DNA of 64,000 nucleotides, from assembly GCA_963719495.1 (NCBI GenBank), contig CAVRCI010000005.1:1-64000 (forward strand), written 5' to 3'. Source of the DNA: an uncultured Verrucomicrobiae bacterium. Lineage in GTDB: Bacteria > Verrucomicrobiota > Verrucomicrobiia > Chthoniobacterales > JAATET01. The notes beneath the pieces were generated by a model. It was given only the letters and a program-made list of their open reading frames with translations, did no database searches and was not told where the DNA came from. A program made the translations under genes and the position numbers. Shown here in pieces: positions 1-64,000 of the stretch (positions within the stretch are counted from its first letter, which is position 1; the number at the start of each line of letters is the position of its first letter).

Positions 1-609
1 ATCAGACACGTTGGCCGCCGTGCCGACGACGTGGTGAACGAGTCCGCGTTGCGCATCGACTCTCACGTGAGCTTTCATGCCAAAATACCACTGGTTACCC
101 TTGCGAGTCTGGTGCATGGCGGGGTCTCGCGCCCCGGATCTATTCTTCGTCGAGGAGGGTGCCGCGATGATGGTCGCATCGACAATCGTGCCTTCCCGGA
201 GACTGGCTTGCCGGATCTGAAGATGGTCGCCGATTTGCTCGAAGATCGCTTTGGTCAGCACGAAACGCTCAAGCAAATGCCGGAAATGCAGAAGCGTCGT
301 TGCGTCAGGAACGGACACTCGACTCAGATCGATGCCCGCAAAATTGCGCATCGCCTGGCTGTCGTAGATGGCATCTTCCAGAACCTCGTCCGCCAGTCCA
401 TACCACTGCGAAAGAAAATAGATTCGCAGCATTCGCTCAATGCCAATCGGAGGCCGACCGCGCTTACCCTTCGGGTAATGGGGTTGGATCAAACCCACGA
501 GTTCCCCCCACAGAACGACCTCCTCCATCTGAGCAAGAAACTTTTCCCGCCGCGTCACCTTCTTCTTGGCCGAATACTCCACCGCTCCAAAGCTGATCTG
601 ACTTTCCAT
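1..609 (-). CDS. IS5 family (IS5 subgroup) transposase, runs off the window edge
   Basis: Manual minus-strand translation from ATG 609: MESQISFGAVEYSAKKKVTRREKFLAQME...GRPPIGIERMLRIYFLSQWY...VPDATTLLHFRH...GTIVDATIIAAPSSTKN...WYFGMKAH. No stops down to position 1. Not in the ORF track because it is truncated. Confidence 0.95.
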   Translation of the reverse strand, partial: MESQISFGAVEYSAKKKVTRREKFLAQMEEVVLWGELVGLIQPHYPKGKRGRPPIGIERMLRIYFLSQWYGLADEVLEDAIYDSQAMRNFAGIDLSRVSVPDATTLLHFRHLLERFVLTKAIFEQIGDHLQIRQASLREGTIVDATIIAAPSSTKNRSGARDPAMHQTRKGNQWYFGMKAHVRVDAQRGLVHHVVGTAANVSD

Positions 610-680
610 TCCATACTTCTATCACCACGCTGATAATCTGGCAACAACTCCTCGCCCGGATCGATTAAATCAGCGGTTCC
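1..680 (-). mobile_element. IS5-family insertion sequence, one terminal end
   Basis: Minus-strand terminus GGAACCGCTGATTTAA at 665-680, immediately flanked by CTAG (681-684), the YTAR target typical of the IS5 subgroup. Confidence 0.85.
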
Positions 681-973
681 CTAGGCTGGTGCGCGCCTCC
701 TCGACGAGTTCCATCTGAACGACGAGACACCCGCGCCGTGTGCGTCATTTTCCATTCCTTCGAAACTCGAGCGGCCCATCAAGACTGTCGGGACAGATTT
801 GCATCGTTGCTTCCTTGGCCACGACGAGTTCCGGCAGAGCACGGCGCGAGACAAGAAGAACGACTGCTCGCGAAACATGATTTTGCTCAATGGCAGCACC
901 AAATGGGGTCGCTCGGGGGTGCGCGAATATCTTTCGCCAACGCCCTCCGTCCGCAGAATTTCTTCCCGCCAAG

Positions 974-1543
974 CTACCGCTTGGACGGTTTGATCGGAAT
1001 CTGGAGGTAGTCGGCAATAGCTCGACGTCGGTTTTGCATTCCCCTAGCGCTGTATTTTATTTGGGAACTCAGAAAACCACTGATGGGGATGCATGTTTCA
1101 TGGAAGGCTATTAGCTCACTTTGGGTCGCGGTGACCACCAGTTTTCCCTTGTGCTGGACTGTTGCGACATTCGGCATCAGGGAGGAGGCGATCATCGCGA
1201 GGCTGTCGCTCTCCAAGTCGGAGAAAAATGTCCAGCAAGGCTGCCATCGATGACATTGGCGAAAATACGCTCGGACTTCAGGGATAGCGCAGAGTGACTC
1301 GGACGTTTCATCGTATCCGTCAACGGCGAAGACCACTTTACCGAGCATTCTTCGCATAGTTGAGGGATTATTCTGATAGGTGAATGTCCCAAGAAATCCC
1401 ATGATGTCGTGTTGTTCGATTTGCTCGCGGGTAATTGCGTAAACGGCTCGTTCGTCACCCGCTCGTGCTCTTGCGGTAAGCTGTTCAATCTCGAAACCGA
1501 GCTTCCCGGTCCGGGCGTCCATGAGGCGTTTTTGCGTTTTCAC
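974..1543 (-). CDS. DUF1817/CRR6-like hypothetical protein
   Basis: Motif FAVDGYDETSESLCAIPEVRAYF resembles the CRR6/DUF1817 core. Start overlaps the upstream stop. Confidence 0.55.
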   Translation of the reverse strand: MKTQKRLMDARTGKLGFEIEQLTARARAGDERAVYAITREQIEQHDIMGFLGTFTYQNNPSTMRRMLGKVVFAVDGYDETSESLCAIPEVRAYFRQCHRWQPCWTFFSDLESDSLAMIASSLMPNVATVQHKGKLVVTATQSELIAFHETCIPISGFLSSQIKYSARGMQNRRRAIADYLQIPIKPSKR

Positions 1544-2238
1544 GACAAGGGGAACTCCTCCGCGTGAACCGCCTCCCGAAGGTATTTTCGCACCGGAGCC
1601 AGGCGTTGACTGATCGCTTGCCGGGTGACGCCGCGTGTGTCTGCAAGTTCAGATTGGGAACAACCTTGGTTGAGAAGCGTCCGCACGATCTCAATGCTGG
1701 TTGCCGAGAGGGAACCGTCGAGTGCAGCTTTCCTCAGAGCGCGATCAACGATCTGGATTCGATCGTCGAGCGAGAGCTCTGTCAAATCCGTCCTTTGGGC
1801 GGGATGGCGGCATGAGTTCTCGAGGTGATCATCGAGCTCGCAGGAAGGATCGAATAGGTGGCAATACGCGCGGAAGCGCCGACGAAACTCCCGGGTCGTT
1901 GTCCGCAAGCTGGTCCAAGCCGCGGCGTGAATTCGGTTTTCGATTTCGGCCCGATCCGCTCGCTGTGATGCCTCGGTCAGTCGTTTGTTCCCGGCAAGGT
2001 AGCGCCAAAACAGAAGATGCCCGGCTTCCTGAAGGACATCATGTCGCCACGAAGGCGGAGTCTCACGAAATCGTCTTGCAAGAAATCGTTGGAGTATCGC
2101 ATCGATCTCTACTCCGAGGCGGTTGAGAGCTTCGGTGTCGTGCGGGTTTCGCCAGAACGCCAGCCAGGCCCTGGCCAAGCTGAAATATTCATCGGAGGAT
2201 GTGTCATTGTCTGTTGCAGAGGTGTTTTTGGTATTCAC
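1540..2238 (-). CDS. ECF sigma-factor-like / sigma70 region-4 HTH protein
   Basis: HDVLQEA (region-2-like) and C-terminal HTH SQSELADTRGVTRQAISQRL. Start uncertain (GTG 2238; the ORF extends to 2364). Confidence 0.6.
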   Translation of the reverse strand: MNTKNTSATDNDTSSDEYFSLARAWLAFWRNPHDTEALNRLGVEIDAILQRFLARRFRETPPSWRHDVLQEAGHLLFWRYLAGNKRLTEASQRADRAEIENRIHAAAWTSLRTTTREFRRRFRAYCHLFDPSCELDDHLENSCRHPAQRTDLTELSLDDRIQIVDRALRKAALDGSLSATSIEIVRTLLNQGCSQSELADTRGVTRQAISQRLAPVRKYLREAVHAEEFPLS

Positions 2239-2356
2239 ACCGTGCCTCAATCTTTTCCTGGTCCGCCCACCTTGAAAAAGGTGGGCGCGGCCAATCGCTG
2301 AAACTGATTTTCGAGAAATCGGGTTTACAACGAGAGGGTCGATGCCTGATCCGGGT

Positions 2357-2710
2357 ATGGACAACTTCTACGACAATTACGGGCTCACCATTGATGATCT
2401 GGACAGGTTCGACGCCTCCGTCGGCAGGGATTCTCTGATCAATGGAATCCTTGATGATGCCGCCGCGCAGTGGCGGTATCATCTTCGGCCAGGGTTAAAA
2501 ACCGAGGGGAACTGTCGACGGCGATTCCTGGAAATCATCACGGGTCGGAACGGGTTGCGTGTTCCGACTGGGGCGGGCATGGAAGAACTTCCAACGCTCG
2601 CCCGCTATCTCTGCATGAGAGTCGAGCGGCGCGTTCGAGAACTGGACGCAGCCGATAACTGTTCCTTAACAAATTGGCAGCAGGTGCCTGCTCGTAGAGA
2701 AAACCCATGA
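2357..2710 (+). CDS. hypothetical protein
   Basis: ORF with ATGA coupling to the next gene. Confidence 0.5.
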   Translation: MDNFYDNYGLTIDDLDRFDASVGRDSLINGILDDAAAQWRYHLRPGLKTEGNCRRRFLEIITGRNGLRVPTGAGMEELPTLARYLCMRVERRVRELDAADNCSLTNWQQVPARRENP

Positions 2711-3012
2711 AAACTACGCACACCTGCATCCGGCCCAAATTGGGCAGCGTCATCGAAATCGGCGTCCGCCAAGGTCGCATCACGTTCACCGTCGGCCACT
2801 GCCGAGGGCTGGTTTTGTCCGAAGGATTGATCCGTTTTGTCGGAGGTTTCCGGCGCTGCACCGATCCTGCAATGAGCGTCACGTGGGCGGAAGCATCCGA
2901 CTGGCGCTTCCTTGCAAAGCGTCAGTTTTCGATCGCTTGCGTGCCGGAGCAGGAGTGGATGACTCCATTGATTCCACACGCCGCAGCCTCTCAACCAGAG
3001 GAGGCAGCGTGA
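2707..3012 (+). CDS. hypothetical protein
   Basis: 4-bp start/stop overlaps on both sides. Confidence 0.5.
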   Translation: MKTTHTCIRPKLGSVIEIGVRQGRITFTVGHCRGLVLSEGLIRFVGGFRRCTDPAMSVTWAEASDWRFLAKRQFSIACVPEQEWMTPLIPHAAASQPEEAA

Positions 3013-3806
3013 GACTTCTCTGGCTGACCGATCTCCATCTGGACCGAGTCGAACCGGGCTCGAAGCAACAATTCTATCGACGACTGGAATCCGAACCGTT
3101 CGACGCGGTCGTCATCACGGGCGATATTTCCGTCGCCCGCTTGCTTTCTCAGCACTTGTGCGAGATTGCGGAAGTTTGCTCCCCGCGCATGGTGCATTTC
3201 GTTTTGGGAAATCATGACTTTTACGGTTCGAGCTTCATCGAGGTGGAGCGGATTGCAGATGACTGTTGTGTCAAGAACCAGAATCTCAGCCATCTTGGCT
3301 GCGCGGAGGAAGTGCGCCTCACCCCTACGACGGCTTTGATCGGGCACCGCGGATGGGCTGACGGACGGGCCTGGGGGAGTCGTCGAACTTCCAAACAAGA
3401 CCCGGATCGGTTCAGTATCCGCGACCTGCGCGGCCATTCGGCCAAGTCTGCTTACCAGAAGATGGATGAGCTTGGACGGGAGTCGGGAAACTATTTCAGG
3501 CGCATGCTACCACGAATTTTGACGTTCTACCGAGACGTCATCATCGCGACGCACGTCCCGCCGTTTGCGCGAGCTGCGCTGTTCAACGGGACAAATTGCG
3601 ATCGAACCCGGTTGCCTCACTACACCAATATTTCGGCGGGCGGCGTTATCCAACGGATCACGGAACAGTTTCCGCAAACCCGGACGACGGTGCTGTGTGG
3701 ACACACCCACCACTCCGCGACGATTTCCATCACACCCAATCTCGACGTTCGCGTCGGCGGGGCGAGAGTTGGGCTTCCCGGAGTGCAGGACTGTATCGAC
3801 CTGTAA
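3009..3806 (+). CDS. calcineurin-like metallophosphoesterase
   Basis: Motifs TDLH, TGDI, GNHD, HVPP, GHTH. GTG start preceded by GGAGG. Confidence 0.9.
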   Translation: MRLLWLTDLHLDRVEPGSKQQFYRRLESEPFDAVVITGDISVARLLSQHLCEIAEVCSPRMVHFVLGNHDFYGSSFIEVERIADDCCVKNQNLSHLGCAEEVRLTPTTALIGHRGWADGRAWGSRRTSKQDPDRFSIRDLRGHSAKSAYQKMDELGRESGNYFRRMLPRILTFYRDVIIATHVPPFARAALFNGTNCDRTRLPHYTNISAGGVIQRITEQFPQTRTTVLCGHTHHSATISITPNLDVRVGGARVGLPGVQDCIDL

Positions 3807-3979
3807 ACGGCGTCGGTGTCGAACAGGAGAATGGCTCCCGAGTTGCCTGCGCTTCGGCTCATTCTCGCAACCCAAGGAGCATGAGTTTATTCCGTAATCG
3901 AACGCTTCCGAGATGGTTTTTCCAACGATGAGGTCCAGAACCGTGAACGCCGGGAGCGCATGGTCGGCCCCTCCGGCAA

Positions 3980-4207
3980 TCAGCGGTTCAACAAGGAGTC
4001 CCAAGAGCAACGCAAGGCTCCCTGTAATCGAAAAATGGTCGTTAGGAGTATGTTCAGCTGGCCGGCTTCGATTTTCTGAACCGTTCGTGGGTTGATGTCT
4101 GCCAGTTCGGCGAGCTTTTCTTGAGTCAACCTACAGGCAACCCGCTCTCGTCGGAGATTGGCTCCGAAAGCAGAAAGCTCCGGCTGGATTGAGCGTTTTT
4201 CTGCCAC
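3980..4207 (-). CDS. XRE-family HTH regulator (controller-protein-like)
   Basis: FGANLRRER..LTQEKLAELADINPRTVQKIEAGQLNI. Confidence 0.9.
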   Translation of the reverse strand: MAEKRSIQPELSAFGANLRRERVACRLTQEKLAELADINPRTVQKIEAGQLNILLTTIFRLQGALRCSWDSLLNR

Positions 4208-4257
4208 GCCCCATGAGGGCGCATTATCGACTTGAAGAACACGCCCCACTGGGGCGT
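4206..4257. promoter_or_regulatory. two palindromic operator-like boxes ACGCCCC-N3-RGGGCGY
   Basis: acgcccc-atg-agggcgc (4206-4222) and acgcccc-act-ggggcgt (4241-4257) lie between the divergent XRE and lipoprotein genes. Confidence 0.65.
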
Positions 4258-4272
4258 AATCGTTCGTTGGAC

Positions 4273-4941
4273 ATGATGCATATCACTTTTTCATTGTTTG
4301 AACGTCGGTCGCCCCCAAGCCAGCATCGGTCGTGGGTTTTCTTAGCACTGGCATTTGCTCTCGCGGGATGTGGCGGCCCGAATTACGCGAGGGATTTCGA
4401 AGAATGGCTGGGACTCAAACTTGCCTCGACGCAGCCAATGAAACTGGAGCGCTTGACTGTCGAGGAGATCAGCGGCGGCAAATCCGAATCCGTATTCACG
4501 TTTCGCGCTCAGTTTAGCGTCACGGAAGATCTCTATGAGGAAGCAGAATTGCCGGATGAGTTGAGCTTCGGGTTCATTATCGGTCGTTTCTCCGAGGTGG
4601 GCCAGTTCGATAAAGGGATTGCCGCGCTCTATGCCATCGAGGAACTGAATACCGAATTTCTAAGAGTCGTAACTCCGAAGGGCAGCGAAGGAGAGTTTAC
4701 TGGAAAAGCCAGAGCGGAGAAAAATCACGATGGGTCTTGGGCTTTCGCGGTGCTCGACGGCGATGGGACTGTCCTCAAGGGTAGGCGGCCACCGCAGGAG
4801 AAGAAATGGGTCATCGAGGGCAGTGACGAGGCGAGGGAGGTCCTCGCGACGTTGAAAATCAAGATCGACGCACTGCGAGACTTGGCTGACCAAACCGAAA
4901 AGGAGGCTGCCGAAGCGAAACGGAGAGCAGAAGAGGAATGA
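4273..4941 (+). CDS. putative lipoprotein
   Basis: Hydrophobic stretch with lipobox FALAGC. ATGA-coupled to the next gene. Confidence 0.6.
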   Translation: MMHITFSLFERRSPPSQHRSWVFLALAFALAGCGGPNYARDFEEWLGLKLASTQPMKLERLTVEEISGGKSESVFTFRAQFSVTEDLYEEAELPDELSFGFIIGRFSEVGQFDKGIAALYAIEELNTEFLRVVTPKGSEGEFTGKARAEKNHDGSWAFAVLDGDGTVLKGRRPPQEKKWVIEGSDEAREVLATLKIKIDALRDLADQTEKEAAEAKRRAEEE

Positions 4942-7900
4942 GTATTCGTTCTCATCAATTGTGGTGTCGCTTGGCGTTGATGTTTTTGGCCCCCGCCGTA
5001 AGTGCGCTGGCCGCCGAAGAAGCCTTTCTGGCCGCGCCGACCGAAATGCCGATCATCATCGACGGAAGATCGTCCGGCAAAATGACGTTGCCGATAGGCG
5101 CTCCGGTGCAAGTCCTCGAGCGACGCGGTGGCCGGGTGCGAATCCGCGCCCGGATGGGCAACGAACTTTGGATCTCCGAGAATGGTATCACGGCAGAATC
5201 CGCCCCGGCAGTTCAGGTTGCCCCATCGCTCAAGGCTGAGCCGTCCGGAAGTAAATGGGAATGGGCTATCAAGCCCCGTTATGACGATGCGACTCGGTTC
5301 GGCTCGTCCGGTTTTGCTTGGGTGAAGCGGCAGGGTAAGTGGTTTCTACTCGACCGGCAGGGCCGAGAAATCCTCCAAACTCCATTCGAGCGCGTGGCAG
5401 CTTTTTCCGAACACGGTTGTGCCACTGGCGAGATTGGCCGTGGGTCCGAGCGCAATGTTGGGTTGGTGGGGCCGGATGGAAAGCTGGTTCTGAAACCGGA
5501 ATGGGAGGAGGTCGGGGAGCTGATCCGAGGGTTCGTGCCCGTGAAGCGCGACGAGAAATGGGGATATGCGGATGCGAGTGGAAAACTGGTCATTCCCTGC
5601 GAGTGGAATGATGCCTGGCGCTTTTCACCTGTAGGAACAGCGATTGTCACGCGCGATGGCAAACGGGGCTTCATCGACGCCAAGGGAAAACTGCTGGTCG
5701 AGCCCGTCTGGGATGGCGCAATCAATCATGCTGCGGAGGGAATCGGCGCGGTGCGACGCGGCGAGGGCTGGGCGTTAATCGATCGGAACGGCAAGCTCCT
5801 TTGCGAGCCGGAATGGCAAATGCGCTGGGCGCAGCAACGGTTCGACCTCGGCTGGATCCCGGTGTGGAAGACCGAAGGGGGGCGGGACAAGATCGGCCTG
5901 CTGGGCAAGGACGGCGAGCTGCTCGTCGCAACCGAATGGGACGGGCTTCTGCCCGCAGATGGCGGCGTCTTTCTCTACAAGACCGACGGAGAGGGCATTT
6001 TTGTCGCGGTAGGCGGGAAGGTCATTTTTACAGCGCCGCAGGGTGTGGTCGGCATTCCCGAGGCGAGGGTCGGATTTTTCGATGGCCTCGCGATGGTTTC
6101 CGACGCGGGCGAGACCGATGGTTTCCAGCGTGGCTTCATCGACGAGCAAGGGAAACTCGCGGTGCCGTTTCGCCCCGGCGAATTCCTGCCGTTCTCAGAG
6201 GGCCTCGCCGCCCATCGAGTCGAGGGAAAATGGGGATTCGTGGATCGCGCTGGCAACGATGCCGTGCCCCATGAATGGGACGAAGTGCGATCGTATTCCG
6301 AAAAACACGCGGCTGTCTGCCGCGCTGGAAGGTGGGGATTTATTGACGCCAGCGGAAAAGTGATCGCCGCGCCCGAATGGGACGCCGCCGGCGACTACAT
6401 TGAGGGGCTTGCCTCCGTGGCGAAAGAGATCAACGGGAGAAACGTTTGGACGTTTCTGACTTTGGACGGCTCCGAAGCATTTACTGTCGATCCGAAAATC
6501 CGACCAACGCTTTTCGAAGACCGTGAAGAGCGAGTTTCTGCCGCAGCGGCCGAGTTTCCGCGTTTTCGTAAAGGATACCTCAAAGCCTACGCCGACGGCG
6601 TGATCCGGTTCGACAACGCGGGCCGCATTGTTTCGAGGTATCCCATTTCGGACTCCAGCCTTTTCCTCGCCGGACTGCCAACGCCTTTTGCCCGGCGTTA
6701 CCCGGAATGGGACGGATTCCGCCGGAAGTATGACTACGGTGGCGGACGCCATCTGGATCTGGTGGACAGGGATGGAAAAATCGTGCTTCCCGGTGTTTCG
6801 TCGGACCTCGATTTCGCCTCGGAATTGATCCCCTATCCCGGCATCCCGGCCTATGGCTGGATTGACGACGCAACGGGCAAAGTGATCGCGCCTCCGGCCT
6901 TCGATTATGTCCGGCAGCTTTCGGACGATCTGATTCTCGTCCGAAAAGACGGGAAATTCGGCGTCAGCACCCGAACAGGCCAACCGGTGCTCGCGGTCGA
7001 ATGGGATTCCATCAGCATCGAAGGGCACGGATTGCTGGCGACTCGCAATGAGAAGAACGAATTATTCACCGCTGAAGGACGTCGGATCGAGTTTCCCAGC
7101 GCGTTGCCGGGGTGCGAATACGTCGATTTCTACGGGCCGGATTTCATGTTTCGCCAGCCAGATGGCAAATACAGCCTTTGTTCAACGGCGACCGGCGAGT
7201 TCGTCACATTCGCGGATGCCGCGAAGGTTTATTGGAATGGGAATCAGGCCAAAGCCGGCTTGCTTTGGGTTCAGGAGGCGGCAACCGGAAGATGGTCGCT
7301 CGTGCGCCGGGATGGAACTCCGCTCGGATTTTTTGAAAAGGAGCAGCCTCGTGATTGGATGCACCACAGTTCCTTCGGCTTGGTGCGCGACGCCGAAGGG
7401 CAGGCGTTCTTTATCGATTCGAACGGAAAACCGCTCGGCAGCGAGCGGTGGGACGACGCCCGCCCTTTCCAAAACGGCTTTGCTGCCGTGAATCGCAAAG
7501 GGCAAGGCTGGGGATATATCGGCGAGGACGGCCAGGTGAAAATCTCTCCAGACTGGGATTTCGCCTCTTCCTTCGAGAATGTAGGAACCGAAGCAGCTCC
7601 GAAACTCGTCGCCAATGTCTCGCGTCAAGTCGATGGCCAGAGCAAGGGCAGGAGGGCTTCGATCTGGGGGATCATCGACGCGAGTGGAAAGACACTTTTG
7701 GAGCCGCAATCCGACACCCCGGTCCGCGTGTATTCAGACCGCGGCGAATCGGTCGCCTCCATCCGGAAGGACAATCAATATGAACGAATTCCCATCGATC
7801 TCGGCGAAGAGAGCCAGGAGACTGCTGCGCCTGCTGAAATTGTCAGAAACTACGGCAACAACACGGTCGAGTTGGTCGATGCGACAGGACGAACATTGAT

Positions 7901-8126
7901 TCCCGCCGACTGGGAGAGCATCGTTCCTGTCGGTCGTGGACTTTTTCTATGCTGGTACGAATCTACAGGCGCGCTGCTTGATCGCGAAGGTCAAGCCGTC
8001 TTCCGCGACACGCGAGATACGCGTTTGGTGCGGCTCGATAAACGATCGTCTGCGCCTGAATTCAGTCATCCGGTTATCTTCGTCGAGCGACCTCCAGCCT
8101 GGGGCTATGTAAAGAGAAAGGACTAG
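4938..8126 (+). CDS. secreted WG-repeat (KWG-like) protein
   Basis: Signal peptide, an SH3-like N-terminal segment, and many (K)WGF/YID..GK..I repeats with FSEGLAA motifs. Confidence 0.9.
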   Translation: MSIRSHQLWCRLALMFLAPAVSALAAEEAFLAAPTEMPIIIDGRSSGKMTLPIGAPVQVLERRGGRVRIRARMGNELWISENGITAESAPAVQVAPSLKAEPSGSKWEWAIKPRYDDATRFGSSGFAWVKRQGKWFLLDRQGREILQTPFERVAAFSEHGCATGEIGRGSERNVGLVGPDGKLVLKPEWEEVGELIRGFVPVKRDEKWGYADASGKLVIPCEWNDAWRFSPVGTAIVTRDGKRGFIDAKGKLLVEPVWDGAINHAAEGIGAVRRGEGWALIDRNGKLLCEPEWQMRWAQQRFDLGWIPVWKTEGGRDKIGLLGKDGELLVATEWDGLLPADGGVFLYKTDGEGIFVAVGGKVIFTAPQGVVGIPEARVGFFDGLAMVSDAGETDGFQRGFIDEQGKLAVPFRPGEFLPFSEGLAAHRVEGKWGFVDRAGNDAVPHEWDEVRSYSEKHAAVCRAGRWGFIDASGKVIAAPEWDAAGDYIEGLASVAKEINGRNVWTFLTLDGSEAFTVDPKIRPTLFEDREERVSAAAAEFPRFRKGYLKAYADGVIRFDNAGRIVSRYPISDSSLFLAGLPTPFARRYPEWDGFRRKYDYGGGRHLDLVDRDGKIVLPGVSSDLDFASELIPYPGIPAYGWIDDATGKVIAPPAFDYVRQLSDDLILVRKDGKFGVSTRTGQPVLAVEWDSISIEGHGLLATRNEKNELFTAEGRRIEFPSALPGCEYVDFYGPDFMFRQPDGKYSLCSTATGEFVTFADAAKVYWNGNQAKAGLLWVQEAATGRWSLVRRDGTPLGFFEKEQPRDWMHHSSFGLVRDAEGQAFFIDSNGKPLGSERWDDARPFQNGFAAVNRKGQGWGYIGEDGQVKISPDWDFASSFENVGTEAAPKLVANVSRQVDGQSKGRRASIWGIIDASGKTLLEPQSDTPVRVYSDRGESVASIRKDNQYERIPIDLGEESQETAAPAEIVRNYGNNTVELVDATGRTLIPADWESIVPVGRGLFLCWYESTGALLDREGQAVFRDTRDTRLVRLDKRSSAPEFSHPVIFVERPPAWGYVKRKD

Positions 8127-8388
8127 ATCATTCGCCGAGAATGCAAAGAATCCCATCACCTCAATAGTTCCCCCCTAGCCGTAGGGAGGGGGCCAGCGGG
8201 GGAGGGAAAGGGCAATGACTCTCCCTCCCCCGCGAGATCGGTCAAAGAGTCGCATCGTGAGTTGTAGACAGAAAGACGGAAGGAATACCTGACCCACGGA
8301 GGTGCCAGCCGTCACCCGACTCATCATGAATCGAAAAAGAATCGATCTGATCGCACTTGAGCCGACTGAAGCAATCACAACCCACAAT

Positions 8389-8423
8389 AAAAAAAGCCCG
8401 GTGCGCGTTTCCGCACACCGGGC
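8389..8423 (-). terminator. rho-independent terminator
   Basis: Minus strand gcccggtgtgcg-gaaa-cgcgcaccgggc followed by T7. Confidence 0.8.
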
Positions 8424-8746
8424 AGAGATGAATTGGTAATTTCAAACTCCAAAGAGTTCGAGATGACAAATTTTTCTCTGGGCTTATTGCCAAAGGTTCC
8501 TCGCTTTCGCGAAGTTCGGGGTAAAGCTACGAGAGATTCTCTCGATGTCAAGAAGAAATTGTCGATTTCTGCAGCCGATGGATTGCACCGATGCCTTGAA
8601 CGTGATTGAGCGTGCGCATGAGACCAGCAGCGATGCTCCAAAAGTCCTTGTCGCAATGAGATCAGGAGGTGGCCTGGCTGCGGAGAACTAAAGAGGGGCC
8701 TCATTGAGCCGAATGAGACCGAGTGCGACGAGACTCTGATACGGAC

Positions 8747-9715
8747 TCAACTTTCCGGACTGATAGCCGACGACGAATCGTTGAAATTGAGTTCCAGCTC
8801 TGGGGAGGAAGGCGTGAAACTTCGCAGGGCGGAGCGTTCGATCAGGAGCGTATCGAGCATAAGTTCTTCCAAAAAACGCGTGCCCTGCCGTAGCCGGGCG
8901 ACTTCCGGTATTCTGGCACTCCCAAGTTCAAGGAATGTTTTCCGAAGATAAGCCGGAACCAGCGACACCGTCGAGTCGAGCATCGCTTCGTAGTCACTTA
9001 GTGTCAAAGGTGGCAAAATTTGAATCTCACTGCGAAATCGGTTAATCAGTTCGGTCGGGAGAATTTCCGTTAGAGTGCGCAAGGTTGGCAATGCTTGTTC
9101 GGGCTGCTCGTTACGGAATCCGATCTGAACAGTGTCCGACTCTTCCCAAATGTTCTGAAATGCACCTGCTCCAATGATCATCGTACGATTCGCGAGGACC
9201 TCTTCAATCTCGGACAAATCATTCGGGCTAAAAGTTCGTTCGCCCTCCTCGCGGTCGATTTTTGCCGACAGGCCGCGGGGAACCCGCAGATCGAGCAGTG
9301 AAAAGAGTTCCACCCTCAGAAATCGCTCCCAGGAACTGTCGCCGCAAGCGTGTTGAATCTCATCAATGCAGATTACTACTCCTTCCTTCCGGCGATTGAT
9401 TTGAAGAAAACGAGCAATAGACGGCCACGTGTTGATCCCGCCGCGCTCGCTACATCCCGCCAGAATCCAATCTGCTACAGAAATCGGGAGAAAGGGGACG
9501 CCAAGGTGGTCGGCAACGGCCTTGGCGAGAAAAGTCTTTCCAGAGCCGCTTTGGCCGATCAGCAGACTCTGAGGTCGGATCGCTAGAGGGAGCGAATTGC
9601 GGGCGCTGAAAAAGCACGCCTTCGTGATTTCAACCAGACGGTCGAAAGCATAACGCTGATGCGGCAATATGATCCGGCTGCCATCTGCCGGAGGGGCAGG
9701 TTGTATTGATTCCAT
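8747..9715 (-). CDS. AAA+ ATPase (ClpX/HslU-like core)
   Basis: Walker A GQSGSGKT, Walker B ICIDEI, then GAGAF and PTELINRF. Confidence 0.85.
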   Translation of the reverse strand: MESIQPAPPADGSRIILPHQRYAFDRLVEITKACFFSARNSLPLAIRPQSLLIGQSGSGKTFLAKAVADHLGVPFLPISVADWILAGCSERGGINTWPSIARFLQINRRKEGVVICIDEIQHACGDSSWERFLRVELFSLLDLRVPRGLSAKIDREEGERTFSPNDLSEIEEVLANRTMIIGAGAFQNIWEESDTVQIGFRNEQPEQALPTLRTLTEILPTELINRFRSEIQILPPLTLSDYEAMLDSTVSLVPAYLRKTFLELGSARIPEVARLRQGTRFLEELMLDTLLIERSALRSFTPSSPELELNFNDSSSAISPES

Positions 9716-9764
9716 GAGATATGGACGTAGGCGGGGCAACGTTGCCCCGCCCACGCAGTGTTTA

Positions 9765-10562
9765 TTATCGCGGCAAGGTGGCGCGCAGTGCCTCGAGGTG
9801 ATGCGGTTCGAGGACCTTTTCAAGGAACTCCCACTCTTCCTCGTCGCTCACGGGATGGATCACCGCTTCCAGCGGGCGAATCGCTTCGAATTCACTAGGA
9901 TCGGTCTTTTCAAGGATCTCCGCTATCGGAGCCGGTTGTCGCCCAACGGAGAGACTGTAGGTCGGATATTTGGCTCCGGGAGCCTTGTTCTTCGTCACAG
10001 CGATCAGAACACCCCGCTCAGGATGGACCGGCTCAGCCGTGAGAGCGCCAGTTTCATCGGTGCGTTTGGTCAGTCGAAGAATCTGGTCTCCGAGTCCCGA
10101 CACACCTCCGCGCGAACCATCGTAACCACTCGCCTGAACCAGCCGAGCAACATAACGACCTTTAGTCTCAACCAATGCCCAGAACACGCAGACCGGATCT
10201 GAGAGCAATCGGATACCATCTCGGTTGGCTTTGGAGAACAAGGCGCCTGGATCATTCTCTTTCAGCCAGGAATATGCACCGTCGAAGGCGGATCGTGCGT
10301 TCTGCTTGAGGGTCTTCGGATGGGCGAAGACCGCCCCCGGGACGCTCAAAGAGTGGACGCCGAGCATCCAGCCGTATGGCGAAGATGCAAAAGCCGGCAC
10401 GATCCGCAGCCACGTCTGACCGGGTTCGAATCGGAGTCTCCGGGAACGGAATTCCGCCCTCAAGATGAGATCACGGAAGCTGTCCGGCTTCGGGCGCCCC
10501 CAAGGGTTGTTATTGTTACTGTTGCCGTCGTCATTGGACGACCATTGGATGTCTTTCTTCAT
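9765..10562 (-). CDS. hypothetical protein, possible gp32-like ssDNA-binding protein
   Basis: LRIVP near the N-terminus and HPERGVLIAVTKNKAPGAKYPTYSL resemble gp32-like SSBs. Pattern-level only. Confidence 0.45.
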   Translation of the reverse strand: MKKDIQWSSNDDGNSNNNNPWGRPKPDSFRDLILRAEFRSRRLRFEPGQTWLRIVPAFASSPYGWMLGVHSLSVPGAVFAHPKTLKQNARSAFDGAYSWLKENDPGALFSKANRDGIRLLSDPVCVFWALVETKGRYVARLVQASGYDGSRGGVSGLGDQILRLTKRTDETGALTAEPVHPERGVLIAVTKNKAPGAKYPTYSLSVGRQPAPIAEILEKTDPSEFEAIRPLEAVIHPVSDEEEWEFLEKVLEPHHLEALRATLPR

Positions 10563-10824
10563 GTGTTGGTTGTTATTTTTGGGACGGCGTTACGCCGCCC
10601 CGGGTTGATTGCCTTCAGCTTCAACGTGGAGAGAAGACTGTCTTCTCCTCTGCTTCACTTTTGGCATTAGACCAGTCCTTGCACTCAGCGACGGGCCCTC
10701 GACAGAGGGCGCTGCTCGCGGGTCTCGCATAAATTCCTCCCGGCTCAGCTCGAGACTCTATTCTTGCGAAGACGACATATCAGCTCCGGCACGGCACTGA
10801 TTGGTTGGCATCCAAACGCCCCAC

Positions 10825-10852
10825 TTGCGAATCTTTGCCATTGGAATATGAT
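10825..10852 (+). promoter_or_regulatory. sigma70-like promoter
   Basis: TTGCGA-N16-TATGAT. Confidence 0.5.
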
Positions 10853-10924
10853 TCCGGAGAGAACAGCTGCGGGCACACAATCCGGGCTGCGACAACACCG
10901 GGTTTCGTTTTAGCTATTGCAGCC

Positions 10925-10952
10925 GCCGGGCAAATTAACTGCCCGGCTTTTT
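10925..10952 (+). terminator. intrinsic terminator-like hairpin upstream of the DUF5131 gene
   Basis: gccgggca-aattaac-tgcccggc-ttttt. Confidence 0.65.
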
Positions 10953-10990
10953 GTCCTGAAGAGTCTGAGTCGATTCAAAAGGACAAAAAG

Positions 10991-12106
10991 ATGATCGATA
11001 CAAAAATTCAGTGGTGCCACTCGACCGTTAACCCGATTATGGGCTGTGGAGGTTGCGAGCTGTTTCCATCTCCGGCGAAGATTCTGGCCGCTATCGACGA
11101 TGCCCTCTTTGGCATGGTGGATTGGTTGCCCGGAAAAAGTGGGGAGTTTTTTCGCGAATTGATCGCAGACACCTACGACATAATTGTTTCTCCACTCCCA
11201 GGTCATTCGAAGGCGATCTCGACAACGAACATCTGGCACCTGCGGCTCCAGTTTATAGATGCGGTGCGGACTCAGCACGGACGGGAGGCTGCCGAGATGG
11301 TCGACTTGGCCATCACCGGAGCCATCTGTTGTTACGCCGCCCGCCAGCACTTGAACAAAGGGCGATCTATCGTGAATCCGACCCGAGGCGCGAATCCGGG
11401 CTACGCGCCGACATTCGAGGTTGTCACGCGGTTCTCCGGAAGAGTTTGGGATATGGCGAAGAAGTCCGATCTTCGCGGCACTTCAGATCCTGAAAAACCG
11501 TGGCTGGATGGCTACCCTCGATTGATCTTCGTTTCGGACATGGGGGATGCCTTTTCGCGGGAGAGCGACTTTGAGTTTTTGGAAGCCGAAGTCATCGAAC
11601 CTATCCGCTCACCCCTGGGCCAACGGCACGTGTGGCTTTGGCTCACCAAACGCCCGGACCGGATGGCGAGGTTCGGAGAGCGCATCGGGGGATTTCCAGA
11701 GAATGTCTGCGCTATGACCACCTTGACCGGCCCGGATAAACTCACGCGGATCGATCAACTCCGCGAAGTGCCGGCCACTGTAAGAGGCTTGTCCGTAGAG
11801 CCGCTCTGGGATCGAATCCCTCTTGAGGAACTCGATCTCAAGGGAATCAAGTGGCTGATTCTCGGCGGAGAGAGCGGACGGATGGATGCCGTCCGAGCGT
11901 TCGACTTGGCTTGGGCCCGAGAGCTGATGGGATTTTGCAGAAAGAGGAACGTAGCGTTCTTCCTCAAGCAACTCGGACGTCGTCCTGTCGACGAAGGGAC
12001 CGATTTACGCCTTCAGGACAGCCACGGTGGCGACTGGCACGAGTGGCCGGAGGACCTCCGGGTGCGCGAAGTGCCGCCACCCTTCCTGAACGAAGACAGT
12101 CGCTGA
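10991..12106 (+). CDS. DUF5131 (phage Gp37Gp68-family) protein
   Basis: TKIQWCHSTVNPIMGC, CYA, IFVSDMGDAF, LTKRP, LSVEPL, WLILGGESG, FFLKQ. Confidence 0.9.
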   Translation: MIDTKIQWCHSTVNPIMGCGGCELFPSPAKILAAIDDALFGMVDWLPGKSGEFFRELIADTYDIIVSPLPGHSKAISTTNIWHLRLQFIDAVRTQHGREAAEMVDLAITGAICCYAARQHLNKGRSIVNPTRGANPGYAPTFEVVTRFSGRVWDMAKKSDLRGTSDPEKPWLDGYPRLIFVSDMGDAFSRESDFEFLEAEVIEPIRSPLGQRHVWLWLTKRPDRMARFGERIGGFPENVCAMTTLTGPDKLTRIDQLREVPATVRGLSVEPLWDRIPLEELDLKGIKWLILGGESGRMDAVRAFDLAWARELMGFCRKRNVAFFLKQLGRRPVDEGTDLRLQDSHGGDWHEWPEDLRVREVPPPFLNEDSR

Positions 12107-12114
12107 GACGAACT

Positions 12115-12672
12115 ATGAAACCGAAAAAAAAGGCATCGTCGACTCGTTCTTTCGCAACCCTTGAGAGGTCTCATGATCGCACTTTCATCCATGATTTGCC
12201 AAATGTGCTCGCGCATGAGTTTGGACATTACCTCGTTACGCTCGACTTCGGGGGCAAGGCGGGTATTTCGGTTTGGCGCGCCTATGGCAGCAACATCCAG
12301 AGTGAACTCACGGTCTTCGGGAACTGCTGGTTCGATTACGCCAATGCTTTCGAGCGGAGCTGCATCGGCTGGGCGGGTGAAATCGGGAAATCGATCTTCC
12401 ACGACGATGCTCCCAACCAGAAAGACCTGTGGGTGACCATGATGGATCAATTGAGCTGCTGCGAAGACGAATTCAGTGTCTCGGACCTCGCGGCGATCAG
12501 GGCCCACCCCGATCCGGAGGAGTCCCTCGACCGCTCGCTGAAGATCTTGATCGAACTCGCCGGCCCGCTGCGGAGCTTGGTGAGGAAGTTGGCCGCAGAG
12601 TCTCTCTTGGCCGGCGGCGATCATCTCATCTATCCCGATATGGACGAGGACGAATCATCTCGCGCAGCGTAG
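12115..12672 (+). CDS. HExxH zinc-metallopeptidase-like protein (M41/M50-like)
   Basis: AHEFGHY motif followed by a WAG segment and SDL. Confidence 0.55.
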   Translation: MKPKKKASSTRSFATLERSHDRTFIHDLPNVLAHEFGHYLVTLDFGGKAGISVWRAYGSNIQSELTVFGNCWFDYANAFERSCIGWAGEIGKSIFHDDAPNQKDLWVTMMDQLSCCEDEFSVSDLAAIRAHPDPEESLDRSLKILIELAGPLRSLVRKLAAESLLAGGDHLIYPDMDEDESSRAA

Positions 12673-13465
12673 CCCTCTCTGGCCCCGTGAGCGGGCACGG
12701 CGGCGGCGAACTGTGCCGACGTCGTGGCGTGGCGAGCCTCGATCACGAGCAGAAGCTCGCTGGTTTCGGCACCAAGAATGACAGTCACGTAACGATCCAC
12801 GCCGAGCACTCGTCCCGTCGACCGGAATGCGATGGAACCCCCACTAGTCCCGGCCGGTATGGGCCGTGCTCACGTGATGATCGATCAGCCGCCAAAGCGG
12901 CTTCTCACCCAGATGCCGGGCTGCAACCGAGACATTTGTCTGCTGAGGCAACAGCCCATAATCATCGCGTCCATCCTCGAAGTAAACCCGCCGCCGCTTC
13001 GTGCCCACGGCATACAAACTCGAAGCAGTCCATGCTCAGTGCAAGTCACTCGCAGCACCCGCGCCGCAAGTTCGGCGCGTTGATGCCTGAATTCCGGATG
13101 CCTCCATCTTGTCTCCACGGTGTCATGCACTGGCAAAAATTTGTTGACGACCGGGGGATACGAACCCACAAACTCAGAATGAGTTCTGCGGAGTCTGCAA
13201 CTATCGACCGTTTCGGCATTTCATGCGACCGCATCCTGTTGGGCCAAGAGGTGAGAATGGCGCTTCTTCGCGTATCGGCAGAGGAGCTTTGGTATCGCGT
13301 TTCAGCACGACGGTGGCGGACATCTATGATGCACAGTCGGGGCCTTGCACATGTATTGGTGGTGGCGTTGGCAAGATCTCTTTTGGGGGCGGTGCTGCAA
13401 GAACGGTTTGGGAAACGTGGTTTCATTGATCAGCGTAAGAGTTCGCGATTCGGAGGAGGCGCGCC

Positions 13466-16027
13466 ATGATCAACCTCGAAAGGCGGAAGGGCACGAATGG
13501 ATTGGCCAACTACCACGGCGGCGATTTTTCGTCAGCGGCTTGGGATGCGCTCGATTTTCGAGCCATTGGAGAACCGCGGATTTGCCGAGCAGTGGTTGGG
13601 AGCGGGAGTCGCCCGGATGTGGTGTGGCATCCGCTGACGAAGCAAATTTTTGACAGGACGCTGACCCAGATTTCGCAGCGCAGCAAGCCGGGCATGGTGG
13701 TGTCATTTGATCTGATCTGCTCTCCACCGAAAACTTTTTCAATTGCCGCTCTGGCGGGTCCCGAGGTCAACGTTGAGCTAATCAGCTATCAGGATCAGGC
13801 CGTCCGCTGGGTCACTCGCGAAATTATCAACAATACAGCCCTTCGGATCGACGGAGGATCTAGTCGCGTGTGTCCTAGCGTTTGGAAATTCTCCCATCCA
13901 TTCAATTGGATCCTTGAACCGCAGCTACACGACCATCTTTGTGTGCTGGCGAGAGTTGGGATCGGGGATCGAATGCGCAGCTTGGACGGAAGGCCCTTGT
14001 ATTCGCTTAAATCCGCCTTCGAGGCGATTTATCACTACGGTTTGGTGAGCCAACTGAGAACAGGCGGTTACGGCGTCGAATTTAAGGGGCCGGGTATCAA
14101 ATCCTGGGAAATTTCCGGTATAGATCCCGGCTTGATCGATGTCTTCTCCAAACGTTCTCGAAAGGCTTTCCATGAAACCGAGGGATTGACGGAGCGGGAA
14201 CGGGCCGCCAAGAAGCGATCCACCATGGCGTCCGAGAGGAAAAAGCATCCCAAACTACCAGCGACTTCGCTCGTAGAGACAAGAGCAGGCTGGGCTGAGC
14301 AGATTGGGAGTCGGTGTATAGTGCCTCGCCGGTTGGTAGCAGCAGTTCCGACAGTTCTCGATCCGCGCCGCGTCGGGCAGATTTTCGGGGACGATCCGGT
14401 CCTTACCAGAACGGAGGTTCTTGCGGAGGTCCTCCGAGGCGCTTTTCGGACAGGTTCCCCGTTCTCACAAGTAGACGCCGCTTTGGATCGAGCGCTTGAG
14501 ACGGCCGTGAACCTTGGGGGTCTTGCGACATCGGGCGGCCAGGTTTTTTGCCACCTTGGCCAATTGGATCGCCAGCGACTCGTTTGGGATTTAGTTCGTA
14601 TCGGACGAGACACCGTCTCACCCTCCGTGCTGAAAACCACCGGGAAAGCGGCCGGTTGGATTGATCTCGGGCGGTTGGAATCGGCCGTCGCCAGTCAGGA
14701 TAGGATACGGATCGTGCCGGTGAACTCGTTTGTAGACCCGCGGTCGGACCAAAGAAACGACACTCTGCTGACTCAGGCGGATTTCGAGGTCTCGGCGGAC
14801 GCCAAACTGGTCTGGGAGAAGCGGCGGAGCGTCGAAAGGTTGTTGGCCCACATCGCGACACTGGAAAGGGACAAAAAGCTGGTCGTCATCGTGCCGAAGG
14901 CTCACACCAGCAGGCGATTCATCGGACAGCTGCTGCGATTGGGCCCATCGCCTTCGAAGGAGGATTTCGCGACGCAACGGACCTTCAAAATGGGAAACGT
15001 GACGATCTCGGTGCAGCAGGGCCGGGTCGCGTTGGGATCGCAATCTTTACTCCACACCTTCCGGAAAGATGCGCGGGAACACCCATTGGTATTGAGACCT
15101 TCCGGAATGTCTTCGAAGGCGTGTGCTGAACTGACAAGCGAGTTATTGTCGCATCCACCTCGACGACGGGGCCAGAAATTGATCTCGCTGGTGATAGACG
15201 ATGTCGTTCCTTGGCCGAAAACGGTCAACGATTGGACGAAAATCGATCTCCCGGTCTGGTTATGTGCCCTCCACAATGTCAGTGGTGTCGCCAGACACGG
15301 AGATCGCTGGGCAATCAAGAGCGTTTCGAATGAAGCGATCGTCTTGGAGCGAGGCCGCAAGGAGAAGAAGATCAGTTTGGCCCACCTGCTCATGCAGCCA
15401 ACGGGCGCGGTTCTCGTGCGCGAATTTGCCTTTCAGGTTCCTGCGGGCTTAACCTGCGAGGCTGCTGTCGACTTTCGTCGGAAGGAGGGAAAATTGCGGA
15501 AAGGCAATTTGGTCTTCCCCGTCCATGTCGCCGAAGATGGGTCGGTTCTGACCTCGGACGGGGGTTGTTTCCTGCCGGGATTCAGGTTGTTTTTTCCGAT
15601 TCTGACAAAGGATTTTCGGGCGGGGAGCGGCCGAACCCTGATCGTCGAGGCGACATCCGGCGACAAGTTGCTGCAAACGCTGCTGGCCACAGCCTCCAGC
15701 GGGAAACTAGTGATATTGTCTCCAGAGCCCGATGCGGTCAGGCACGACGTTGCCTGTTTCGTCGCTGCGCGTCTCGCAACGAAGAGGAAGGAACACGAGG
15801 ACACCGGGCCTGGCACACCCCTTCCGCAAATGAAGTTTCTGCCTCCAGTCTCGTTCTGGCTCGGGTTTTTGGAGCGATGGAGACGACGGAAGCCGAAGGT
15901 GGTCGCCAAAGAGAAGGCGGGCGCTTCCGTCCTGACCCCTCAAGTGATCGATTCGATCAAGGGGAAAAGGGCGTTCAAGCAAAAATCCGCGAAGATGGGC
16001 GCTGACCCGGAGATTACTCGGTCTTAG
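13466..16027 (+). CDS. MobF/TrwC-family relaxase with divergent C-terminal region
   Basis: FDLICSPPKTFSI, H..N..LEPQLHDH (HUH motif), WEISGI..IDVFSKRS. RBS GGAGG upstream. Confidence 0.8.
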   Translation: MINLERRKGTNGLANYHGGDFSSAAWDALDFRAIGEPRICRAVVGSGSRPDVVWHPLTKQIFDRTLTQISQRSKPGMVVSFDLICSPPKTFSIAALAGPEVNVELISYQDQAVRWVTREIINNTALRIDGGSSRVCPSVWKFSHPFNWILEPQLHDHLCVLARVGIGDRMRSLDGRPLYSLKSAFEAIYHYGLVSQLRTGGYGVEFKGPGIKSWEISGIDPGLIDVFSKRSRKAFHETEGLTERERAAKKRSTMASERKKHPKLPATSLVETRAGWAEQIGSRCIVPRRLVAAVPTVLDPRRVGQIFGDDPVLTRTEVLAEVLRGAFRTGSPFSQVDAALDRALETAVNLGGLATSGGQVFCHLGQLDRQRLVWDLVRIGRDTVSPSVLKTTGKAAGWIDLGRLESAVASQDRIRIVPVNSFVDPRSDQRNDTLLTQADFEVSADAKLVWEKRRSVERLLAHIATLERDKKLVVIVPKAHTSRRFIGQLLRLGPSPSKEDFATQRTFKMGNVTISVQQGRVALGSQSLLHTFRKDAREHPLVLRPSGMSSKACAELTSELLSHPPRRRGQKLISLVIDDVVPWPKTVNDWTKIDLPVWLCALHNVSGVARHGDRWAIKSVSNEAIVLERGRKEKKISLAHLLMQPTGAVLVREFAFQVPAGLTCEAAVDFRRKEGKLRKGNLVFPVHVAEDGSVLTSDGGCFLPGFRLFFPILTKDFRAGSGRTLIVEATSGDKLLQTLLATASSGKLVILSPEPDAVRHDVACFVAARLATKRKEHEDTGPGTPLPQMKFLPPVSFWLGFLERWRRRKPKVVAKEKAGASVLTPQVIDSIKGKRAFKQKSAKMGADPEITRS

Positions 16028-16123
16028 TGCGCCAGAGCCCAACTTCCGAGACTCCATCTCACCGAGGTCGGAGCCAATCGTCGACGGCTGCAAATGAGCG
16101 AGTTTCTGTCCGGTTCAGACCAT

Positions 16124-17062
16124 TCACATCGTGTCTTCCGGCGGGAACCGTTCAAGCGATTGGACGAATTCGGCCAAATTTATACCGATTTGCTTCAAGA
16201 ACACTGGAACGCTGACCTTGAGGAATAAATCCCAATCGTCAGGGTTTGACTCGGCAAGTTTTGCCACAATCTCCTTAACCTGGTTAAGGTCTTCAGCATT
16301 CAGGAGGCAGAGATTTGAAATGTCGACGGCTGTTGTGCGGCTCGGACTGAGACCGTGGGAAAAATTTTTGAAGCTAGCGGCCCGATCTGGGTTCTGAAAA
16401 CGGTCAAAGTCTTCGATGGAAGCGTTGGGCTCGGGTTGCTCCAATTCATCCATACCACAGGGATCATCATTCTGCTTAGCTGGGCGAGGGAGTTGAAGTC
16501 CATGTAACACCCGATAGCTTTCGAGGGCTTTCGCGAGAACGGCAGGTCCGGGGTCAACGCCTGGAGAGTCCTTGAGAACGCAGTGCCAGAAATTCACCCA
16601 ATGTTTCTCGGGCAGCTTTCGGATGGTTTTGACCGTATTGATCTCCCCGGGAAGGGCCAGCCCTGGGCATTCCTCGCAAATGCGGACCACGACTTCCCCG
16701 CGGTGGAGCCAATGATACAGCGTTCCTTTCGCTATTCCCAAGCGTTTCCCAAACGCTTCGAAAGTTCCCGCAACCTTGTAGATTCGGGCCCGGTGAACCG
16801 CATAGACCATGAGGCAATCAACGGCTCCATCGAGGGATCGCCCTGTAAAATAGCGTTCGAGGTTCGACATAAGACTCGGCAACTCATCAAGCCGGGATAG
16901 ATCTGCTTCACCGCAGGTCTTCACCTTTGCAGCCAACTCGGTGAGGCGCTTTTGTCCCCACTCTTGGCGCTCAGCAGGAGACTCGGGAAGCGATCGAAGC
17001 AGCGAAAGAAGCTCGCCTGGCCCGTCACTGTCGTGGGCAGATATGTCATCTGATATGTTCAT
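16124..17062 (-). CDS. hypothetical protein with HTH-like segment typical of mobile elements
   Basis: RIYKVAGTFEAFGKRLGIAKGTLYHW. Confidence 0.55.
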   Translation of the reverse strand: MNISDDISAHDSDGPGELLSLLRSLPESPAERQEWGQKRLTELAAKVKTCGEADLSRLDELPSLMSNLERYFTGRSLDGAVDCLMVYAVHRARIYKVAGTFEAFGKRLGIAKGTLYHWLHRGEVVVRICEECPGLALPGEINTVKTIRKLPEKHWVNFWHCVLKDSPGVDPGPAVLAKALESYRVLHGLQLPRPAKQNDDPCGMDELEQPEPNASIEDFDRFQNPDRAASFKNFSHGLSPSRTTAVDISNLCLLNAEDLNQVKEIVAKLAESNPDDWDLFLKVSVPVFLKQIGINLAEFVQSLERFPPEDTM

Positions 17063-17131
17063 AAAAATTTGCTGTAAAATTGAGATCGGTTCGATATGCC
17101 GAATCTGGCGAGGCCCATACAAATTCGAGAA

Positions 17132-17410
17132 TTACTCAGAGCGAAGTTTTTTGACGCGGGACGGGATTGGCGGGGGCTTGATCCCGAGCTTGTAGAGCTC
17201 ATAGGCACGGTCAATGCTCTGAGTGTCGATCATCGTTTCACAACCTCGTCCGCCTTCGCGGACGATTAGGATCCACTGTTCTTCGCCTGGTTTTGCCCTT
17301 CGCGAAGCGTATAGCCAGTCTTGAACAAGGCTGGGGATCCCTACGTAGCGGTAGGCAGTTCGTTTCGAAATGGCTCGAGGTTTTAGCGCGTCGGGCAGAT
17401 TTGAATCCAC
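17132..17410 (-). CDS. putative excisionase / small DNA-binding protein
   Basis: Small basic ORF directly downstream of the integrase. Assignment is positional. Confidence 0.45.
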   Translation of the reverse strand: MDSNLPDALKPRAISKRTAYRYVGIPSLVQDWLYASRRAKPGEEQWILIVREGGRGCETMIDTQSIDRAYELYKLGIKPPPIPSRVKKLRSE

Positions 17411-17709
17411 GGCGGGTGTGCAACCGCCATGGCCAATCTGCGAGGCGCGACCTCGTCAGTCCCATGAAACGCAGGAAGCCCTTTGTCTTCCTGGGGGGAT
17501 TCCAACCCCTCGGCTCCCGCACCAGCGAACCGGGCTATTGGGAGAACCGATCTAACAATGAGGAACGGTTGACAGCACCCGCTGCCACTTCCCGGGAGAT
17601 CGTGCTTCTCCCGTGTCGATACCGTCCCTAGCTTTCGCTCGTAATTCACTTTTCAATGGTAGGACGGGCAACCTGAAAAATCAAATCGGTTGACGATCCG
17701 TCGATCAAT

Positions 17710-18975
17710 TCAGACGTTTTTCTCCGATGATGAGAGCCTGCCATTACCAATCGGCGGGCGCAGTGACCAGAATGCCGCCGCCGCTTTTTTGGTGGTCAAC
17801 TTGACGTAGTGCGCGAAGAGCACCTGCTCTGTTTTCTGTCCAAGCATCTTCCGGGTTTCGTCTGCATCTCCACCAGCAACATAATGGTAGCTAGCGAATG
17901 TGTGCCGAAGTGCATTTCGCTTCTTCGGCACACCAGCGATGGCGTGAAAATCGTCAAGTCGGTGACGCCAGTTCGTCGGATTGACGAGAATTCCTTTGCG
18001 CTTTCTGAAATCAGGGAGCTTCCGGATCCACGCCTTGAATGTTTCGGAAAGAGCGATATGCCGTGGATCACCTCGCTTGGCAACGACATGCTCATCAAGT
18101 GTGATAGACTTTTCATTCCACCGGAAGCACTCCCAAGTCATGCGCCCCATTTCGTCGACCCGGATTCCTGAGAAGAAGCACACAGAAAACCAGATAAGCA
18201 TGTCCTTGTCCGTATGGTTTATTGCGGCACCGAGAAGCTTGCGAGCTTCTTCAACGCTGTAAATGACGACATTCTTTTTGGCCTTCAGATTCTTTCGCAA
18301 GGGCTTGACCCAGTCGAACATTGCGTTTTCGAGCGGATTGCTCGCAATGAAATCTTGGCGCATGCAAAACCTGAAAAACATCTTGAGGTCACGCACGTAG
18401 TTTAAGGTGTTGAGATCACCCCAGCGCCGGAGTTCGCGTTGTTTGGTAAACCATTCGTCCAAGACCGCCGGGGTGTAGCCGGAGATTGGTAGGTCCCCTG
18501 TGGTAGATTGAAGCAAGGTGATGCTGATTTTCTGCGCTGTAATGTATCCTGGTTTGCTCTTCGCCTTTTCATGGTGGTCTTCATACAGGGCAAGAACGTC
18601 GTCGAGTTTCGTTGGCTGCCGACCTCCGGGTCCGGCCTTAAAATAAAATTCGACGGCTGCTGCCAGCGGGACGTCGCCGAGCCGCCGGAAAGCCATCTTG
18701 GCCTGCGCAAGCTGTTCAGGGGATAGCTGCATTTCCCGCAATGCAGCGCGGTCGCGGGTCTGCTCTTCGATCCACTCGCGGCCTTGACCGAGAATGGAGA
18801 AATCTCTGGTCCTCGCATTCCCCTTCGTAAACTTTTTCCCCAATCGAACCCGAAAGGATCCGTTTCCAAGGCGGTGGACCGAGACCCCGGATGGGAGGTC
18901 GGCAACGACAGACCGCTTTTTTTTCACCTGATTCTTCCTTCCCGTTTCGATTGGTGTCGAAGGGGCGGATTCCAT
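17710..18975 (-). CDS. tyrosine recombinase/integrase
   Basis: SGIRVDE (R), AKRGDPR (K), NALRHTFASY, MLGQ..LFAHY (Y). Adjacent to the tRNA 3' end. Confidence 0.93.
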   Translation of the reverse strand: MESAPSTPIETGRKNQVKKKRSVVADLPSGVSVHRLGNGSFRVRLGKKFTKGNARTRDFSILGQGREWIEEQTRDRAALREMQLSPEQLAQAKMAFRRLGDVPLAAAVEFYFKAGPGGRQPTKLDDVLALYEDHHEKAKSKPGYITAQKISITLLQSTTGDLPISGYTPAVLDEWFTKQRELRRWGDLNTLNYVRDLKMFFRFCMRQDFIASNPLENAMFDWVKPLRKNLKAKKNVVIYSVEEARKLLGAAINHTDKDMLIWFSVCFFSGIRVDEMGRMTWECFRWNEKSITLDEHVVAKRGDPRHIALSETFKAWIRKLPDFRKRKGILVNPTNWRHRLDDFHAIAGVPKKRNALRHTFASYHYVAGGDADETRKMLGQKTEQVLFAHYVKLTTKKAAAAFWSLRPPIGNGRLSSSEKNV

Positions 18976-19124
18976 GAAAACAGGCTACCCGGAGTGTCTA
19001 CAAAAATCTACACATTTTGACCGCAACAGTAGTGCACGGCTCTGCACCAAAAAATTGGAGCGTGGTGAGCGGGAAGTTTTTGATTCACCGCAAGTGGCTC
19101 AACCTGTGACTGATGCTGATAAAA

Positions 19125-19216
19125 TGGCGGATGGGGTGGGATTCGAACCCACGGTGACATCGCTGCCACGCTCGATTTCGAGTCGAGTGCCTTCGACCGG
19201 GCTCAGCCACCCATCC
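19125..19216 (-). tRNA. tRNA-Ser(CGA)
   Basis: Minus strand GGATGGG...CTCGA-CT-CGA-AA-TCGAG, long variable arm, GGTTCGAATCC, CCCATCC-G-CCA. Confidence 0.97.
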
Positions 19217-19317
19217 GTTTGAAAATCAAAGGATAAAAGACCCGGTCGGGAATTGCAACTTCCGCGTGGAGCGATTCCACCGTTTTCAGCAACGCGTGCG
19301 GGTGTTACCTTCCTCCG

Positions 19318-20766
19318 ATGAACATTCTCTTTGCAGCCAGCGAATACGCACCCTACGCGAGCACCGGAGCTTACGGCGAATCCGTGCGCTCGCTTGCCGC
19401 CGAGTTGACGGCCCAGGGCCACACGGTGAGCGTTGCGCTTCCTTTCTACCGCTGCGCTCGCGAGGTCGCCGGCAAGGACGCCCGGCGGACGGGTGCGGAT
19501 TTTTCGATCCCCGTTGGGGGCGCGGAACTTTCAGCGGAGATTCGCGAATTGGAAACGAAGGACGGTGTGCGGGTTTTCTTCGTGGCGCGCGACGAGTTTT
19601 TCGACCGCTCGGGCATTTACGGCGCGGACGGACGCGACTACCAGGACAACTCGGCCCGGTTCGCGCTCTTCGCGAAATGCGCCGTCGAACTCGCCAAGCG
19701 CATGGATCCAGCGCCGGATCTCATTCAGTCGTTCAACTGGCAGGGTGCGCTCGTGCCGGTCTTCGCCGCGCATCAACGTCTCGGTATTCCGACGGTGCTG
19801 GCCGCCGATTCGTTGGAGTATCAGGGGAATTTTTGGAGCTACGATTTCAGCCTCCTCAACCTGCCGAGCGAGTATTTCTCCGCTCGGGGCCTGGAGTATT
19901 TCGGCAGCCTGAATTATCTCAAGGGCGGCATGCTCGCCGCGAACGCGATTGTCGTGCCCGGGCCACGGTTCGTCTCCGAGATTCAAACCCGGGAGAACGG
20001 CTGCGGGCTCGATCCCGTCACGCGGGAGCAGGCGGGCAAAATCGAAGGGATCGCGTCAGGACTCGACGCGGCGGCCTGGAATCCGGCGACCGATACCGGT
20101 ATCGCGAAGAAATTCAAGACTCCGGACGGCAAGAAGGCCAACCGCAAACCCTGGTTTACCCGCACCGGACTCGACGCATCGCCGGAAGCGGCGCTCGTGC
20201 TCGTGGCGACCGACGCGATGATGAGCGACGGCATGGCCGCCACCCTGCCAGCGATCGATCGACTAGTCGAAGCGGGAGCCCGGATCGCCGTGGTCGGCCC
20301 CGTCCAGCCGGACAATCTTGCGGATCTGCAATTTGCCGTCCGCAAACACGCGGGCCGACTTGCCTGGCTCCCCGAAGCGGACGACGACACGCTCCGGCTT
20401 GCCGTCGCCGCATCCGACATCCTGCTCTCCGCCGACGCGATCGAACCTTCCGCCGCGTTGCTCCGCAAGGCCCTGCGCTACGGCGTTGTCCCGGTAAGTC
20501 TCGCCTGCGGCGGGCTGGCCGCACTCACACCGACCTACCGTCCCGGCAGCCAGACCGCGGTTGGTTTCACCTTCAACGTCCGAAGTGCGGATGCGGTGTC
20601 GGACATCATGCGGTTCGCGTTGACGGTCCGGGACTCGGCGGACGATTGGTCCGCGATGAGTGGACGGGCGATGGCGACGGATGTCTCCTGGACCGCGTCG
20701 GCCAGCCATCACGCTTCGCTCTACGCGAGCTTGGTCCGGACGGCGGGCCAGCGGATCGCGGCCTGA
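19318..20766 (+). CDS. glycogen/starch synthase-like glycosyltransferase (GT5), degenerate motifs
   Basis: MNILFAASEYAP, DYQDNSARFALF, YQG, NYLKGG, WNPATD. Confidence 0.85.
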   Translation: MNILFAASEYAPYASTGAYGESVRSLAAELTAQGHTVSVALPFYRCAREVAGKDARRTGADFSIPVGGAELSAEIRELETKDGVRVFFVARDEFFDRSGIYGADGRDYQDNSARFALFAKCAVELAKRMDPAPDLIQSFNWQGALVPVFAAHQRLGIPTVLAADSLEYQGNFWSYDFSLLNLPSEYFSARGLEYFGSLNYLKGGMLAANAIVVPGPRFVSEIQTRENGCGLDPVTREQAGKIEGIASGLDAAAWNPATDTGIAKKFKTPDGKKANRKPWFTRTGLDASPEAALVLVATDAMMSDGMAATLPAIDRLVEAGARIAVVGPVQPDNLADLQFAVRKHAGRLAWLPEADDDTLRLAVAASDILLSADAIEPSAALLRKALRYGVVPVSLACGGLAALTPTYRPGSQTAVGFTFNVRSADAVSDIMRFALTVRDSADDWSAMSGRAMATDVSWTASASHHASLYASLVRTAGQRIAA

Positions 20767-20776
20767 CGCGACGCCG

Positions 20777-22099
20777 ATGTTCCCGGAACTCCGAACCCAG
20801 GTGCCCGGCCCGGAGTCGCGGGCGCTCGCCCGGGAGCTGCGGCGCTACGAATCGCGCAACGTCACGTTCGTAGCCGACGATTTTCCCATCTTCTGGGACC
20901 GGGCGGAGGGATTGAACGTCTGGGACGTCGATGGCAATCGCTTCCTGGACTTCACGTCCGGCTTCGCGGTGACCGGCCTCGGCCACGGCGCTTCGCGGGT
21001 CCGCCGCGCCGCGCACGAACAATTGGATCGATTGGGCCACGCGATGGGCGACGTCCACCCGGCCCGGGTCAAGGTGGAGCTCTGCCGCAAATTGAGCGAG
21101 ATCACGTTCGAACGGTGGGGCCGGGGGACGGGCCGCACGATCCTGGGAAGTTCCGGTTCGGAGGCGGTCGAATCGGCCCTCAAGACTGCGCTGCTGAGAA
21201 CGGGACGAGCGGGGGTGCTGACGTTCGAAGGAGCCTACCACGGGCTGGGTCACGGGGCGCTGGCCGCGGGCGGCTTGGATTACTTTCGCGGGCCTTTCGA
21301 GGCGCAACTCGGGCGGTTCGCCGTTCGGGTGCCTTTCCCCGCCGGGCCCCGGGCCGATTCGGGTCCGATTTTCGAGCAAATCCGAGCTTCACTGCGCGAG
21401 CACTCGATTGGGAGCATCCTCGTTGAACCGATCCAGGGTCGCGGCGGCGAGGTGGTTCCGCCCGCCGATTTTCTGGCCGGTCTGCGCGAAATTTCCGATG
21501 AATTTGAAGTTCTCCTCATTTTCGACGAGATCTACACGGGCTTCAATCGGACGGGCGCTCTCTTCGCGTGCGATCGCGTGGACGTCGCTCCGGATCTGAT
21601 TTGCCTCGGTAAGGGATTGACGTCCGGCTTTCCGCTGTCGGCCTGCGTCGGGTCGGCGGAGATCATGGACGCCTGGCCGGAATCGTCGGGGGAGGCATTG
21701 CACACAAGCACCTACCTGGGTCACCCGGTTGGGTGCGCGATGGCCTTGGCGGCGATCGCCGAACACCTCCGACCGGAGACCCGGGAGTCCGTTGCGACCG
21801 CCTCCGCGGCGTTCGATCGGGCGTTTGCCGATCTGAATGTGGATTGGATCGGGGGATTTCGGGGAGCCGGGTTGCTGCGGGGAATCGAGATCGTTCGTCC
21901 GGACGGTTCGCCGGACGGAGCATTGGCCGGAGACTGTGTGACCGGACTGCTCGGGCGTGGTCTCCTGATCCTGGCCGGGGCGCCGGATGGCAACGTGGTC
22001 TCACTCACTCCGCCTTTCGCAATCAGCGAGGCGGAAATTCGTTTCTTCACTGCGGCACTTCAGGAATACGTGACGTCGCGGGCCGGATCCATTTCGTAA
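20777..22099 (+). CDS. class III PLP-dependent aminotransferase
   Basis: DVDGNRFLDF, SGSEAVE, YHG, EPIQGRGG, FDEIYTGFNRTG, LGKGL. Confidence 0.93.
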   Translation: MFPELRTQVPGPESRALARELRRYESRNVTFVADDFPIFWDRAEGLNVWDVDGNRFLDFTSGFAVTGLGHGASRVRRAAHEQLDRLGHAMGDVHPARVKVELCRKLSEITFERWGRGTGRTILGSSGSEAVESALKTALLRTGRAGVLTFEGAYHGLGHGALAAGGLDYFRGPFEAQLGRFAVRVPFPAGPRADSGPIFEQIRASLREHSIGSILVEPIQGRGGEVVPPADFLAGLREISDEFEVLLIFDEIYTGFNRTGALFACDRVDVAPDLICLGKGLTSGFPLSACVGSAEIMDAWPESSGEALHTSTYLGHPVGCAMALAAIAEHLRPETRESVATASAAFDRAFADLNVDWIGGFRGAGLLRGIEIVRPDGSPDGALAGDCVTGLLGRGLLILAGAPDGNVVSLTPPFAISEAEIRFFTAALQEYVTSRAGSIS

Positions 22100-22377
22100 T
22101 CGAGAGCGAGCCGCTCCGTCGTGTGGGGACGAATCACCTCTTCGAGAAACTTTACGTGGTGCGGCGCATCCCGATAGATCGCCAGCCGCTCCATGTTATC
22201 AACGTCGACCGCCAGAAAAAACGGCCAATCGGCGTCGGGGTCGATCTGTTTGCCACATTTGACGCTGAGGACCTCCGGGATCTTGAGCAGCCGGATTCGC
22301 GTCTGCCGCATCATCCACTCCACCCGGTCGTCGTCGACGTCGTCAGCCAGTTTGAAAAGGACCAGGTGGTGAATCAT
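22060..22377 (-). CDS. Dabb (stress-responsive A/B barrel) protein
   Basis: MIHHLVLFKL...YRDAPHH...ALDY. Confidence 0.85.
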   Translation of the reverse strand: MIHHLVLFKLADDVDDDRVEWMMRQTRIRLLKIPEVLSVKCGKQIDPDADWPFFLAVDVDNMERLAIYRDAPHHVKFLEEVIRPHTTERLALDYEMDPARDVTYS

Positions 22378-22411
22378 CTCGAAAAAACCGACCCGACCGC
22401 GCCCAATCGGG

Positions 22412-22786
22412 TCAGCGAGACCAGTCGAGCGCTCCCTTCTTGACGGCGTAGATGTATCCAAAGAGCAGGATGGTCACGAAGCTCAGCATGCTCCACAGAA
22501 TGATCGGCCCGTGGATCGCGACGAAGTCGCGAAAGACAACCGCCCACGGATACATGAAGACCACTTCAATATCGAAGAGGATGAAGAGCATGGCCACGAG
22601 GTAGAACTTGACGCTGAACCGAGGCTGCGGGCCCGCTTCGGGGAGCATTCCGCATTCGTAGGCGACGTCCTTGACGGCGTTGCGCTTACCGGCGCGCCCG
22701 AGAACGACGTTTGCCAGCAGCGCGGACGTGGCGAAGCCGACCGCCACGATGACGTGGATGAGCACGGGGACGTAATTCTCGAGCAT
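22412..22786 (-). CDS. nuoA: NADH-quinone oxidoreductase subunit A
   Basis: YECG, FSVKFYLVAMLFILFDIE, KKGALDW. Confidence 0.95.
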   Translation of the reverse strand: MLENYVPVLIHVIVAVGFATSALLANVVLGRAGKRNAVKDVAYECGMLPEAGPQPRFSVKFYLVAMLFILFDIEVVFMYPWAVVFRDFVAIHGPIILWSMLSFVTILLFGYIYAVKKGALDWSR

Positions 22787-22847
22787 GCGAGCGTCGTTTT
22801 AAAAGGCCCACGGGGTGAAGGCAACCCCGGAAACGGTCAGCCTTGGA

Positions 22848-23183
22848 TCACTTCGAAGCCGGAGCGGGTGCCGCGCCCGCGCCGCCTGCCGCCTGCGGAG
22901 CGGGCGGCGGGATGAGTGCCTTCGAGATCGAGGCGAGGGCCTTGTATTTCTTGCCGGTCTTCTTGACCATGCCGCGCGACACGAGGTTTTGAAGTTTTTC
23001 GTAAGCACGGAGACGGAGCATCTCCTCACCTCCACTGGCGGCGTTCCGAGCCTTCAATTTTTCGTGGACGACGTCGAAGAGTTGCTTGAACTCGAATGCG
23101 GTGCTTTTACCCGTGAGGGCGGCAACGAGTTCTTCAGTAACAAGATCGGGAAGGCGGCGAGAGAAGGCACTTTTTCTTTGCAT
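22848..23183 (-). CDS. conserved small basic hypothetical protein
   Basis: GGEEMLRLRAYEKLQNLVSRG with backbone-like codon usage. Confidence 0.7.
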   Translation of the reverse strand: MQRKSAFSRRLPDLVTEELVAALTGKSTAFEFKQLFDVVHEKLKARNAASGGEEMLRLRAYEKLQNLVSRGMVKKTGKKYKALASISKALIPPPAPQAAGGAGAAPAPASK

Positions 23184-23320
23184 AACGAGTGTCGCATAGA
23201 ATAGCACCCTTCGATCATAAGTCAGGAAGTTTTTGCGGCTCCTTCGCCGGACCTCCCAGCGTCCTCCTTGGATCCCGACTTTCCCTCGCTTTCCCGGATG
23301 CGGCGCGGCATTTTCAGCCG

Positions 23321-23728
23321 ATGATTTTGACGGGATTGACCAAATATCGCGACCTCGGCCTCCTCTTTCTTCGTCTCGGGATCGGGGCGATGTTTGCCTT
23401 CGTCCACGGTTGGCCGAAGATCGCGGGAGGACTCGAAAAATGGCGCGAACTCGGCGGAGCGATGAGTCACGTCGGGATCGATTTCGCACCGGAGATCTGG
23501 GGTTTTCTCGCGTCCTTTGCGGAGTTCGGCGGCGGCCTGCTGCTGATGGTCGGGTTTCTCTTCCGACCCGCGGCGATCGGTCTCGCCTGCACGATGGCCG
23601 TGGCCGCGTGGATGAAATACCACACCGGAGGATCGCTCTTCGCAGCGGCGCATCCGCTCGAAATGGGAATCGTCTTCGCTGCGCTGATTCTGATCGGGCC
23701 GGGACGGTATTCCGTCGATCGCTCCTGA
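23321..23728 (+). CDS. DoxX-family membrane protein
   Basis: LLFLRLGIG..HGWPK..EFGGG..GPGRYSVD. Confidence 0.9.
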   Translation: MILTGLTKYRDLGLLFLRLGIGAMFAFVHGWPKIAGGLEKWRELGGAMSHVGIDFAPEIWGFLASFAEFGGGLLLMVGFLFRPAAIGLACTMAVAAWMKYHTGGSLFAAAHPLEMGIVFAALILIGPGRYSVDRS

Positions 23729-23774
23729 TCGGCCGACGGAATAAGACCCGTCGCCGCGACCTCGGTTCCCCACT

Positions 23775-25202
23775 ATGAAATTACGCGCCAAGATCATCGC
23801 CGCCATGGCGATGGTCGGGCTCGTCGTCGTGGCGGCGAGCCTCGCGGTCTCCGGATTCCTTCGCTACGGCGAGATCCTCGACGAATTCCAGACCTTCGTC
23901 CGCTCAGTCGCGGGCACCACCGCAATCTCCATCGACCCCGGCGACCTGGCTGCCATCCACACCAACGACGACGCCGACACCCCGGCTTTCCAGCGCGTGC
24001 GGGCCACCCTCCGGGCTTCGCAGAAGATCAACGGCCTCGAGGAGGCGGAGATTTACATCCTCCGCCCGTCTCCGGCCAATCCCTTCGAAACCGAGTTCAT
24101 CGCGATGCTGCAGAAGGACACTTTCATCGGCGACCGCTACACCATCCCCGAGATCAATCGGCCCACGCTGCGCGACGCTGTCCGAATGCGACGTCCCTAC
24201 GCCTCGTCCCCCTACAAGGACGAACACGGGCGCTGGATCAGCGGCTTTGCGCCGATTTTCGACGCGGACGGCGAGCCGGTCGCCCTGTTGGTGGCCGACG
24301 CCGAGATTTCGAAATTTCTTACCCGGCTCCGCGACGACCTCCTCTCCTCCGCCGCCGCGGGCCTCCTCGCTCTCGCTCTCGCCATGGTCCCCGGCATCCT
24401 GCTCGCGAACCGCATCACGGGCGGTATCCAACTCCTATCCGCGGGCATGCAGCGCTTTCACGACGGCCAAACCGACGTCATCGTCGACGTGCGCACGGGC
24501 GACGAGATTGAAACCCTCGGGTCTGCTTTCAACGAAATGATCGTCTCGCTCGCGGAGAAGCTCGCCCTCCTCCCCTACGTCTCGCGCTTCACCGCCGAAG
24601 CTGTCCGACGCAGCCGCACCGATCCGTCGTGGCTCACCGGCTCCGAACAGGACGTCACCGTCCTCTTCGCGGACCTCCGCGGCTTCACCCGCTTCTCCGA
24701 GGATCGCGAAGCGAACACTCTCGTCCGCGAGCTCAATCAGCTTCTCTCCGTGCAGGCCGACGTCGTGGTCTCCGCCGGCGGCGACGTCGACAAATTCATC
24801 GGTGACGCCGTGATGGCCGTTTTTCTGAACTCCGAGCACGCCCCCGCCCGCGTCCTCGAATGCGCCTCCCGCCTCATCCATCGCGTCCGCGACGAGACCC
24901 GGCAATCCGGCTGGCAGCTGGGCCTCGGGGTCGGCATTCACACCGGACATGCCGTCGTCGGCTCGATCGGCAGCGAAACCCGCCGCGATTTCACCGCCAT
25001 CGGCCACACCGTGAACCTCGCGTCCCGCCTCTGCGACCACGCCGCCTCGTGGCAGATCCTCGTTTCCTGCGATTTTTACGATTTGCTTCCGCCGGAAACC
25101 CGCGCGCATTTTCGCGTCACCGACCCCATAGAATTTAAAAACGTCGACCGCTTCGTTGCCACCTACGCCAGCGACCCCGCACCCGAAGCGATCCCGGTGT
25201 AG
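23775..25202 (+). CDS. membrane adenylate/guanylate cyclase with HAMP domain
   Basis: Two TM segments, DEIETLGSAFNEM, LFADLRGFT, DKFIGDAVMA, VNLASRL. Confidence 0.93.
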   Translation: MKLRAKIIAAMAMVGLVVVAASLAVSGFLRYGEILDEFQTFVRSVAGTTAISIDPGDLAAIHTNDDADTPAFQRVRATLRASQKINGLEEAEIYILRPSPANPFETEFIAMLQKDTFIGDRYTIPEINRPTLRDAVRMRRPYASSPYKDEHGRWISGFAPIFDADGEPVALLVADAEISKFLTRLRDDLLSSAAAGLLALALAMVPGILLANRITGGIQLLSAGMQRFHDGQTDVIVDVRTGDEIETLGSAFNEMIVSLAEKLALLPYVSRFTAEAVRRSRTDPSWLTGSEQDVTVLFADLRGFTRFSEDREANTLVRELNQLLSVQADVVVSAGGDVDKFIGDAVMAVFLNSEHAPARVLECASRLIHRVRDETRQSGWQLGLGVGIHTGHAVVGSIGSETRRDFTAIGHTVNLASRLCDHAASWQILVSCDFYDLLPPETRAHFRVTDPIEFKNVDRFVATYASDPAPEAIPV

Positions 25203-25212
25203 AGTGGCCGCG

Positions 25213-26238
25213 ATGCAACCCGCCCGCGGAGCCGCCGCCAATCCGAAGAACCGCTTCACCGCCCTCGAGGTCGAGCTCGACCCCGCCGAGACCGCCGACG
25301 ATAGCCCAGCGCGAACGCAATTTCTGCGCGACGACAGCCAGTCCATCATCACAGCGAACACCAGCCCCGACGTTCCCTTCGACGCCAGCATCAATCCCTA
25401 CCGCGGCTGCGAGCACGGCTGCGCCTACTGCTTCGCCCGCCCGACCCACGAGTATCTCGGCTTCTCCGCCGGTCTCGATTTCGAGTCCCGCATCATCGTC
25501 AAGGAGAACGCCCCCGAGCTCCTCCGCGCCGAACTCCTCTCGCCCCGCTGGCGACCGCGCCCCCTCGCAATGAGCACCGTGACCGACTGTTACCAGCCCG
25601 CCGAGCGCCGCCTCGAGCTCACCCGCCGCTGCCTCGGCGTCCTCGCCGATCTCCGCCACCCCGTCGGCATCATCACGAAAAACCACCTCGTCACCCGCGA
25701 CGTCGACCACCTCGCCGATCTCGCGAGATTCGCGGCCGCCCACGTCGCCATCTCGATCACCACGCTCGATCCCGACCTCGCGAAAAACCTCGAGCCCCGC
25801 GCTTCCACCCCATCCCGCCGTCTTGCCGCCGTCCGCGAGCTCACTGCCGCCGGCGTCCCCGTGAGCGTTCTCATGGCTCCGTGCATTCCCGGCCTCACCG
25901 ATCACGAAATCCCCGCCGTCTTCGCCGCGGCCGCGGAAGCCGGAGCGCTCGACGCCCACCTCATTCCCCTCCGCCTGCCCGGAGCCGTTGCGCCGATCTT
26001 CGAAGCGTGGCTCGACCAACACCGTCCCGGCAGCAAGGACCGGGTGCTCGACCGAGTCCGCTCGATGCGTGGGGGCAAATTAAATGACCCCCGTTTTGGA
26101 TCGCGCTTTCGCGGCGAAGGCCCGTTCGCCGAAAGCCTTCGCGCCCTCGCCAGGCTCGTCCACCGGGCCGCCCGTTTCCCCGGCCTCCCACCCCTGGCGA
26201 CCACCGCCTTTCGCCGCCCTCAGCTCGAGCTGTTTTGA
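25213..26238 (+). CDS. PA0069-family radical SAM protein
   Basis: NPYRGCEHGCAYCFAR, TDCYQP, LEPRAS. Confidence 0.92.
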   Translation: MQPARGAAANPKNRFTALEVELDPAETADDSPARTQFLRDDSQSIITANTSPDVPFDASINPYRGCEHGCAYCFARPTHEYLGFSAGLDFESRIIVKENAPELLRAELLSPRWRPRPLAMSTVTDCYQPAERRLELTRRCLGVLADLRHPVGIITKNHLVTRDVDHLADLARFAAAHVAISITTLDPDLAKNLEPRASTPSRRLAAVRELTAAGVPVSVLMAPCIPGLTDHEIPAVFAAAAEAGALDAHLIPLRLPGAVAPIFEAWLDQHRPGSKDRVLDRVRSMRGGKLNDPRFGSRFRGEGPFAESLRALARLVHRAARFPGLPPLATTAFRRPQLELF

Positions 26239-26512
26239 GCGGCTCCGGCGAGTGTCGGAACAAGCGCTCCGCGAACGCGGGGTGCGGCTGCGGAATGATC
26301 GTCGGGACGCAGGAATCTCAACCCGGAGGGCGCAGGGTGTGATCGAAAATGCGTTCAAGCAAAGCCCGGAAGGTGCCAGTGAACTCGGGATCAACGAGCC
26401 CGCACGCGTCGAACCGCATGTAAGGCCCACGCACGAATGGCCATGATACCGCCCACGCGGCGAAGCAAACCTCCAGTCACCCTCCGAGTTTGCGGTAGAA
26501 CGCCCCACGGAC

Positions 26513-26560
26513 CCCATTACCGATAAAATGTAACGGCCGTTACATTTTATCGGTAATGGG
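26513..26560. repeat. 48-bp perfect palindrome (GTAACGGCCGTTAC-core family)
   Basis: cccattaccgataaaatgtaacgg|ccgttacattttatcggtaatggg. Confidence 0.95.
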
Positions 26561-26685
26561 TTGCTGGCGGGATTTTCGGGGGAGCCCCGCGGCTTGCAGC
26601 TGGCAAGCCGGAGCTTGCCCGTTCAAAGGCCGCAGATCCGCGGGCACCCGGACAGCGAGCGGCGACCCAACGAGCAAATCCGCTC

Positions 26686-26719
26686 CCGATAGAATGTAAC
26701 GGCCGTTACATTTTATCGG
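26686..26719. repeat. 34-bp near-perfect palindrome, same family
   Basis: ccgatagaatgtaacgg|ccgttacattttatcgg. Confidence 0.95.
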
Positions 26720-27212
26720 TCGACTCTGCGGGGACCGGGGAGGCGCTGGGATGACCCGGGAGTCCCTCTGCCGCCAGGCTTTGGATCGCGGCGATCTTCC
26801 ACGGATTCGTCGCCAGCCTCCTGGCATCCCCCCGGTCAGACATCGTTGGCCTTCGCAAGATTCTTCTTCCGATCAAGACGCGCTCTCGATCACACCCGGA
26901 GGGCGAAGCACCCGCCGAGCCGCATTTTATCGCACGGATGCGAGTGATAATCGGGTGCTTCGGAGGCGATGTTTTAGCCGGGGCCTGGTCCTTCGGGGAC
27001 GATCGCCCGGAAGGGGACTCGACCCGAACCGAATAGAAAACTCTTTACGAGATCGTCGGGAATTTTTCCGATCGATCGTAGGTGCAAAAAGTGGGCGGGG
27101 CGGGCGGGTCTCGACGTTTGTCCGCGAGCCCGTCTTTGCCAACACGCTTTCGCTCGACGCTCCCGCGGAGATCTCCCGCTGCGGGATTCCGGTGCGATGG
27201 TGTGATGGCGAA

Positions 27213-27237
27213 GGAACCCGCGGCGCGGCTCCCTACC
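27213..27237 (-). repeat. REP-like family A (GGTAGGG..GCCGCGCCG) single copy
   Basis: Reverse complement ggtagggagccgcgccgcgggttcc matches 56218-56245 and 47134-47161. Confidence 0.7.
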
Positions 27238-27270
27238 TTGGTTTCGGAACGGCTTCGCTTCAGCCTCGTC

Positions 27271-27594
27271 TCAAGCCGCGAGCTTGGCGAGGAGGTCGGC
27301 TTTGCTGGCCATGCCGGTGATCTGCTCGACCATCGCGCCGCCCTTGAAGATCAGGAAGGTGGGGATCGCCTGCACGCGGTATTTGGCCGCGGTGGCCGGA
27401 TGATCGTCGATGTTGAGCTTGCCCACTTTCGCGGTGCCGGAGGTTTCGTTGGCGATCTCGTCAATCACCGGAGCGATCAGCTTGCAGGGTCCGCACCAAG
27501 GTGCCCAGAGGTCCACGAGAACGGGGACTTCCGAACCCGAGATCTCGGCTTCAAAATTGGAGTCGGTGAATTCGACGACGTTTGCACTGGCCAT
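27271..27594 (-). CDS. trxA: thioredoxin
   Basis: WAPWCGPC active site. Confidence 0.96.
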   Translation of the reverse strand: MASANVVEFTDSNFEAEISGSEVPVLVDLWAPWCGPCKLIAPVIDEIANETSGTAKVGKLNIDDHPATAAKYRVQAIPTFLIFKGGAMVEQITGMASKADLLAKLAA

Positions 27595-27677
27595 GATAAA
27601 ATTTTTCGAAGTTTAGGTTCGTTCCGGGGAGCAACGTTCCCGCCCAACGCACTTCGCGTCGGACCGGGCAACGAAAC

Positions 27678-28379
27678 CTACAGGAGGAACAAAACTTGAA
27701 CGATCAGGGCTAGGACGGCGGCGATGGCGGCGATGGCACTCAGGGTCATATCGTATTCCTCGGATGATTCTGCTTCGACGACAGTCGGAGCGGTTTTGAC
27801 TGGAAAATTTGGGCTGGCGGCGGAGGCCGATGGCTTCTGGAGCTGGACGGTTGCCTGGGGCTTCGGCGCGGCGGTCGGAGCCGGGGTGACTTTGGCGGTC
27901 TCCTTCTTCGGCTGAGGCTTCACGGCGACGGGAGCGGGTCCGGTCGGCGTGGGGGCCGCTGGCTTGAGCGGCATCGGGCTCGTGGGAGCAGCCGCCGGCT
28001 TGAGTCCACCCGCGGCGGGTGCGGCGGGCTTGGGTGCCAACGGAGCGGTCGGAGCGCCGGGAGGCTTCGGCGCGGCGGGCTTCAGACCGGAGGGCGGTGC
28101 TGGCGGCGCGGGAGGCTTGGGACCAGAAGGAGGAGATGGCGGTTTCAGACCACTCGGTGGCTTCGGTGCCGCCGGAGAGGCGGGTGGCTTGGGCGCGTCA
28201 GCCGGAGCGGAGGGTGCCGCCGGGGCTTCGGGAGCCTCGGGCGCGGACGGTGGTTTCGCCGAAACGGGCTTCGGCGGGAGATTGATCATGGCCGACTCGC
28301 GGGGCGTGGAGGTCGCTGCCTGTCCCTCTTTGCGCGGGGGGAGGACGATGCGGACGGTTTCTTTCTTCGGTTCGCTCAT
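27678..28379 (-). CDS. Pro/Ala-rich protein with C-terminal TM anchor
   Basis: Low-complexity PAAP/KPP region, repeated PKKET motif, hydrophobic C-terminus. Confidence 0.75.
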   Translation of the reverse strand: MSEPKKETVRIVLPPRKEGQAATSTPRESAMINLPPKPVSAKPPSAPEAPEAPAAPSAPADAPKPPASPAAPKPPSGLKPPSPPSGPKPPAPPAPPSGLKPAAPKPPGAPTAPLAPKPAAPAAGGLKPAAAPTSPMPLKPAAPTPTGPAPVAVKPQPKKETAKVTPAPTAAPKPQATVQLQKPSASAASPNFPVKTAPTVVEAESSEEYDMTLSAIAAIAAVLALIVQVLFLL

Positions 28380-28445
28380 ACGGTGGGAAAACTTGCGGCA
28401 GGGTTCAGGAGGTCTGGAAAAACTGCCGTTTTTCGGGCTATCGTG

Positions 28446-30632
28446 TCAATCCTGTAACTGCCCGCCGCTCTTTTTGTCGCGGTTGACCGCTGCCGTTTTG
28501 TCCTTCGATTTCAGCTCGACCATGTCGGTGGCAATTCGCAGGGCCTCGTTGCGGATGGCGTCGGGAAAGACTTCCTCGTCCTCCTCGTCCCCGCTGGGAT
28601 CGAACATCTGGCGGTCTTTTTTCCGATCAAACTCGACGGAAGTCAGCCCCTCGGCGGCGGCGTTCTCGAGCGTCACCTCGTAGGCTTGAGCGGTCAGGAC
28701 TGGCCCCCGCTTGGCGCGTTCCGCCTTGCGAGCTTCCTTCCGCTTGTTTTCGTCGTCGATCTCCTGCTGCCGCGCGGCGAGGTTGAGCGAAATCGCGTTG
28801 CTGTCGATTTTCTCCTGGAAGCGGCCCAGATCGCTCTGAAGGTATTTGAACTCCGGATCGCTCGCGATGCGGGCGTTCGAGCGGTCCCTGAGGATGTCGA
28901 GCATGGCCCCGACGTCACCGCTCGAGGTGAGGATCTGCGGGGCGACCTCGTCGTAGGGCAGCGGATTCGGGAGAGCGTTCTCGCCGATCTCCGGATTGTC
29001 CGTCATCGACGGCAAAACGATGTCGGATTTGACCCCCTCGAGTTGGGTCGAGCCGCCGCGAACGCGGTAAAATTTGTTGATGGTCAACTTGAGGGCGCCG
29101 GCCTCGGACCCACCCAGGCTGAAGAAGGGCATGAAGCGTCCAATATCGAGCATCGTCTGCACGGTTCCCTTCCCGAAGCTCTTCTCGTCTCCCACGATGA
29201 CAGCCCGTCCGTAGTCCTGCAGAGCGGCGGCGAAAATCTCGCTCGCCGAAGCGCTCAGCCGATTCATGAGCACGATCATCGGACCTTCGTAAGCGACCGA
29301 TTCGTCGCGGTCGAAGGAGACTTCGACTTCGCCGTTGGAATTCTTGGATTGGACGACGGGGCCTTCGGGGATGAAGAGACCGGTAAGGTTGATGGCCTCT
29401 TCGAGCGATCCGCCGCCGTCCTGCCGGAGGTCGATCACGAGGCTCTCGATGCCTTCGGCCATCAGGCGATTCAGCAAGGCGAGCACGTCCTTGGTCGTGC
29501 TGCGCGCATTCTCGCCGCCGCGCTTCTCGGGATCGAAGTAGAACGAGGGCAGCTCGATCCAACCGACGCGCACGGGCCGACCGTCGGCGCGCTTCATGTC
29601 GATGATCTCGGCTTTGGCCTCCTGGTCCTTGAGGCTGACCTGATCGCGCGTGATGGTAACGATTTTGCGCTTCGCCGCTCCGGCGGTGTTCGCGGGGATC
29701 ACCTGGAGCCGCACGACGGTGCCGCGCTTGCCGCGGATTTTTTCGACGACTTTATCGAGCTTCATGTCGACGACGTCCTCGAAGGGCGATTCGCCCTGCG
29801 CCACGGCGGAGATGCGGTCGTTAACGGTGAGGTGACCCTCGAGGTCGGCGGGTCCGCCGGGGACGATCTCTTTCACTTTCGCGTAGCCGTCCTCGGACTG
29901 CAGGACCGCTCCGACGCCTTCGAGTGAGAGGCTCATCTGGATCTCGAAATTCTCGAGTTCCGACGGGCTCATGTATTCGGAATGCGGATCGTAGGTCCGG
30001 GCGAGGGCGGCGAGGAAGTCGGAGACGATCGATTCGTCGTCCATCTCGTCGACGTTGCGCTGCAGCTGAGCCTGGCGCTTGGCGATGATCTCGGCCGGGG
30101 TGCGCTCAAGGTCGGGGTGTTCGTTGAGACTCTCCTGCAGGAGTTCCGCCTCGATCCGCTTGGCCCAAAGCGAATCGGCTTCGGCCTGGTCGGCGGGCCA
30201 GCTCGCGTCCTTTCGGTCGATCTGGACGGTCGCATCGGTGTCGAATTCGTATTCCTCCGTGATCCGGGGCGCGTTGGCGGCGACGCGGTCCTCGACGCGG
30301 AGCTTGAAGCGAGAAAACATCTCGCGGGCTGGGTTCAGATCGCCGGAGAGAATGCGGTCGTCGAGCCGGGTCGCGTATTTTTGCTGAAACTCGTCGACGT
30401 CGGCCTGCAGGAAGAAGAGCTTTCCGGGATCGAGATTGGTGAGGTATTGGTCCAGCAGCTCCTGCGAGACGGAGTCGTCCAACCTCTGCCGGGAATAATG
30501 CCCCTGCTCCAGGAGACGCGCGACCGAGACGGCGACCTTGTCGAGATTCACGTCGGCCCGGCCCGGCACGACGCCGAGGATTGCAACCGTCATCGCCAGG
30601 ATCAGCGCTCGCGCGCACAAGTTTCTTCTCAT
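28446..30632 (-). CDS. carboxy-terminal processing protease (Prc/Tsp, S41A)
   Basis: DPHSEY, PDZ EGVGA, DLRQDGGGSL, SASASEI, GKGTVQ, TINKFYR. Confidence 0.93.
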   Translation of the reverse strand: MRRNLCARALILAMTVAILGVVPGRADVNLDKVAVSVARLLEQGHYSRQRLDDSVSQELLDQYLTNLDPGKLFFLQADVDEFQQKYATRLDDRILSGDLNPAREMFSRFKLRVEDRVAANAPRITEEYEFDTDATVQIDRKDASWPADQAEADSLWAKRIEAELLQESLNEHPDLERTPAEIIAKRQAQLQRNVDEMDDESIVSDFLAALARTYDPHSEYMSPSELENFEIQMSLSLEGVGAVLQSEDGYAKVKEIVPGGPADLEGHLTVNDRISAVAQGESPFEDVVDMKLDKVVEKIRGKRGTVVRLQVIPANTAGAAKRKIVTITRDQVSLKDQEAKAEIIDMKRADGRPVRVGWIELPSFYFDPEKRGGENARSTTKDVLALLNRLMAEGIESLVIDLRQDGGGSLEEAINLTGLFIPEGPVVQSKNSNGEVEVSFDRDESVAYEGPMIVLMNRLSASASEIFAAALQDYGRAVIVGDEKSFGKGTVQTMLDIGRFMPFFSLGGSEAGALKLTINKFYRVRGGSTQLEGVKSDIVLPSMTDNPEIGENALPNPLPYDEVAPQILTSSGDVGAMLDILRDRSNARIASDPEFKYLQSDLGRFQEKIDSNAISLNLAARQQEIDDENKRKEARKAERAKRGPVLTAQAYEVTLENAAAEGLTSVEFDRKKDRQMFDPSGDEEDEEVFPDAIRNEALRIATDMVELKSKDKTAAVNRDKKSGGQLQD

Positions 30633-30701
30633 ACTGGGCGGAACCGTTACAGAAGGTTCGTCTAAAATCAAACTACGCATTGAGACGTAGACCACATTCC
30701 C

Positions 30702-31313
30702 ATGATTCAGTTCGAAGAATTTACCGGCGGCGCCCTCGACACAAACGCTTTCCTCATCGATGCGCCCGAAGGTTCGATCCTCATCGACGCGCCCCAGGGG
30801 GCCGACGCTCACTTCGTGGACAAGCCGATTCACACCCTCCTGCTCACCCACGGGCACTTCGACCACACCGCCGACGCCGAGGCCATCCGAGCCCGCCACG
30901 AATGCGCGGTCTACTGCCACGCCGAAACGGTGCCGATGATCACGGACAGGAATTTTTTTCGGAATTGGGGCTTCGGCCTCGAGGTCGAGCCCGTTCGTGA
31001 TCCGCGGATCATCGGCAATACGACCGCGGCGACCTTCGCCGGGCGGGAGTTTCGCATCCTCGAGGTACCCGGGCATTGTCCGGGGAGTCTCTGCTTTCTG
31101 GCGGAGGAGGACGGCGACCTCTTCGGCGGCGATGTCCTCTTCCGCGGCGGTCTCGGGCGGGCCGATCTACCGGGCGGTGACGCCGAGCTTCTCCTGACCG
31201 GCATCCGAACGAAAATTCTCAGCCTGCCCGACGCCACGCGGGTCCTCCCCGGTCACGGACCCGCGACGACCGTCGGGATCGAGCGCGCGACCAATCCGTG
31301 GCTCCAATTTTAG
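30702..31313 (+). CDS. MBL-fold metallo-hydrolase
   Basis: THGHFDH, PGHCPG, GDVLF, PGHG. Confidence 0.93.
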   Translation: MIQFEEFTGGALDTNAFLIDAPEGSILIDAPQGADAHFVDKPIHTLLLTHGHFDHTADAEAIRARHECAVYCHAETVPMITDRNFFRNWGFGLEVEPVRDPRIIGNTTAATFAGREFRILEVPGHCPGSLCFLAEEDGDLFGGDVLFRGGLGRADLPGGDAELLLTGIRTKILSLPDATRVLPGHGPATTVGIERATNPWLQF

Positions 31314-31399
31314 CGCGTTCTGTGCTGGACTAAACCAAGCCGACAAGAGACCTTATCGACACTTTCAGAAAATCATTTCCGAAGTTTCCTCACCCGATC

Positions 31400-32671
31400 A
31401 TGCCCAACTTTTCCTACGTCGCCCTCGACGCCCGCGGCCAGCAAGTCACTGGTGAAATCGACGCCCCCTCCCAGAACGAAGCCGTCGGCCAATTGAGGCA
31501 GGCAGGCTACTACCCGACGTCGGTGGACGAGGCGTCCAAAGCGGCGAAGTCGAAGAAAACCGTGGCTCCGAAAGTCGCCGCCGGAGCACCCGCCAAAAAG
31601 AGCTCCTCGCTCTTCGCCAAGCAAACCATCAAGGGCAAGATCCTGATGATCTTCACCCGGCAGCTCGCGACCCTCATCGACGCGGGACTCCCCCTCCTCC
31701 GCAGTCTCACCGTCCTCGCCAAGCAGGAGCGCGACCCCGTTCTCAAATCGACGATCAACCAGCTCGCCGAGTCCGTTCAAGGCGGCAGCACCTTCTCCGA
31801 CAGCCTGACCGGCCATCCGAAGATCTTCAACAAACTCTACGTGAACATGGTCAAAGCCGGTGAGCTCGGCGGTGTGCTCGAGCTCGTCCTCCTGCGGCTC
31901 GCAGAATTCCAGGAAAAAGCCCAGAAGATCAAGAACAAGGTCGTCGCGGCCATGTTCTACCCGATCATCGTTCTCGTCATCGCCATCGCAATCATGGGCT
32001 TCCTCCTCGTCTTCATCGTGCCGAAGTTCGAAGCGATCTTCGCGGACATGCTCGGTGGTAAGCCGCTACCGGCGCTCACCCAATTCGTCATCGCCAGTAG
32101 TAATCTGGTCAAAAACCACATCCTGCTCATCATCGTGGGCGCGGTGGTTCTCTTCATCATCTACAAGCTCGTCTCCCGCACCGCGAAGGGCGTGATGGCG
32201 ATCGACAACATCAAGCTCAAGGCCCCGCTCTTCGGCGACCTCACCCGGAAGAGCGCGATCTCCCGCTTCAGCCGCACGCTCGGCACGCTGGTCACCAGCG
32301 GTGTCCCAATCCTCCAAGCTCTCCTCATCACCCGCGAGACCGCGGGCAATACCGTGATCGCCGACGCCATCTCGAAGGTGCACGACGCGGTGAAGGAAGG
32401 GGAATCGATCGTCCAGCCGCTCGAAGCCAGCGGCGTCTTCCCACCCATGGTCATCAGCATGATCGACGTCGGTGAAGAGACCGGCCAGCTGCCCGAGATG
32501 CTGCTCAAGGTCGCGGAAGTCTACGACGACGAAGTCGACAACGCCGTCCAAGGCCTCACGTCGCTGCTCGAGCCGATCATGATCGTCTTCCTGGCGGTCA
32601 TCGTGGGAACGATCGTCATCGCACTCTTCCTGCCGCTCATCAGCATCATTCAAGGGATGCAGGCCCAGTAA
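31400..32671 (+). CDS. pilC: type IV pilus/T2SS platform protein PilC/GspF
   Basis: FTRQLATLIDAGLP, AGELGG, GEETGQL, LLEP. Confidence 0.9.
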   Translation: MPNFSYVALDARGQQVTGEIDAPSQNEAVGQLRQAGYYPTSVDEASKAAKSKKTVAPKVAAGAPAKKSSSLFAKQTIKGKILMIFTRQLATLIDAGLPLLRSLTVLAKQERDPVLKSTINQLAESVQGGSTFSDSLTGHPKIFNKLYVNMVKAGELGGVLELVLLRLAEFQEKAQKIKNKVVAAMFYPIIVLVIAIAIMGFLLVFIVPKFEAIFADMLGGKPLPALTQFVIASSNLVKNHILLIIVGAVVLFIIYKLVSRTAKGVMAIDNIKLKAPLFGDLTRKSAISRFSRTLGTLVTSGVPILQALLITRETAGNTVIADAISKVHDAVKEGESIVQPLEASGVFPPMVISMIDVGEETGQLPEMLLKVAEVYDDEVDNAVQGLTSLLEPIMIVFLAVIVGTIVIALFLPLISIIQGMQAQ

Positions 32672-32691
32672 AGTTGGGCTAGATTTCCGAC

Positions 32692-33219
32692 GTGAAAAGT
32701 CTCCCCCCTCCCGTGTTCATCCTCCACCGCAAACGCCGAAACGCGTTCACGCTCATCGAGCTGCTTGTCGTCGTGGCGATCATCGCCATTCTCGCGGGAT
32801 TGATCCTGCAAACGTCAGGTTTCGTTCAGGAAAAAGCCGCCACGTCGAGGGCGACCACGGAGATTGCGGCTCTGGAAAGTGCGTTGGAGAGCTACAAGAT
32901 CGATAATGGAACTTATCCGGATGGGGACGGTAGCGACGCGTCGACCGGGGAACTCATCCGAGTGCTCATCAAGGATCCGATCGACAACGGCACCAAGATC
33001 TACTTCGAGATCCCAGCCAACATGCTGAACGTCCAAAACAAGAACGACGATTACGACACCAACGTCGCTGCCAGCACTCGACTGATCGATCCTTTCGGGA
33101 ACGCCTACCACTACGAGTTTCCGGGCGATCCCAACCGAAGCGGAGAATTCTTTTTCGACCTCTGGTCGCAGGGCAAGAAGAACTCCGCCGACGAAGTGAA
33201 GTGGATCAAAAATTGGTAA
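32692..33219 (+). CDS. GspG-like major pseudopilin
   Basis: A|FTLIELLVVVAII, ALESYKIDNGTYP, DPFGNAYHY, FDLWSQG. Confidence 0.88.
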   Translation: MKSLPPPVFILHRKRRNAFTLIELLVVVAIIAILAGLILQTSGFVQEKAATSRATTEIAALESALESYKIDNGTYPDGDGSDASTGELIRVLIKDPIDNGTKIYFEIPANMLNVQNKNDDYDTNVAASTRLIDPFGNAYHYEFPGDPNRSGEFFFDLWSQGKKNSADEVKWIKNW

Positions 33220-33231
33220 GCGCCCCGCGCT

Positions 33232-33849
33232 TCAGAGTTCCGCGCTGATCTCGGTCCAGGCCGCCATTACGATCTGGGACCAAGTCTCCAGCCGATTCTC
33301 CCGGTTCGACAGTTCGTCAACGGCCAGAAATTCGAGCTGCTCGATCACAGCTTCACCGGCTGTCACCACGTCGGACCGCAGATCGACCAAGTGAACGACC
33401 CCGAGGTGAACCCGGCCTACGTCGCTGCTGTCGTCGTTGATCAGCCCAACGATGCGGTCCGTAAAACCGTCACGAATGACCAGTTCCTCGCCGATCTCGC
33501 GTTCGACCGCCGCCCGATAAGATGAAGTGTCGAAAGTCGGCGTCGACACATCGAAATCGTTGATGTGGCCACCGATGCCCAACGACCCTTTGGCCACCAA
33601 CCGCTGCTCGCCGCCCTTTCCACCCCGCACGTAATGCAGGATGCGGCCCTCGTGACGGAACACCGCGTAGGGAATGATCTGTTTGAGCGAGGGGTCCGTT
33701 TCCACCTCCGACCGCGGCGCGAAGAAATTACTGCCGGGCTGGAAAAACGCCTCCAAATAAGGCTTTGGATCAGCGTGGAACCCTTGAAAACTGCCGATCT
33801 CTTCAAAAAGAGATCGGCGAACGACTAACACATTCTCATCAGCGGACAT
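33232..33849 (-). CDS. NUDIX-like phosphoesterase
   Basis: ETDPSLKQIIPY, SLGIGGHIN, REIGEEL, VGRVHLG, LETWS. Confidence 0.8.
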   Translation of the reverse strand: MSADENVLVVRRSLFEEIGSFQGFHADPKPYLEAFFQPGSNFFAPRSEVETDPSLKQIIPYAVFRHEGRILHYVRGGKGGEQRLVAKGSLGIGGHINDFDVSTPTFDTSSYRAAVEREIGEELVIRDGFTDRIVGLINDDSSDVGRVHLGVVHLVDLRSDVVTAGEAVIEQLEFLAVDELSNRENRLETWSQIVMAAWTEISAEL

Positions 33850-34082
33850 GGACCGAGCGTCGCAGGCACCGGCCGGGCCCTAAAAGCCAAATTCTCCCTT
33901 CCGACGGCGATCTTTCGGATTTCCCCTTCGAGCGGAAACGGCGTCAGCGGAGCGAGATCGACGTCGGCCTTGCAAGCGGAGTCACCCGCCAGCGTGCGCG
34001 GAGCGCCCGCTCCACCCGCCGAAATGCGAAGAACGCGGAGACCGCGGGCTCACCTTCATCGGCGAGCAGCCGGAATCCAAAC

Positions 34083-34190
34083 CCGGAGGGCGAGGCTCCT
34101 GCCGAGCCGTGGCTTCTCGCAGCGACGTCCTGCGAGAAATCGGCCGGTTCCAGTGTGGGGCCACGGCTCGGCGGGAGCCTCGCCCTCCGG
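34083..34190. repeat. REP-like family C inverted pair (GGAGGGCGAGGCTCCTGCCGAGCCG)
   Basis: Arms 34085-34112 and 34161-34188, followed by short GTTGGGAC tandem repeats. Confidence 0.9.
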
Positions 34191-34309
34191 TTGGGACCGG
34201 TTGGGACGGGTTGGGACGGGCTTTGGGAGACAAGAAAATCTGACGTGAGGACGGTGATGCCGCCTGATCGCCGCATATTGCCAGCCGGGCAGCCACGTAG
34301 CTGGCGCAA

Positions 34310-35284
34310 TCAATCGAGCCCGAACGCGATCGTCGCCGCGTTCCGCCTTGCCTGCTCGATTTGCTCGCCGCTGAGTCCCGCTTCGACCGCGGCGACGTTC
34401 AGTTCGTGGTCGAGATCGATCGCGCTGATGCCCGGGTCGTCCGTGTTGATGGTCGCCAGCAGCCCGGCTTCCAGGAAAGCTTTAAGCGGGTGACTGGCGT
34501 AATCCGGCACGGTGCTCGTCTGCACGTTCGACGTGAGACAGCACTCGAGGCCAATCTTGTTTTCCAGCAGGTATTCCATGAGCCGGGGATCTTCGAGCGC
34601 CCGCACGCCGTGACCGATGCGGGTCGCGCCCAGCATCCGGATCGCCGTCCAGATTCCCTCCGGCCCACCGGCCTCGCCGGCGTGGACGGTCACCGCCCAA
34701 CCGACGTCCCGCGCCTTCCCGAAGTGTTCGGCGAAAAGCTCGGGCGGAAATTGCGCTTCGTCTCCCGCCAGATCCAAGGCCGTGATGTCCTGCCAGTGGG
34801 CGAGCAGCGCCTCGAGCTCCGTCCAGCCCGACCCGACTCCATACGTCCGGCTGATGATCCCGATCAGCTTCACCTTCACGCCGAACTTCTCAACCCCCGC
34901 CCGCACTCCATCGATCACCGCCTCGACGACCGCCCGCGGGCTGAGACCGTGGGGCTTCGCCATGAAGACCGGGCTGAAGCGCAGCTCGACGTAATCCAAT
35001 CCCTCACGTTTGGCGTCCTCGACGTTTTCGTAGGCAACGCGGCGGCAGGCCTCGGCGTTGACAAGCACGCCAACCATCCAGCGAAACTTATCGAGAAAAG
35101 CCATGAGACCCGGCTGCGGCGTCGAAATTTGCACGTGGGGCCGGAGTCCCTCCAACGTTTTCGCCGGGAGGCCGAGGTCGTGTTTGTCCCCCAGCTCGAG
35201 GATGGTCTCCAGGCGGATCGAACCGTCTAAATGACGGTGCAAATCGATTTTCGGAATCAAGTTTTCGGCCACGCCGTCACTCAA
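34310..35284 (-). CDS. add: adenosine deaminase
   Basis: [24 protein letters not shown]. Confidence 0.93.
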
Positions 35285-35391
35285 CGCCTTTCATCCCGGC
35301 GACGCAAGTCGAGGCGGGCCCCGGGGAGCCGCGCAAATCGGCTCTGCGCGAATCGGGGTCGACGCCAAACCTCACGATTACAGAGACGCTC

Positions 35392-35475
35392 GTAGCGACG
35401 GTCTGTGCCGACGTCCAAGCCCCGCGGATGATCGTCCGTTGAGAAGATCAGCGGCGGCCGCAGACGCGCCGCTAC
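35392..35475. repeat. REP-like family B inverted pair (GTAGCGGCGGTCTGTGACCGCCG), degenerate
   Basis: gtagcgacggtctgtgccgacg ... cggcggccgcagacgcgccgctac. Confidence 0.7.
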
Positions 35476-35594
35476 ATTCGACGTGGAGACTCCGCGAGCG
35501 AGCCGGACACCTATTTTTTCGGGTATAGAAGTCGTCCAGCAATAACTTGATACTTCTCTAGGTTGGGCAAACTTTTGGTTGTGGCCGAACTTTG

Positions 35595-35876
35595 ATCGAG
35601 CATCGGCTCTTCTGTCACATCACCCAGAACTGGCGGGGCAAAGCCCTCGTCAGCCACGAAGTCGTCGTCGAACTCATCGCCGCGACAACCACCCGGGCTG
35701 GCCTCAAAGTCAGGGCCGAGGCCGATCAATCGCACCATCGAACCAAGCTCAAACCCACCCCCGAGCAAACGGCCTCCATCCGCATGACCCGCAATGATTT
35801 TCACGGGGAATGGACTACACCATCAGCCCTTCACAGCTGTTTTGTATCAGGTTCCTTCTGGAACGATGCCTTTAAG
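35595..35876 (+). pseudogene. ISAzo13-family transposase C-terminal remnant
   Basis: IEHRLFCHITQNWRGKAL...IAATTTRAGLKV...DFHGEW, then an apparent 1-nt frameshift before YTISP. N-terminus absent. Confidence 0.85.
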
Positions 35877-36013
35877 CAGTGCCATTCCGGACTTGAGACC
35901 CCTTAGACGGCTCCAGCCGCCGACGGGGAGCGCACGCGTCCGCGCGTGCGAGCTGCGGCGTCCCGCCGCAGCAACTCGGCAAATCGATTAAAGCGAGAGA
36001 GCCGCCCACTCAA

Positions 36014-36036
36014 GGAGCGGCGATTTGCAATCGTCG
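36014..36036 (+). repeat. REP-like family D (GGAGCGGCGATTTnCAATCGyCG)
   Basis: Matches 46058-46080. Confidence 0.7.
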
Positions 36037-36120
36037 GACCCACCCCACGACGAAACCGCAAATATTGCCCTTGAAGCAATCGTGGTTGACTGCCGAGCAA
36101 CCAACTTCCATTCTTCTCCC

Positions 36121-36693
36121 GTGAAATTCCCGCTCGCCGTCGCCGCACTAGCCATCCTCCTAGCCACCACCGCCCCGGCCGCTCTTGTCTTCCAGCTCGA
36201 CCCCGCTCTCGAAACGTTCACCCTCACCGGTTCCGACACCGGAACGCCGAATCCCCCAAGTTCCAGCGGCAGCCGGAGTGCGTGGTCGAGTTTGTTCAAC
36301 CTCACCGACGCGTCGAACACCAACCTCGCGATCACGTCGGCCGTGGGCGCCGACAGCGGCATCGCTTTCTCGCCGACCTCCTTCTTGCGGATTCAGGGGG
36401 GTGCCACGACGCCGGGTTACGTGATCGAAATCTTCACCGGCAACAGCAACACGCAAACCATCACGGGCAACGGGACTCCCATCAGTTACGCGGGCCTCGG
36501 CGCTGACCAGAAATCCGACTTGGAGCGATTCGTCGCGAGCCCGAACAACGGGCAATTCATGCTGGCAGCCGGCAATAACTTTTCGGCGATCACCACCCAG
36601 GCCGTGCCCGAGCCGTCGACGGTGGCGTTCCTAGCCATTTCGCTGATGGCGATCGTCGGGGTTTCCGCCTGGCGACGGCGGGGTGCCTCGTAG
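36121..36693 (+). CDS. PEP-CTERM exosortase-target protein
   Basis: Signal peptide, C-terminal VPEPST + TM + WRRR. Confidence 0.92.
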   Translation: MKFPLAVAALAILLATTAPAALVFQLDPALETFTLTGSDTGTPNPPSSSGSRSAWSSLFNLTDASNTNLAITSAVGADSGIAFSPTSFLRIQGGATTPGYVIEIFTGNSNTQTITGNGTPISYAGLGADQKSDLERFVASPNNGQFMLAAGNNFSAITTQAVPEPSTVAFLAISLMAIVGVSAWRRRGAS

Positions 36694-36740
36694 GGACAGG
36701 GGTTACGACGCACTGCTGAGCCGGAGGCCTCCCCCAATCT

Positions 36741-36825
36741 GGAGGGCGAGGCTCTGCCGAGCCGTTGCCTTCACTGGAATCGTTGCCGCCACGCAAAAGC
36801 ACGGCTCGGCAAAGCCTCGCCCTCC
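36741..36825. repeat. REP-like family C inverted pair
   Basis: ggagggcgaggctctgccgagccgt / acggctcggcaaagcctcgccctcc between convergent genes. Confidence 0.9.
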
Positions 36826-36852
36826 CCAAGTTGGGAATCGCCGCGCGATATT

Positions 36853-39057
36853 CTACGCGGTAGCGACCGCCGTGTAGCTGAGGCACGCGATCTCTTCGAG
36901 CGTCGTTTGGCCGCCGAGGACCTGAATCAGCCCTTCCTGATACAACGACAACACCCCCTCGCGGTTCGCCACCTTCCGCATCTCACTCTGCGGCGCGTTC
37001 CGCGCAATCATGTCGGAAATCTCTCCGCCGACCTCGCACATTTCCATGAGAGCCACCCGACCCGCGTAACCCGTCTCCGCGCACTCCGGACATCCTCCCG
37101 GCAGGTAGAACAGACTCTGGTCCCCCGCCACCACAACCCCGTTCCGTCCAAACCGCTCGCGCATCTCCTCCGTGATCTCCGCCGGGCGTTTGCAATGCGG
37201 ACAAAGCCGCCGCACGAGCCGCTGCGCCTGCGAGAGGGCAAGGGAGTCCGCCAGCAGATACGGCGCGACGCCCATGGAGATCAGGCGCGAGACGGCGCGC
37301 AGCGAATCGTTCGCGTGCAGCGTCGTGAGCACCAAGTGCCCGGTGAGCGCGGCGTTCACCGCCGCCGAGGCCGTCTCTTCATCGCGCGACTCCCCGATGA
37401 GAATGACGTCCGGGTCCGCTCGCAAAATGCGCCGCAGTCCCTCACCGAAATCAATCCCGTTGATCGGGTCGATCTGGGTCTGATTGATCCCCTCGATCTC
37501 GTATTCGATCGGATCCTCGATCGTGTGAATGTTGATCGACTCGTTGTTGATGCTGTTGATGAACGCATACAGCGACGTCGTCTTTCCGCTGCCGGTCGGC
37601 CCGGTGACGAGCACGAGACCCTGATCGCGAGTGAGCGTGTTCTTCACGATACCGGATTGGCGCGCGGACAGGTTCAGCTCGCTCAACTCCTTCACGCCAT
37701 CGCGTTTGTCCAGGAAGCGGATCGTGATTTTTTGCAATTCCTTGCTGCACGGGATCGCCGAGACGCGGCAATCGATCCGCCGCTGTCCGATCCGCATCCC
37801 GAAGCGCCCGTCCTCCGCCGTCTGCCGGCGCTGACCCATGTTCGAGTAATTTTTCAACAGACTCACCAGCCGCGGCAGGAGGTCCTCCGAGCACGAGTGG
37901 ATGAGATTGAGCTCCCCGTCGATCCGCGCCCGCAGCCGCGCGGTGTTGAAATACTTTTCCACGTGCAGATCACTCGCGCCCTGCGACGCCGCTCGGTAGA
38001 GGACCCATTGGACGATCTGCTCGGGCGTCGTGTTGATGTTCTCCGGATTGATCCGCTGCATCTCGCCCGGATCGATTTCCACGACGTTCGCGTCGTCCGA
38101 GTAGATCAGCTCCCGCTCCGCGACCTCGGCTCCGCCCGCCACGGCGCGGCCGCGATTTCGGTTGATCGCTTCGCGGATGCCCTCCGCGTCGGCGAGCACG
38201 TTGATGATCCGCACCGCATCCTGACCGCTGGACAACCATTCGTCCTCGAACGTGTAGTTGTCGCGGTCCGACGCCAGCAGGTAGATGACCCGCTTGCCGA
38301 TGTAGAGCGGGTAAACCGTGTGCTTCTCGAGCAGCACGTCCGGAAAGATCTCCTGCGCCGGGGTGAGTTCCGGCGCAAAAATCGGCTTTCCGGTCGTCAA
38401 ATAATTAAAAGCCGGCCCATGACTCGGCGGCAGCAGCCGGTAATCGCCGACCCGCCGCATGTCGATCTCGCCGAAGGAATGCTCGCTCTGCCGCAGCTTT
38501 TCCGCGTCGCCCTCCGACATCGGGTAGTTTGCCAGCATCCACCGCGTTGCCGTCCGCAATCCCGTGTTCCGCTCCGGCCCCTCGACGCCCTCGACCGGGC
38601 TCGTGGCCGCCAGCGGCGTCATCCGCACCCGCTCCATCACGTCGCCCAGCAGCCGTTCGTATTGCGCCCGCCCGACGAGCACCCGCTCGAAGAGGTAATG
38701 CGGCATCCCCCACGACTCGACCGTCGACGGATCGTAGTGCGCGCAGAGCAGCACCGGCCCGACCGCGCCGAATGGCAACCAGGGAGCGTCCGCGTCGCTC
38801 GCCCGCGCCACTTTTCGAAAAATCTGCTCCGCCCGCGTCGAGCACGCCGCCCGCGTGAGATCGTAGGGCACCATCGAGAATTTCTCGGCCAGCCACTCGA
38901 GCGCTTCGTCCGCGCCCACGCCGTTCGAAGCCGCGATCGTTTCGACGAAAAGATCCCCCTCCCGCGAGGCGGCCGGGGGACAAAACAACCCCCGCTCCTC
39001 GAGCAATCCGCTCAACCGCGAGGTGGGGAATTCGACTTCTTTCGCTTCGACCTGCAA
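36853..39057 (-). CDS. pilB: PilB/GspE assembly ATPase
   Basis: ASDLH, GPTGSGKTT, TIEDPIE, LRADPD, TGHLVLTTLHAN, CPHC/CPEC zinc motif. Confidence 0.9.
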   Translation of the reverse strand: MQVEAKEVEFPTSRLSGLLEERGLFCPPAASREGDLFVETIAASNGVGADEALEWLAEKFSMVPYDLTRAACSTRAEQIFRKVARASDADAPWLPFGAVGPVLLCAHYDPSTVESWGMPHYLFERVLVGRAQYERLLGDVMERVRMTPLAATSPVEGVEGPERNTGLRTATRWMLANYPMSEGDAEKLRQSEHSFGEIDMRRVGDYRLLPPSHGPAFNYLTTGKPIFAPELTPAQEIFPDVLLEKHTVYPLYIGKRVIYLLASDRDNYTFEDEWLSSGQDAVRIINVLADAEGIREAINRNRGRAVAGGAEVAERELIYSDDANVVEIDPGEMQRINPENINTTPEQIVQWVLYRAASQGASDLHVEKYFNTARLRARIDGELNLIHSCSEDLLPRLVSLLKNYSNMGQRRQTAEDGRFGMRIGQRRIDCRVSAIPCSKELQKITIRFLDKRDGVKELSELNLSARQSGIVKNTLTRDQGLVLVTGPTGSGKTTSLYAFINSINNESINIHTIEDPIEYEIEGINQTQIDPINGIDFGEGLRRILRADPDVILIGESRDEETASAAVNAALTGHLVLTTLHANDSLRAVSRLISMGVAPYLLADSLALSQAQRLVRRLCPHCKRPAEITEEMRERFGRNGVVVAGDQSLFYLPGGCPECAETGYAGRVALMEMCEVGGEISDMIARNAPQSEMRKVANREGVLSLYQEGLIQVLGGQTTLEEIACLSYTAVATA

Positions 39058-39084
39058 GACTCCGGCAGTGTTGCGCCAAACCCC

Positions 39085-39651
39085 CTACGGCGCAACCACG
39101 ATCCCGGCCCCCGCGACCCCCACGTCCAGCGCTTTGAAGAACTTCCCCGTCCACTGCAACCGCACGACGTTAGGATCACTCGAACCCACTGCCGTGAATT
39201 CCGTGGGGACAAACGGCGATCCCGGGACGTCCGCGACCGGCGTCTTGAGGAGCATCAGCACCGCCTCCTCGTCCGCGAATCCGCTCGCCGCCGCGTTCGG
39301 CACCGTCTCCACGACCTGCCCGTAGTGCGTGACCGCCCGGTTGAGGAATTCCATCGCGTCCCCCGACACGCCGGACTTCGCGGCCGACAACAGCCCGCCG
39401 AGCCGCGGGATCGCGATCGCCGCCAGGATCCCGATCACCGCGATCGTCACCAACATCTCCGGCAACGAAAACCCCCTCCGGCCAGCGGCAGCTCGTCCCA
39501 AATCCGGAGGGCGAGGCTCCGCCAAGCCGTGATCTCCACGCGACGGTCGCAGCGTTTTCAGTCCACACCGTCCCGCAAGGCGCACGCCAACCACGGAAGC
39601 CACGGCTCGGCGGAGCCTCGCCCTCCGATCTGGGGACACGCTTCGCGGCAT
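39085..39651 (-). CDS. prepilin/pseudopilin with a family C REP pair in its extended leader
   Basis: G|FSLPEMLVTIAVIGILAAIAIP. ATG lies 2 nt after the upstream stop. Confidence 0.85.
   Translation of the reverse strand: MPRSVSPDRRARLRRAVASVVGVRLAGRCGLKTLRPSRGDHGLAEPRPPDLGRAAAGRRGFSLPEMLVTIAVIGILAAIAIPRLGGLLSAAKSGVSGDAMEFLNRAVTHYGQVVETVPNAAASGFADEEAVLMLLKTPVADVPGSPFVPTEFTAVGSSDPNVVRLQWTGKFFKALDVGVAGAGIVVAP
39506..39626. repeat. REP-like family C inverted pair inside the prepilin reading frame
   Basis: Arms 39506-39531 and 39601-39626. Confidence 0.92.
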
Positions 39652-39653
39652 AC

Positions 39654-40136
39654 TCAATAGGGCACGGCCGCCCCGCCCTTGGTCAGGTCCAGCTTGCGCA
39701 GCGTCAACACGTCATTCGGCAGATCCATTCCGTAGCCGCCCGGCACGTATCCCGCCAACGTCGCCGGTGCGAACGCCAGATAGGGCGCGGCCAACGCGTA
39801 GCGAGCCGGGTCGTCGGTTGCCCCCGACCACGCGCTGTTCGCGACCGATTTTCCTTTCGCCTGAACGAACGCCGCCGTCGCCAGATTGAGCGCCTCCGCC
39901 CGGGCGATCGCCAGGTGCGTTTCGCTGTCGTCCTTCACTTGCACGATGTTCGGAATCGCCAGGAATACGATCACGCCCACCAAAGCCACCGCCACGAGGA
40001 CCTCGACCAACGAAAACCCGGTGTAGCGGCGGTCTGTGACCGCCGCACTTCTCGTCGACAGCTTGTCGAGCGTTCCCGCTTCACGTCCCCGGCGCTCACA
40101 GAGCGCCGCTACAGGCAAATGCGACCATTCCCTCAT
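39654..40136 (-). CDS. prepilin/pseudopilin with a family B REP pair in its leader
   Basis: MREWSHLPVAALCERR...AAVTDRRYTG|FSLVEVLV. ATGA overlap with the upstream stop. Confidence 0.88.
   Translation of the reverse strand: MREWSHLPVAALCERRGREAGTLDKLSTRSAAVTDRRYTGFSLVEVLVAVALVGVIVFLAIPNIVQVKDDSETHLAIARAEALNLATAAFVQAKGKSVANSAWSGATDDPARYALAAPYLAFAPATLAGYVPGGYGMDLPNDVLTLRKLDLTKGGAAVPY
40022..40113. repeat. REP-like family B inverted pair inside the prepilin leader
   Basis: tgtagcggcggtctgtgaccgccg / cggcgctcacagagcgccgctaca. Confidence 0.92.
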
Positions 40137-40567
40137 GGCCCGACCTGCACCTTGGGGTAGCTCCCCGCCGTCCACGTGGAAAACGTGACGTATTTACCCG
40201 TTTTCTCCATCGCGTCCGTGTTGAGCGCATCGCCGATCGTCGCGTGAGCTTTCAATTGATCTTTCGTCGACTTCGAGATGTAGGGCTCAATCAGGGCAAC
40301 CTTCTGCGCCACGGTTGTCTGCGCCTCGTAGAACGACCTCGCCGCATCGAGACTTCCCCGGCCCGTGACCGAACTCGCCTTGGAAACCCAGGTATTGAGC
40401 GCCTCCTGCAGCACCGCCTGCTGCTGCTTGACGACCACGCCCCGCGCATCCTGCGTCGCATTCGCGAACGAGGCGACCACCATGGACGCCATCACGCCGA
40501 TGATCGCGATTACGATGATCAACTCGATCAACGAAAACGCCCGGAAAGTTGTTGAGCCGATTTTCAT
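40133..40567 (-). CDS. prepilin
   Basis: MKIGSTTFRA|FSLIELIIVIAII. Confidence 0.9.
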   Translation of the reverse strand: MKIGSTTFRAFSLIELIIVIAIIGVMASMVVASFANATQDARGVVVKQQQAVLQEALNTWVSKASSVTGRGSLDAARSFYEAQTTVAQKVALIEPYISKSTKDQLKAHATIGDALNTDAMEKTGKYVTFSTWTAGSYPKVQVGP

Positions 40568-40582
40568 GAAACCTTTCGCCGC

Positions 40583-40611
40583 AAAAGCCCCCGGCGTTTC
40601 CGCCGGAGGCT
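40583..40611 (-). terminator. intrinsic terminator after the putative major pilin
   Basis: Minus strand agcctccggcg-gaaa-cgccgggggct-ttt. Confidence 0.75.
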
Positions 40612-40645
40612 GGTGCGTTACAACGGGGTTGTTTCCCGGTGCAAA

Positions 40646-41062
40646 TTAATCGGCGGTGCCGCCACCTCCCTTTACGTAAGAAAAACCACTTCCAGCAGCG
40701 TAGTTGAGATATTGACGAACATTTGCGTCGTAATCTCCTACCGCCATGTCCAGTTTGTATGAATCCCCGGCAATATCTGGCGTGTCAGCGTCGACCACTC
40801 CAGCGATCATTTTTGTGACAGCCAAAGTCCCTGTACCCTCAGTGAAAGGATACCCCGCGGCACGCGCCGTCGAAGAAACCGAGGCAATCGTTTGTGCGTT
40901 CCGCTGATCGCTCGCAGTATTTGCACCACTGGTCAGCCCAGCAATATTCGGAATGGCGATCGCCGCGATGATACCGATGACGGCGATGACGACGAGGAGT
41001 TCGATCAAGCTGAAGCCCTTGCGGAGTGCAGCTTTCATTCTGAGTGGCGATTTTGTTTTCAT
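40646..41062 (-). CDS. putative major type IV pilin
   Basis: RKG|FSLIELLVVIAVIGIIAAIAIP, own upstream region and terminator, AT-richer 3' half. Confidence 0.88.
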   Translation of the reverse strand: MKTKSPLRMKAALRKGFSLIELLVVIAVIGIIAAIAIPNIAGLTSGANTASDQRNAQTIASVSSTARAAGYPFTEGTGTLAVTKMIAGVVDADTPDIAGDSYKLDMAVGDYDANVRQYLNYAAGSGFSYVKGGGGTAD

Positions 41063-41135
41063 GTGGTTTTGGTTTGTTGGTTGAGGTTTTTCCTAACGCA
41101 ACGAAGAATCCACCACACGAAACCATGCGTCGAGT

Positions 41136-41170
41136 CAGGGAATCCCCTATTTTCTCATAGGGAAACCCTG
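41136..41170. promoter_or_regulatory. imperfect inverted repeat upstream of the pilin; candidate response-regulator site
   Basis: cagggaatcccctat-tttctc-atagggaaaccctg. Confidence 0.5.
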
Positions 41171-41253
41171 TAGCGCCTCAGAAGCAACCAACCCTGGAAC
41201 CGGCTCCAGCCGATCACCAACCCACAGCGCGAAGCGCCTGCCACCTCAACGCA

Positions 41254-41922
41254 TCAAGGCTCGATGATGTGATTGCGGATCGCATACCGCACCAGATCGC
41301 TGAACGTCGCCATCCCGAGTTTCCGCATGACCGCCGCCCGGTGCGTCTCCGCCGTCTTGACGCTGATCCCCAGCGTGGTCGCAACCTCCTTGTTGCTCTT
41401 GCCCTCCGCCAACAACTGCACCGTCTCCCGCTCCCGCAACGTCAGCCGCGATTCCTCACCCGCCTTCGCTTCCCAGCCCTCCGCATCCGCGGTCGCCCCC
41501 GCTTTCAGATAAGCGTCGAAGACCAAGTCGCTCACCTTCGAGCTGAAATACCGTTTGCCCTCGCCCACCGTGCGGATCGCCTTGAGCAGGTGCGTGCCCA
41601 CGTCCGACTTCAGCACGTAACCGGCGGCGCCCGCCTGAAACACCTCGTGCACGAGCCGCTCCGCGTCGTGCATCGTGAAGATGATCACCTTCGAATCCGG
41701 AGCGACCCGCCGGATCTGCCGCGTCGCGTCGATCCCGTTGAGTTCCGGCATAGAGATGTCGAGCAGCACGACGTCGGGCTGCAATTTCTCGGCCTGCTGC
41801 ACCGCGTCCCGCCCGTCGACCGCCTGACCGCAAACGCGACAGCAATCCTCACCTTCGATCATCGCCGCGATCCCCTGCCGCACGATCTCGTGGTCGTCGG
41901 CTATCAGGATTTTCAATTTCAT
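41254..41922 (-). CDS. NarL/FixJ-family response regulator
   Basis: IADDH, LDISMP, LuxR HTH LTLRERE..GKSNKEVA..ISVKTAETHR. Confidence 0.95.
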   Translation of the reverse strand: MKLKILIADDHEIVRQGIAAMIEGEDCCRVCGQAVDGRDAVQQAEKLQPDVVLLDISMPELNGIDATRQIRRVAPDSKVIIFTMHDAERLVHEVFQAGAAGYVLKSDVGTHLLKAIRTVGEGKRYFSSKVSDLVFDAYLKAGATADAEGWEAKAGEESRLTLRERETVQLLAEGKSNKEVATTLGISVKTAETHRAAVMRKLGMATFSDLVRYAIRNHIIEP

Positions 41923-41966
41923 CGCGCGGGGGTTACGGGAGTTTCCCGATGCCGTTTCTACGAAAC

Positions 41967-43013
41967 TCACCCCGCGATCGGATGGCAATCCAAAGAAACG
42001 AACGCCTGCACCTTCGTTCCAGCCGCGCTACCCGTCACCGAAAGGGTCCCGCCGAACTGCTCGATCCGCTCCCGCATTCCCAAGAGACCGACGCCCAAAG
42101 GGGCCATGGCGCCGCCCTCCCCGTCGAGTCCCACCCCATCGTCCGCGACTTGGACGGCCACCCCGGCCTCCAAGGCCTCGATCGAAATCTCCACCCGCGT
42201 CGCGCCCGAATGCCGGTGCACGTTCGACAGCGATTCCTGCACGACGCGAAAGAGCGCGGTGGCCACGTCCGACGGCAGCCGCGGCATCTCCGTCGCCGCC
42301 TTCAAGTCGACGACCGTCCCCGTCCGCTTCGTGAATCCATCGATGAACAGCCGGACCGCAAAAACCAGCCCCACCTCGTCGAGCAGCGGCGGGTGCAGCA
42401 GGTGCGAGATGGTTCGAATCTCGTCGCAGCACTGATTCGCCATTCCGCGCGTCTCGTCGACGATCCGCCGAGCCTGCGGACTCCGGTCGCCCGGCAGACC
42501 GTCGAGAATCGCCAGATTCATCTGGATCGCCGTGAGGACCTGCGCCGTCGAGTCGTGCAATTCCCGGGCGATCCGCCGCCGCTCGTCGTCCTGCGCGGCC
42601 AGCAATTTCCCCGAGAGCTGCCGCCGCTCATCGTCCGCCGCCCGCAACGAGTCGCTGAGCCGCTCGATCTCGCGCGCGAGCAACGACACCTCGTCGCGGC
42701 CCGCCGTCGCGAGCTTCAGCGGCTTCCCGCGCGCCTCCGCAACGCTCCGCTGCAGGTTGCGAATCGGTGCCAGCACCGCCCGGTCCAGCCCGAAAAAAAC
42801 CAGGAGAAACAATCCGCCACCCGCGACGGTGAACGCCACCAGCAGCACGCTCACGAATTGCCGCCGCGTCTCCACCGCCGAAGTCAACGGGTCCATCGCC
42901 GCCCCGCCGTCGAGAAACCCCGCCACCAATTGCGTCGAAAGCACGAACACCCCCGAAAAGAGCAGCACCATCGCGCCCGCGAAAATGAGCAGCGTCTTCG
43001 TGCGAATCTTCAT
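41967..43013 (-). CDS. HisKA_3 sensor histidine kinase
   Basis: Two TM segments, HAMP-like region, ERRRIARELHD, QESLSNVHRH, DDGVG, GLLGMRER. Confidence 0.93.
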   Translation of the reverse strand: MKIRTKTLLIFAGAMVLLFSGVFVLSTQLVAGFLDGGAAMDPLTSAVETRRQFVSVLLVAFTVAGGGLFLLVFFGLDRAVLAPIRNLQRSVAEARGKPLKLATAGRDEVSLLAREIERLSDSLRAADDERRQLSGKLLAAQDDERRRIARELHDSTAQVLTAIQMNLAILDGLPGDRSPQARRIVDETRGMANQCCDEIRTISHLLHPPLLDEVGLVFAVRLFIDGFTKRTGTVVDLKAATEMPRLPSDVATALFRVVQESLSNVHRHSGATRVEISIEALEAGVAVQVADDGVGLDGEGGAMAPLGVGLLGMRERIEQFGGTLSVTGSAAGTKVQAFVSLDCHPIAG

Positions 43014-43021
43014 AATTCAAG

Positions 43022-43079
43022 GGAGTGAGGCCGTCCCGTCCTCATGAATGCATTCGCGCGGACGAGACGTCCCCACTCC
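43022..43079. repeat. REP-like inverted pair (GGAGTG..CGTC.CGTCC)
   Basis: ggagtgaggccgtcccgtcc / ggacgagacgtccccactcc. Confidence 0.7.
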
Positions 43080-43086
43080 GATAAAT

Positions 43087-44352
43087 TCACCGCACCACCC
43101 CCGGCGCGCTCACCGCCGCCGGCGGCTTCGTCTTCGGCAGCATGATCTTGCTCAACGAGAAGATCGGGCCGTAAATCGCGTAAACCAGCAAACCCACGAA
43201 CACCCCCATCACCACGATCGTGATCGGCTCGAGAATCTTGTCGATCTGACCCGCGATCGTGTCCAGGTCGTCCTCGTAGTCCGCCGCGATCTCGTCGAGC
43301 ATCTCGTTCGCGCTGCCGGTCTCCCCCGCGATCTGCATCATCGCCGCCATCATCCGCCCATCCGGTCCGAGCCGCCCCGACTCCTGCAAAAAACTCTCCG
43401 GCAGCGACTCGCCCTCCGCCACGCGGTCACGGATCACCAGAAAAAATTCCCGAAAGTCCACGTGTGAAGAACTCGCCGCCACGATCTCGAGCGCCGTGCT
43501 GATCCGCACCCCCGCCTGCAGCAACATCGCGAGCACGCGGAAACTTACCGCCGCCGCCGACTTCCGAATGATCGGCCCCACCGTCGGCACCTTGACGATG
43601 AACCGCTGCACCGCCGGGATCCGGTAAATTTCCGGCCACTTCTTGAAAAAATAAAACAGCCCCACGAAAGGCAGCACCGCCAGGTAGGGTCGGTGCAGCA
43701 GCAGGTCCGAGAGCCACATCATGGCCCGAGTCGCCAACGGCAACCCCGCGCCCATCGACGCGTAGAGCTTCGCGATCGCCGGCACCAACGTGAAGCTCAT
43801 CACGATCACCACCGTCACCGCGATGAACAGCACGATCGCCGGATAGATCATCCCGCCTTTCAGCTTTTTGATGATCCGGAGCGTCTTCTGGTTGCCCGTC
43901 GCGATGCGCTGACACACCAGCGACAATTGACCCGATTCCTCGCCCGCCCGCACGAGGGCCAGCACGTCATCGGTGAACAGCTTCGGGTAACGCCCGAGCG
44001 CGTCGCTAAATTTTTCCCCCTCCAAGATTTGCTGGATCACCCCCGCGATCGCGCCGCGATACGCCGGCGACTTCACCCGCCCGGCCTGCATCCCGAGCGC
44101 CTTCACCGCCGAAATATTCCGGTCGAGGCAGCGCCCCAACCCCCCGAACAACGCGATGCGATCCTCGATCGTCGGCTTCTTCCCGGTCGAGCGATGCGTG
44201 AATTCGTCCGCGCCCGTGATCGACTTCACGACCGCCGTCTCCGTCACCGCCTTCCCCGATCCCAGGATCGCCAACTCGTCGTCGTCCGTGTCGACCATGA
44301 GGACCGTCCGCTTCGCCGTGATCGTGTCCGTGAGGGTAACCTGCTTCAGCAT
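43087..44352 (-). CDS. PilC/GspF platform protein (second, divergent copy)
   Basis: AGEESGQL, MIYPAIV, ILEP, IYGPIF. Confidence 0.88.
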   Translation of the reverse strand: MLKQVTLTDTITAKRTVLMVDTDDDELAILGSGKAVTETAVVKSITGADEFTHRSTGKKPTIEDRIALFGGLGRCLDRNISAVKALGMQAGRVKSPAYRGAIAGVIQQILEGEKFSDALGRYPKLFTDDVLALVRAGEESGQLSLVCQRIATGNQKTLRIIKKLKGGMIYPAIVLFIAVTVVIVMSFTLVPAIAKLYASMGAGLPLATRAMMWLSDLLLHRPYLAVLPFVGLFYFFKKWPEIYRIPAVQRFIVKVPTVGPIIRKSAAAVSFRVLAMLLQAGVRISTALEIVAASSSHVDFREFFLVIRDRVAEGESLPESFLQESGRLGPDGRMMAAMMQIAGETGSANEMLDEIAADYEDDLDTIAGQIDKILEPITIVVMGVFVGLLVYAIYGPIFSLSKIMLPKTKPPAAVSAPGVVR

Positions 44353-44363
44353 CCGCAAAAAAA

Positions 44364-44786
44364 TCAGCGCACCGTCGGCCGCACCAGCTCCATGTCGTGA
44401 CTCCGCGTCGCGCTCGCGTCGCCGCCCGTCCACGTCCCCGCCGACCACGAACCGGTCGCCGCCGAAGCCCGGACGACCAGCGTGCAAGTCGTCCGCTCCA
44501 TCGACAACCCATCGACGTCGACCAGCACCGCCGGACTCGGCGAGAACGTCACCGACACCACGGCGGGATCCGCCGGGAGCAGAGCCGCAATCTCGTTGGT
44601 GTTCATCCCGAGATGGTAAAGCCGCGCCGCCTGCTCTTGAAGGTTTAACGCCCGCGCGACCCGCGCGTTCGCCTCGCCCTGCGCCGTGACCGCGAGCGTC
44701 ATCGACACCGCCGCCAACACCGCCACCGCGAGGATCGCGCCCGCGACCATCACTTCGACCAGCGAATATGCGCCCTTCCGGCTCAC
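44364..44786 (-). CDS. minor pilin (PilV/GspI-like)
   Basis: MSRKGA|YSLVEVMVAGAIL. GTGA overlap. Confidence 0.8.
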   Translation of the reverse strand: MSRKGAYSLVEVMVAGAILAVAVLAAVSMTLAVTAQGEANARVARALNLQEQAARLYHLGMNTNEIAALLPADPAVVSVTFSPSPAVLVDVDGLSMERTTCTLVVRASAATGSWSAGTWTGGDASATRSHDMELVRPTVR

Positions 44787-46117
44787 GGCGAAAACACCTC
44801 CAACCAGCCGTCCCGCGCCGTGAGCTGATCCAGCAAGCGCGGCTCCGGCTCCCGGGCAAAAGTCAGCGTCCCGGTCGGCACCGTGACGTCCCGATCCGAC
44901 CGCAGACCGCCCCGGATTCCGAGAGCGGGCGAGCTGATGTTCAGAGTCAGCGGGCAATTTTCCAGCGTGAAAATCCCCCGCCATTCAGCCGCCGCCCCCG
45001 ACAGGAAATTAAAGTTCACGCCAGTTCCATCCAGCTTCTTCACCGCGAACACGAGCTTCCGTTCACTGAACCCGGTAAAATCCACATTGACCAAGTCCGG
45101 TGATCCCAACGGCTGAACGAACACGACGAGCAACGCGATGTGGAGATCGGCCGCATCGCCCTCGGCCACGGTCGTCTGACCGGTGAATACGATCCGCGAT
45201 GTATTCCCCTCGATGAAAACGGCCTCCAGATTCGGGTTCGACAAATCGAGCGTCACCGTCCCAGCCCCGTCCGAGCTCCAGCCCACCCCGCTCGTGCCAC
45301 TGGTCCCGTCGACGAGCACCGGGCTCTTCAACTTCGCAAAGAGCTCATTCGGGCCCCCGCCATTCTTGATCACGTTCAACCGCCCGGCGAAATCCGCAGA
45401 CGTCCCGACATCTCCACTCGTCCGCGCGACGAACGGGAAGTTCGCCACCAGCACGTCGGGCGGCAAGCTCGACGGCGCGTTGAAGGTCGTCGCTGAGATC
45501 GAGCCCGCGCCCGCGAACCACACCACCGCTTCACCCAGCACACCGACGGATCCCGACACCAGGGTCGTCGGTGCCGCGTTGAGCGTCGGCTTGTTTCGGG
45601 TCAGCAACGTTCCCGCCAACTCCGGCGAATAAGAACGCAGCAAAACATTCCGGACGGTCGGAAAAGGATCGCCCGCCACCGCGGCCAACGCGACCGACCG
45701 CGTGACCGAGAAACCGGCACCGTCGGCCGGATTAAAGTGATTCCAACCATTCGGACCGACCGTGGACTCGAGCGGAACCAGCGCGGACCCAATCGCCGCC
45801 GTCGACATCACCCCCCAACCACCGCCCACGTCGGCGGTGACCGCCGGCGCGTTTGCGACATTCTTTGTCAGCAGACGCGTCGCGAAATACTGCCGCGCCA
45901 ACGCCGTCGCGTTCAGCTCGGCCACCCGCCGCTGCGAAGCATCCGTCATCGTCTCCACGTAAGCCGTCTCCGCCGACATCACCGCCACCCAACCCGCCGA
46001 CAGCGCCCCGCCCACCAGGATCACCACCAACACAATGAGTAACACCCCTCCCCTTGAGGAGCGGCGATTTTCAATCGCCGAACCAACCCTCAGGCGAAGC
46101 CTCATCCCCCCCCTCAT
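44783..46117 (-). CDS. PilX/GspK-like minor pilin with a family D REP in its leader
   Basis: MRGGMRLRLRVGSAIENRRSSRG|GVLLIVLVVIL, no E5. ATGA overlap. Confidence 0.75.
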   Translation of the reverse strand: MRGGMRLRLRVGSAIENRRSSRGGVLLIVLVVILVGGALSAGWVAVMSAETAYVETMTDASQRRVAELNATALARQYFATRLLTKNVANAPAVTADVGGGWGVMSTAAIGSALVPLESTVGPNGWNHFNPADGAGFSVTRSVALAAVAGDPFPTVRNVLLRSYSPELAGTLLTRNKPTLNAAPTTLVSGSVGVLGEAVVWFAGAGSISATTFNAPSSLPPDVLVANFPFVARTSGDVGTSADFAGRLNVIKNGGGPNELFAKLKSPVLVDGTSGTSGVGWSSDGAGTVTLDLSNPNLEAVFIEGNTSRIVFTGQTTVAEGDAADLHIALLVVFVQPLGSPDLVNVDFTGFSERKLVFAVKKLDGTGVNFNFLSGAAAEWRGIFTLENCPLTLNISSPALGIRGGLRSDRDVTVPTGTLTFAREPEPRLLDQLTARDGWLEVFSP

Positions 46118-47211
46118 AACGCCGGAAACATCGGAACCGCAAAAAACAGCGAAGTCCGCCCCCCCATGCCCGCGTAGCTCGCCCGCGCCTCCGTCGCGCC
46201 GTCGGCCCCCACGGTCGCCGCCCCGAAATCCATCGCCGCCGGATCCGGCCACCAAAGAAAATAAAACGGCCCACCCCGCGCCACCTTCAACCGATCCACG
46301 GCATCACCCTCCACCGACACCCGCCGCGCCGACCGTTCGAACGCCACGACCACCGGACTGAACGCGACCGACCCGCCGCCCGCAATCTCCGGGTAAAACA
46401 CATCGTAAAAATCCGTCATCGCCGTCCCCACGTAGCGCCGCACGCTCACGTAAGTCCCCTTGGGCGAAGTCGTCGTCACGAAATCAACGTCGTAAATCGC
46501 GTGCACTACCAACTCCTCCGGATCCGCCGAAGGTTGCAGCAAAAACACCGACGCGTTCTGAGCCCCCGACGCACCGCGGTAGGACACGAAGGCCGCCGGA
46601 TTCGGGAGCAAAGCCCGAAACGCGTCCGGCGAATCCGTCCCCCGCCCGACCGCACCCGCCGCCACGGCAATAATCTGCGGACGTTGCTCGTTCAGCCCGC
46701 TGCGACCCAGACAGAAGACCGCGCTCGACCGCCCGACATCCTCCCAGAACAAATCGCGCAACCGATCCGCCGCCGCCCGCCGCCCGTAATTCGGAGCCAC
46801 GAACGCGTCCGTCCCCACGGCGTCGAGCCCATAGAAATTGAGCATCGCCGGCTTCCCGATCGTCACGAACTCGAACGTTGCCGTCGCCCGCCGCCCCGCG
46901 CCCAGACTTTGAAAAACGATCACCCCCACCGTGATCACCGCCACCCCGATCGCGAGAGCCACCGCCACCTCCACCAACGAGAAGCCCCTCGTCCAAGGGT
47001 AGGGCAGCCGGGCCCCGGGTGCCGTCGCCTTCACGCTCGCGCGCCCGACCCGACCGATTCGCTCCGCCAAGCCGGGGGTCTCGCGAGATAGCGGTCCCGC
47101 ATCCGAAGAACCTCGCGATTGGTGAAAGAAGTGGGCACCCGGCGGCGCGGCTGCCCTACCCGGGCAACGAAGCCGCCGGCGGCGGCTGAGGCTACCGGGC
47201 GGCGCGAGCAT
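46114..47211 (-). CDS. PilW/GspJ-like minor pilin with a family A REP pair in its leader
   Basis: ...ARLPYPWTRG|FSLVEVAVAL. ATG 47211 has GGAGG upstream; alternative start GTG 47034. Confidence 0.78.
   Translation of the reverse strand: MLAPPGSLSRRRRLRCPGRAAAPPGAHFFHQSRGSSDAGPLSRETPGLAERIGRVGRASVKATAPGARLPYPWTRGFSLVEVAVALAIGVAVITVGVIVFQSLGAGRRATATFEFVTIGKPAMLNFYGLDAVGTDAFVAPNYGRRAAADRLRDLFWEDVGRSSAVFCLGRSGLNEQRPQIIAVAAGAVGRGTDSPDAFRALLPNPAAFVSYRGASGAQNASVFLLQPSADPEELVVHAIYDVDFVTTTSPKGTYVSVRRYVGTAMTDFYDVFYPEIAGGGSVAFSPVVVAFERSARRVSVEGDAVDRLKVARGGPFYFLWWPDPAAMDFGAATVGADGATEARASYAGMGGRTSLFFAVPMFPAL
46997..47161. repeat. REP-like family A inverted pair
   Basis: gggtagggcagccgggccccgggtgcc / ggcacccggcggcgcggctgccctaccc. 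Confidence 0.88.
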
Positions 47212-47833
47212 CTTTCGCCACCTCCCGCGGCTGCTTGGTCACGACCATCGGCACCCGGCTTCCGTTCGCTCCCGCCGCCGCGGAGCCGCCGCTCAGCGCC
47301 TCCGTCACGCGCGGCTCCAGCCGGATCGGGATGAAGATCTTCCGCGTCGGCTCGCTTGGCTGCGTCTCGATCCACTCGATTTCCATCACCGTTTCGAAGA
47401 TTTGGACCACCCGCAGCGTCTGCGTCTGACCCTCGAGCACGGGCGGAAGCGTCGTCCCATTCTCCAGGATCAAATCGCCGAAGAGCACCTTCCACCCATC
47501 CGCGCCCCGCGTCCGCCCCGTCACGCGCAGTCCGTCCAGCACGGCGCGGATCTGATTCTCCTCGCTGGCCGTGTTGTCCGGAGCCTCTTCGATCTCGAGC
47601 TTCGGCACCTCTTTTTTGGCAAATGGATTCCGCGCCGTCTCCGCCACCGACGCCGCCCGACGATCACCCGGCAGGATCCCGACCGCATCCGCGACGTCCT
47701 GCGACCAACCCGTTGACAAAAACGTCAGCGAGACCAAGGCGGCGACCAACCATCTCGCGATCCCCGCTCCCGGCCCATCCGCGGAATCCGCAAAATCCGC
47801 GGTCCAAAAAAATTCACCGTCCGAGGTCTTCAT
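47192..47833 (-). CDS. PilP-like/alignment-complex hypothetical protein
   Basis: ATGA-coupled, hydrophobic signal, RNPF motif. Leader contains an ATCCG-type repeat (TADFADSAD). Confidence 0.65.
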   Translation of the reverse strand: MKTSDGEFFWTADFADSADGPGAGIARWLVAALVSLTFLSTGWSQDVADAVGILPGDRRAASVAETARNPFAKKEVPKLEIEEAPDNTASEENQIRAVLDGLRVTGRTRGADGWKVLFGDLILENGTTLPPVLEGQTQTLRVVQIFETVMEIEWIETQPSEPTRKIFIPIRLEPRVTEALSGGSAAAGANGSRVPMVVTKQPREVAKDARAAR

Positions 47834-48384
47834 GGTGCCGCCGTCACCTCCTTCGCGAGCAGCGGCACGTCGAGCACGAGATTGAGCCGGATGTCGTTGC
47901 CGTTCTCGCCGCGCACAATTTTGAGGTCCGTCACCCGTGACGACGGCATCGTCTCCTCGACCTGTCCGAGCCAATTGAGCGTCTTCGCAAAATCATCTTC
48001 AAAGGTCAGGTGCGCCCGCAGCACCCGCGGGATCGCGTCGTTCCCCGCGTTCGCCGCGACTTCGAAGCGCTGCGCCAGCGTGACGAGACCAGCCTCCTTC
48101 ACCCGTGAAGCGACGTTCAGCTCGCCGCCTTCCGGCGTGTCGACCTGCGACAGCGGACCCACCCACGCGTCGAGAAATTCCCGCATCGCGGCCGACGTCT
48201 CCTCGATCCCCCGCATGGCCGCGCGCTCCGTCCCGAGCAGCAGCTCCGTCCCGCCAGCCAGGGCCTGCGCGTCGGCCACCTCGTTCTGCAAAGCCACCAG
48301 ACGCTTACGCACCTCGACCACACCTTGAAGCATGAGCAAGGCGAGCAGTCCGACGACGATCACCGCGAAGTGCTTGCGGTTCAT
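47830..48384 (-). CDS. PilO-like protein
   Basis: N-terminal TM, coiled coil and beta-rich C-terminus. Assignment is positional. Confidence 0.65.
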   Translation of the reverse strand: MNRKHFAVIVVGLLALLMLQGVVEVRKRLVALQNEVADAQALAGGTELLLGTERAAMRGIEETSAAMREFLDAWVGPLSQVDTPEGGELNVASRVKEAGLVTLAQRFEVAANAGNDAIPRVLRAHLTFEDDFAKTLNWLGQVEETMPSSRVTDLKIVRGENGNDIRLNLVLDVPLLAKEVTAAP

Positions 48385-48953
48385 TCGTCCGCCCCCCCGC
48401 CGGTTTGCCGGATGAGCGTGGCCTCGTAGGCGATCTGATTCCCCTCCTGACTCTGCTGCGCGGAGAATGGCCGGAAATCGGCACCCCGCACGGCGGCGAT
48501 CACGGGTTCCAACGCCGCGCCTTCGCTGGCCTGCAATTTGATCGCGATCTGCACCTGCCGGTCCGTCGCGGTGTCTCGGCTCAGGTCGAGTTCCACGATG
48601 GCCGCCCGCTCGGAGACGCTGTCCGCGACGGCGACCGCGAGCGGCTGGAGATTCGCCGATCCTTCGACCCAGCGCAGAACGTCGCTCGCGCGCTTGGCCT
48701 TGGTCTCGAGCGCGGCGCGTTCGATCTTCGTCCGCTCCAGGTTGGTCTGCGCCTCCGCCCCGCGCTCCCGGGCGGCCAGCAGCTCGCCGTTGGCCTGACC
48801 AATTTGCAGGATCGTCACCGTCGAGAGCACGATGGCCGCGAAGGTGCAGAGGTAAAACAGGAGCGGCACCAGTCGCAGCGTCACCGCCAGCGGCGGCAGC
48901 ACGTCGGGCCGACCCATCTTCAGGTCGTGAACGGTCTCCGGCGCGATGATCAC
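48381..48953 (-). CDS. PilN-like protein
   Basis: TM plus coiled coil. Assignment is positional. Confidence 0.65.
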   Translation of the reverse strand: MIIAPETVHDLKMGRPDVLPPLAVTLRLVPLLFYLCTFAAIVLSTVTILQIGQANGELLAARERGAEAQTNLERTKIERAALETKAKRASDVLRWVEGSANLQPLAVAVADSVSERAAIVELDLSRDTATDRQVQIAIKLQASEGAALEPVIAAVRGADFRPFSAQQSQEGNQIAYEATLIRQTGGGADE

Positions 48954-48987
48954 GAGATCCCGCCCTCCAATTTTTCACCGCGCGCGC

Positions 48988-49881
48988 TCATCGATCCGCC
49001 AGCACGCTCCACAGTTGATCGTCCCGTCCGTGCTCCACGATCTCGGCCTTCGGGAGTCTTTCGCGCAGCGCGCCAAGCATCGCCGAATCGGCGTGATCGG
49101 CCGCGAAATGCACCACCGCCCCGCCGTCCAACCGCGCGATCAGCGGCTCGAGAATTTTGGTCACCGGCTCGACGTCCCCGTCCTTGTAGAGATCGCTCCG
49201 CGACCGCAGGTCCGTCCACAGCTCGCCCGATTCGAGCATCGCGCACACCGACCCCTCGCAACACACCACGAACAAAACGCTCGAACGCCGGGCGGTCGCC
49301 TCCTCCTTCTCCCGGCCCGCCTTCCCGCCCGGATGCACGATCTCGAGCAGCCGCCGGAGCATCGCGTAGGTCCCGCAAGAGATCCGGCCGACGCTCAACC
49401 CGGCATCGCGCAACACACCCTCGGTTTGTTTGATCTGCTCCTCTTCGACGGTCAGCAGGATGGTCGCGACGCTCTCGGGATTATTCGTCAGAGCGTAGCG
49501 CTTCCCCCGCTCGTAACGTCCGCCGAGCACCGCGCGTGGATTCGATCGCAGCAACTGCTCGATTCCGGGTTTGCGCGAAACGTTCGTCTCGAGGCTGATC
49601 ACGTAGCGGGCGTTCAGCGACACCGCGCACCACCCGTCGTCGGTGAGCGCCCGCCACTCCGCCGCCATCGCCGCAGCGATTTCCTTGAAATCTCCAGCCT
49701 GCTCGCCGCCCTCGACGAACTTCCCGTTTCGGGCCACGCCCTTCCACGAGGTTTGCCCACGCCCGACGTTGAGAAGCAGCGTCCGCTTTCCCGCAAACCG
49801 CCGCGCCCAGGACTCCGCCGGATCGTCCGGCTCGGGTCGGAACGCCCGGAAGGCCAGCACGCTCTTGATGTCGGCCAGCAT
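48988..49881 (-). CDS. PilM-like cytoplasmic protein
   Basis: Soluble protein preceding the PilN/O-like genes. Assignment is positional. Confidence 0.55.
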   Translation of the reverse strand: MLADIKSVLAFRAFRPEPDDPAESWARRFAGKRTLLLNVGRGQTSWKGVARNGKFVEGGEQAGDFKEIAAAMAAEWRALTDDGWCAVSLNARYVISLETNVSRKPGIEQLLRSNPRAVLGGRYERGKRYALTNNPESVATILLTVEEEQIKQTEGVLRDAGLSVGRISCGTYAMLRRLLEIVHPGGKAGREKEEATARRSSVLFVVCCEGSVCAMLESGELWTDLRSRSDLYKDGDVEPVTKILEPLIARLDGGAVVHFAADHADSAMLGALRERLPKAEIVEHGRDDQLWSVLADR

Positions 49882-50933
49882 CAGACCTCGATCCTCCCCT
49901 GCGCATCGAGGTAATCCTCGACCTCTTCGCGACCAAATCCCGTCGGCCGCGGCGAGCTGCTGCGGAACCCATCGGCCTCCCGCAGCTCGATGCTTTTGTC
50001 GAAATTATTCATCCCGCGTTTCCAGCCGGTCTCGAGTTCCTGGTCCAATTTTTTGAAATCCCCGCGCCGGATGAGGTTCACCACCCCATCGTATTGCAGC
50101 AGCACCTCATGGATCGGGAACCGCTTGTTCTTTTCGGTGTCGAGCATCAGGCGCTGACACAAAATCAGCCGCAAACAATCGGCCATCGTCGCCTGCGCGG
50201 TCTCCATCCGGTCCGACGGAATCAATTTGAGAAAACGGCTCACCGTCTGCGCGGCCGACGACGTGTGGAGCGTCGCCACCACCGCGTGCCCGGTCTCCGA
50301 CGCCTGCAGCGCGATCTCCGCCGTCTCGCCATCGCGAATCTCGCCCACCACGATCACGTCCGGAGCCTGCCGCAGAGCCGCCCGCAGTGCTCCGGCGAAA
50401 TCGTGTTCGTCGCTGCCCATCTCCCGCTGCGACACCAGCGAGGGATAGGTCTCCGGGTAAACGAACTCGATCGGATCTTCGAAGGTGATCACGTGCTCCC
50501 GCCGCCGCTCCGCCCGATACCGCACCATCGAGGCGATCGTCGTCGACTTGCCGCTGCCCGTCGCCCCGCACACGAGAAAGAGCCCGTTCTTGCTCTCGAG
50601 AAAAGCTTTCAGCGCCGGCGGTGGGATTTGGATCGCGTCCGGATCGGGAATGTCCCGCGGCAGGAGACGCAGCACCCAGCGAAACCGCCCCTTCGTCACC
50701 ATCCGGCTCACGCGGAACCGGTGCGGCCCGATGTCCATCGCGTAATCCAAACACCCGGCGTGCATCTCGGGCAAGGCCGCCGGTTCGTAGCGAAAGTCGT
50801 CGATGATGAGTTCGCCGTTCGTCTTGTAACAAAGCGGGTCCCCCGGCGTGACGTAGAAATCACTGACGCCGGAATCCTCGGCAAGCGCGACGATGCGCGC
50901 GCCGAGCGGGGAATGTGCGGTGACGTCGTCCAT
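49881..50933 (-). CDS. pilT: PilT/PilU-family retraction ATPase
   Basis: GATGSGKSTT, TFEDPIEF, ALRQAPDVIVVGEIRD, ETGH..TLHT. Confidence 0.88.
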   Translation of the reverse strand: MDDVTAHSPLGARIVALAEDSGVSDFYVTPGDPLCYKTNGELIIDDFRYEPAALPEMHAGCLDYAMDIGPHRFRVSRMVTKGRFRWVLRLLPRDIPDPDAIQIPPPALKAFLESKNGLFLVCGATGSGKSTTIASMVRYRAERRREHVITFEDPIEFVYPETYPSLVSQREMGSDEHDFAGALRAALRQAPDVIVVGEIRDGETAEIALQASETGHAVVATLHTSSAAQTVSRFLKLIPSDRMETAQATMADCLRLILCQRLMLDTEKNKRFPIHEVLLQYDGVVNLIRRGDFKKLDQELETGWKRGMNNFDKSIELREADGFRSSSPRPTGFGREEVEDYLDAQGRIEV

Positions 50934-50948
50934 GAGCTTAGCGAGTTC

Positions 50949-51341
50949 GAACCACGGATGGACACGGATGAACCCAGATGGTCTCAAAAACTTCGGCGCA
51001 ACCATCCCCCAAACCTGTTCTCGTTGCGAGGACCCCGAACGCGCCAGCGAGTCGGGAAGCCGGGGATGACATTGGCAACCCCGCGGCAGCAGCCGCCCCC
51101 ATCGGGCATTCGGAGGGCGAGGCTCCTGCCGAGCCGTGGCCTTCACGTTGGATTCGGCCCACGCAGACCGATGTCATTGGCAGCGAAGTGAAAGATCTCC
51201 GGCCTCGCCTGCGAAACCGCCCACCACCCAGGAAAGTCAGAGATCCTTCGCTCCGCTCAGAATGACAAGATTGCAAAAAGCGATCCGCGTTCATCCGTGT
51301 CCATCCGCGGTTCCTCATCAAGTATGTCCATCCGTGGTCCC
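50949..51341. repeat. nested cluster of three or more REP-like families
   Basis: An outer IR (50949-50979 / 51283-51313) encloses a family C arm (51112-51139) and a TGTCAT..GATCT pair (51172-51198 / 51241-51267). Confidence 0.85.
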
Positions 51342-51344
51342 GCA

Positions 51345-53816
51345 TCAGAACTCCTCCGTGATCGTCGCCTGCGTGATCGCCACACCGTTGCCGTTGATCG
51401 AGAGCGTCTTCGCTACGACGCTACCCGTGAACGTTCCGTTCAGATTCACCCGGCTGTCCGGCGCCGTCAGATCGGTGTAGGCCTGCGCCCCGCTGTTCAC
51501 CGTGAAATCCCCCGACGCGATCCGCAGATTCAGCCACTCCGGGTGCTCCGAATTCCCCATGATGGACGAATTGATGTTCACGCCATTGGCCAGCGTCAGG
51601 ATCACCGGACCCACGACTTTGAGCTGACTGTTGCCGTTGAGATTCAAACGTTCGAAGTTATAGACCGTCGGCGTCGTCGCGCCAACCGTTCCGATCACGA
51701 AGCTGGTTCCACTGCCGGAATTCAGCTGACCCCAGTTCCCCGGCAACAACTCGACGTTGCCCGCGTTGCTGTTGAGATTCACGTTCGCCGCGCTGTTCGC
51801 GTTCAGCGGACTCGCGGGCTGCGAGTTGACGTTGGCGGAGTTTCCGTTGCTCGGACTCGGGGGCCGCGGCACGCTCGGCGGAACGAACACGTCGACGCGG
51901 CGGAAGATTTTCCCCTCGATCGTCGACCCCGAGTTCAACCGGATGACGTAGTTGTTCGGGTTCGGGCTGCCGTTCAGATCGACGATTTTGCGCGTATCCG
52001 TCGCCGGGATTACCTCCGATCCGTCCGACAAAAACTGCCGCCCCTCGATCACACCCCCATTCCCCGTCTGCACCTGCGGCGTCCCCCGAACGAAGAGATT
52101 ACCCGCCTTGATCCGAGCGCCGCTGTTGAAATTGAAATCCCGGGTCGACGTCAGGATCAGCGACCCGATGTAGGTCCCGTTGATCTGCGCGTCGCCGACG
52201 AGCGCCCCCGTGCCGCCGGAGCCATTCGTGTAAACCGCCGTTGAGACCGCGCTCGGCACGAACCATTGCGCCAGATTCGACGGGGGAAAAATCCGCGCTT
52301 TCACGATGCCCGACCCATCCGTCGTCCCGGTCTGAAACGCTCCGGTGTAAAGGATGCCGCTGGTCGGCTCGCCCGCCGCCATCCCCGGCTCCGCGCCATT
52401 CGTGAGGTAGTAAAAACGAATGCCCGACGGATAGGGTTTGTTGATGCCCTCGTAGAGGCTCACCGGCAGATCCGCCGACCGCGTCGTGCTCCCCGGATCG
52501 ATCAACGGTCGCCACAACGTGATCTTTTCGATCCCGACGTTTCCGCTCTTCACGGGCGAACTCGCGAAATACGTCGTATCCACCGCCCGCACCGCCGCGC
52601 GGATCTCCAACCCGGTCGCCGAAAATCCCGCCAGCGGCAAACTGATCGTCACGTCGCTCACTCCGTCCCACGAACCCGGCGGCGTCTGCGCGGTGCCGGA
52701 CGTCAGCGGATCGGTTCCGTCCGTCGTCCAAACGACCTGATAAAATCCGCTCCCGCGGTAGGCCGCCGGGACCTCGCTCGTATTCGTGCTCAACGTCGCC
52801 GTGCGCGGCGCCGGATTCGACGAATTCGACATCGCACCCCCGACTTCCAGATACGTCAACGCAGTCTTCGCCGGCATCGCCAACTCCGCCGTCAGTTGAA
52901 ACGGCACCGCCGAATACGTCGCCGACACCGGCGGGCTGTCCAGCCACCGCGTCGGATCGATCGACTGCGCGTAGATCCCCGAGACCGTCCCGCCCGGCGA
53001 CACCACGATCGGCGTCCCGTCGTAGATCGTGTCCGGTTGCTGACGCAGCCGCGACGCACCCGCCGGGTTGAGGTTCGTCAGCGTAACCGTCATCGGAAAA
53101 TCGAAGATTGCGTAGGTGCTCCCTGGCGGCGAAAGCGTCGGCGCCGCCAGCACTTGCGGCGTCGGCGCACCGGGCGTGCCCGTCGCTGTCGCCGTCCCGG
53201 TGTCCGGAGTCGTCGGCCCCGTATTCGCCGTCACCGTCGCATCGACGTAATCCCACACCCACGGTTCCGTCACCGCCTGCTCGTTGCTCGTCGTCCGCGC
53301 CGCCGCCGCGAGCGCCGCCTCACCCGTCGCCGCGTCCAGTTCGAACCGCTTCACGCCAATCCCGCCCGAGCTCACGATCACCATTTGCTTCGCCGTCGCG
53401 TCCCACCGCGCCCGCGGCCGCGACGAAGCCGCCTCGTCCGAATCCTGCAGCACCCCGACCATGCGCGGATCCAGCGTCCCGCCGCGAAACCCCGTCACCC
53501 GCGCGCCGGTCGACGCCGTCGCCGCGCGCTTCAATTCGGTGAGCACCGCATTCACGTTCGTCGTCGCCGGCAACGCCCCACCGCTCACCCGGAAAACCTG
53601 CACCGCTGTATTGATCACCGCCACGTCGCTCTCGAGCTTCGTCACGCGATTCCCCTCCGCGACATTGCTGACCACCACGACCCCAACGCCGCTCAAGATT
53701 CCGATCACCGCGACGACGATCAACACCTCGATCAAGGTGAACGCGGCCATCCGTCCGCGACGAGCTTTCGAAGCCGCGGAAAAGCAGGGCACGGAAGTGG
53801 CTGGACTTTCTTTCAC
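51345..53816 (-). CDS. large pilin-like adhesin
   Basis: A|FTLIEVLIVVAVI, Fn3-associated-like motifs (WTTDGTDP, YLTNGAEP), Asn/Gly-rich beta-solenoid-like C-terminus. Confidence 0.85.
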   Translation of the reverse strand: MKESPATSVPCFSAASKARRGRMAAFTLIEVLIVVAVIGILSGVGVVVVSNVAEGNRVTKLESDVAVINTAVQVFRVSGGALPATTNVNAVLTELKRAATASTGARVTGFRGGTLDPRMVGVLQDSDEAASSRPRARWDATAKQMVIVSSGGIGVKRFELDAATGEAALAAAARTTSNEQAVTEPWVWDYVDATVTANTGPTTPDTGTATATGTPGAPTPQVLAAPTLSPPGSTYAIFDFPMTVTLTNLNPAGASRLRQQPDTIYDGTPIVVSPGGTVSGIYAQSIDPTRWLDSPPVSATYSAVPFQLTAELAMPAKTALTYLEVGGAMSNSSNPAPRTATLSTNTSEVPAAYRGSGFYQVVWTTDGTDPLTSGTAQTPPGSWDGVSDVTISLPLAGFSATGLEIRAAVRAVDTTYFASSPVKSGNVGIEKITLWRPLIDPGSTTRSADLPVSLYEGINKPYPSGIRFYYLTNGAEPGMAAGEPTSGILYTGAFQTGTTDGSGIVKARIFPPSNLAQWFVPSAVSTAVYTNGSGGTGALVGDAQINGTYIGSLILTSTRDFNFNSGARIKAGNLFVRGTPQVQTGNGGVIEGRQFLSDGSEVIPATDTRKIVDLNGSPNPNNYVIRLNSGSTIEGKIFRRVDVFVPPSVPRPPSPSNGNSANVNSQPASPLNANSAANVNLNSNAGNVELLPGNWGQLNSGSGTSFVIGTVGATTPTVYNFERLNLNGNSQLKVVGPVILTLANGVNINSSIMGNSEHPEWLNLRIASGDFTVNSGAQAYTDLTAPDSRVNLNGTFTGSVVAKTLSINGNGVAITQATITEEF

Positions 53817-53938
53817 GATTTAGGGTTGATTCGCGAAGGAAACTCCGTTGTAACGCGCTTGAGAAGAAACACGGATTGCGATTCCACGCAACATTTAAGC
53901 CGAACATTCTGAAGACCCCGCCCGCCAAACCTTCCCCT

Positions 53939-55933
53939 TTGCCTCGCCTTTCCCGACCCGTCCTCGTCGTCCTCTCGCTCCTGATCTGCGCCCTCGGCGC
54001 ACCGGTTCAGGCGCAGCTCGGACCCGACCCGAACGCCGCGATCGTCTCGACCAATCTGCGCAGCCAACCGCCGCGCGATTACGATTTCAATCGGGCCTCC
54101 CTTCGCGACGTCCTGCGCTTCCTCGCGACCGACGCCGGCATCTCCTACGTCTCCGTCGCCGAAGTCGCCGACGAAGAGGAAAAACTCGTCACCTTCAGCC
54201 TGCGCGCCAGCCCCTTCCGCGCCCTCGAGATCATCGCGAAGTCCAACGGCATCGATGTCGTCTACGACGACGACGTCTGGTATCTCCGCCCCCTCGACAA
54301 AGAAGAGCTGGTCGCCCGCATCTACAAGCTCCGCTACAACACCCAGGAGAAAGTTACCTCGGACTCCGCGGCATCCACCGCGCCCGGATCTCAGAACGGT
54401 GGTCTTGGCGGTAGTCAGGAAAGCAGCACGGGCGGTGGACCCGACCTCGGCCTCTCCCTCTCCGGTGTCACGAACATCTTTCAAACCGACCCGAAGCAAC
54501 TCATCGCCGACATCACCAGTCTCATCGGCGTCCCCGAGCCTGGCCTCGCCGCGTCACTCGGCGTCTCCGTCGACGGAGCGGAGAGCAACACCACCGGTCG
54601 AGTCGGCCCGTCCTCCGCCGGCGAGCCGGGCGGCCCGCAGGTCATCTGGAACTCCGATTCCAACACCCTCTACGTCGTCGCCACCCGGAATCAGCAAGGC
54701 CTCGTCGAAGGTTACCTCGAATCGATGGATCGCCCGCAGCCGCTCATCGCCATCGAGGTCAAATTCATCGAAACCAACCGCAATCCCCGCGAGCAGCTCG
54801 GCGTCGATTGGTCCGGCACCCTCCAGGAGGGCTTCACCGCCGCCGCCCGCAACATCACCGCATCGCCCAATGGCTCGCTCGTCTTCTCCTCCGACACCAA
54901 CGACTCGTTGCAGACCGGCAACCCCGCAGGAGAAGGTGCCAATTTCGACATCCGCACGAACGACCGCCTCCGCAGCATCTCGGCGTCCGCCCCCTACTCC
55001 GCCGTCCTCTCCGCCAGCGACGTCGCCATCACCCTCCGCGCCTTCCTCGACGACCGCGACAGCACCCAGACGGCCTACCCCCGCGTCCTCACCCGCAACA
55101 ACCGCGAAGTCGTCATCCGCAGCGTCCTCAACCAACCCGTCCTCGCCTCCAGCTCCGCCGTCACTCCCGGAATCGGCGGCACCACCACCTCCAGCATCAG
55201 CTACCTCCCGATCGGCACCATCATCAACGTCCTGCCCAAGGAAATGGAAGACGGCACCGTCGCCCTCAACCTTTCCATCTCGATCTCGAATATCGTGAAC
55301 CAAGTCCGCATCGGCCAGACGCAGGACCTCTTTCCGGTCGCCAGCACCCGGGTCTTCAGCGCCGCCCTTTCCGTGACCTCCGGCTACACCCTCGCGATCG
55401 GCGGCCTCGAAGAAGCGCAGGACATCGATAGCGACAACGGCGTCCCCTTCCTCAAAGACATTCCCATCCTCGGCTACGCGTTCAAAAGCTCCGACCGCAC
55501 CCGCGCCAACCGCAACCTCCTGCTCCTCATCACCCCGACCCTCCTCCCGGCCAACGGCACCGACGGTATGACCGCGAAACCCATCAGCACCGTCCCCCTC
55601 CCGCGCGACGCCCCCACCCCGCCCGCCTTCACCATCGACGGCACCCTCGTCGGCGGAGCCCCCGCCCTCGGCGACGCCGTCCGCTGGCTCGCCTACCAAT
55701 CCCGGTACTTCGACAACCTCATCGCCGAAGCCCGCTTCCTCCCCACCGACCTCGGACGCCTCCGCAGCCTCGTGACCACGAGCGAAATGCTCATCCTCCA
55801 GATCGAGCTGATGAAGGACGGCAACCCCGACCGCGACGCCCGCCTCGACATCGAGCGCGACCAGGTCGCCGACCTCCTCGAACGCCTCGAATCCCAAGCC
55901 AAAAGAGGCCGCAAGATCATCGTCCCAATCTGA
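53939..55933 (+). CDS. secretin (PilQ/GspD family)
   Basis: Signal peptide, MDRPQPLIAIEVKFIE, GVPFLKDIPILGYAFKS, LLLLITP. Start uncertain (ORF open from 53876). Confidence 0.9.
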   Translation: MPRLSRPVLVVLSLLICALGAPVQAQLGPDPNAAIVSTNLRSQPPRDYDFNRASLRDVLRFLATDAGISYVSVAEVADEEEKLVTFSLRASPFRALEIIAKSNGIDVVYDDDVWYLRPLDKEELVARIYKLRYNTQEKVTSDSAASTAPGSQNGGLGGSQESSTGGGPDLGLSLSGVTNIFQTDPKQLIADITSLIGVPEPGLAASLGVSVDGAESNTTGRVGPSSAGEPGGPQVIWNSDSNTLYVVATRNQQGLVEGYLESMDRPQPLIAIEVKFIETNRNPREQLGVDWSGTLQEGFTAAARNITASPNGSLVFSSDTNDSLQTGNPAGEGANFDIRTNDRLRSISASAPYSAVLSASDVAITLRAFLDDRDSTQTAYPRVLTRNNREVVIRSVLNQPVLASSSAVTPGIGGTTTSSISYLPIGTIINVLPKEMEDGTVALNLSISISNIVNQVRIGQTQDLFPVASTRVFSAALSVTSGYTLAIGGLEEAQDIDSDNGVPFLKDIPILGYAFKSSDRTRANRNLLLLITPTLLPANGTDGMTAKPISTVPLPRDAPTPPAFTIDGTLVGGAPALGDAVRWLAYQSRYFDNLIAEARFLPTDLGRLRSLVTTSEMLILQIELMKDGNPDRDARLDIERDQVADLLERLESQAKRGRKIIVPI

Positions 55934-55940
55934 GCGCGCC

Positions 55941-56222
55941 ATGACACCCAACGACCTCCGCAACGCGAAATCCCCCGACAACCTCGCCCCGCTCCAAGCC
56001 GCCCTCTGGCACGAAGCCCGAGGAAACTGGGAGAAATCCCACGAATTAGCCCAGAGCGACGAGACCAGAGCGGGAGCCCACGTCCACGCCTACCTCCACC
56101 GCAAGGAAGGCGATGAAACCAACGCCCGCCACTGGTACGAGCGAGCCGGCCAACCCTTCCCCACCGAAACCCTCGAAGCCGAGTGGGCCAAAATCGCGCA
56201 AGCGATCCCCAATCGTCGGTAG
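55941..56222 (+). CDS. conserved small hypothetical protein
   Basis: WEKSHELAQ...HAYLHRKEGDETNARHWY. Confidence 0.8.
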   Translation: MTPNDLRNAKSPDNLAPLQAALWHEARGNWEKSHELAQSDETRAGAHVHAYLHRKEGDETNARHWYERAGQPFPTETLEAEWAKIAQAIPNRR

Positions 56223-56245
56223 GGAAGCCGCGCCGCCGGGTTCCC
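56218..56245 (+). repeat. REP-like family A copy overlapping the stop codon of the upstream gene
   Basis: ggTAGggaagccgcgccgccgggttccc. Confidence 0.7.
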
Positions 56246-56374
56246 ACTTCCGGTCACAGGCGACGGACCCGCCGCAAAAAAACCTCCGATACCCCGCGAC
56301 AAACGCCGCCGAAAACCTCACCCTCACCCTCCGCTGAACCAGCCCCCACGCTTCGCGAACGAACAAATATCCGA

Positions 56375-57436
56375 ATGAAAGCTTCCGCCCCCGACACCGA
56401 ACGCCAACTCGAATTCGACTTCCTGCGCGCGACCGAAATCGCCGCCCTCAACACGCTGGCCTGGCTCGGCAAAGGCGACAAGGAGTCCGCCGACCTCGCG
56501 GCCTGTGACGCCATTCGCGGCATGTTCGACCTCATGGACATGCGCGGCGAAATCGTGATCGGCGAAGGCATCAAGGACGAGGCACCCGGCCTCTTCGTCG
56601 GAGAAAAGGTCGGCAATTGGAAGGAGGGCACCTCCCGCTTCGAGATCGCGCTCGACCCCGTCGACGGCACGACGAACGCCAGCAAGGGAATGCCGAATTC
56701 GCTCAGCTGCATCGCCGCCGCCCTCCGCACCGACGAAGGCGACGGAGCCGCCTGTCTCCAGGACATCCCGGCCTTTTACCTGAAGAAGCTGGCCTACCCG
56801 CTGGCCGTGCGCCGGGCCTGGATGGAGGACAACCACCTTCCGATCGACATCGACGCGCCCATCGAAGAGGTCATCGACGTGACCGCCAGGATTCTCGAAA
56901 AGGAAGTGCGCGACGTCGTGCTTTGCGTCCTGGACCGTCCGCGCAATCAGGACCTCATCGAGGCCGTCCGCCGCAAGGGAGCGACGCTTCGCATGATCGT
57001 CGACGGCGACATCTCCGCCGCCCTCGCACCCGCAATGCTCACGTCCGGGATCGACCTCTACGCCGGCATCGGCGGGACGCCCGAAGGCATCCTCTCGGCC
57101 GCGGGACTTCGCTGCCTCGGCGGCGGCATGCGCGCGAAGATCTGGCCCCGCGACGACGCGGAGCGCAAGTCGCTCGTCGACGCCGGTTGGGGCGACCGCA
57201 TCGACCAGCAGTTCATGTCGAAGGACCTCGCGCGCGGCGAAAACATCATCTTCGCGGCGACCGGCATCAGCCAGAGCCCGCTCGTGCGCGGCGTGAAGGT
57301 GCGCGGCTCGATCGCGACCACCTACTCCGTCCTCATGCGCGCCCGCAGCGGGACGGTCAGATTTCTGGAAACCCACCACAACCTTCGCCGCAAGACCATC
57401 CACCTCCGCTCGACGCAGAGCGAGGCAGCCGTCTGA
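56375..57436 (+). CDS. glpX: fructose-1,6-bisphosphatase class II
   Basis: RATEIAA, IVIGEG, DPVDGT, LDRPR, GIGGTPEG, FAATGI. Confidence 0.93.
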   Translation: MKASAPDTERQLEFDFLRATEIAALNTLAWLGKGDKESADLAACDAIRGMFDLMDMRGEIVIGEGIKDEAPGLFVGEKVGNWKEGTSRFEIALDPVDGTTNASKGMPNSLSCIAAALRTDEGDGAACLQDIPAFYLKKLAYPLAVRRAWMEDNHLPIDIDAPIEEVIDVTARILEKEVRDVVLCVLDRPRNQDLIEAVRRKGATLRMIVDGDISAALAPAMLTSGIDLYAGIGGTPEGILSAAGLRCLGGGMRAKIWPRDDAERKSLVDAGWGDRIDQQFMSKDLARGENIIFAATGISQSPLVRGVKVRGSIATTYSVLMRARSGTVRFLETHHNLRRKTIHLRSTQSEAAV

Positions 57437-57623
57437 GGGCGGCGCGCACGACTACGCCAACGATCTCGGTCACCCCAAAGACCTGGGGCGGAGGTCCGGG
57501 CCGCCCTCACCCACATCGAGTCGGCCACCGGAAAAACGTTTGGCAGCACGCCCGATCCACTCCTCGTCTCGGTTCACTCCGGCGCCCGCGAATCCATGCC
57601 GGGGATGATGGACACCCGCCGGA

Positions 57624-58511
57624 TCAATCCGCGCTGGTCGGCACGGGAACCGGGCGATCGCTCACGCCGGGCGGAGCGACTTTTTCGTTCTCCGGGGGAG
57701 CGGCATCCGGATCGACGTAGATTCCGTCCACAACCTGCACGCCGCCAGCCGTGTCCCGGACGAGGCGCGTCTTTTTATTCACGGCCTGGTAGGTCTTCCG
57801 CTCGAGGACGGCGCCGGACAACGAGATGCGCGAGTAGAGGAATTGCTTGGGCGCGACATTTTGGAGGATGTGCACGTCGTTCGTCGAATCGAGTTTGATG
57901 TCCGGGACGCCGAAGGACACGAAGCGACCCAGCGGATGGGTGCAGAAGATCCGACCGTCGGCGTCGACGATCCGGAGGTAGAGTTGGGTGAAATTCGGCA
58001 GACGGTGCGCGAGGAGCGTGACCGTTCGCGCGGGGCTTCCGTCGGGCACACCGACCGTTTCCTGCCACAATTCGCGGCCTTCGGTGATCTCGATGTTCAG
58101 CGGCGGATTCGAGCTGAAATATTGTTTCAATTCCCGCGAATAGATCGTCGCGGTCACCCGGTAGGCACCGAATTCGGTGAGCGGATAAAGCGGCGTGAGA
58201 TTCACGAGGCGCTTCGCCTTCTGACCCGGACCCAGCTGGATGGGCGAGAGCTGGTAATTCGGATCGTAGGGCGGGACGAGCCGTCCACCGGCGGTCTGGA
58301 TCTTGAAGCTGAACCACTTGTAATTCCCCTCGTCGGCCAACTCGAGCTCACGCCCGCTCTGGTTCGTGATTGTGACGACGGCCAGCAGTGGCTCGTAGCG
58401 AATGAAGAGGCTGCGCGGCAGCGACAGGTCGACCCGCACCTGCGCGACGGCCGCCGGGAGGAAGCAGCCAATCAGAACGATCGGCAGAACGATGCGGCTC
58501 AACGATTTCAT
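57624..58511 (-). CDS. secreted hypothetical protein
   Basis: Signal peptide, ATGA overlap. Confidence 0.75.
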
Positions 58512-60892
58512 AGCTTGGCGGGCGCCGTGTCCGAGGCGGTCCGGAAGCCCAGCCCCTGCTCGCTCTGGATCGGGTAGTAAACCTGGATTCTCCGGGTGAC
58601 GCTGGTGTCGGGATTGTTCCAATTCCCACCGCGGATCACGGGGAGCTCGTCGCCACTCGCCGGATCGGGGGCAATCGTCGCGGTCCACTCCGAGACGTTG
58701 CCGCCCATGCCGCCAACTCCGAACGGACTCTCGTCCTTCGGAAAGGCATCGACCGGGGACCAGCGGATGTAGCCGTCGATCTCCCCGCCCTTCGTCGCAT
58801 TCTTCTTATCGATGTCGGACCCACTGCTCACCCACTCGGGCTTCGGTTCGTTGCCCCATGGGTGGGTGCGCCCGTCGGTGCCGCGGGCCGCTTTTTCCCA
58901 TTCCTTCTCCGTCGGGAGGCGCCGTCCCTTCCACTTCGCGTACGCGTAAGCTTGGAACCAATCGACGTTGAAAACCGGGGAATCGACGTCGAGCGCGGCC
59001 TCCTGAAATCTCCCCCAGCGCTTCGCCCGCTTGTAATACCCCGCAAATGGACCGGTCGCGAGATCCTGATCGGCCCACTGCCCCGGCACGTAGGAGCTAC
59101 CCGAAGGCGCGTCCGGATGCGCGAGCTCCGCGGCCTTGTCGGGATGCTCCTCGACCCACGCGAGGAACTTGGCGTATTGGCCGATGGTCACTTCGTATTG
59201 GTCGATCCAGAAAGTCGGCAGCGTTTCCTTCTCACCGTCCTGATAGATGAACTCGCCGGCGGGGATCTCGAGCATCGTATCGAAATTCGTCGCGGTCGGC
59301 TCGCGGATCAGCATGAAATAAACGACCGCCAGCACGGTCGCCAGCAGAGCCAGCGATCCCAGCGAACTGAGGAGCACCATGCGTTTTTGCTTCTGCTTGG
59401 CTTCCTCGACCGCTTTCACGGCGGCGCGGCTGCGGGCGTCGAGTTTGTAGGCGTCGGCTGGGCGGACCTGCGGGAGCCGGTTCTTCGCTTCCTGCGCAAC
59501 GGCCGCCCAGGACCGGTATTCGCTCTGCGGCTGACCCGCCTCGGTCAGCAACTCGGCGGCGAGCGCGGACTCCGGACTGGTGGCCATCACGGGCAACAGC
59601 ATCGCGGCGAGGGCTCGGATCTCCTCGCCGCTCTCGGCTCCGGACGTGCCCTCGTGGGCGGCGACGTTCGCAATCCTCGGCTGGCCCTTTGCGTCCAGCA
59701 GAAGCTGGGAGGCACGAAACGGATCGTGCTGGATCTTCTCCCGCCCGAAATAGGCCATCACCTCGGCCGCGGTCTGGAGAAATCGCAGCACGGTCGCCGC
59801 GTCGAGCTTGCGCCCCTCTTCGGCGAGTTCCTCCACCGTGGTGTTGGGGACGAATTCGCAAGCGTAGAAGTAGCGACCGTCGCGCTCGCCGGCTTCGAAG
59901 ACCGCCAGGACGGCGGGGTGGCGAACGTTGGCTTTCACGCTCGCGTTGGAAATGAATCGCTGCACCGAGTCGCCGTCGGCGGCCGAGTCGGCGTTCATCA
60001 CGTAGAGCCGGACGGTGCGCCCCATGCTCGTCTGGAGCGCACGGTAGATCCCGCCGAAGCGGTGCTCGTCGATCCGCGCTTCGATCTGGTAGTCGCCGAG
60101 CGTCACACCGACCATTTCGTCGGGCGGCAGCGTTCGATCTTTTGGAACGATCACGGGGGCATTTGCCTTGGCCGCGACCGGGGCGGCGGCAACCTTCGCG
60201 GCACCACCTGCCTTGACGGCGACAGCAGGTTTCGCCGAGACGGCTGGCTTCGCGGAAACTGCCGGCGTCGCCTGGGGCGCGGCCTTCGGCGTCGCCGTGG
60301 GGGTGGCTCGAGGTGTCGCAGTCGGCGTCGCCTTCGGTGTCGCGGCTGGCGTCGCCTTCGGCCCGGCGCTCGGGGATGGGGAAGCTTTGGCCACCGCGGC
60401 GGGCCCGGCCTGCGGCGAGGCAGCGGGAATCGCCTTGGGCTGCGCGATTGCTTTCGGAGTGGCTACGGGCACCGCTGCCGGCTTGGCGGTCGGTGTGGGG
60501 ATGGCCCGCGGCGTCGGCGCGGCGGGCGCCGAGGCGGCGGGAGCCGGGGCGACTTCACGAATCTTGCCGGCCAATGCCTTCGCGTCGACCGGCTTCATGA
60601 GCACCTCGCGACCGCCAATCCGGTCGGCGTAGTCGGAGAGGTCGTATTCGGTGAAGAAGATCGTCGGCAACCCGGGGAATCGGGGATCGAGCGTTTCGCG
60701 CAGCGTGAAGCCATCCGTGCCATCCATGATGACGTCGGTGACCAACACGTCGACGACGACGCCCGCGTCGACGGACTCGATCGCGGCCCCGGCGCTCCCG
60801 GCGACGGTCACGTCGTCGAATCCCTCGGCGCGCAGCCCTTCGGCCAGCCGCTCGGCGACTTCGGGTTCGTCATCGACCAGCAAGACTCTCAT
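58508..60892 (-). CDS. receiver + Pro/Ala linker + kinase-like + TM + FGE-sulfatase (SUMF1) protein
   Basis: [52 protein letters not shown]. Confidence 0.88.
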
Positions 60893-61860
60893 AGATCGTC
60901 CCGGGTGAGCGGCAGGGGAAATTCGTCCAGCAACGTGACCGGCTCGGCCCGCGAATCCTGCAACCCGCCCTTGTAATAGATTCCCAGGACCCAGCCGTAA
61001 TACTGCAACGGCGGCAGGTCACCGCGGTCATCAGCCGGCATCGAGTAGCGCACATCAACCAATTCGGGTTCGCCGTTTGCCCAGTCGATCTCCGGGGTGA
61101 GCCACTCCGACTTCATCCCCGACGTCGTCGGCAGGATCTCGCTGTAGTCGTTTTGTTCGTAGAAGGTGACCGCGATCTTGAGATCACCCGGCTCGATCGT
61201 TTCCGTCTGCGTGGCCTTGGTGGCAATCTTGAGGTGTTTAAATCCGGCGTCGGAGTCGTCGATCCGGGCTTCGATGATGCCGAGCGATGAGCCAATGGGA
61301 ATGCCGATCTCGTCCCGCATGAGCGAAGCGGACGGCGCGCCGCCCTCCGAAGCGGCCCCGCCTCGCAGCGCGGCGGCGCGCTGCTCGGCCTGGAGCCGAA
61401 TGGCCGGAAAATCCGGATTCGCGGGATTCACCGGCAGTGCGAGAATCGCCTGATACGCCTCGGCGGCCTCGACGCGCTTGCCCATCGCCTCGAGAACGCC
61501 CGCCATCTGAATCAGAATCCCGGGCTCATTCGGCACGAGGTGGTCCGCTTCGCCGAAGGCATTGAGCGCCGCCTGGAGGTCGCCCCCGCCCCGGGCTTCG
61601 TTGCCCTGCTCGAGGAGGCTCTGCGCCCGCGCAATTACCTGCTCGGTCGGAGTGCCGGCGGCGGCGGTTGTCGTCGGCGCACCCGGAGACCCGGTGCCCG
61701 CTGCCGCCCCGTCCGAACGCGACCCCTCCGTGGTGAAGCGGACCTGCGGCGCGAGCGCCACGACGGCGGCGATGAGTTGAACGAACGCGAAGAGCCCGAG
61801 AATCACGGCGGCCACGACGAAGGTTTTCTCGGCGGCTGGTTTGGGAACGGTCGGGATCAC
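60889..61860 (-). CDS. membrane-anchored TPR-like protein
   Basis: N-terminal TM and helical repeats. Start uncertain. Confidence 0.7.
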
Positions 61861-62117
61861 TGGGGAAGAGAGAAGTAAATAGCCACCCGCTCGCGTGTCA
61901 AACCGCAACAACCGCGAGAACCGCACGCCCGACAACCGCAAACGTCGGCGCGCGATGAAAAGTGCGATCAGCCGTGAAGGGACGGATCTCCGATGCCCAC
62001 GGCGTTTCACCCGGGAGCCTTCGAGTCGCCCGGAATAAATCGAGCCGAATGGCCGGAACGATCCCCACAACCCACCGCAAGACCACGGACTCTTCGACCA
62101 TCCCAGCATCGACCGAA

Positions 62118-62163
62118 CCGCCCCCGATTAAACGTAACGGGCGTTACGTTTAATCGGGGGCGG
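62118..62163. repeat. 46-bp palindrome, GTAACGG-core family
   Basis: ccgcccccgattaaacgtaacg-gg-cgttacgtttaatcgggggcgg. Confidence 0.93.
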
Positions 62164-62291
62164 GATTGATCCACGCCGTCGCGACTCCTGATCACCAATG
62201 GTTGGATCCACGGCCCATTTCATGAGCTGGACCAACACTCTCCGCAGAAACCACGCGGGCACCCCCGATCCCTGACTTCACCGCACTCATT

Positions 62292-62327
62292 CCCGATTGA
62301 ACGTAACGGCCGTTACATTTTATCGGG
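62292..62327. repeat. imperfect palindrome, GTAACGGCCGTTAC-core family
   Basis: cccgattgaacgtaacgg|ccgttacattttatcggg. Confidence 0.9.
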
Positions 62328-62547
62328 GGGGATGAGGGCGACGCTTGGTTGAAAAATTCGAGGGTGCCGAGGTTGGCCTCAGATTGCCGCGAGGTGGGCG
62401 GGAGGCTCGCACCCATCGCGTCAGCCGTCTCCGAACATACCTGGGCCGCTGGTCGCGGACGATATCACCCTGCCACGCCCACCTCCCGGGAAGCGGATCC
62501 CCACTCGAGGCGGGCTTGGATGACTCCCAGCGCTCGCCGCCCGCCAC

Positions 62548-63618
62548 TCAGCGCGGCTGCTGCTCGACGTCGACCGGCACCTCAAACGTCCGGCCGTCGC
62601 GCAGAACCCGCGTCCGGACCCGGTCGCCGATTTTCATCTCGGCGAGCCGGTTGCGCACGTCGACGGCGTCGCGCAGTGGTTTGCCGTTGAACGCCTGCAG
62701 GACATCGCCCGGCTGAATGCCCGCGCGGGCCGCCGGCGAGCCGTCGAGCACGGCGACGACGAGATTGCCCCCGACCTGCGTGATGCCCAGTTTCTCGGCG
62801 ATGGCGAGCGTGAGCGGATAGGCGATCGCGCCAAACCACGGCCGCGAAATCCGCCCGCGCGTCACGACGTCGTCGTAGACGCGCATCGCGAGATTCGACG
62901 GGATGGCGAAGCTGATCCCCTGACTGTCCATGAGCACGACGGCGCTGTTGATGCCGACGATCTCGCCCCGGACGTTCACCAGCGGACCCCCGGAGTTGCC
63001 CGGGTTAATCGCCGCGTCCGTCTGAAAAAATTCCGTGGTCAGCTCCGTGGCGGCCCGACGCCCCTTCCCACTGATAATCCCCTGCGTGACGGTCTCCTGC
63101 AGCCCGAGCGGATTGCCAATCGCGAAGACGACCTGGCCCACCCGCGCGGCGTCGGAATCGGCGAAGATCAGCGGAGTCAAATCGCTCGCCTCGATTTTCA
63201 AGACCGCGATGTCGGTGAGCGGATCGGCCCCGAGGAAGGCGGCCGGGAAGCTCCGCCCGTCGTTCGAATGAACCACCACCCGCGTCGCCCCGGCGACCAC
63301 GTGAAGGTTCGTCACGATGTGACCCTCCGCCGAGACGATGGACCCCGAGCCGAGCTGCGGCTTGGATTCGTCCAGCCCGAGCAGGCCGCGGATCCGGTTC
63401 ATCCGCGCGGCGACACTCGGCTCCTGGTCGGCCGTGATGCTGACGACCGACGGGACGACCCGGTCGACGAGCGAGGTGACCGCCGCGTCGAGGGCCACGA
63501 GTGGATTTCCAGCGGCACCTCCGGCGGATTCGATCCCGCTCCGGCGGGCGAAGTAAACCGCCGCCACGAGCAGGGCGATCACACCGATAAACGTGAGAAA
63601 CCGCCCGACGCTACTCAC
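62548..63618 (-). CDS. HtrA/DegS-like serine protease with PDZ domain
   Basis: TNLHVV, TDIAVL, QTDAAINPGNSGGPL. Confidence 0.94.
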   Translation of the reverse strand: MSSVGRFLTFIGVIALLVAAVYFARRSGIESAGGAAGNPLVALDAAVTSLVDRVVPSVVSITADQEPSVAARMNRIRGLLGLDESKPQLGSGSIVSAEGHIVTNLHVVAGATRVVVHSNDGRSFPAAFLGADPLTDIAVLKIEASDLTPLIFADSDAARVGQVVFAIGNPLGLQETVTQGIISGKGRRAATELTTEFFQTDAAINPGNSGGPLVNVRGEIVGINSAVVLMDSQGISFAIPSNLAMRVYDDVVTRGRISRPWFGAIAYPLTLAIAEKLGITQVGGNLVVAVLDGSPAARAGIQPGDVLQAFNGKPLRDAVDVRNRLAEMKIGDRVRTRVLRDGRTFEVPVDVEQQPR

Positions 63619-64000
63619 TCTCGGCAGCCGCCTCCGGCTTCTCCGGGAAGCGCTGTTCGAGTTCGGCCAGCGCTTTTTCGGCCTCGAGCTCGTTCCCGGC
63701 GCGCTGGTAAGCGTCCGCCGCCCGGCGCAGAGCGCGCGGCGTCACGGCCGGATCGTCGTAGAGCACGGCGATCGTGAGGAAGCCCCGGGCCGCCGCGTCG
63801 TATTCCCCGGCGGCCATCTGGATGTCGCTCATGAGCATCCGGCCGGCCGCGTTGTATTTGCCCTCGGGCTGCAGCAGCAAGGCCTCCTCGCCGAATCGTT
63901 CGGCCTCGGTGGGCTCGCCCTTGCCGAGCGCGATTTCGCCCTTCGCGAGCAACGCCCGCGCGCGGCTCACCGGGTCGCGCGCCTCGGCCATGTAACGGTC
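63611..64000 (-). CDS. TPR-repeat protein, C-terminal part
   Basis: TPR-like helices. Probably truncated by the window edge. Confidence 0.75.
   Translation of the reverse strand, partial: DRYMAEARDPVSRARALLAKGEIALGKGEPTEAERFGEEALLLQPEGKYNAAGRMLMSDIQMAAGEYDAAARGFLTIAVLYDDPAVTPRALRRAADAYQRAGNELEAEKALAELEQRFPEKPEAAAESE

What the first reader, a model, noticed from the sequence alone, without database searches (positions are those of the whole stretch)
39085..47833. Prepilin leader peptides colonised in frame by several different REP-like palindromes
Seen: five genes of one pilus cluster carry a palindromic repeat between the start codon and the cleavage site or hydrophobic segment, each from a different family. 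They are family C (39506-39626), B (40022-40113), D (46058-46080), A (46997-47161) and an ATCCG-type repeat (47777-47803). The same families occur intergenically elsewhere in the window (34083, 36741, 51112; 35392; 36014; 27213, 56218; 50949). Reading frames stay open and most starts are coupled to the upstream stop. Established: prepilin peptidase removes the leader; coding palindromic insertions are known from Rickettsia RPEs; translated REP-like hairpins can affect mRNA stability and translation. Inference: disposable leaders act as a safe haven for repeats, and the hairpins may tune minor-pilin stoichiometry. I do not know of this being described for pilus loci.
Basis: partly seen in the sequence, partly recalled or inferred. 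Interest (0 to 1): 0.85.

Follow-up and report, generated by a model that had tools for sequence, protein, structure and literature searches.

The report
Mobile repeats inside pilus-gene leader peptides
Five neighbouring genes of a pilus-building operon in a soil-type verrucomicrobial genome each carry a different selfish DNA repeat just after the start codon, in frame, in the short stretch of protein that stays inside the cell and, in the pilins, is cut off, so the repeats seem to be tolerated passengers, not a new machine.

Summary
Four multi-copy palindromic families (A, B, C, D; 43-109 units genome-wide) and one nonamer array sit at the stated places, just downstream of start codons shared with relatives. 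The closest relative has 5-9 aa leaders at those starts; this genome has 40 (B), 76 (A) and 60 or 10 (C) aa. From the shared start, all 5 gene frames are stop-free, against 2 of 10 other frames.

Translation through the repeat is unavoidable for B and D and for one arm of A. A strong Shine-Dalgarno site supports it for all of A and for E. C is ambiguous, because a TTG lies just after the repeat.

- Only A, B and C are prepilins; D and E are membrane-anchored or signal-type proteins.
- E's repeat is tandem, not palindromic.
- Genome-wide, open frames across upstream REPs are at chance level.
- Prepilin genes overall are not significantly enriched (5/49 vs 209/3423).
- In-frame REPs also occur in ClpB, a DNA ligase and an Omp85 protein.

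This is in-frame REP insertion, known from Rickettsia and Opitutus, in a niche I found in no paper. The scan noted the same in at least eight other genomes. A regulatory role is untested.

The parts
46114..47211 (-). Gene A: prepilin-like protein of 365 aa. A 76-aa leader runs from ATG 47211 to G|FSLVEV (F codon at 46983).
   Evidence: ORF. ATG 47211 has the Shine-Dalgarno site GGGAGGTG 7 nt upstream (-11.1 kcal/mol). It aligns with the start of the G004 ortholog (score 72 vs shuffled mean 38.4, max 54), whose leader is MRGRFGRVG. Pfam N_methyl scores 16.8 bits, below the 21.2 cut-off.
46997..47161 (-). Family A inverted pair (REPIN-like). Arms at 46997-47026 and 47134-47161.
   Evidence: Fold -110.3 kcal/mol, z -5.1. 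No ATG, GTG or TTG lies between the 3' arm and the cleavage site.
39654..40136 (-). Gene B: prepilin of 160 aa with a 40-aa leader (34 aa if TTG 40118 is used). ATG 40136 overlaps the upstream TGA.
   Evidence: TIGR02532 scores 18.9 bits (cut-off 16.3) at residues 40-61. The G004 ortholog starts at the same ATGA with leader MTRRAA.
40022..40113 (-). Family B inverted pair. Arms at 40022-40046 and 40090-40113; the outer ends carry GTAG/CTAC.
   Evidence: Fold -54 kcal/mol, z -3.9. No ATG, GTG or TTG start lies between it and G|F.
39085..39651 (-). Gene C: prepilin with a 60-aa leader from ATG 39651, or a 10-aa leader from TTG 39501.
   Evidence: TIGR02532 scores 37.4 bits at residues 58-81. Orthologs have 5-19 aa leaders. 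The start is ambiguous.
39505..39628 (-). Family C inverted pair. Arms at 39505-39531 and 39597-39628.
   Evidence: Fold -92.5 kcal/mol, z -8.0.
44783..46117 (-). Gene D: protein of 444 aa with an N-terminal membrane anchor and no family hit. A 24-aa N-terminal tail precedes the hydrophobic segment.
   Evidence: G005 and G012 orthologs have 10-aa tails and G002 has 13 aa (G002's GTG start read from the DNA alignment). The ATGA start is shared with G004.
46056..46089 (-). Family D REP unit (single hairpin) inside the N-terminal tail of D.
   Evidence: 109 units genome-wide. Two of them flank a Y1_Tnp gene at G000:C4:155919-156146 in inverted orientation. Fold -18.6 kcal/mol, z -1.9.
47192..47833 (-). 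Gene E: protein of 213 aa with a signal or anchor type N-terminus. It has about 25 extra residues between MK and the hydrophobic core.
   Evidence: ATG 47833 has the AAGGAGG site (-11.3 kcal/mol) and is shared with G004, G002 and G005. Orthologs begin directly with the hydrophobic core.
47777..47799 (-). Tandem nonamer array (CGGATNNNN type) within an insert of about 75 nt (47753-47827).
   Evidence: one of 12 nonamer arrays and 41 heptamer arrays of this motif in the genome. It is not a hairpin (z -0.8).
36853..39057 (-). GspE/PilB-type assembly ATPase at the end of the operon.
   Evidence: PF00437, E 3.4e-101.
43087..44352 (-). GspF/PilC-type platform protein.
   Evidence: PF00482, E 1.6e-42.
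44364..44786 (-). Minor pilin m3 with the short leader MSRKGA|YSLVEV and no repeat (internal control).
40133..41062 (-). Pilins pil2 (40133-40567, 10-aa leader) and pil1 (40646-41062, 16-aa leader), both without repeats.
   Evidence: TIGR02532 over its cut-off for both.
49881..50933 (-). PilT-family ATPase upstream of the cluster.
   Evidence: TIGR01420 at 275.7 bits (below the 319.1 cut-off); PF00437, E 1.2e-44.

Best explanation
Short dispersed repeats expanded in this lineage: REP/REPIN-type palindromes of families A-D and a simple nonamer array. Copies landed in a compact, translationally coupled type IV pilus-like operon. They survive only where the protein tolerates extra residues, which is the cytoplasmic N-terminal stretch between the start codon and the first hydrophobic helix.

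In prepilins A and B, and perhaps C, that stretch is the leader that prepilin peptidase removes, so the mature pilin is unchanged. In D and E it is the tail in front of a membrane anchor or signal sequence.

Shown here: the repeats are real families, they are insertions relative to the relatives, they lie behind conserved starts, and they are in frame and stop-free. Inferred: they are translated, giving Arg-rich leaders of 40 and 76 aa, and then cut off. The insertions are most likely neutral or slightly costly passengers filtered by selection. Any effect of the strong hairpins on expression is secondary and unproven.
For: Family status:
- 43, 59, 92 and 109 units genome-wide.
- D flanks a Y1_Tnp (RAYT-like) gene in inverted orientation.
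- Family C gives only 0-8 matches in each of five congeners, so it expanded in this lineage.

Insertions behind conserved starts:
- The G004 orthologs start at the same ATGA or ATG with leaders MTRRAA (B), MKRRG (C) and MRGRFGRVG (A). E orthologs start directly with the hydrophobic core. D orthologs have 10-13 aa tails.
- ATG 47211 of A aligns with the G004 start (score 72 vs shuffled max 54). The insert begins just after the stop of the overlapping upstream gene.

Lack of alternative starts:
- No ATG, GTG or TTG lies between the repeat and G|F in B, nor between the 3' arm of A and G|F.
- D's second ATG is still upstream of the repeat.

Shine-Dalgarno sites: A's ATG -11.1 kcal/mol at 7-nt spacing, against -4.2 and -3.0 for the internal GTG and TTG; E's ATG -11.3.

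Frames: from the conserved start, 5 of 5 gene frames are stop-free, against 2 of 10 other frames after discounting the upstream gene's own stop.

Outlier status:
- 77 of 80 B orthologs have a start within 17 codons of the cleavage site.
- The distance from upstream stop to B cleavage has a median of 53 nt and a maximum of 140 (n=77); it is 116 here.
- The distance from B stop to C cleavage has a median of 66 and a maximum of 166 (n=64); it is 182 here.

Recurrence:
- In another genus (G012) the B leader holds a different 150-nt inverted heptamer-array element (-75.8 kcal/mol). It is multi-copy there (32 matches) and again has no downstream start.
- Four further prepilin ORFs in this genome have repeat sequence in the leader.

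Other points:
- One A24 prepilin peptidase gene is present.
- Net charge of the extended N-termini is +11, +3, +11 and +6 for A-D, which fits cytoplasmic retention.
Against: - There is no protein or ribosome data, so translation and cleavage are inferred.
- C can start at TTG 39501 right after the repeat, and two of its three frames are open.
- E could start at a TTG after the array, and its extended N-terminus is net -3.
- B's ATG has only a weak Shine-Dalgarno site (-3.9) and relies on coupling.
- Leaders of 40-76 aa are longer than nearly all orthologs' leaders, and their processing is untested.
- Genome-wide, the gene frame is open through upstream REP elements no more often than the other frames (53 vs 60 and 52 of 94). 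Most 5' REPs are therefore probably extragenic, and openness alone proves little.
- Prepilin genes as a class are not significantly enriched (5/49 vs 209/3423, p 0.22).
- Hairpins of -54 to -110 kcal/mol inside a coding sequence could strongly impede ribosomes.
Confidence: 0.65

Rival explanations
1. The starts have moved. After the insertions, translation begins downstream of the repeats wherever a codon allows: C at TTG 39501, E at the TTG before VAALV, A at GTG 47034. The repeats then act as intercistronic or 5'-UTR REPs, as is usual between co-directional genes. Only B and D would translate repeat sequence.
For: - A TTG lies 10 codons before the C cleavage site, just 3' of the repeat. The ancestral ATG position of C is not conserved.
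- Genome-wide, open frames across upstream REPs are at chance level.
- Di Nocera et al. 2013 (PMC3733652, passages seen) argue that most REPs at ORF N-termini are extragenic.
Against: - The internal starts of A have poor Shine-Dalgarno sites (-4.2 and -3.0), whereas the conserved ATG has -11.1.
- Even from GTG 47034, one arm of A is translated.
- B and D have no downstream start.
- 5 of 5 gene frames are open against 2 of 10 other frames, which relocated starts would not require.
Confidence: 0.2
2. The insertions are adaptive regulators. The stable hairpins just inside each cistron slow ribosomes, uncouple translation from the upstream gene, or protect upstream mRNA from 3' exonucleases, and so set the low stoichiometry of minor pilins.
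For: - The hairpins are very stable. They start 23-50 nt after the start codons (read), which is outside the initiation footprint.
- That REPs stabilise mRNA and can lower translation when translated is established for E. coli (own knowledge, not re-read here).
Against: - Five unrelated repeat types, absent from the closest relative, look like independent recent hits, not a conserved device.
- E's repeat forms no hairpin.
- The same families sit in ClpB, a DNA ligase and an Omp85 protein.
- No expression data exist.
Confidence: 0.1
3. The operon is decaying in this lineage. The repeat hits mark relaxed selection, and the long open frames are chance in a GC-rich genome.
For: - The 34-57 kb region has the highest density of A-D units of all 844 sliding 23-kb windows (12 units vs a mean of 1.6). 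The families were chosen from this region, so the count is biased.
- Single REP units are open in about 55-64% of frames by chance.
Against: - All 13 cluster ORFs are intact and 55-92% identical to G004.
- The G|FSL.E motifs are kept.
- The gene frames are selectively open.
- REP doublets elsewhere are open in only 1 of 6 cases per frame.
Confidence: 0.05

Closest known systems
Intragenic GTAG/CGTC-tagged REPs (Di Nocera, De Gregorio & Rocco 2013, PMC3733652; passages and supplement search seen)
   Same: - Short palindromic REP units and dimers lie in frame inside genes and encode 20-80 extra residues.
- The highest intragenic count they report is in a verrucomicrobium, Opitutus terrae.
- A DNA ligase is among their hosts, as it is here.
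- RAYT-type Y1 transposases are present.
- They note an excess at ORF N-termini.
   Different: - They regard most N-terminal cases as annotation artefacts.
- They list no pilin or prepilin: 0 occurrences in the text, and only a P. putida GspE in the supplement.
- Here the cleavage motif and the conserved starts show that the repeat lies inside the leader.
- Five different repeats sit in one operon.
Rickettsia palindromic elements (RPE; Ogata et al. 2000, 2002, as summarised in PMC10969869, passages seen)
   Same: Selfish palindromic elements of about 100-150 bp are inserted in frame in functional genes at permissive positions.
   Different: - The phylum is different and no sequence relationship was tested.
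- RPEs encode a conserved peptide that stays in the mature protein.
- Here the peptide sits in a segment that is probably removed by prepilin peptidase.
REP/REPIN-RAYT systems of Pseudomonas and E. coli (own knowledge; Bertels and Rainey papers not re-read here)
   Same: Inverted REP doublets form long hairpins. There are several families per genome. The Y1 transposase gene is flanked by its REPs, as seen here for family D.
   Different: Classical REPINs are extragenic. For families A-C I found no flanked transposase gene.
Long-leader type IVb and Tad prepilins (own knowledge)
   Same: Class III signal peptides longer than the 5-7 aa of type IVa pilins are processed by A24 peptidases.
   Different: Those leaders run to about 15-30 aa and are conserved within a family. 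Here leaders of 40-76 aa are lineage-specific and built from repeats.

Membership tests
REP/REPIN-type dispersed palindromic repeats | Short unit (about 20-40 nt) with an internal palindrome, present in many dispersed copies. | tested here: met
   A 43, B 59, C 92 and D 109 units at 80% identity or more over 70% or more of the unit. Hairpins. The E array does not meet this.
REP/REPIN-type dispersed palindromic repeats | Units often paired in inverted orientation (REPIN). | tested here: met
   An inverted partner lies within 250 nt for 14 of 43 A units, 36 of 59 B units and 24 of 92 C units, but 0 of 109 D units.
REP/REPIN-type dispersed palindromic repeats | A cognate RAYT (Y1 transposase) gene flanked by the REPs. 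| tested here: inconclusive
   11 PF01797 matches exceed the cut-off. D units flank C4:155919-156146 in inverted orientation. None was found flanked by A, B or C.
REP/REPIN-type dispersed palindromic repeats | GTAG or CGTC tag at one end of the unit. | tested here: inconclusive
   GTAG is read at the outer ends of the B arms (cTGTAGcggcg) and the A arms (gGGTAGGGc). It is not evident for C or D, and no family-wide alignment was made.
In-frame intragenic repeat insertion (RPE-like behaviour) | The element lies between a functional start codon and conserved protein sequence, in frame and without stops. | tested here: met
   Met for B, D and A, and probably for E. C is ambiguous.
In-frame intragenic repeat insertion (RPE-like behaviour) | The host protein with the insert is expressed. 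| not testable with these tools
   No RNA run is listed and no proteomics is available.
Prepilin (class III signal peptide, TIGR02532/PF07963) | G or A at -1, F/M/Y at +1, E at +5, followed by about 20 hydrophobic residues. | tested here: met
   A has TRG|FSLVEV, B has YTG|FSLVEV and C has RRG|FSLPEM. TIGR02532 is over its cut-off for B (18.9) and C (37.4). A gets only a sub-threshold Pfam hit. D and E do not meet this feature.
Prepilin (class III signal peptide, TIGR02532/PF07963) | A prepilin peptidase (A24) is encoded in the genome. | tested here: met
   PF01478 matches at C9:13946-14614, two stretches in one 377-aa frame.
Prepilin (class III signal peptide, TIGR02532/PF07963) | A short leader, typically 5-30 aa. 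| tested here: not met
   The leaders are 40 aa (B), 76 aa (A), and 60 or 10 aa (C). 77 of 80 B orthologs have a start within 17 codons of the cleavage site.
Prepilin (class III signal peptide, TIGR02532/PF07963) | The leader is actually cleaved and the N-terminus methylated. | not testable with these tools
   This needs biochemistry.

The most novel reading that the evidence does not exclude
Cleavable or cytoplasmic N-terminal leaders may be a general, cross-phylum sink where selfish palindromic repeats persist inside genes because the cell trims them off. In compact pilus operons the resulting hairpins may have been co-opted to set the output of minor pilins. If so, leader length and repeat content would be an evolvable expression dial, and prepilin peptidases would have to accept leaders of 40-76 aa or more.
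Probability: 0.12. Interest if true: 0.7.

Novelty: new variant of a known kind. Interest (0 to 1): 0.45.

Why it matters
- It gives a clean natural case in which an N-terminal intragenic REP can be shown to lie inside the coding sequence, because the prepilin cleavage motif and the conserved, coupled start codons bracket it. Elsewhere such cases are usually dismissed as annotation error.
- It suggests that prepilin peptidase and membrane insertion tolerate leaders several times the usual length. That can be tested directly and matters for pilin annotation: gene callers will mis-place these starts.
- It shows how selection filters selfish-repeat insertions in operons that have no intergenic space.
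- It does not reveal a new molecular system.

Tried and rejected
- Sequencing runs: no RNA holder is listed. One DNA run holds 12% of the sampled words. Laying its contigs gave only short fragments, no joint across a repeat and no allele without a repeat, so it says nothing on expression or polymorphism.
- Enrichment of prepilin genes for any short high-copy repeat at the 5' end: 5/49 vs 209/3423, odds ratio 1.75, p 0.22. Five of the 54 prepilin-like ORFs did not map to a predicted gene. Four of the 58 motif hits were dropped by eye as non-pilins (C1:405422, C1:116337, C2:434941, C11:130468).
- Genome-wide test for selection on open frames across upstream REPs: none found.
- The first k-mer repeat census was noisy (IS elements, a CRISPR repeat, GC-rich codon runs). 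I replaced it with unit searches.
- My home-made gene caller (3472 genes, 81% coding) missed pil1. By a boundary rule it also filed the A element of the focal cluster as intergenic.
- The 32-aa tail of D in G004 is single-copy in G004, so it is not a repeat.
- No Y1 transposase gene flanked by A, B or C was found.
- Pfam and NCBIfam give no family for the three genes in PilM/N/O position, nor for D or E. Those names are positional only.
- Pseudogene reading rejected: all cluster ORFs are intact and conserved.
- One search failed on a mis-set coordinate. It was corrected and rerun.
Full report
**What is there**

The window is the first 64 kb of contig C5 of a 4.54-Mb, 16-contig genome. Between 36.8 and 50.9 kb the minus strand carries a compact type IV filament operon:
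- a PilT-family ATPase (49881-50933);
- three conserved genes without family hits (48988-49881, 48381-48953, 47830-48384);
- E (47192-47833), A (46114-47211), D (44783-46117) and minor pilin m3 (44364-44786);
- a GspF/PilC platform protein (43087-44352);
- a histidine kinase and response regulator pair;
- pilins pil1, pil2, B (39654-40136) and C (39085-39651);
- a GspE/PilB ATPase (36853-39057).

Record titles of relatives name Verrucomicrobiota (Chthoniobacterales, Terrimicrobiaceae). The genome has one A24 prepilin peptidase gene.

**The repeats are real**

Units of families A, B, C and D occur 43, 59, 92 and 109 times in the genome. The copies in A, B and C are inverted doublets that fold at -110.3, -54 and -92.5 kcal/mol (z -5.1, -3.9, -8.0). 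The D copy is a single small hairpin (-18.6, z -1.9).

Family D flanks a Y1 transposase gene in inverted orientation, like a RAYT with its REPs. Eleven Y1_Tnp matches exceed the Pfam cut-off. Family C gives only 0-8 matches in each of five congeners, so it expanded in this lineage.

The E repeat is a tandem CGGATNNNN array, one of 53 such arrays (12 nonamer, 41 heptamer). It is not a palindrome.

**They are insertions behind conserved starts**

The operon is syntenic in relatives. In the closest one (G004, same genus):
- B starts at the same ATG overlapping the upstream TGA and has leader MTRRAA. Here 102 extra bases follow the second codon, giving 40 aa.
- C has MKRRG, against 60 aa here counted from the ATG after the B stop.
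- A has MRGRFGRVG, against 76 aa here.
- E orthologs start directly with the hydrophobic core, against 25 extra residues here.
- D orthologs in G005, G012 and G002 have tails of 10-13 aa, against 24 aa here.

For A, the ATG at 47211 aligns with the G004 start (score 72; 500 shuffles gave mean 38.4, max 54). The first six codons overlap the end of gene E in both genomes, and the insert begins right after E's stop.

**Which start is used**
- A's ATG has GGGAGGTG at 7 nt (-11.1 kcal/mol), while the internal GTG and TTG have -4.2 and -3.0.
- E's ATG has AAGGAGG (-11.3).
- B has no ATG, GTG or TTG between the repeat and G|F.
- In A none lies after the 3' arm.
- D's second ATG is still upstream of the repeat.
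- C is ambiguous. A TTG lies directly after the repeat and would give the ordinary leader MGRAAAGRRG.

From the conserved start to the cleavage site or helix, all 5 gene frames are stop-free. Only 2 of the 10 other frames are, once the upstream gene's own stop is discounted.

**How unusual it is**

Among 80 B orthologs from one-genome-per-species contigs, 77 have a start within 17 codons of the cleavage site. The other three are at 19, 28 and 31 codons.

The distance from the upstream stop to B cleavage has a median of 53 nt (maximum 140, n=77; 2 of 80 loci were dropped for odd gene length). It is 116 here. The distance from B stop to C cleavage has a median of 66 nt (maximum 166, n=64). It is 182 here.

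One relative in another genus (G012) has a different element in the same B leader. It consists of two inverted ATTTTGG arrays, folds at -75.8 kcal/mol, gives 32 matches in that genome, and again has no downstream start.

In this genome four more of 54 prepilin-like ORFs have repeat sequence in the leader: C2:392595, C5:140299, C13:237653 and C8:133040. In one of them the ATG lies inside the palindrome.

**Limits of the 'prepilin haven' idea**
- Only A, B and C have the G|FSL.E motif. B and C pass TIGR02532; A is sub-threshold in Pfam.
- Of 262 A-D elements, 204 are intergenic, 41 lie in open 5' extensions and 17 lie inside predicted cores.
- The core cases include in-frame copies in ClpB, an ATP-dependent DNA ligase and an Omp85 protein. 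The ClpB copy sits in a linker that is 6 aa longer than in chain 6dju_A.
- For 94 elements within 150 nt upstream of a gene, the gene frame is open in 53, and the other two frames in 60 and 52. Openness alone is therefore at chance level.
- Prepilin genes as a class are not significantly enriched.

The cluster itself is a hot spot. Five of its genes are hit, and the 34-57 kb region has the top density of A-D units of 844 windows. That count is biased, because the families were picked from this region.

**Reading**

Selfish repeats that expanded in this lineage hit an operon that has no intergenic space. Selection kept only in-frame, stop-free copies in the cytoplasmic N-terminal stretch. The GC-rich repeats encode Arg-rich peptides (net +11, +3, +11 and +6 for A-D), which suits a segment that stays in the cytoplasm. 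In the pilins that segment is presumably cut off.

This is the behaviour described for Rickettsia RPEs (PMC10969869, passages) and for intragenic REPs, most numerous in Opitutus terrae (PMC3733652, passages and supplement search). The difference is the niche, a leader that is removed. I found no paper describing that niche.

Earlier notes of this scan report the same in at least eight other genomes. One ortholog row rests on G016, which is unpublished; nothing depends on it.

Noticed in passing
G000:C1:363190-363214 (L119): A family C REP fragment lies in frame in ClpB (TEGEAPAEP), in the linker before the second ATPase domain. That linker is 6 residues longer here than in the M. tuberculosis ClpB chain 6dju_A.
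   Followed up: partly
G000:C11:155557-155619 (L120) and G000:C5:163726-163758 (L121): A family C doublet lies in frame in an 854-aa ATP-dependent DNA ligase. A family D unit lies in frame in an Omp85/POTRA protein, upstream of its POTRA domain. Di Nocera et al. list a DNA ligase of Opitutus terrae among REP-bearing genes.
   Followed up: partly
G000:C13:237608-237653: The only start codon (ATG) of one prepilin-like gene lies inside a 36-nt perfect palindrome of a 15-copy family, so the repeat itself supplies the start.
   Followed up: partly
L016:4565-4725 (G012): The B ortholog of another genus has a 150-nt element in its leader, with terminal inverted arrays of the heptamer ATTTTGG. The leader is 54 aa and the arrays occur at a dozen or more other places in that genome.
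   Followed up: partly
window 50955-51307: Two inverted CGGATGGACACGGAT arrays bracket about 320 nt that also holds a family C unit (51110-51140), just upstream of the PilT-like gene. This looks like a composite, MITE-like arrangement.
   Followed up: no
window 41254-43013: A NarL/LuxR-type response regulator and its histidine kinase sit inside the pilus operon, between the platform gene and the major pilins. They are conserved there in congeners.
   Followed up: no
window 53741 (minus strand): A prepilin-type N-terminus (MAA|FTLIEVLIVVAVIG) heads an ORF of about 800 aa, a giant pilin-like protein.
   Followed up: no
genome-wide (cluster 6): A repeat of about 32 nt ending in GGATTGAAAC occurs about 46 times. 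It looks like a CRISPR array repeat.
   Followed up: no
window 36907-39660 (plus strand): A 917-aa open frame runs antisense to the PilB-type ATPase gene. It is a shadow ORF typical of GC-rich DNA, not a gene.
   Followed up: no
window 40646-41062: The first pilin gene (pil1) lies in a lower-GC stretch (0.59 against about 0.65 around it), and my codon-usage gene caller did not call it. That would fit a recently exchanged major pilin.
   Followed up: no

Follow-up and report, generated by a model that had tools for sequence, protein, structure and literature searches.

The leader of a type IV minor pilin gene, here called gene O, carries an in-frame 90-nt REP doublet, which accounts for 30 of the 40 leader residues. 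Judging from sequence comparison, the doublet is probably translated and then removed together with the leader by prepilin peptidase; its presence is predicted to be nearly neutral, with the leader serving as a permissive landing site. Gene O is found in the window, that is, the whole 64,000-nt stretch of DNA that was analyzed (contig C5, positions 1 to 64000), of a genome (G000) of 4.54 Mb in 16 contigs.

The gene is located on the minus strand of the window in a type IV pilus cluster which comprises a secretin, PilT, PilMNO-like genes (a putative label, drawn from gene position), pilins, PilC, a two-component pair, four small pilins, and PilB and of which the synteny is kept in three congeners. 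PilB-, PilT-, PilC-, and secretin-like genes of the assembly machinery are present in the cluster, and an intact prepilin peptidase, PilD, with both of its domains (A24_N_bact and Peptidase_A24), is encoded on contig C9. The product of gene O matches Pfam N_methyl (PF07963; 26.9 bits, with a cutoff of 21.2) and TIGR02532 (18.9, with a cutoff of 16.3). With Gly at −1, Phe1, Glu5, and a hydrophobic stretch, it fits the type IV prepilins with a class III signal peptide, which are defined by Gly or Ala at −1, Phe1, Glu5, and 20 to 25 hydrophobic residues. Translation of the minus strand from position 40136 yields MREWSHLP, VAALCERR, a spacer, AAVTDRRY, TG, and FSLVEVLV, the same reading as in a preliminary description of this DNA, which had also pointed out that the ATG overlaps the TGA of the upstream gene. 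Through this ATGA, gene O is presumably translationally coupled to upstream pilin N. Coordinates of the features are listed in the table. Elsewhere in the cluster, a GC-rich hairpin, a probable terminator or attenuator, is located at window positions 40587 to 40611 between the probable major pilin and the pilin that follows it and is kept 5′ of the ATG in G002, G004, G005, G006, G007, and G148. Several pilin genes are frameshifted in the pilin cluster of G005, which are likely assembly errors (the assembly is 79% complete).

Table. Features of the pilus cluster in the window and of repeat-bearing genes elsewhere in G000 (window positions unless a contig is given)
Feature	Position	Strand	Description
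Gene O, type IV minor pilin	39654..40136	−	160 aa: 40-residue leader and 120-residue mature pilin
Predicted cleaved leader of gene O	40017..40136	−	40 codons, Gly-1 last; predicted cleavage between 40017 and 40016
ATGA start/stop overlap of gene O with upstream pilin N	40133..40136	−	ATG 40136-40134, TGA 40135-40133
REP doublet (REPIN type)	40023..40112		90 nt with a GTAG at each outer end; codon-exact within the leader of gene O
First arm	40090..40112	−	Encodes VAALCERR; variant with a compensatory stem change
Second arm	40023..40045	+	Family consensus; minus-strand reading AVTDRRY
Upstream pilin N	40133..40567	−	10-residue leader without a repeat
Downstream pilin P	39085..39651	−	In-frame doublet of a second repeat family (about 39504-39628) in a 60-residue leader
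Minor pilin G	46114..47211	−	76-residue leader with a doublet of a third repeat family (46996-47161), whose end lies 12 nt before Phe1
Putative PilX-like protein H	44783..46117	−	Conserved ATGA overlap, followed in the leader by one arm of a fourth repeat family (46056-46089)
Control junction before pilT	50934..51344		411 nt of nested repeats, all 5′ of the conserved native ATG
Inserts in UvrA, ValRS, LeuRS, IspG, and urea carboxylase	C15:12866-18475, C8:49132-51954, C10:1252-4539, C5:123687-125630, C9:195814-200007		Loci in G000

Both ends of the doublet are in phase 0, and only ACC GGG lies between the doublet and Phe1, in agreement with the earlier placement of the end of a GTAG-type REP arm about two codons before the G/F site. 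Copies of the second arm in G000 number 33 when exact, 44 with at most one mismatch, and 54 with at most three mismatches, and the exact and near copies are spread over 13 of the 16 contigs. The arm pattern read backwards, which was used as a control, had no match in any of the 61 genomes searched. The distribution of the family is patchy (present in 12 of these 61 genomes), and no copy of the arm REP was found in G002, G004, or G005 (97, 88, and 79% complete, respectively). Both arms are DNA hairpins with 9-bp and 8-bp stems and 3-nt loops (z of −6.9 for the second arm and −3.9 for the first); none of 200 shuffles was equally stable. Arm to arm, the RNA of the leader region folds into a stem of −66.2 kcal/mol (z of −2.43), a stability reached by 3 of 200 shuffles. 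The terminal GTAG on both arms, stems of about 6 to 9 bp, and many dispersed, mostly extragenic copies identify the family as GTAG-tagged REPs, and the pairing of two inverted REPs into a hairpin of about 100 bp (here 90 nt, arm to arm) makes the doublet one of REPIN type. Doublets of this family in G000 (n = 12) measure 88 nt in seven cases, 87 nt in two, and 86, 90, and 91 nt in one each, and only in the 90-nt doublet of gene O does an open frame continue into a coding region of high score. In three DNA sequencing runs, no contig across gene O was found; doublets of the same REP with other spacers, from other organisms, were present and were left out of the evidence.

In the frame of gene O, an ATG and a TTG are located 40 and 34 codons before Phe1, respectively, and one further GTG is located inside the upstream gene. 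As had been claimed, there is no in-frame ATG, GTG, or TTG between the start of the repeat and Gly-1, the in-frame starts all being 5′ of the repeat. The spacer of the doublet contains an in-frame CTG, and a start there would still leave the second arm translated; indeed, no start that retains the leader avoids translation of this arm, because nothing but the two codons mentioned above separates the repeat from Phe1. Leu+3 of the mature protein is encoded by TTG, which on the ortholog comparison is not a conserved start, since 47 of 58 orthologs use CTC, CTG, CTT, TTC, or CTA at that codon.

Orthologs of gene O were present in 57 of the 401 genomes of the order, which is probably Chthoniobacterales, and were examined together with one partial copy (58 in total); start positions were scored in the 56 with the upstream pilin in the locus. 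The start overlaps the upstream stop at −4 in 37 of these 56 orthologs (with ATG in 32) and lies within −4 to +15 in 49. The closest ortholog, that of G004, is 79% identical in the mature part; its start is in the same ATGA context, and its leader has 6 residues and no repeat. Because most of the orthologs, including that of G004, share the start position, the ATG of gene O is an ancestral start, with the repeat inserted 3′ of it. The comparison with orthologs lacking the repeat, proposed in the preliminary description as a check, showed that the leader is different and short there, and the insertion is therefore real. The preliminary description would not have held if orthologs had the same leader with no copies of the repeat elsewhere in the genome or if gene O were untranslated or a pseudogene. 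The leaders of repeat-free orthologs differ, however, and copies of the REP are dispersed in G000. Gene O has no stop and no frameshift, and the mature part compared to that of G004 has a dN of 0.144 and a dS of 1.169 (dN/dS of about 0.12); G000 and G004 are equally identical (71%) to G002 in this gene. On these rates, mature gene O is under purifying selection with no sign of decay or rate acceleration. The conserved start, the purifying selection, and the intact prepilin peptidase together make it very likely that the repeat is translated, and the earlier statement that it must be translated is well supported by the ortholog starts, the ATGA context in G004, and the apparent selection on the mature part.

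The repeat might instead be untranslated, either because gene O is silent or decaying or because a noncanonical start is used behind most of the repeat. The CTG in the spacer could provide such a start, and many N-terminal REPs may be extragenic according to the accessible part of PMC3733652, but under any start that keeps the leader the second arm is read, the ATG is the conserved start of a gene with no stop, frameshift, or rate acceleration, and the doublet is the only one of the 12 with a length of 90 nt. Of the alternatives considered here, we regard this one as the least probable.

Under the preferred reading, that of a translated and discarded doublet, the operon is tightly packed and almost gap free, with genes starting on the upstream stop, and the leader would be the one stretch free in both length and sequence. 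A RAYT-mobilized doublet would have inserted behind the coupled ATG and would survive if the frame was kept and no stop was introduced, a presumed filter that 90 nt passes by keeping the only open frame; the RR before the cleavage site would be a by-product of this filter. The ribosome, engaged at the coupled ATGA, would translate across the hairpin. By the positive-inside rule, the cytoplasmic leader of 40 residues would set the orientation of the pilin, and PilD would cut at G/F, leaving the mature pilin unchanged. Twelve Y1_Tnp matches were found in G000, several of which are flanked by other repeat families and none by the REP of gene O. Among 42 Y1_Tnp loci from six genomes, a single one, in G054, is flanked by this REP: the flanks of the Y1 transposase (RAYT-like) gene hold a doublet that combines the same two arm types, as well as a REP with exactly the sequence of the first arm. 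The RAYT-like protein of G054 had no tblastn match in G000. Insertion of the doublet would presumably have been driven by a RAYT.

The arm-to-arm stem (−66.2 kcal/mol) could also have a regulatory role, in that an RNA hairpin behind the coupled start might lower translation of the minor pilin or stabilize the upstream polycistronic mRNA and might be kept for that reason. Apart from the length of the stem and its rank among the shuffles, this is consistent with the presence of repeats in four minor-pilin-type genes of one operon and with effects of REP hairpins on mRNA stability and translation, as reported in the portion of 10.1101/2024.07.17.603846 that was consulted. However, such a hairpin is absent from most orthologs, the repeat families differ from gene to gene, and the first 20 nt after the upstream stop are free of the repeat, which puts it past the 15-nt limit of REP stalling quoted in the same portion of that work. 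We therefore consider a regulatory role very unlikely.

With regard to the basic residues of the leader, the preliminary description had claimed that they (RR) are supplied by the repeat, as an exaptation. For this gene today, the supply of RR by the repeat was borne out, as the whole 40-residue leader has a net charge of +3, while the ten residues outside the insert have a net charge of 0 and no K or R in the last six, a finding that counts against neutrality of the insert. A need for RR was not borne out. The GTAG-first arm has a stop in two of its three frames, so that a codon-exact, in-frame doublet must begin with VAA and end with DRRY, and since the only open arm frame forces DRRY, RR is expected without selection. 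Moreover, ortholog leaders have K or R of their own in the last 10 residues in 55 of 58 cases, with or without a repeat, and 10 of the 58 have none in the last 6 residues, which leaves the proposed exaptation with little in its favor.

Exaptation as a lock-in would mean that the repeat-encoded RR has taken over a function in the positive-inside rule or in recognition by the peptidase, that native basic residues have been lost or displaced, and that the repeat can no longer be deleted. The lack of charge outside the insert speaks for this, given that 55 of the 59 prepilins of G000 have K or R in the last six leader residues, as do the net charge of at least +1 in 48 of 49 scored ortholog leaders and the end of the insert two codons from Gly-1. 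Besides the forced frame and the 10 orthologs without nearby K or R, it is opposed by the identity of the second arm to the genome consensus at the DNA level, which points to recent arrival or conversion and not to protein-level selection, and by other inserts in the same leader, which end uncharged (SSSSPA-like). Unrelated repeats are found in the same leader in other lineages, which therefore argues for tolerance rather than recruitment, and we consider such a locked-in function unlikely.

In G341, the gene O leader contains a different GTAG doublet (5 copies in that genome), and in G012 it contains inverted heptamer arrays (11 overlapping matches on 7 contigs). In six genomes of genus g29, the leader is heptamer derived and in frame at 28, 28, 35, 41, 48, and 62 aa, and the exact three-unit string was found outside the leader in 3 of the 5 g29 genomes searched. 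A heptamer-like run in the gene O leader of G006 has one match in that genome; this element and a doublet-like element in the leader of the upstream pilin of G006 (one match each) were not counted as demonstrated repeats. A later start could skip the repeat in 3 (G051, G204, and G225) of the 10 genomes with a repeat in the gene O leader. On a quick PilB tree, limited to 47 of the 58 genomes (the 11 without full PilB or gene O in the fetched stretch were left out), the repeat-in-leader label needs six changes, which we read as five gains and one loss, or four gains without G006. The gene O leader thus appears to have taken up unrelated repeats four to five times independently.

Measured from the coupled start, leader lengths are 6 to 62 aa for gene O (49 of 56 scored) and 5 to 62 aa for gene P (35 of 43). 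The coupled non-pilin genes, by comparison, have constant N termini, with offsets of 0 to 1 codon for PilM (10 of 11), 12 codons for PilN (9 of 11), and 0 codons for PilO (11 of 11), and the offset of PilB is −1 to 2 in 28 of 30 scored. In the operons of relatives (G000 excluded), a repeat is read from the coupled start at 8 of 150 prepilin junctions versus none of 127 others, but the 8 cases go back to three independent events and a weak match of a 14-mer, and the control is weak, with any repeat at all in 2 of the 127 non-prepilin junctions. In G004, 1 of 16 prepilin leaders contains a repeat. The flanks of the insert in gene O are unlike the G004 leader, and a clean empty site was not seen among the orthologs, which are too diverged. 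In a separate pilin gene (C5:140086-140923) and its G004 ortholog, the leaders carry two sister variants of a single REP family, both in frame and in the same place, a result of conversion or repeated insertion.

In the operon of G000 itself, four prepilin-type genes (O, P, G, and H) contain four different repeat families. Translation of the repeat in gene P is not forced, since a TTG after it could give a 10-residue leader. The ATG of gene G overlaps the upstream gene by 20 nt (20 to 41 nt in orthologs). That noncanonical starts are common in the operon, as suggested by five orthologs in which gene G seemed to lack a start, was ruled out, because their ATGs lie 26 to 41 nt inside the upstream gene. 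Protein H had no Pfam match, and its PilX-like label is a tentative one based on position and N terminus. The junction before pilT, where there is no cleaved leader, measures 6 nt in G004. Window positions 26506 to 26720 and 62099 to 62351 hold additional REP doublets, whose family is marked by a long perfect palindrome.

A six-frame motif scan of G000 yielded 66 matches, of which 7 were discarded by eye as false, leaving 59 prepilins. A high-copy repeat was found within 200 nt in 7 of these and between the start and Phe1 in 6. As a control, N termini were compared over 1.24 Mb of the 4.1 Mb of G004, which gave 663 ortholog pairs (17 prepilin-type and 646 others). Translated repeats were seen by eye in about 10 (at most 13) of the 646 other N termini, three of which are signal-peptide-like. 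The enrichment in prepilins (6 of 59 versus about 10 of 646) gave P = 0.001 (P = 0.003 with 13), and without the operon of discovery it dropped to 3 of 52 versus 10 of 646 (P = 0.066). In-frame repeats were also seen by eye inside about 16 non-pilin proteins, among them ThiC, FolP, NAD synthase, and, with REP or heptamer inserts, UvrA (three sites), ValRS, LeuRS, IspG, and urea carboxylase (four sites), often where G004 has a gap or other sequence. Because about 16 housekeeping-type proteins hold repeats, the genome is generally permissive, and these inserts ruled out a restriction of coding repeats to leaders; the prepilin leader would be the most permissive coding site of G000 and not the only one.

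Several further repeats were observed in G000. In a GspK-like pseudopilin (PF21687; C2:393254-394225), a leader REP is unchanged between G000 and G004, with an in-frame ATG within the REP. Repeats are also found before or inside Sec-type signal-peptide-like N termini (C5:127022-129217, C15:89925-91139, and C2:356254-357789), one of which is that of CoxB, which suggests that other cleaved leaders are permissive too. On contig C2 (27029 to 175128), about 195 copies of a 130-nt inverted-repeat element with a median spacing of 626 nt lie nearly all on one strand, and five more are found on C7; these resemble the attC sites of integrons and may belong to a very large cassette array. At C7:3909-5850 and C16:1-843, 45 repeats with a 65-nt spacing have the appearance of a CRISPR array.

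A broader and decidedly tentative reading, which we doubt, is that prepilin leaders form a hidden, quasi-intergenic niche in gap-free operons, in which selfish repeats land, are replaced by other families, decay in frame, and may become locked in via positive-inside charge. If this niche or the lock-in were real, it would offer a constructive-neutral route along which pilus assembly comes to need a REPIN that can no longer be deleted. Under the preferred reading, in which the insert is tolerated, gene O would provide a testable case of REP doublets that are translated without cost in a leader that is thrown away, the ancestral start being fixed and dozens of orthologs serving as controls. Such a case is relevant to the question of selfish versus useful REPINs, since tolerance is separable from benefit. 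In addition, pilin leaders of 40 to 76 residues may occur in repeat-rich genomes, in which start site calls and the short-leader assumptions of prediction tools may fail.

Intragenic GTAG REPs have been published for Opitutus terrae (Di Nocera, De Gregorio, and Rocco 2013, PMC3733652). The two cases are alike in phylum, in GTAG hairpins, and in singles and dimers that are in frame in proteins, and UvrA, dihydropteroate synthase (FolP), and tRNA ribosyltransferase-isomerase (QueA) are decorated with REPs both in O. terrae (PMC3733652 supplement) and in G000. They differ in that the accessible part of PMC3733652 treats N-terminal REPs as possibly misannotated, whereas orthologs fix the start of gene O, and its insert is part of a leader predicted to be cleaved. 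The word "pilin" had no match in the four supplementary files of PMC3733652, and no report of repeats in prepilin leaders was found in the literature searched, to which subscription journals contributed little. Rickettsia palindromic elements (RPEs; Ogata et al. 2000), which are CGTC tagged or about 105 to 146 bp long according to the consulted parts of PMC3733652 and PMC3184786, the latter of which reviews in-frame fusions including RPEs, are similar in that a palindromic repeat is in frame in an otherwise normal protein gene. By the same sources, RPEs stay in the mature protein, whereas the doublet of gene O is predicted to be removed posttranslationally; the insertion is in frame, but the sequence is GTAG tagged and 90 nt long, without a CGTC tag or RPE-type sequence of 105 to 146 bp. 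The doublet works like an RPE but is not one.

Prepilin leaders are described in the available part of a review (Pelicic 2023, PMC10191384) as hydrophilic and variable in length, with the positive-inside rule holding them in the cytoplasm, where they are removed, and with a very long one in Streptococcus sanguinis. Gene O resembles the class III prepilins of that part in its hydrophilic leader ending in Gly, followed by Phe1, Glu5, and a hydrophobic stretch, and differs from them in that three quarters of its leader are repeat derived. With REPIN-RAYT systems, the doublet shares two inverted REPs of about 90 nt end to end, an arm-to-arm hairpin, and a patchy distribution (12 of 61 genomes), and in G054 the same REP flanks a Y1_Tnp gene; unlike those systems, the doublet of gene O lies in coding sequence, and a cognate transposase was not found in the G000 assembly. 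What gene O adds to these known systems is a new setting, the prepilin leader, for known intragenic REPs, with unusually good ortholog controls, rather than an established exaptation.
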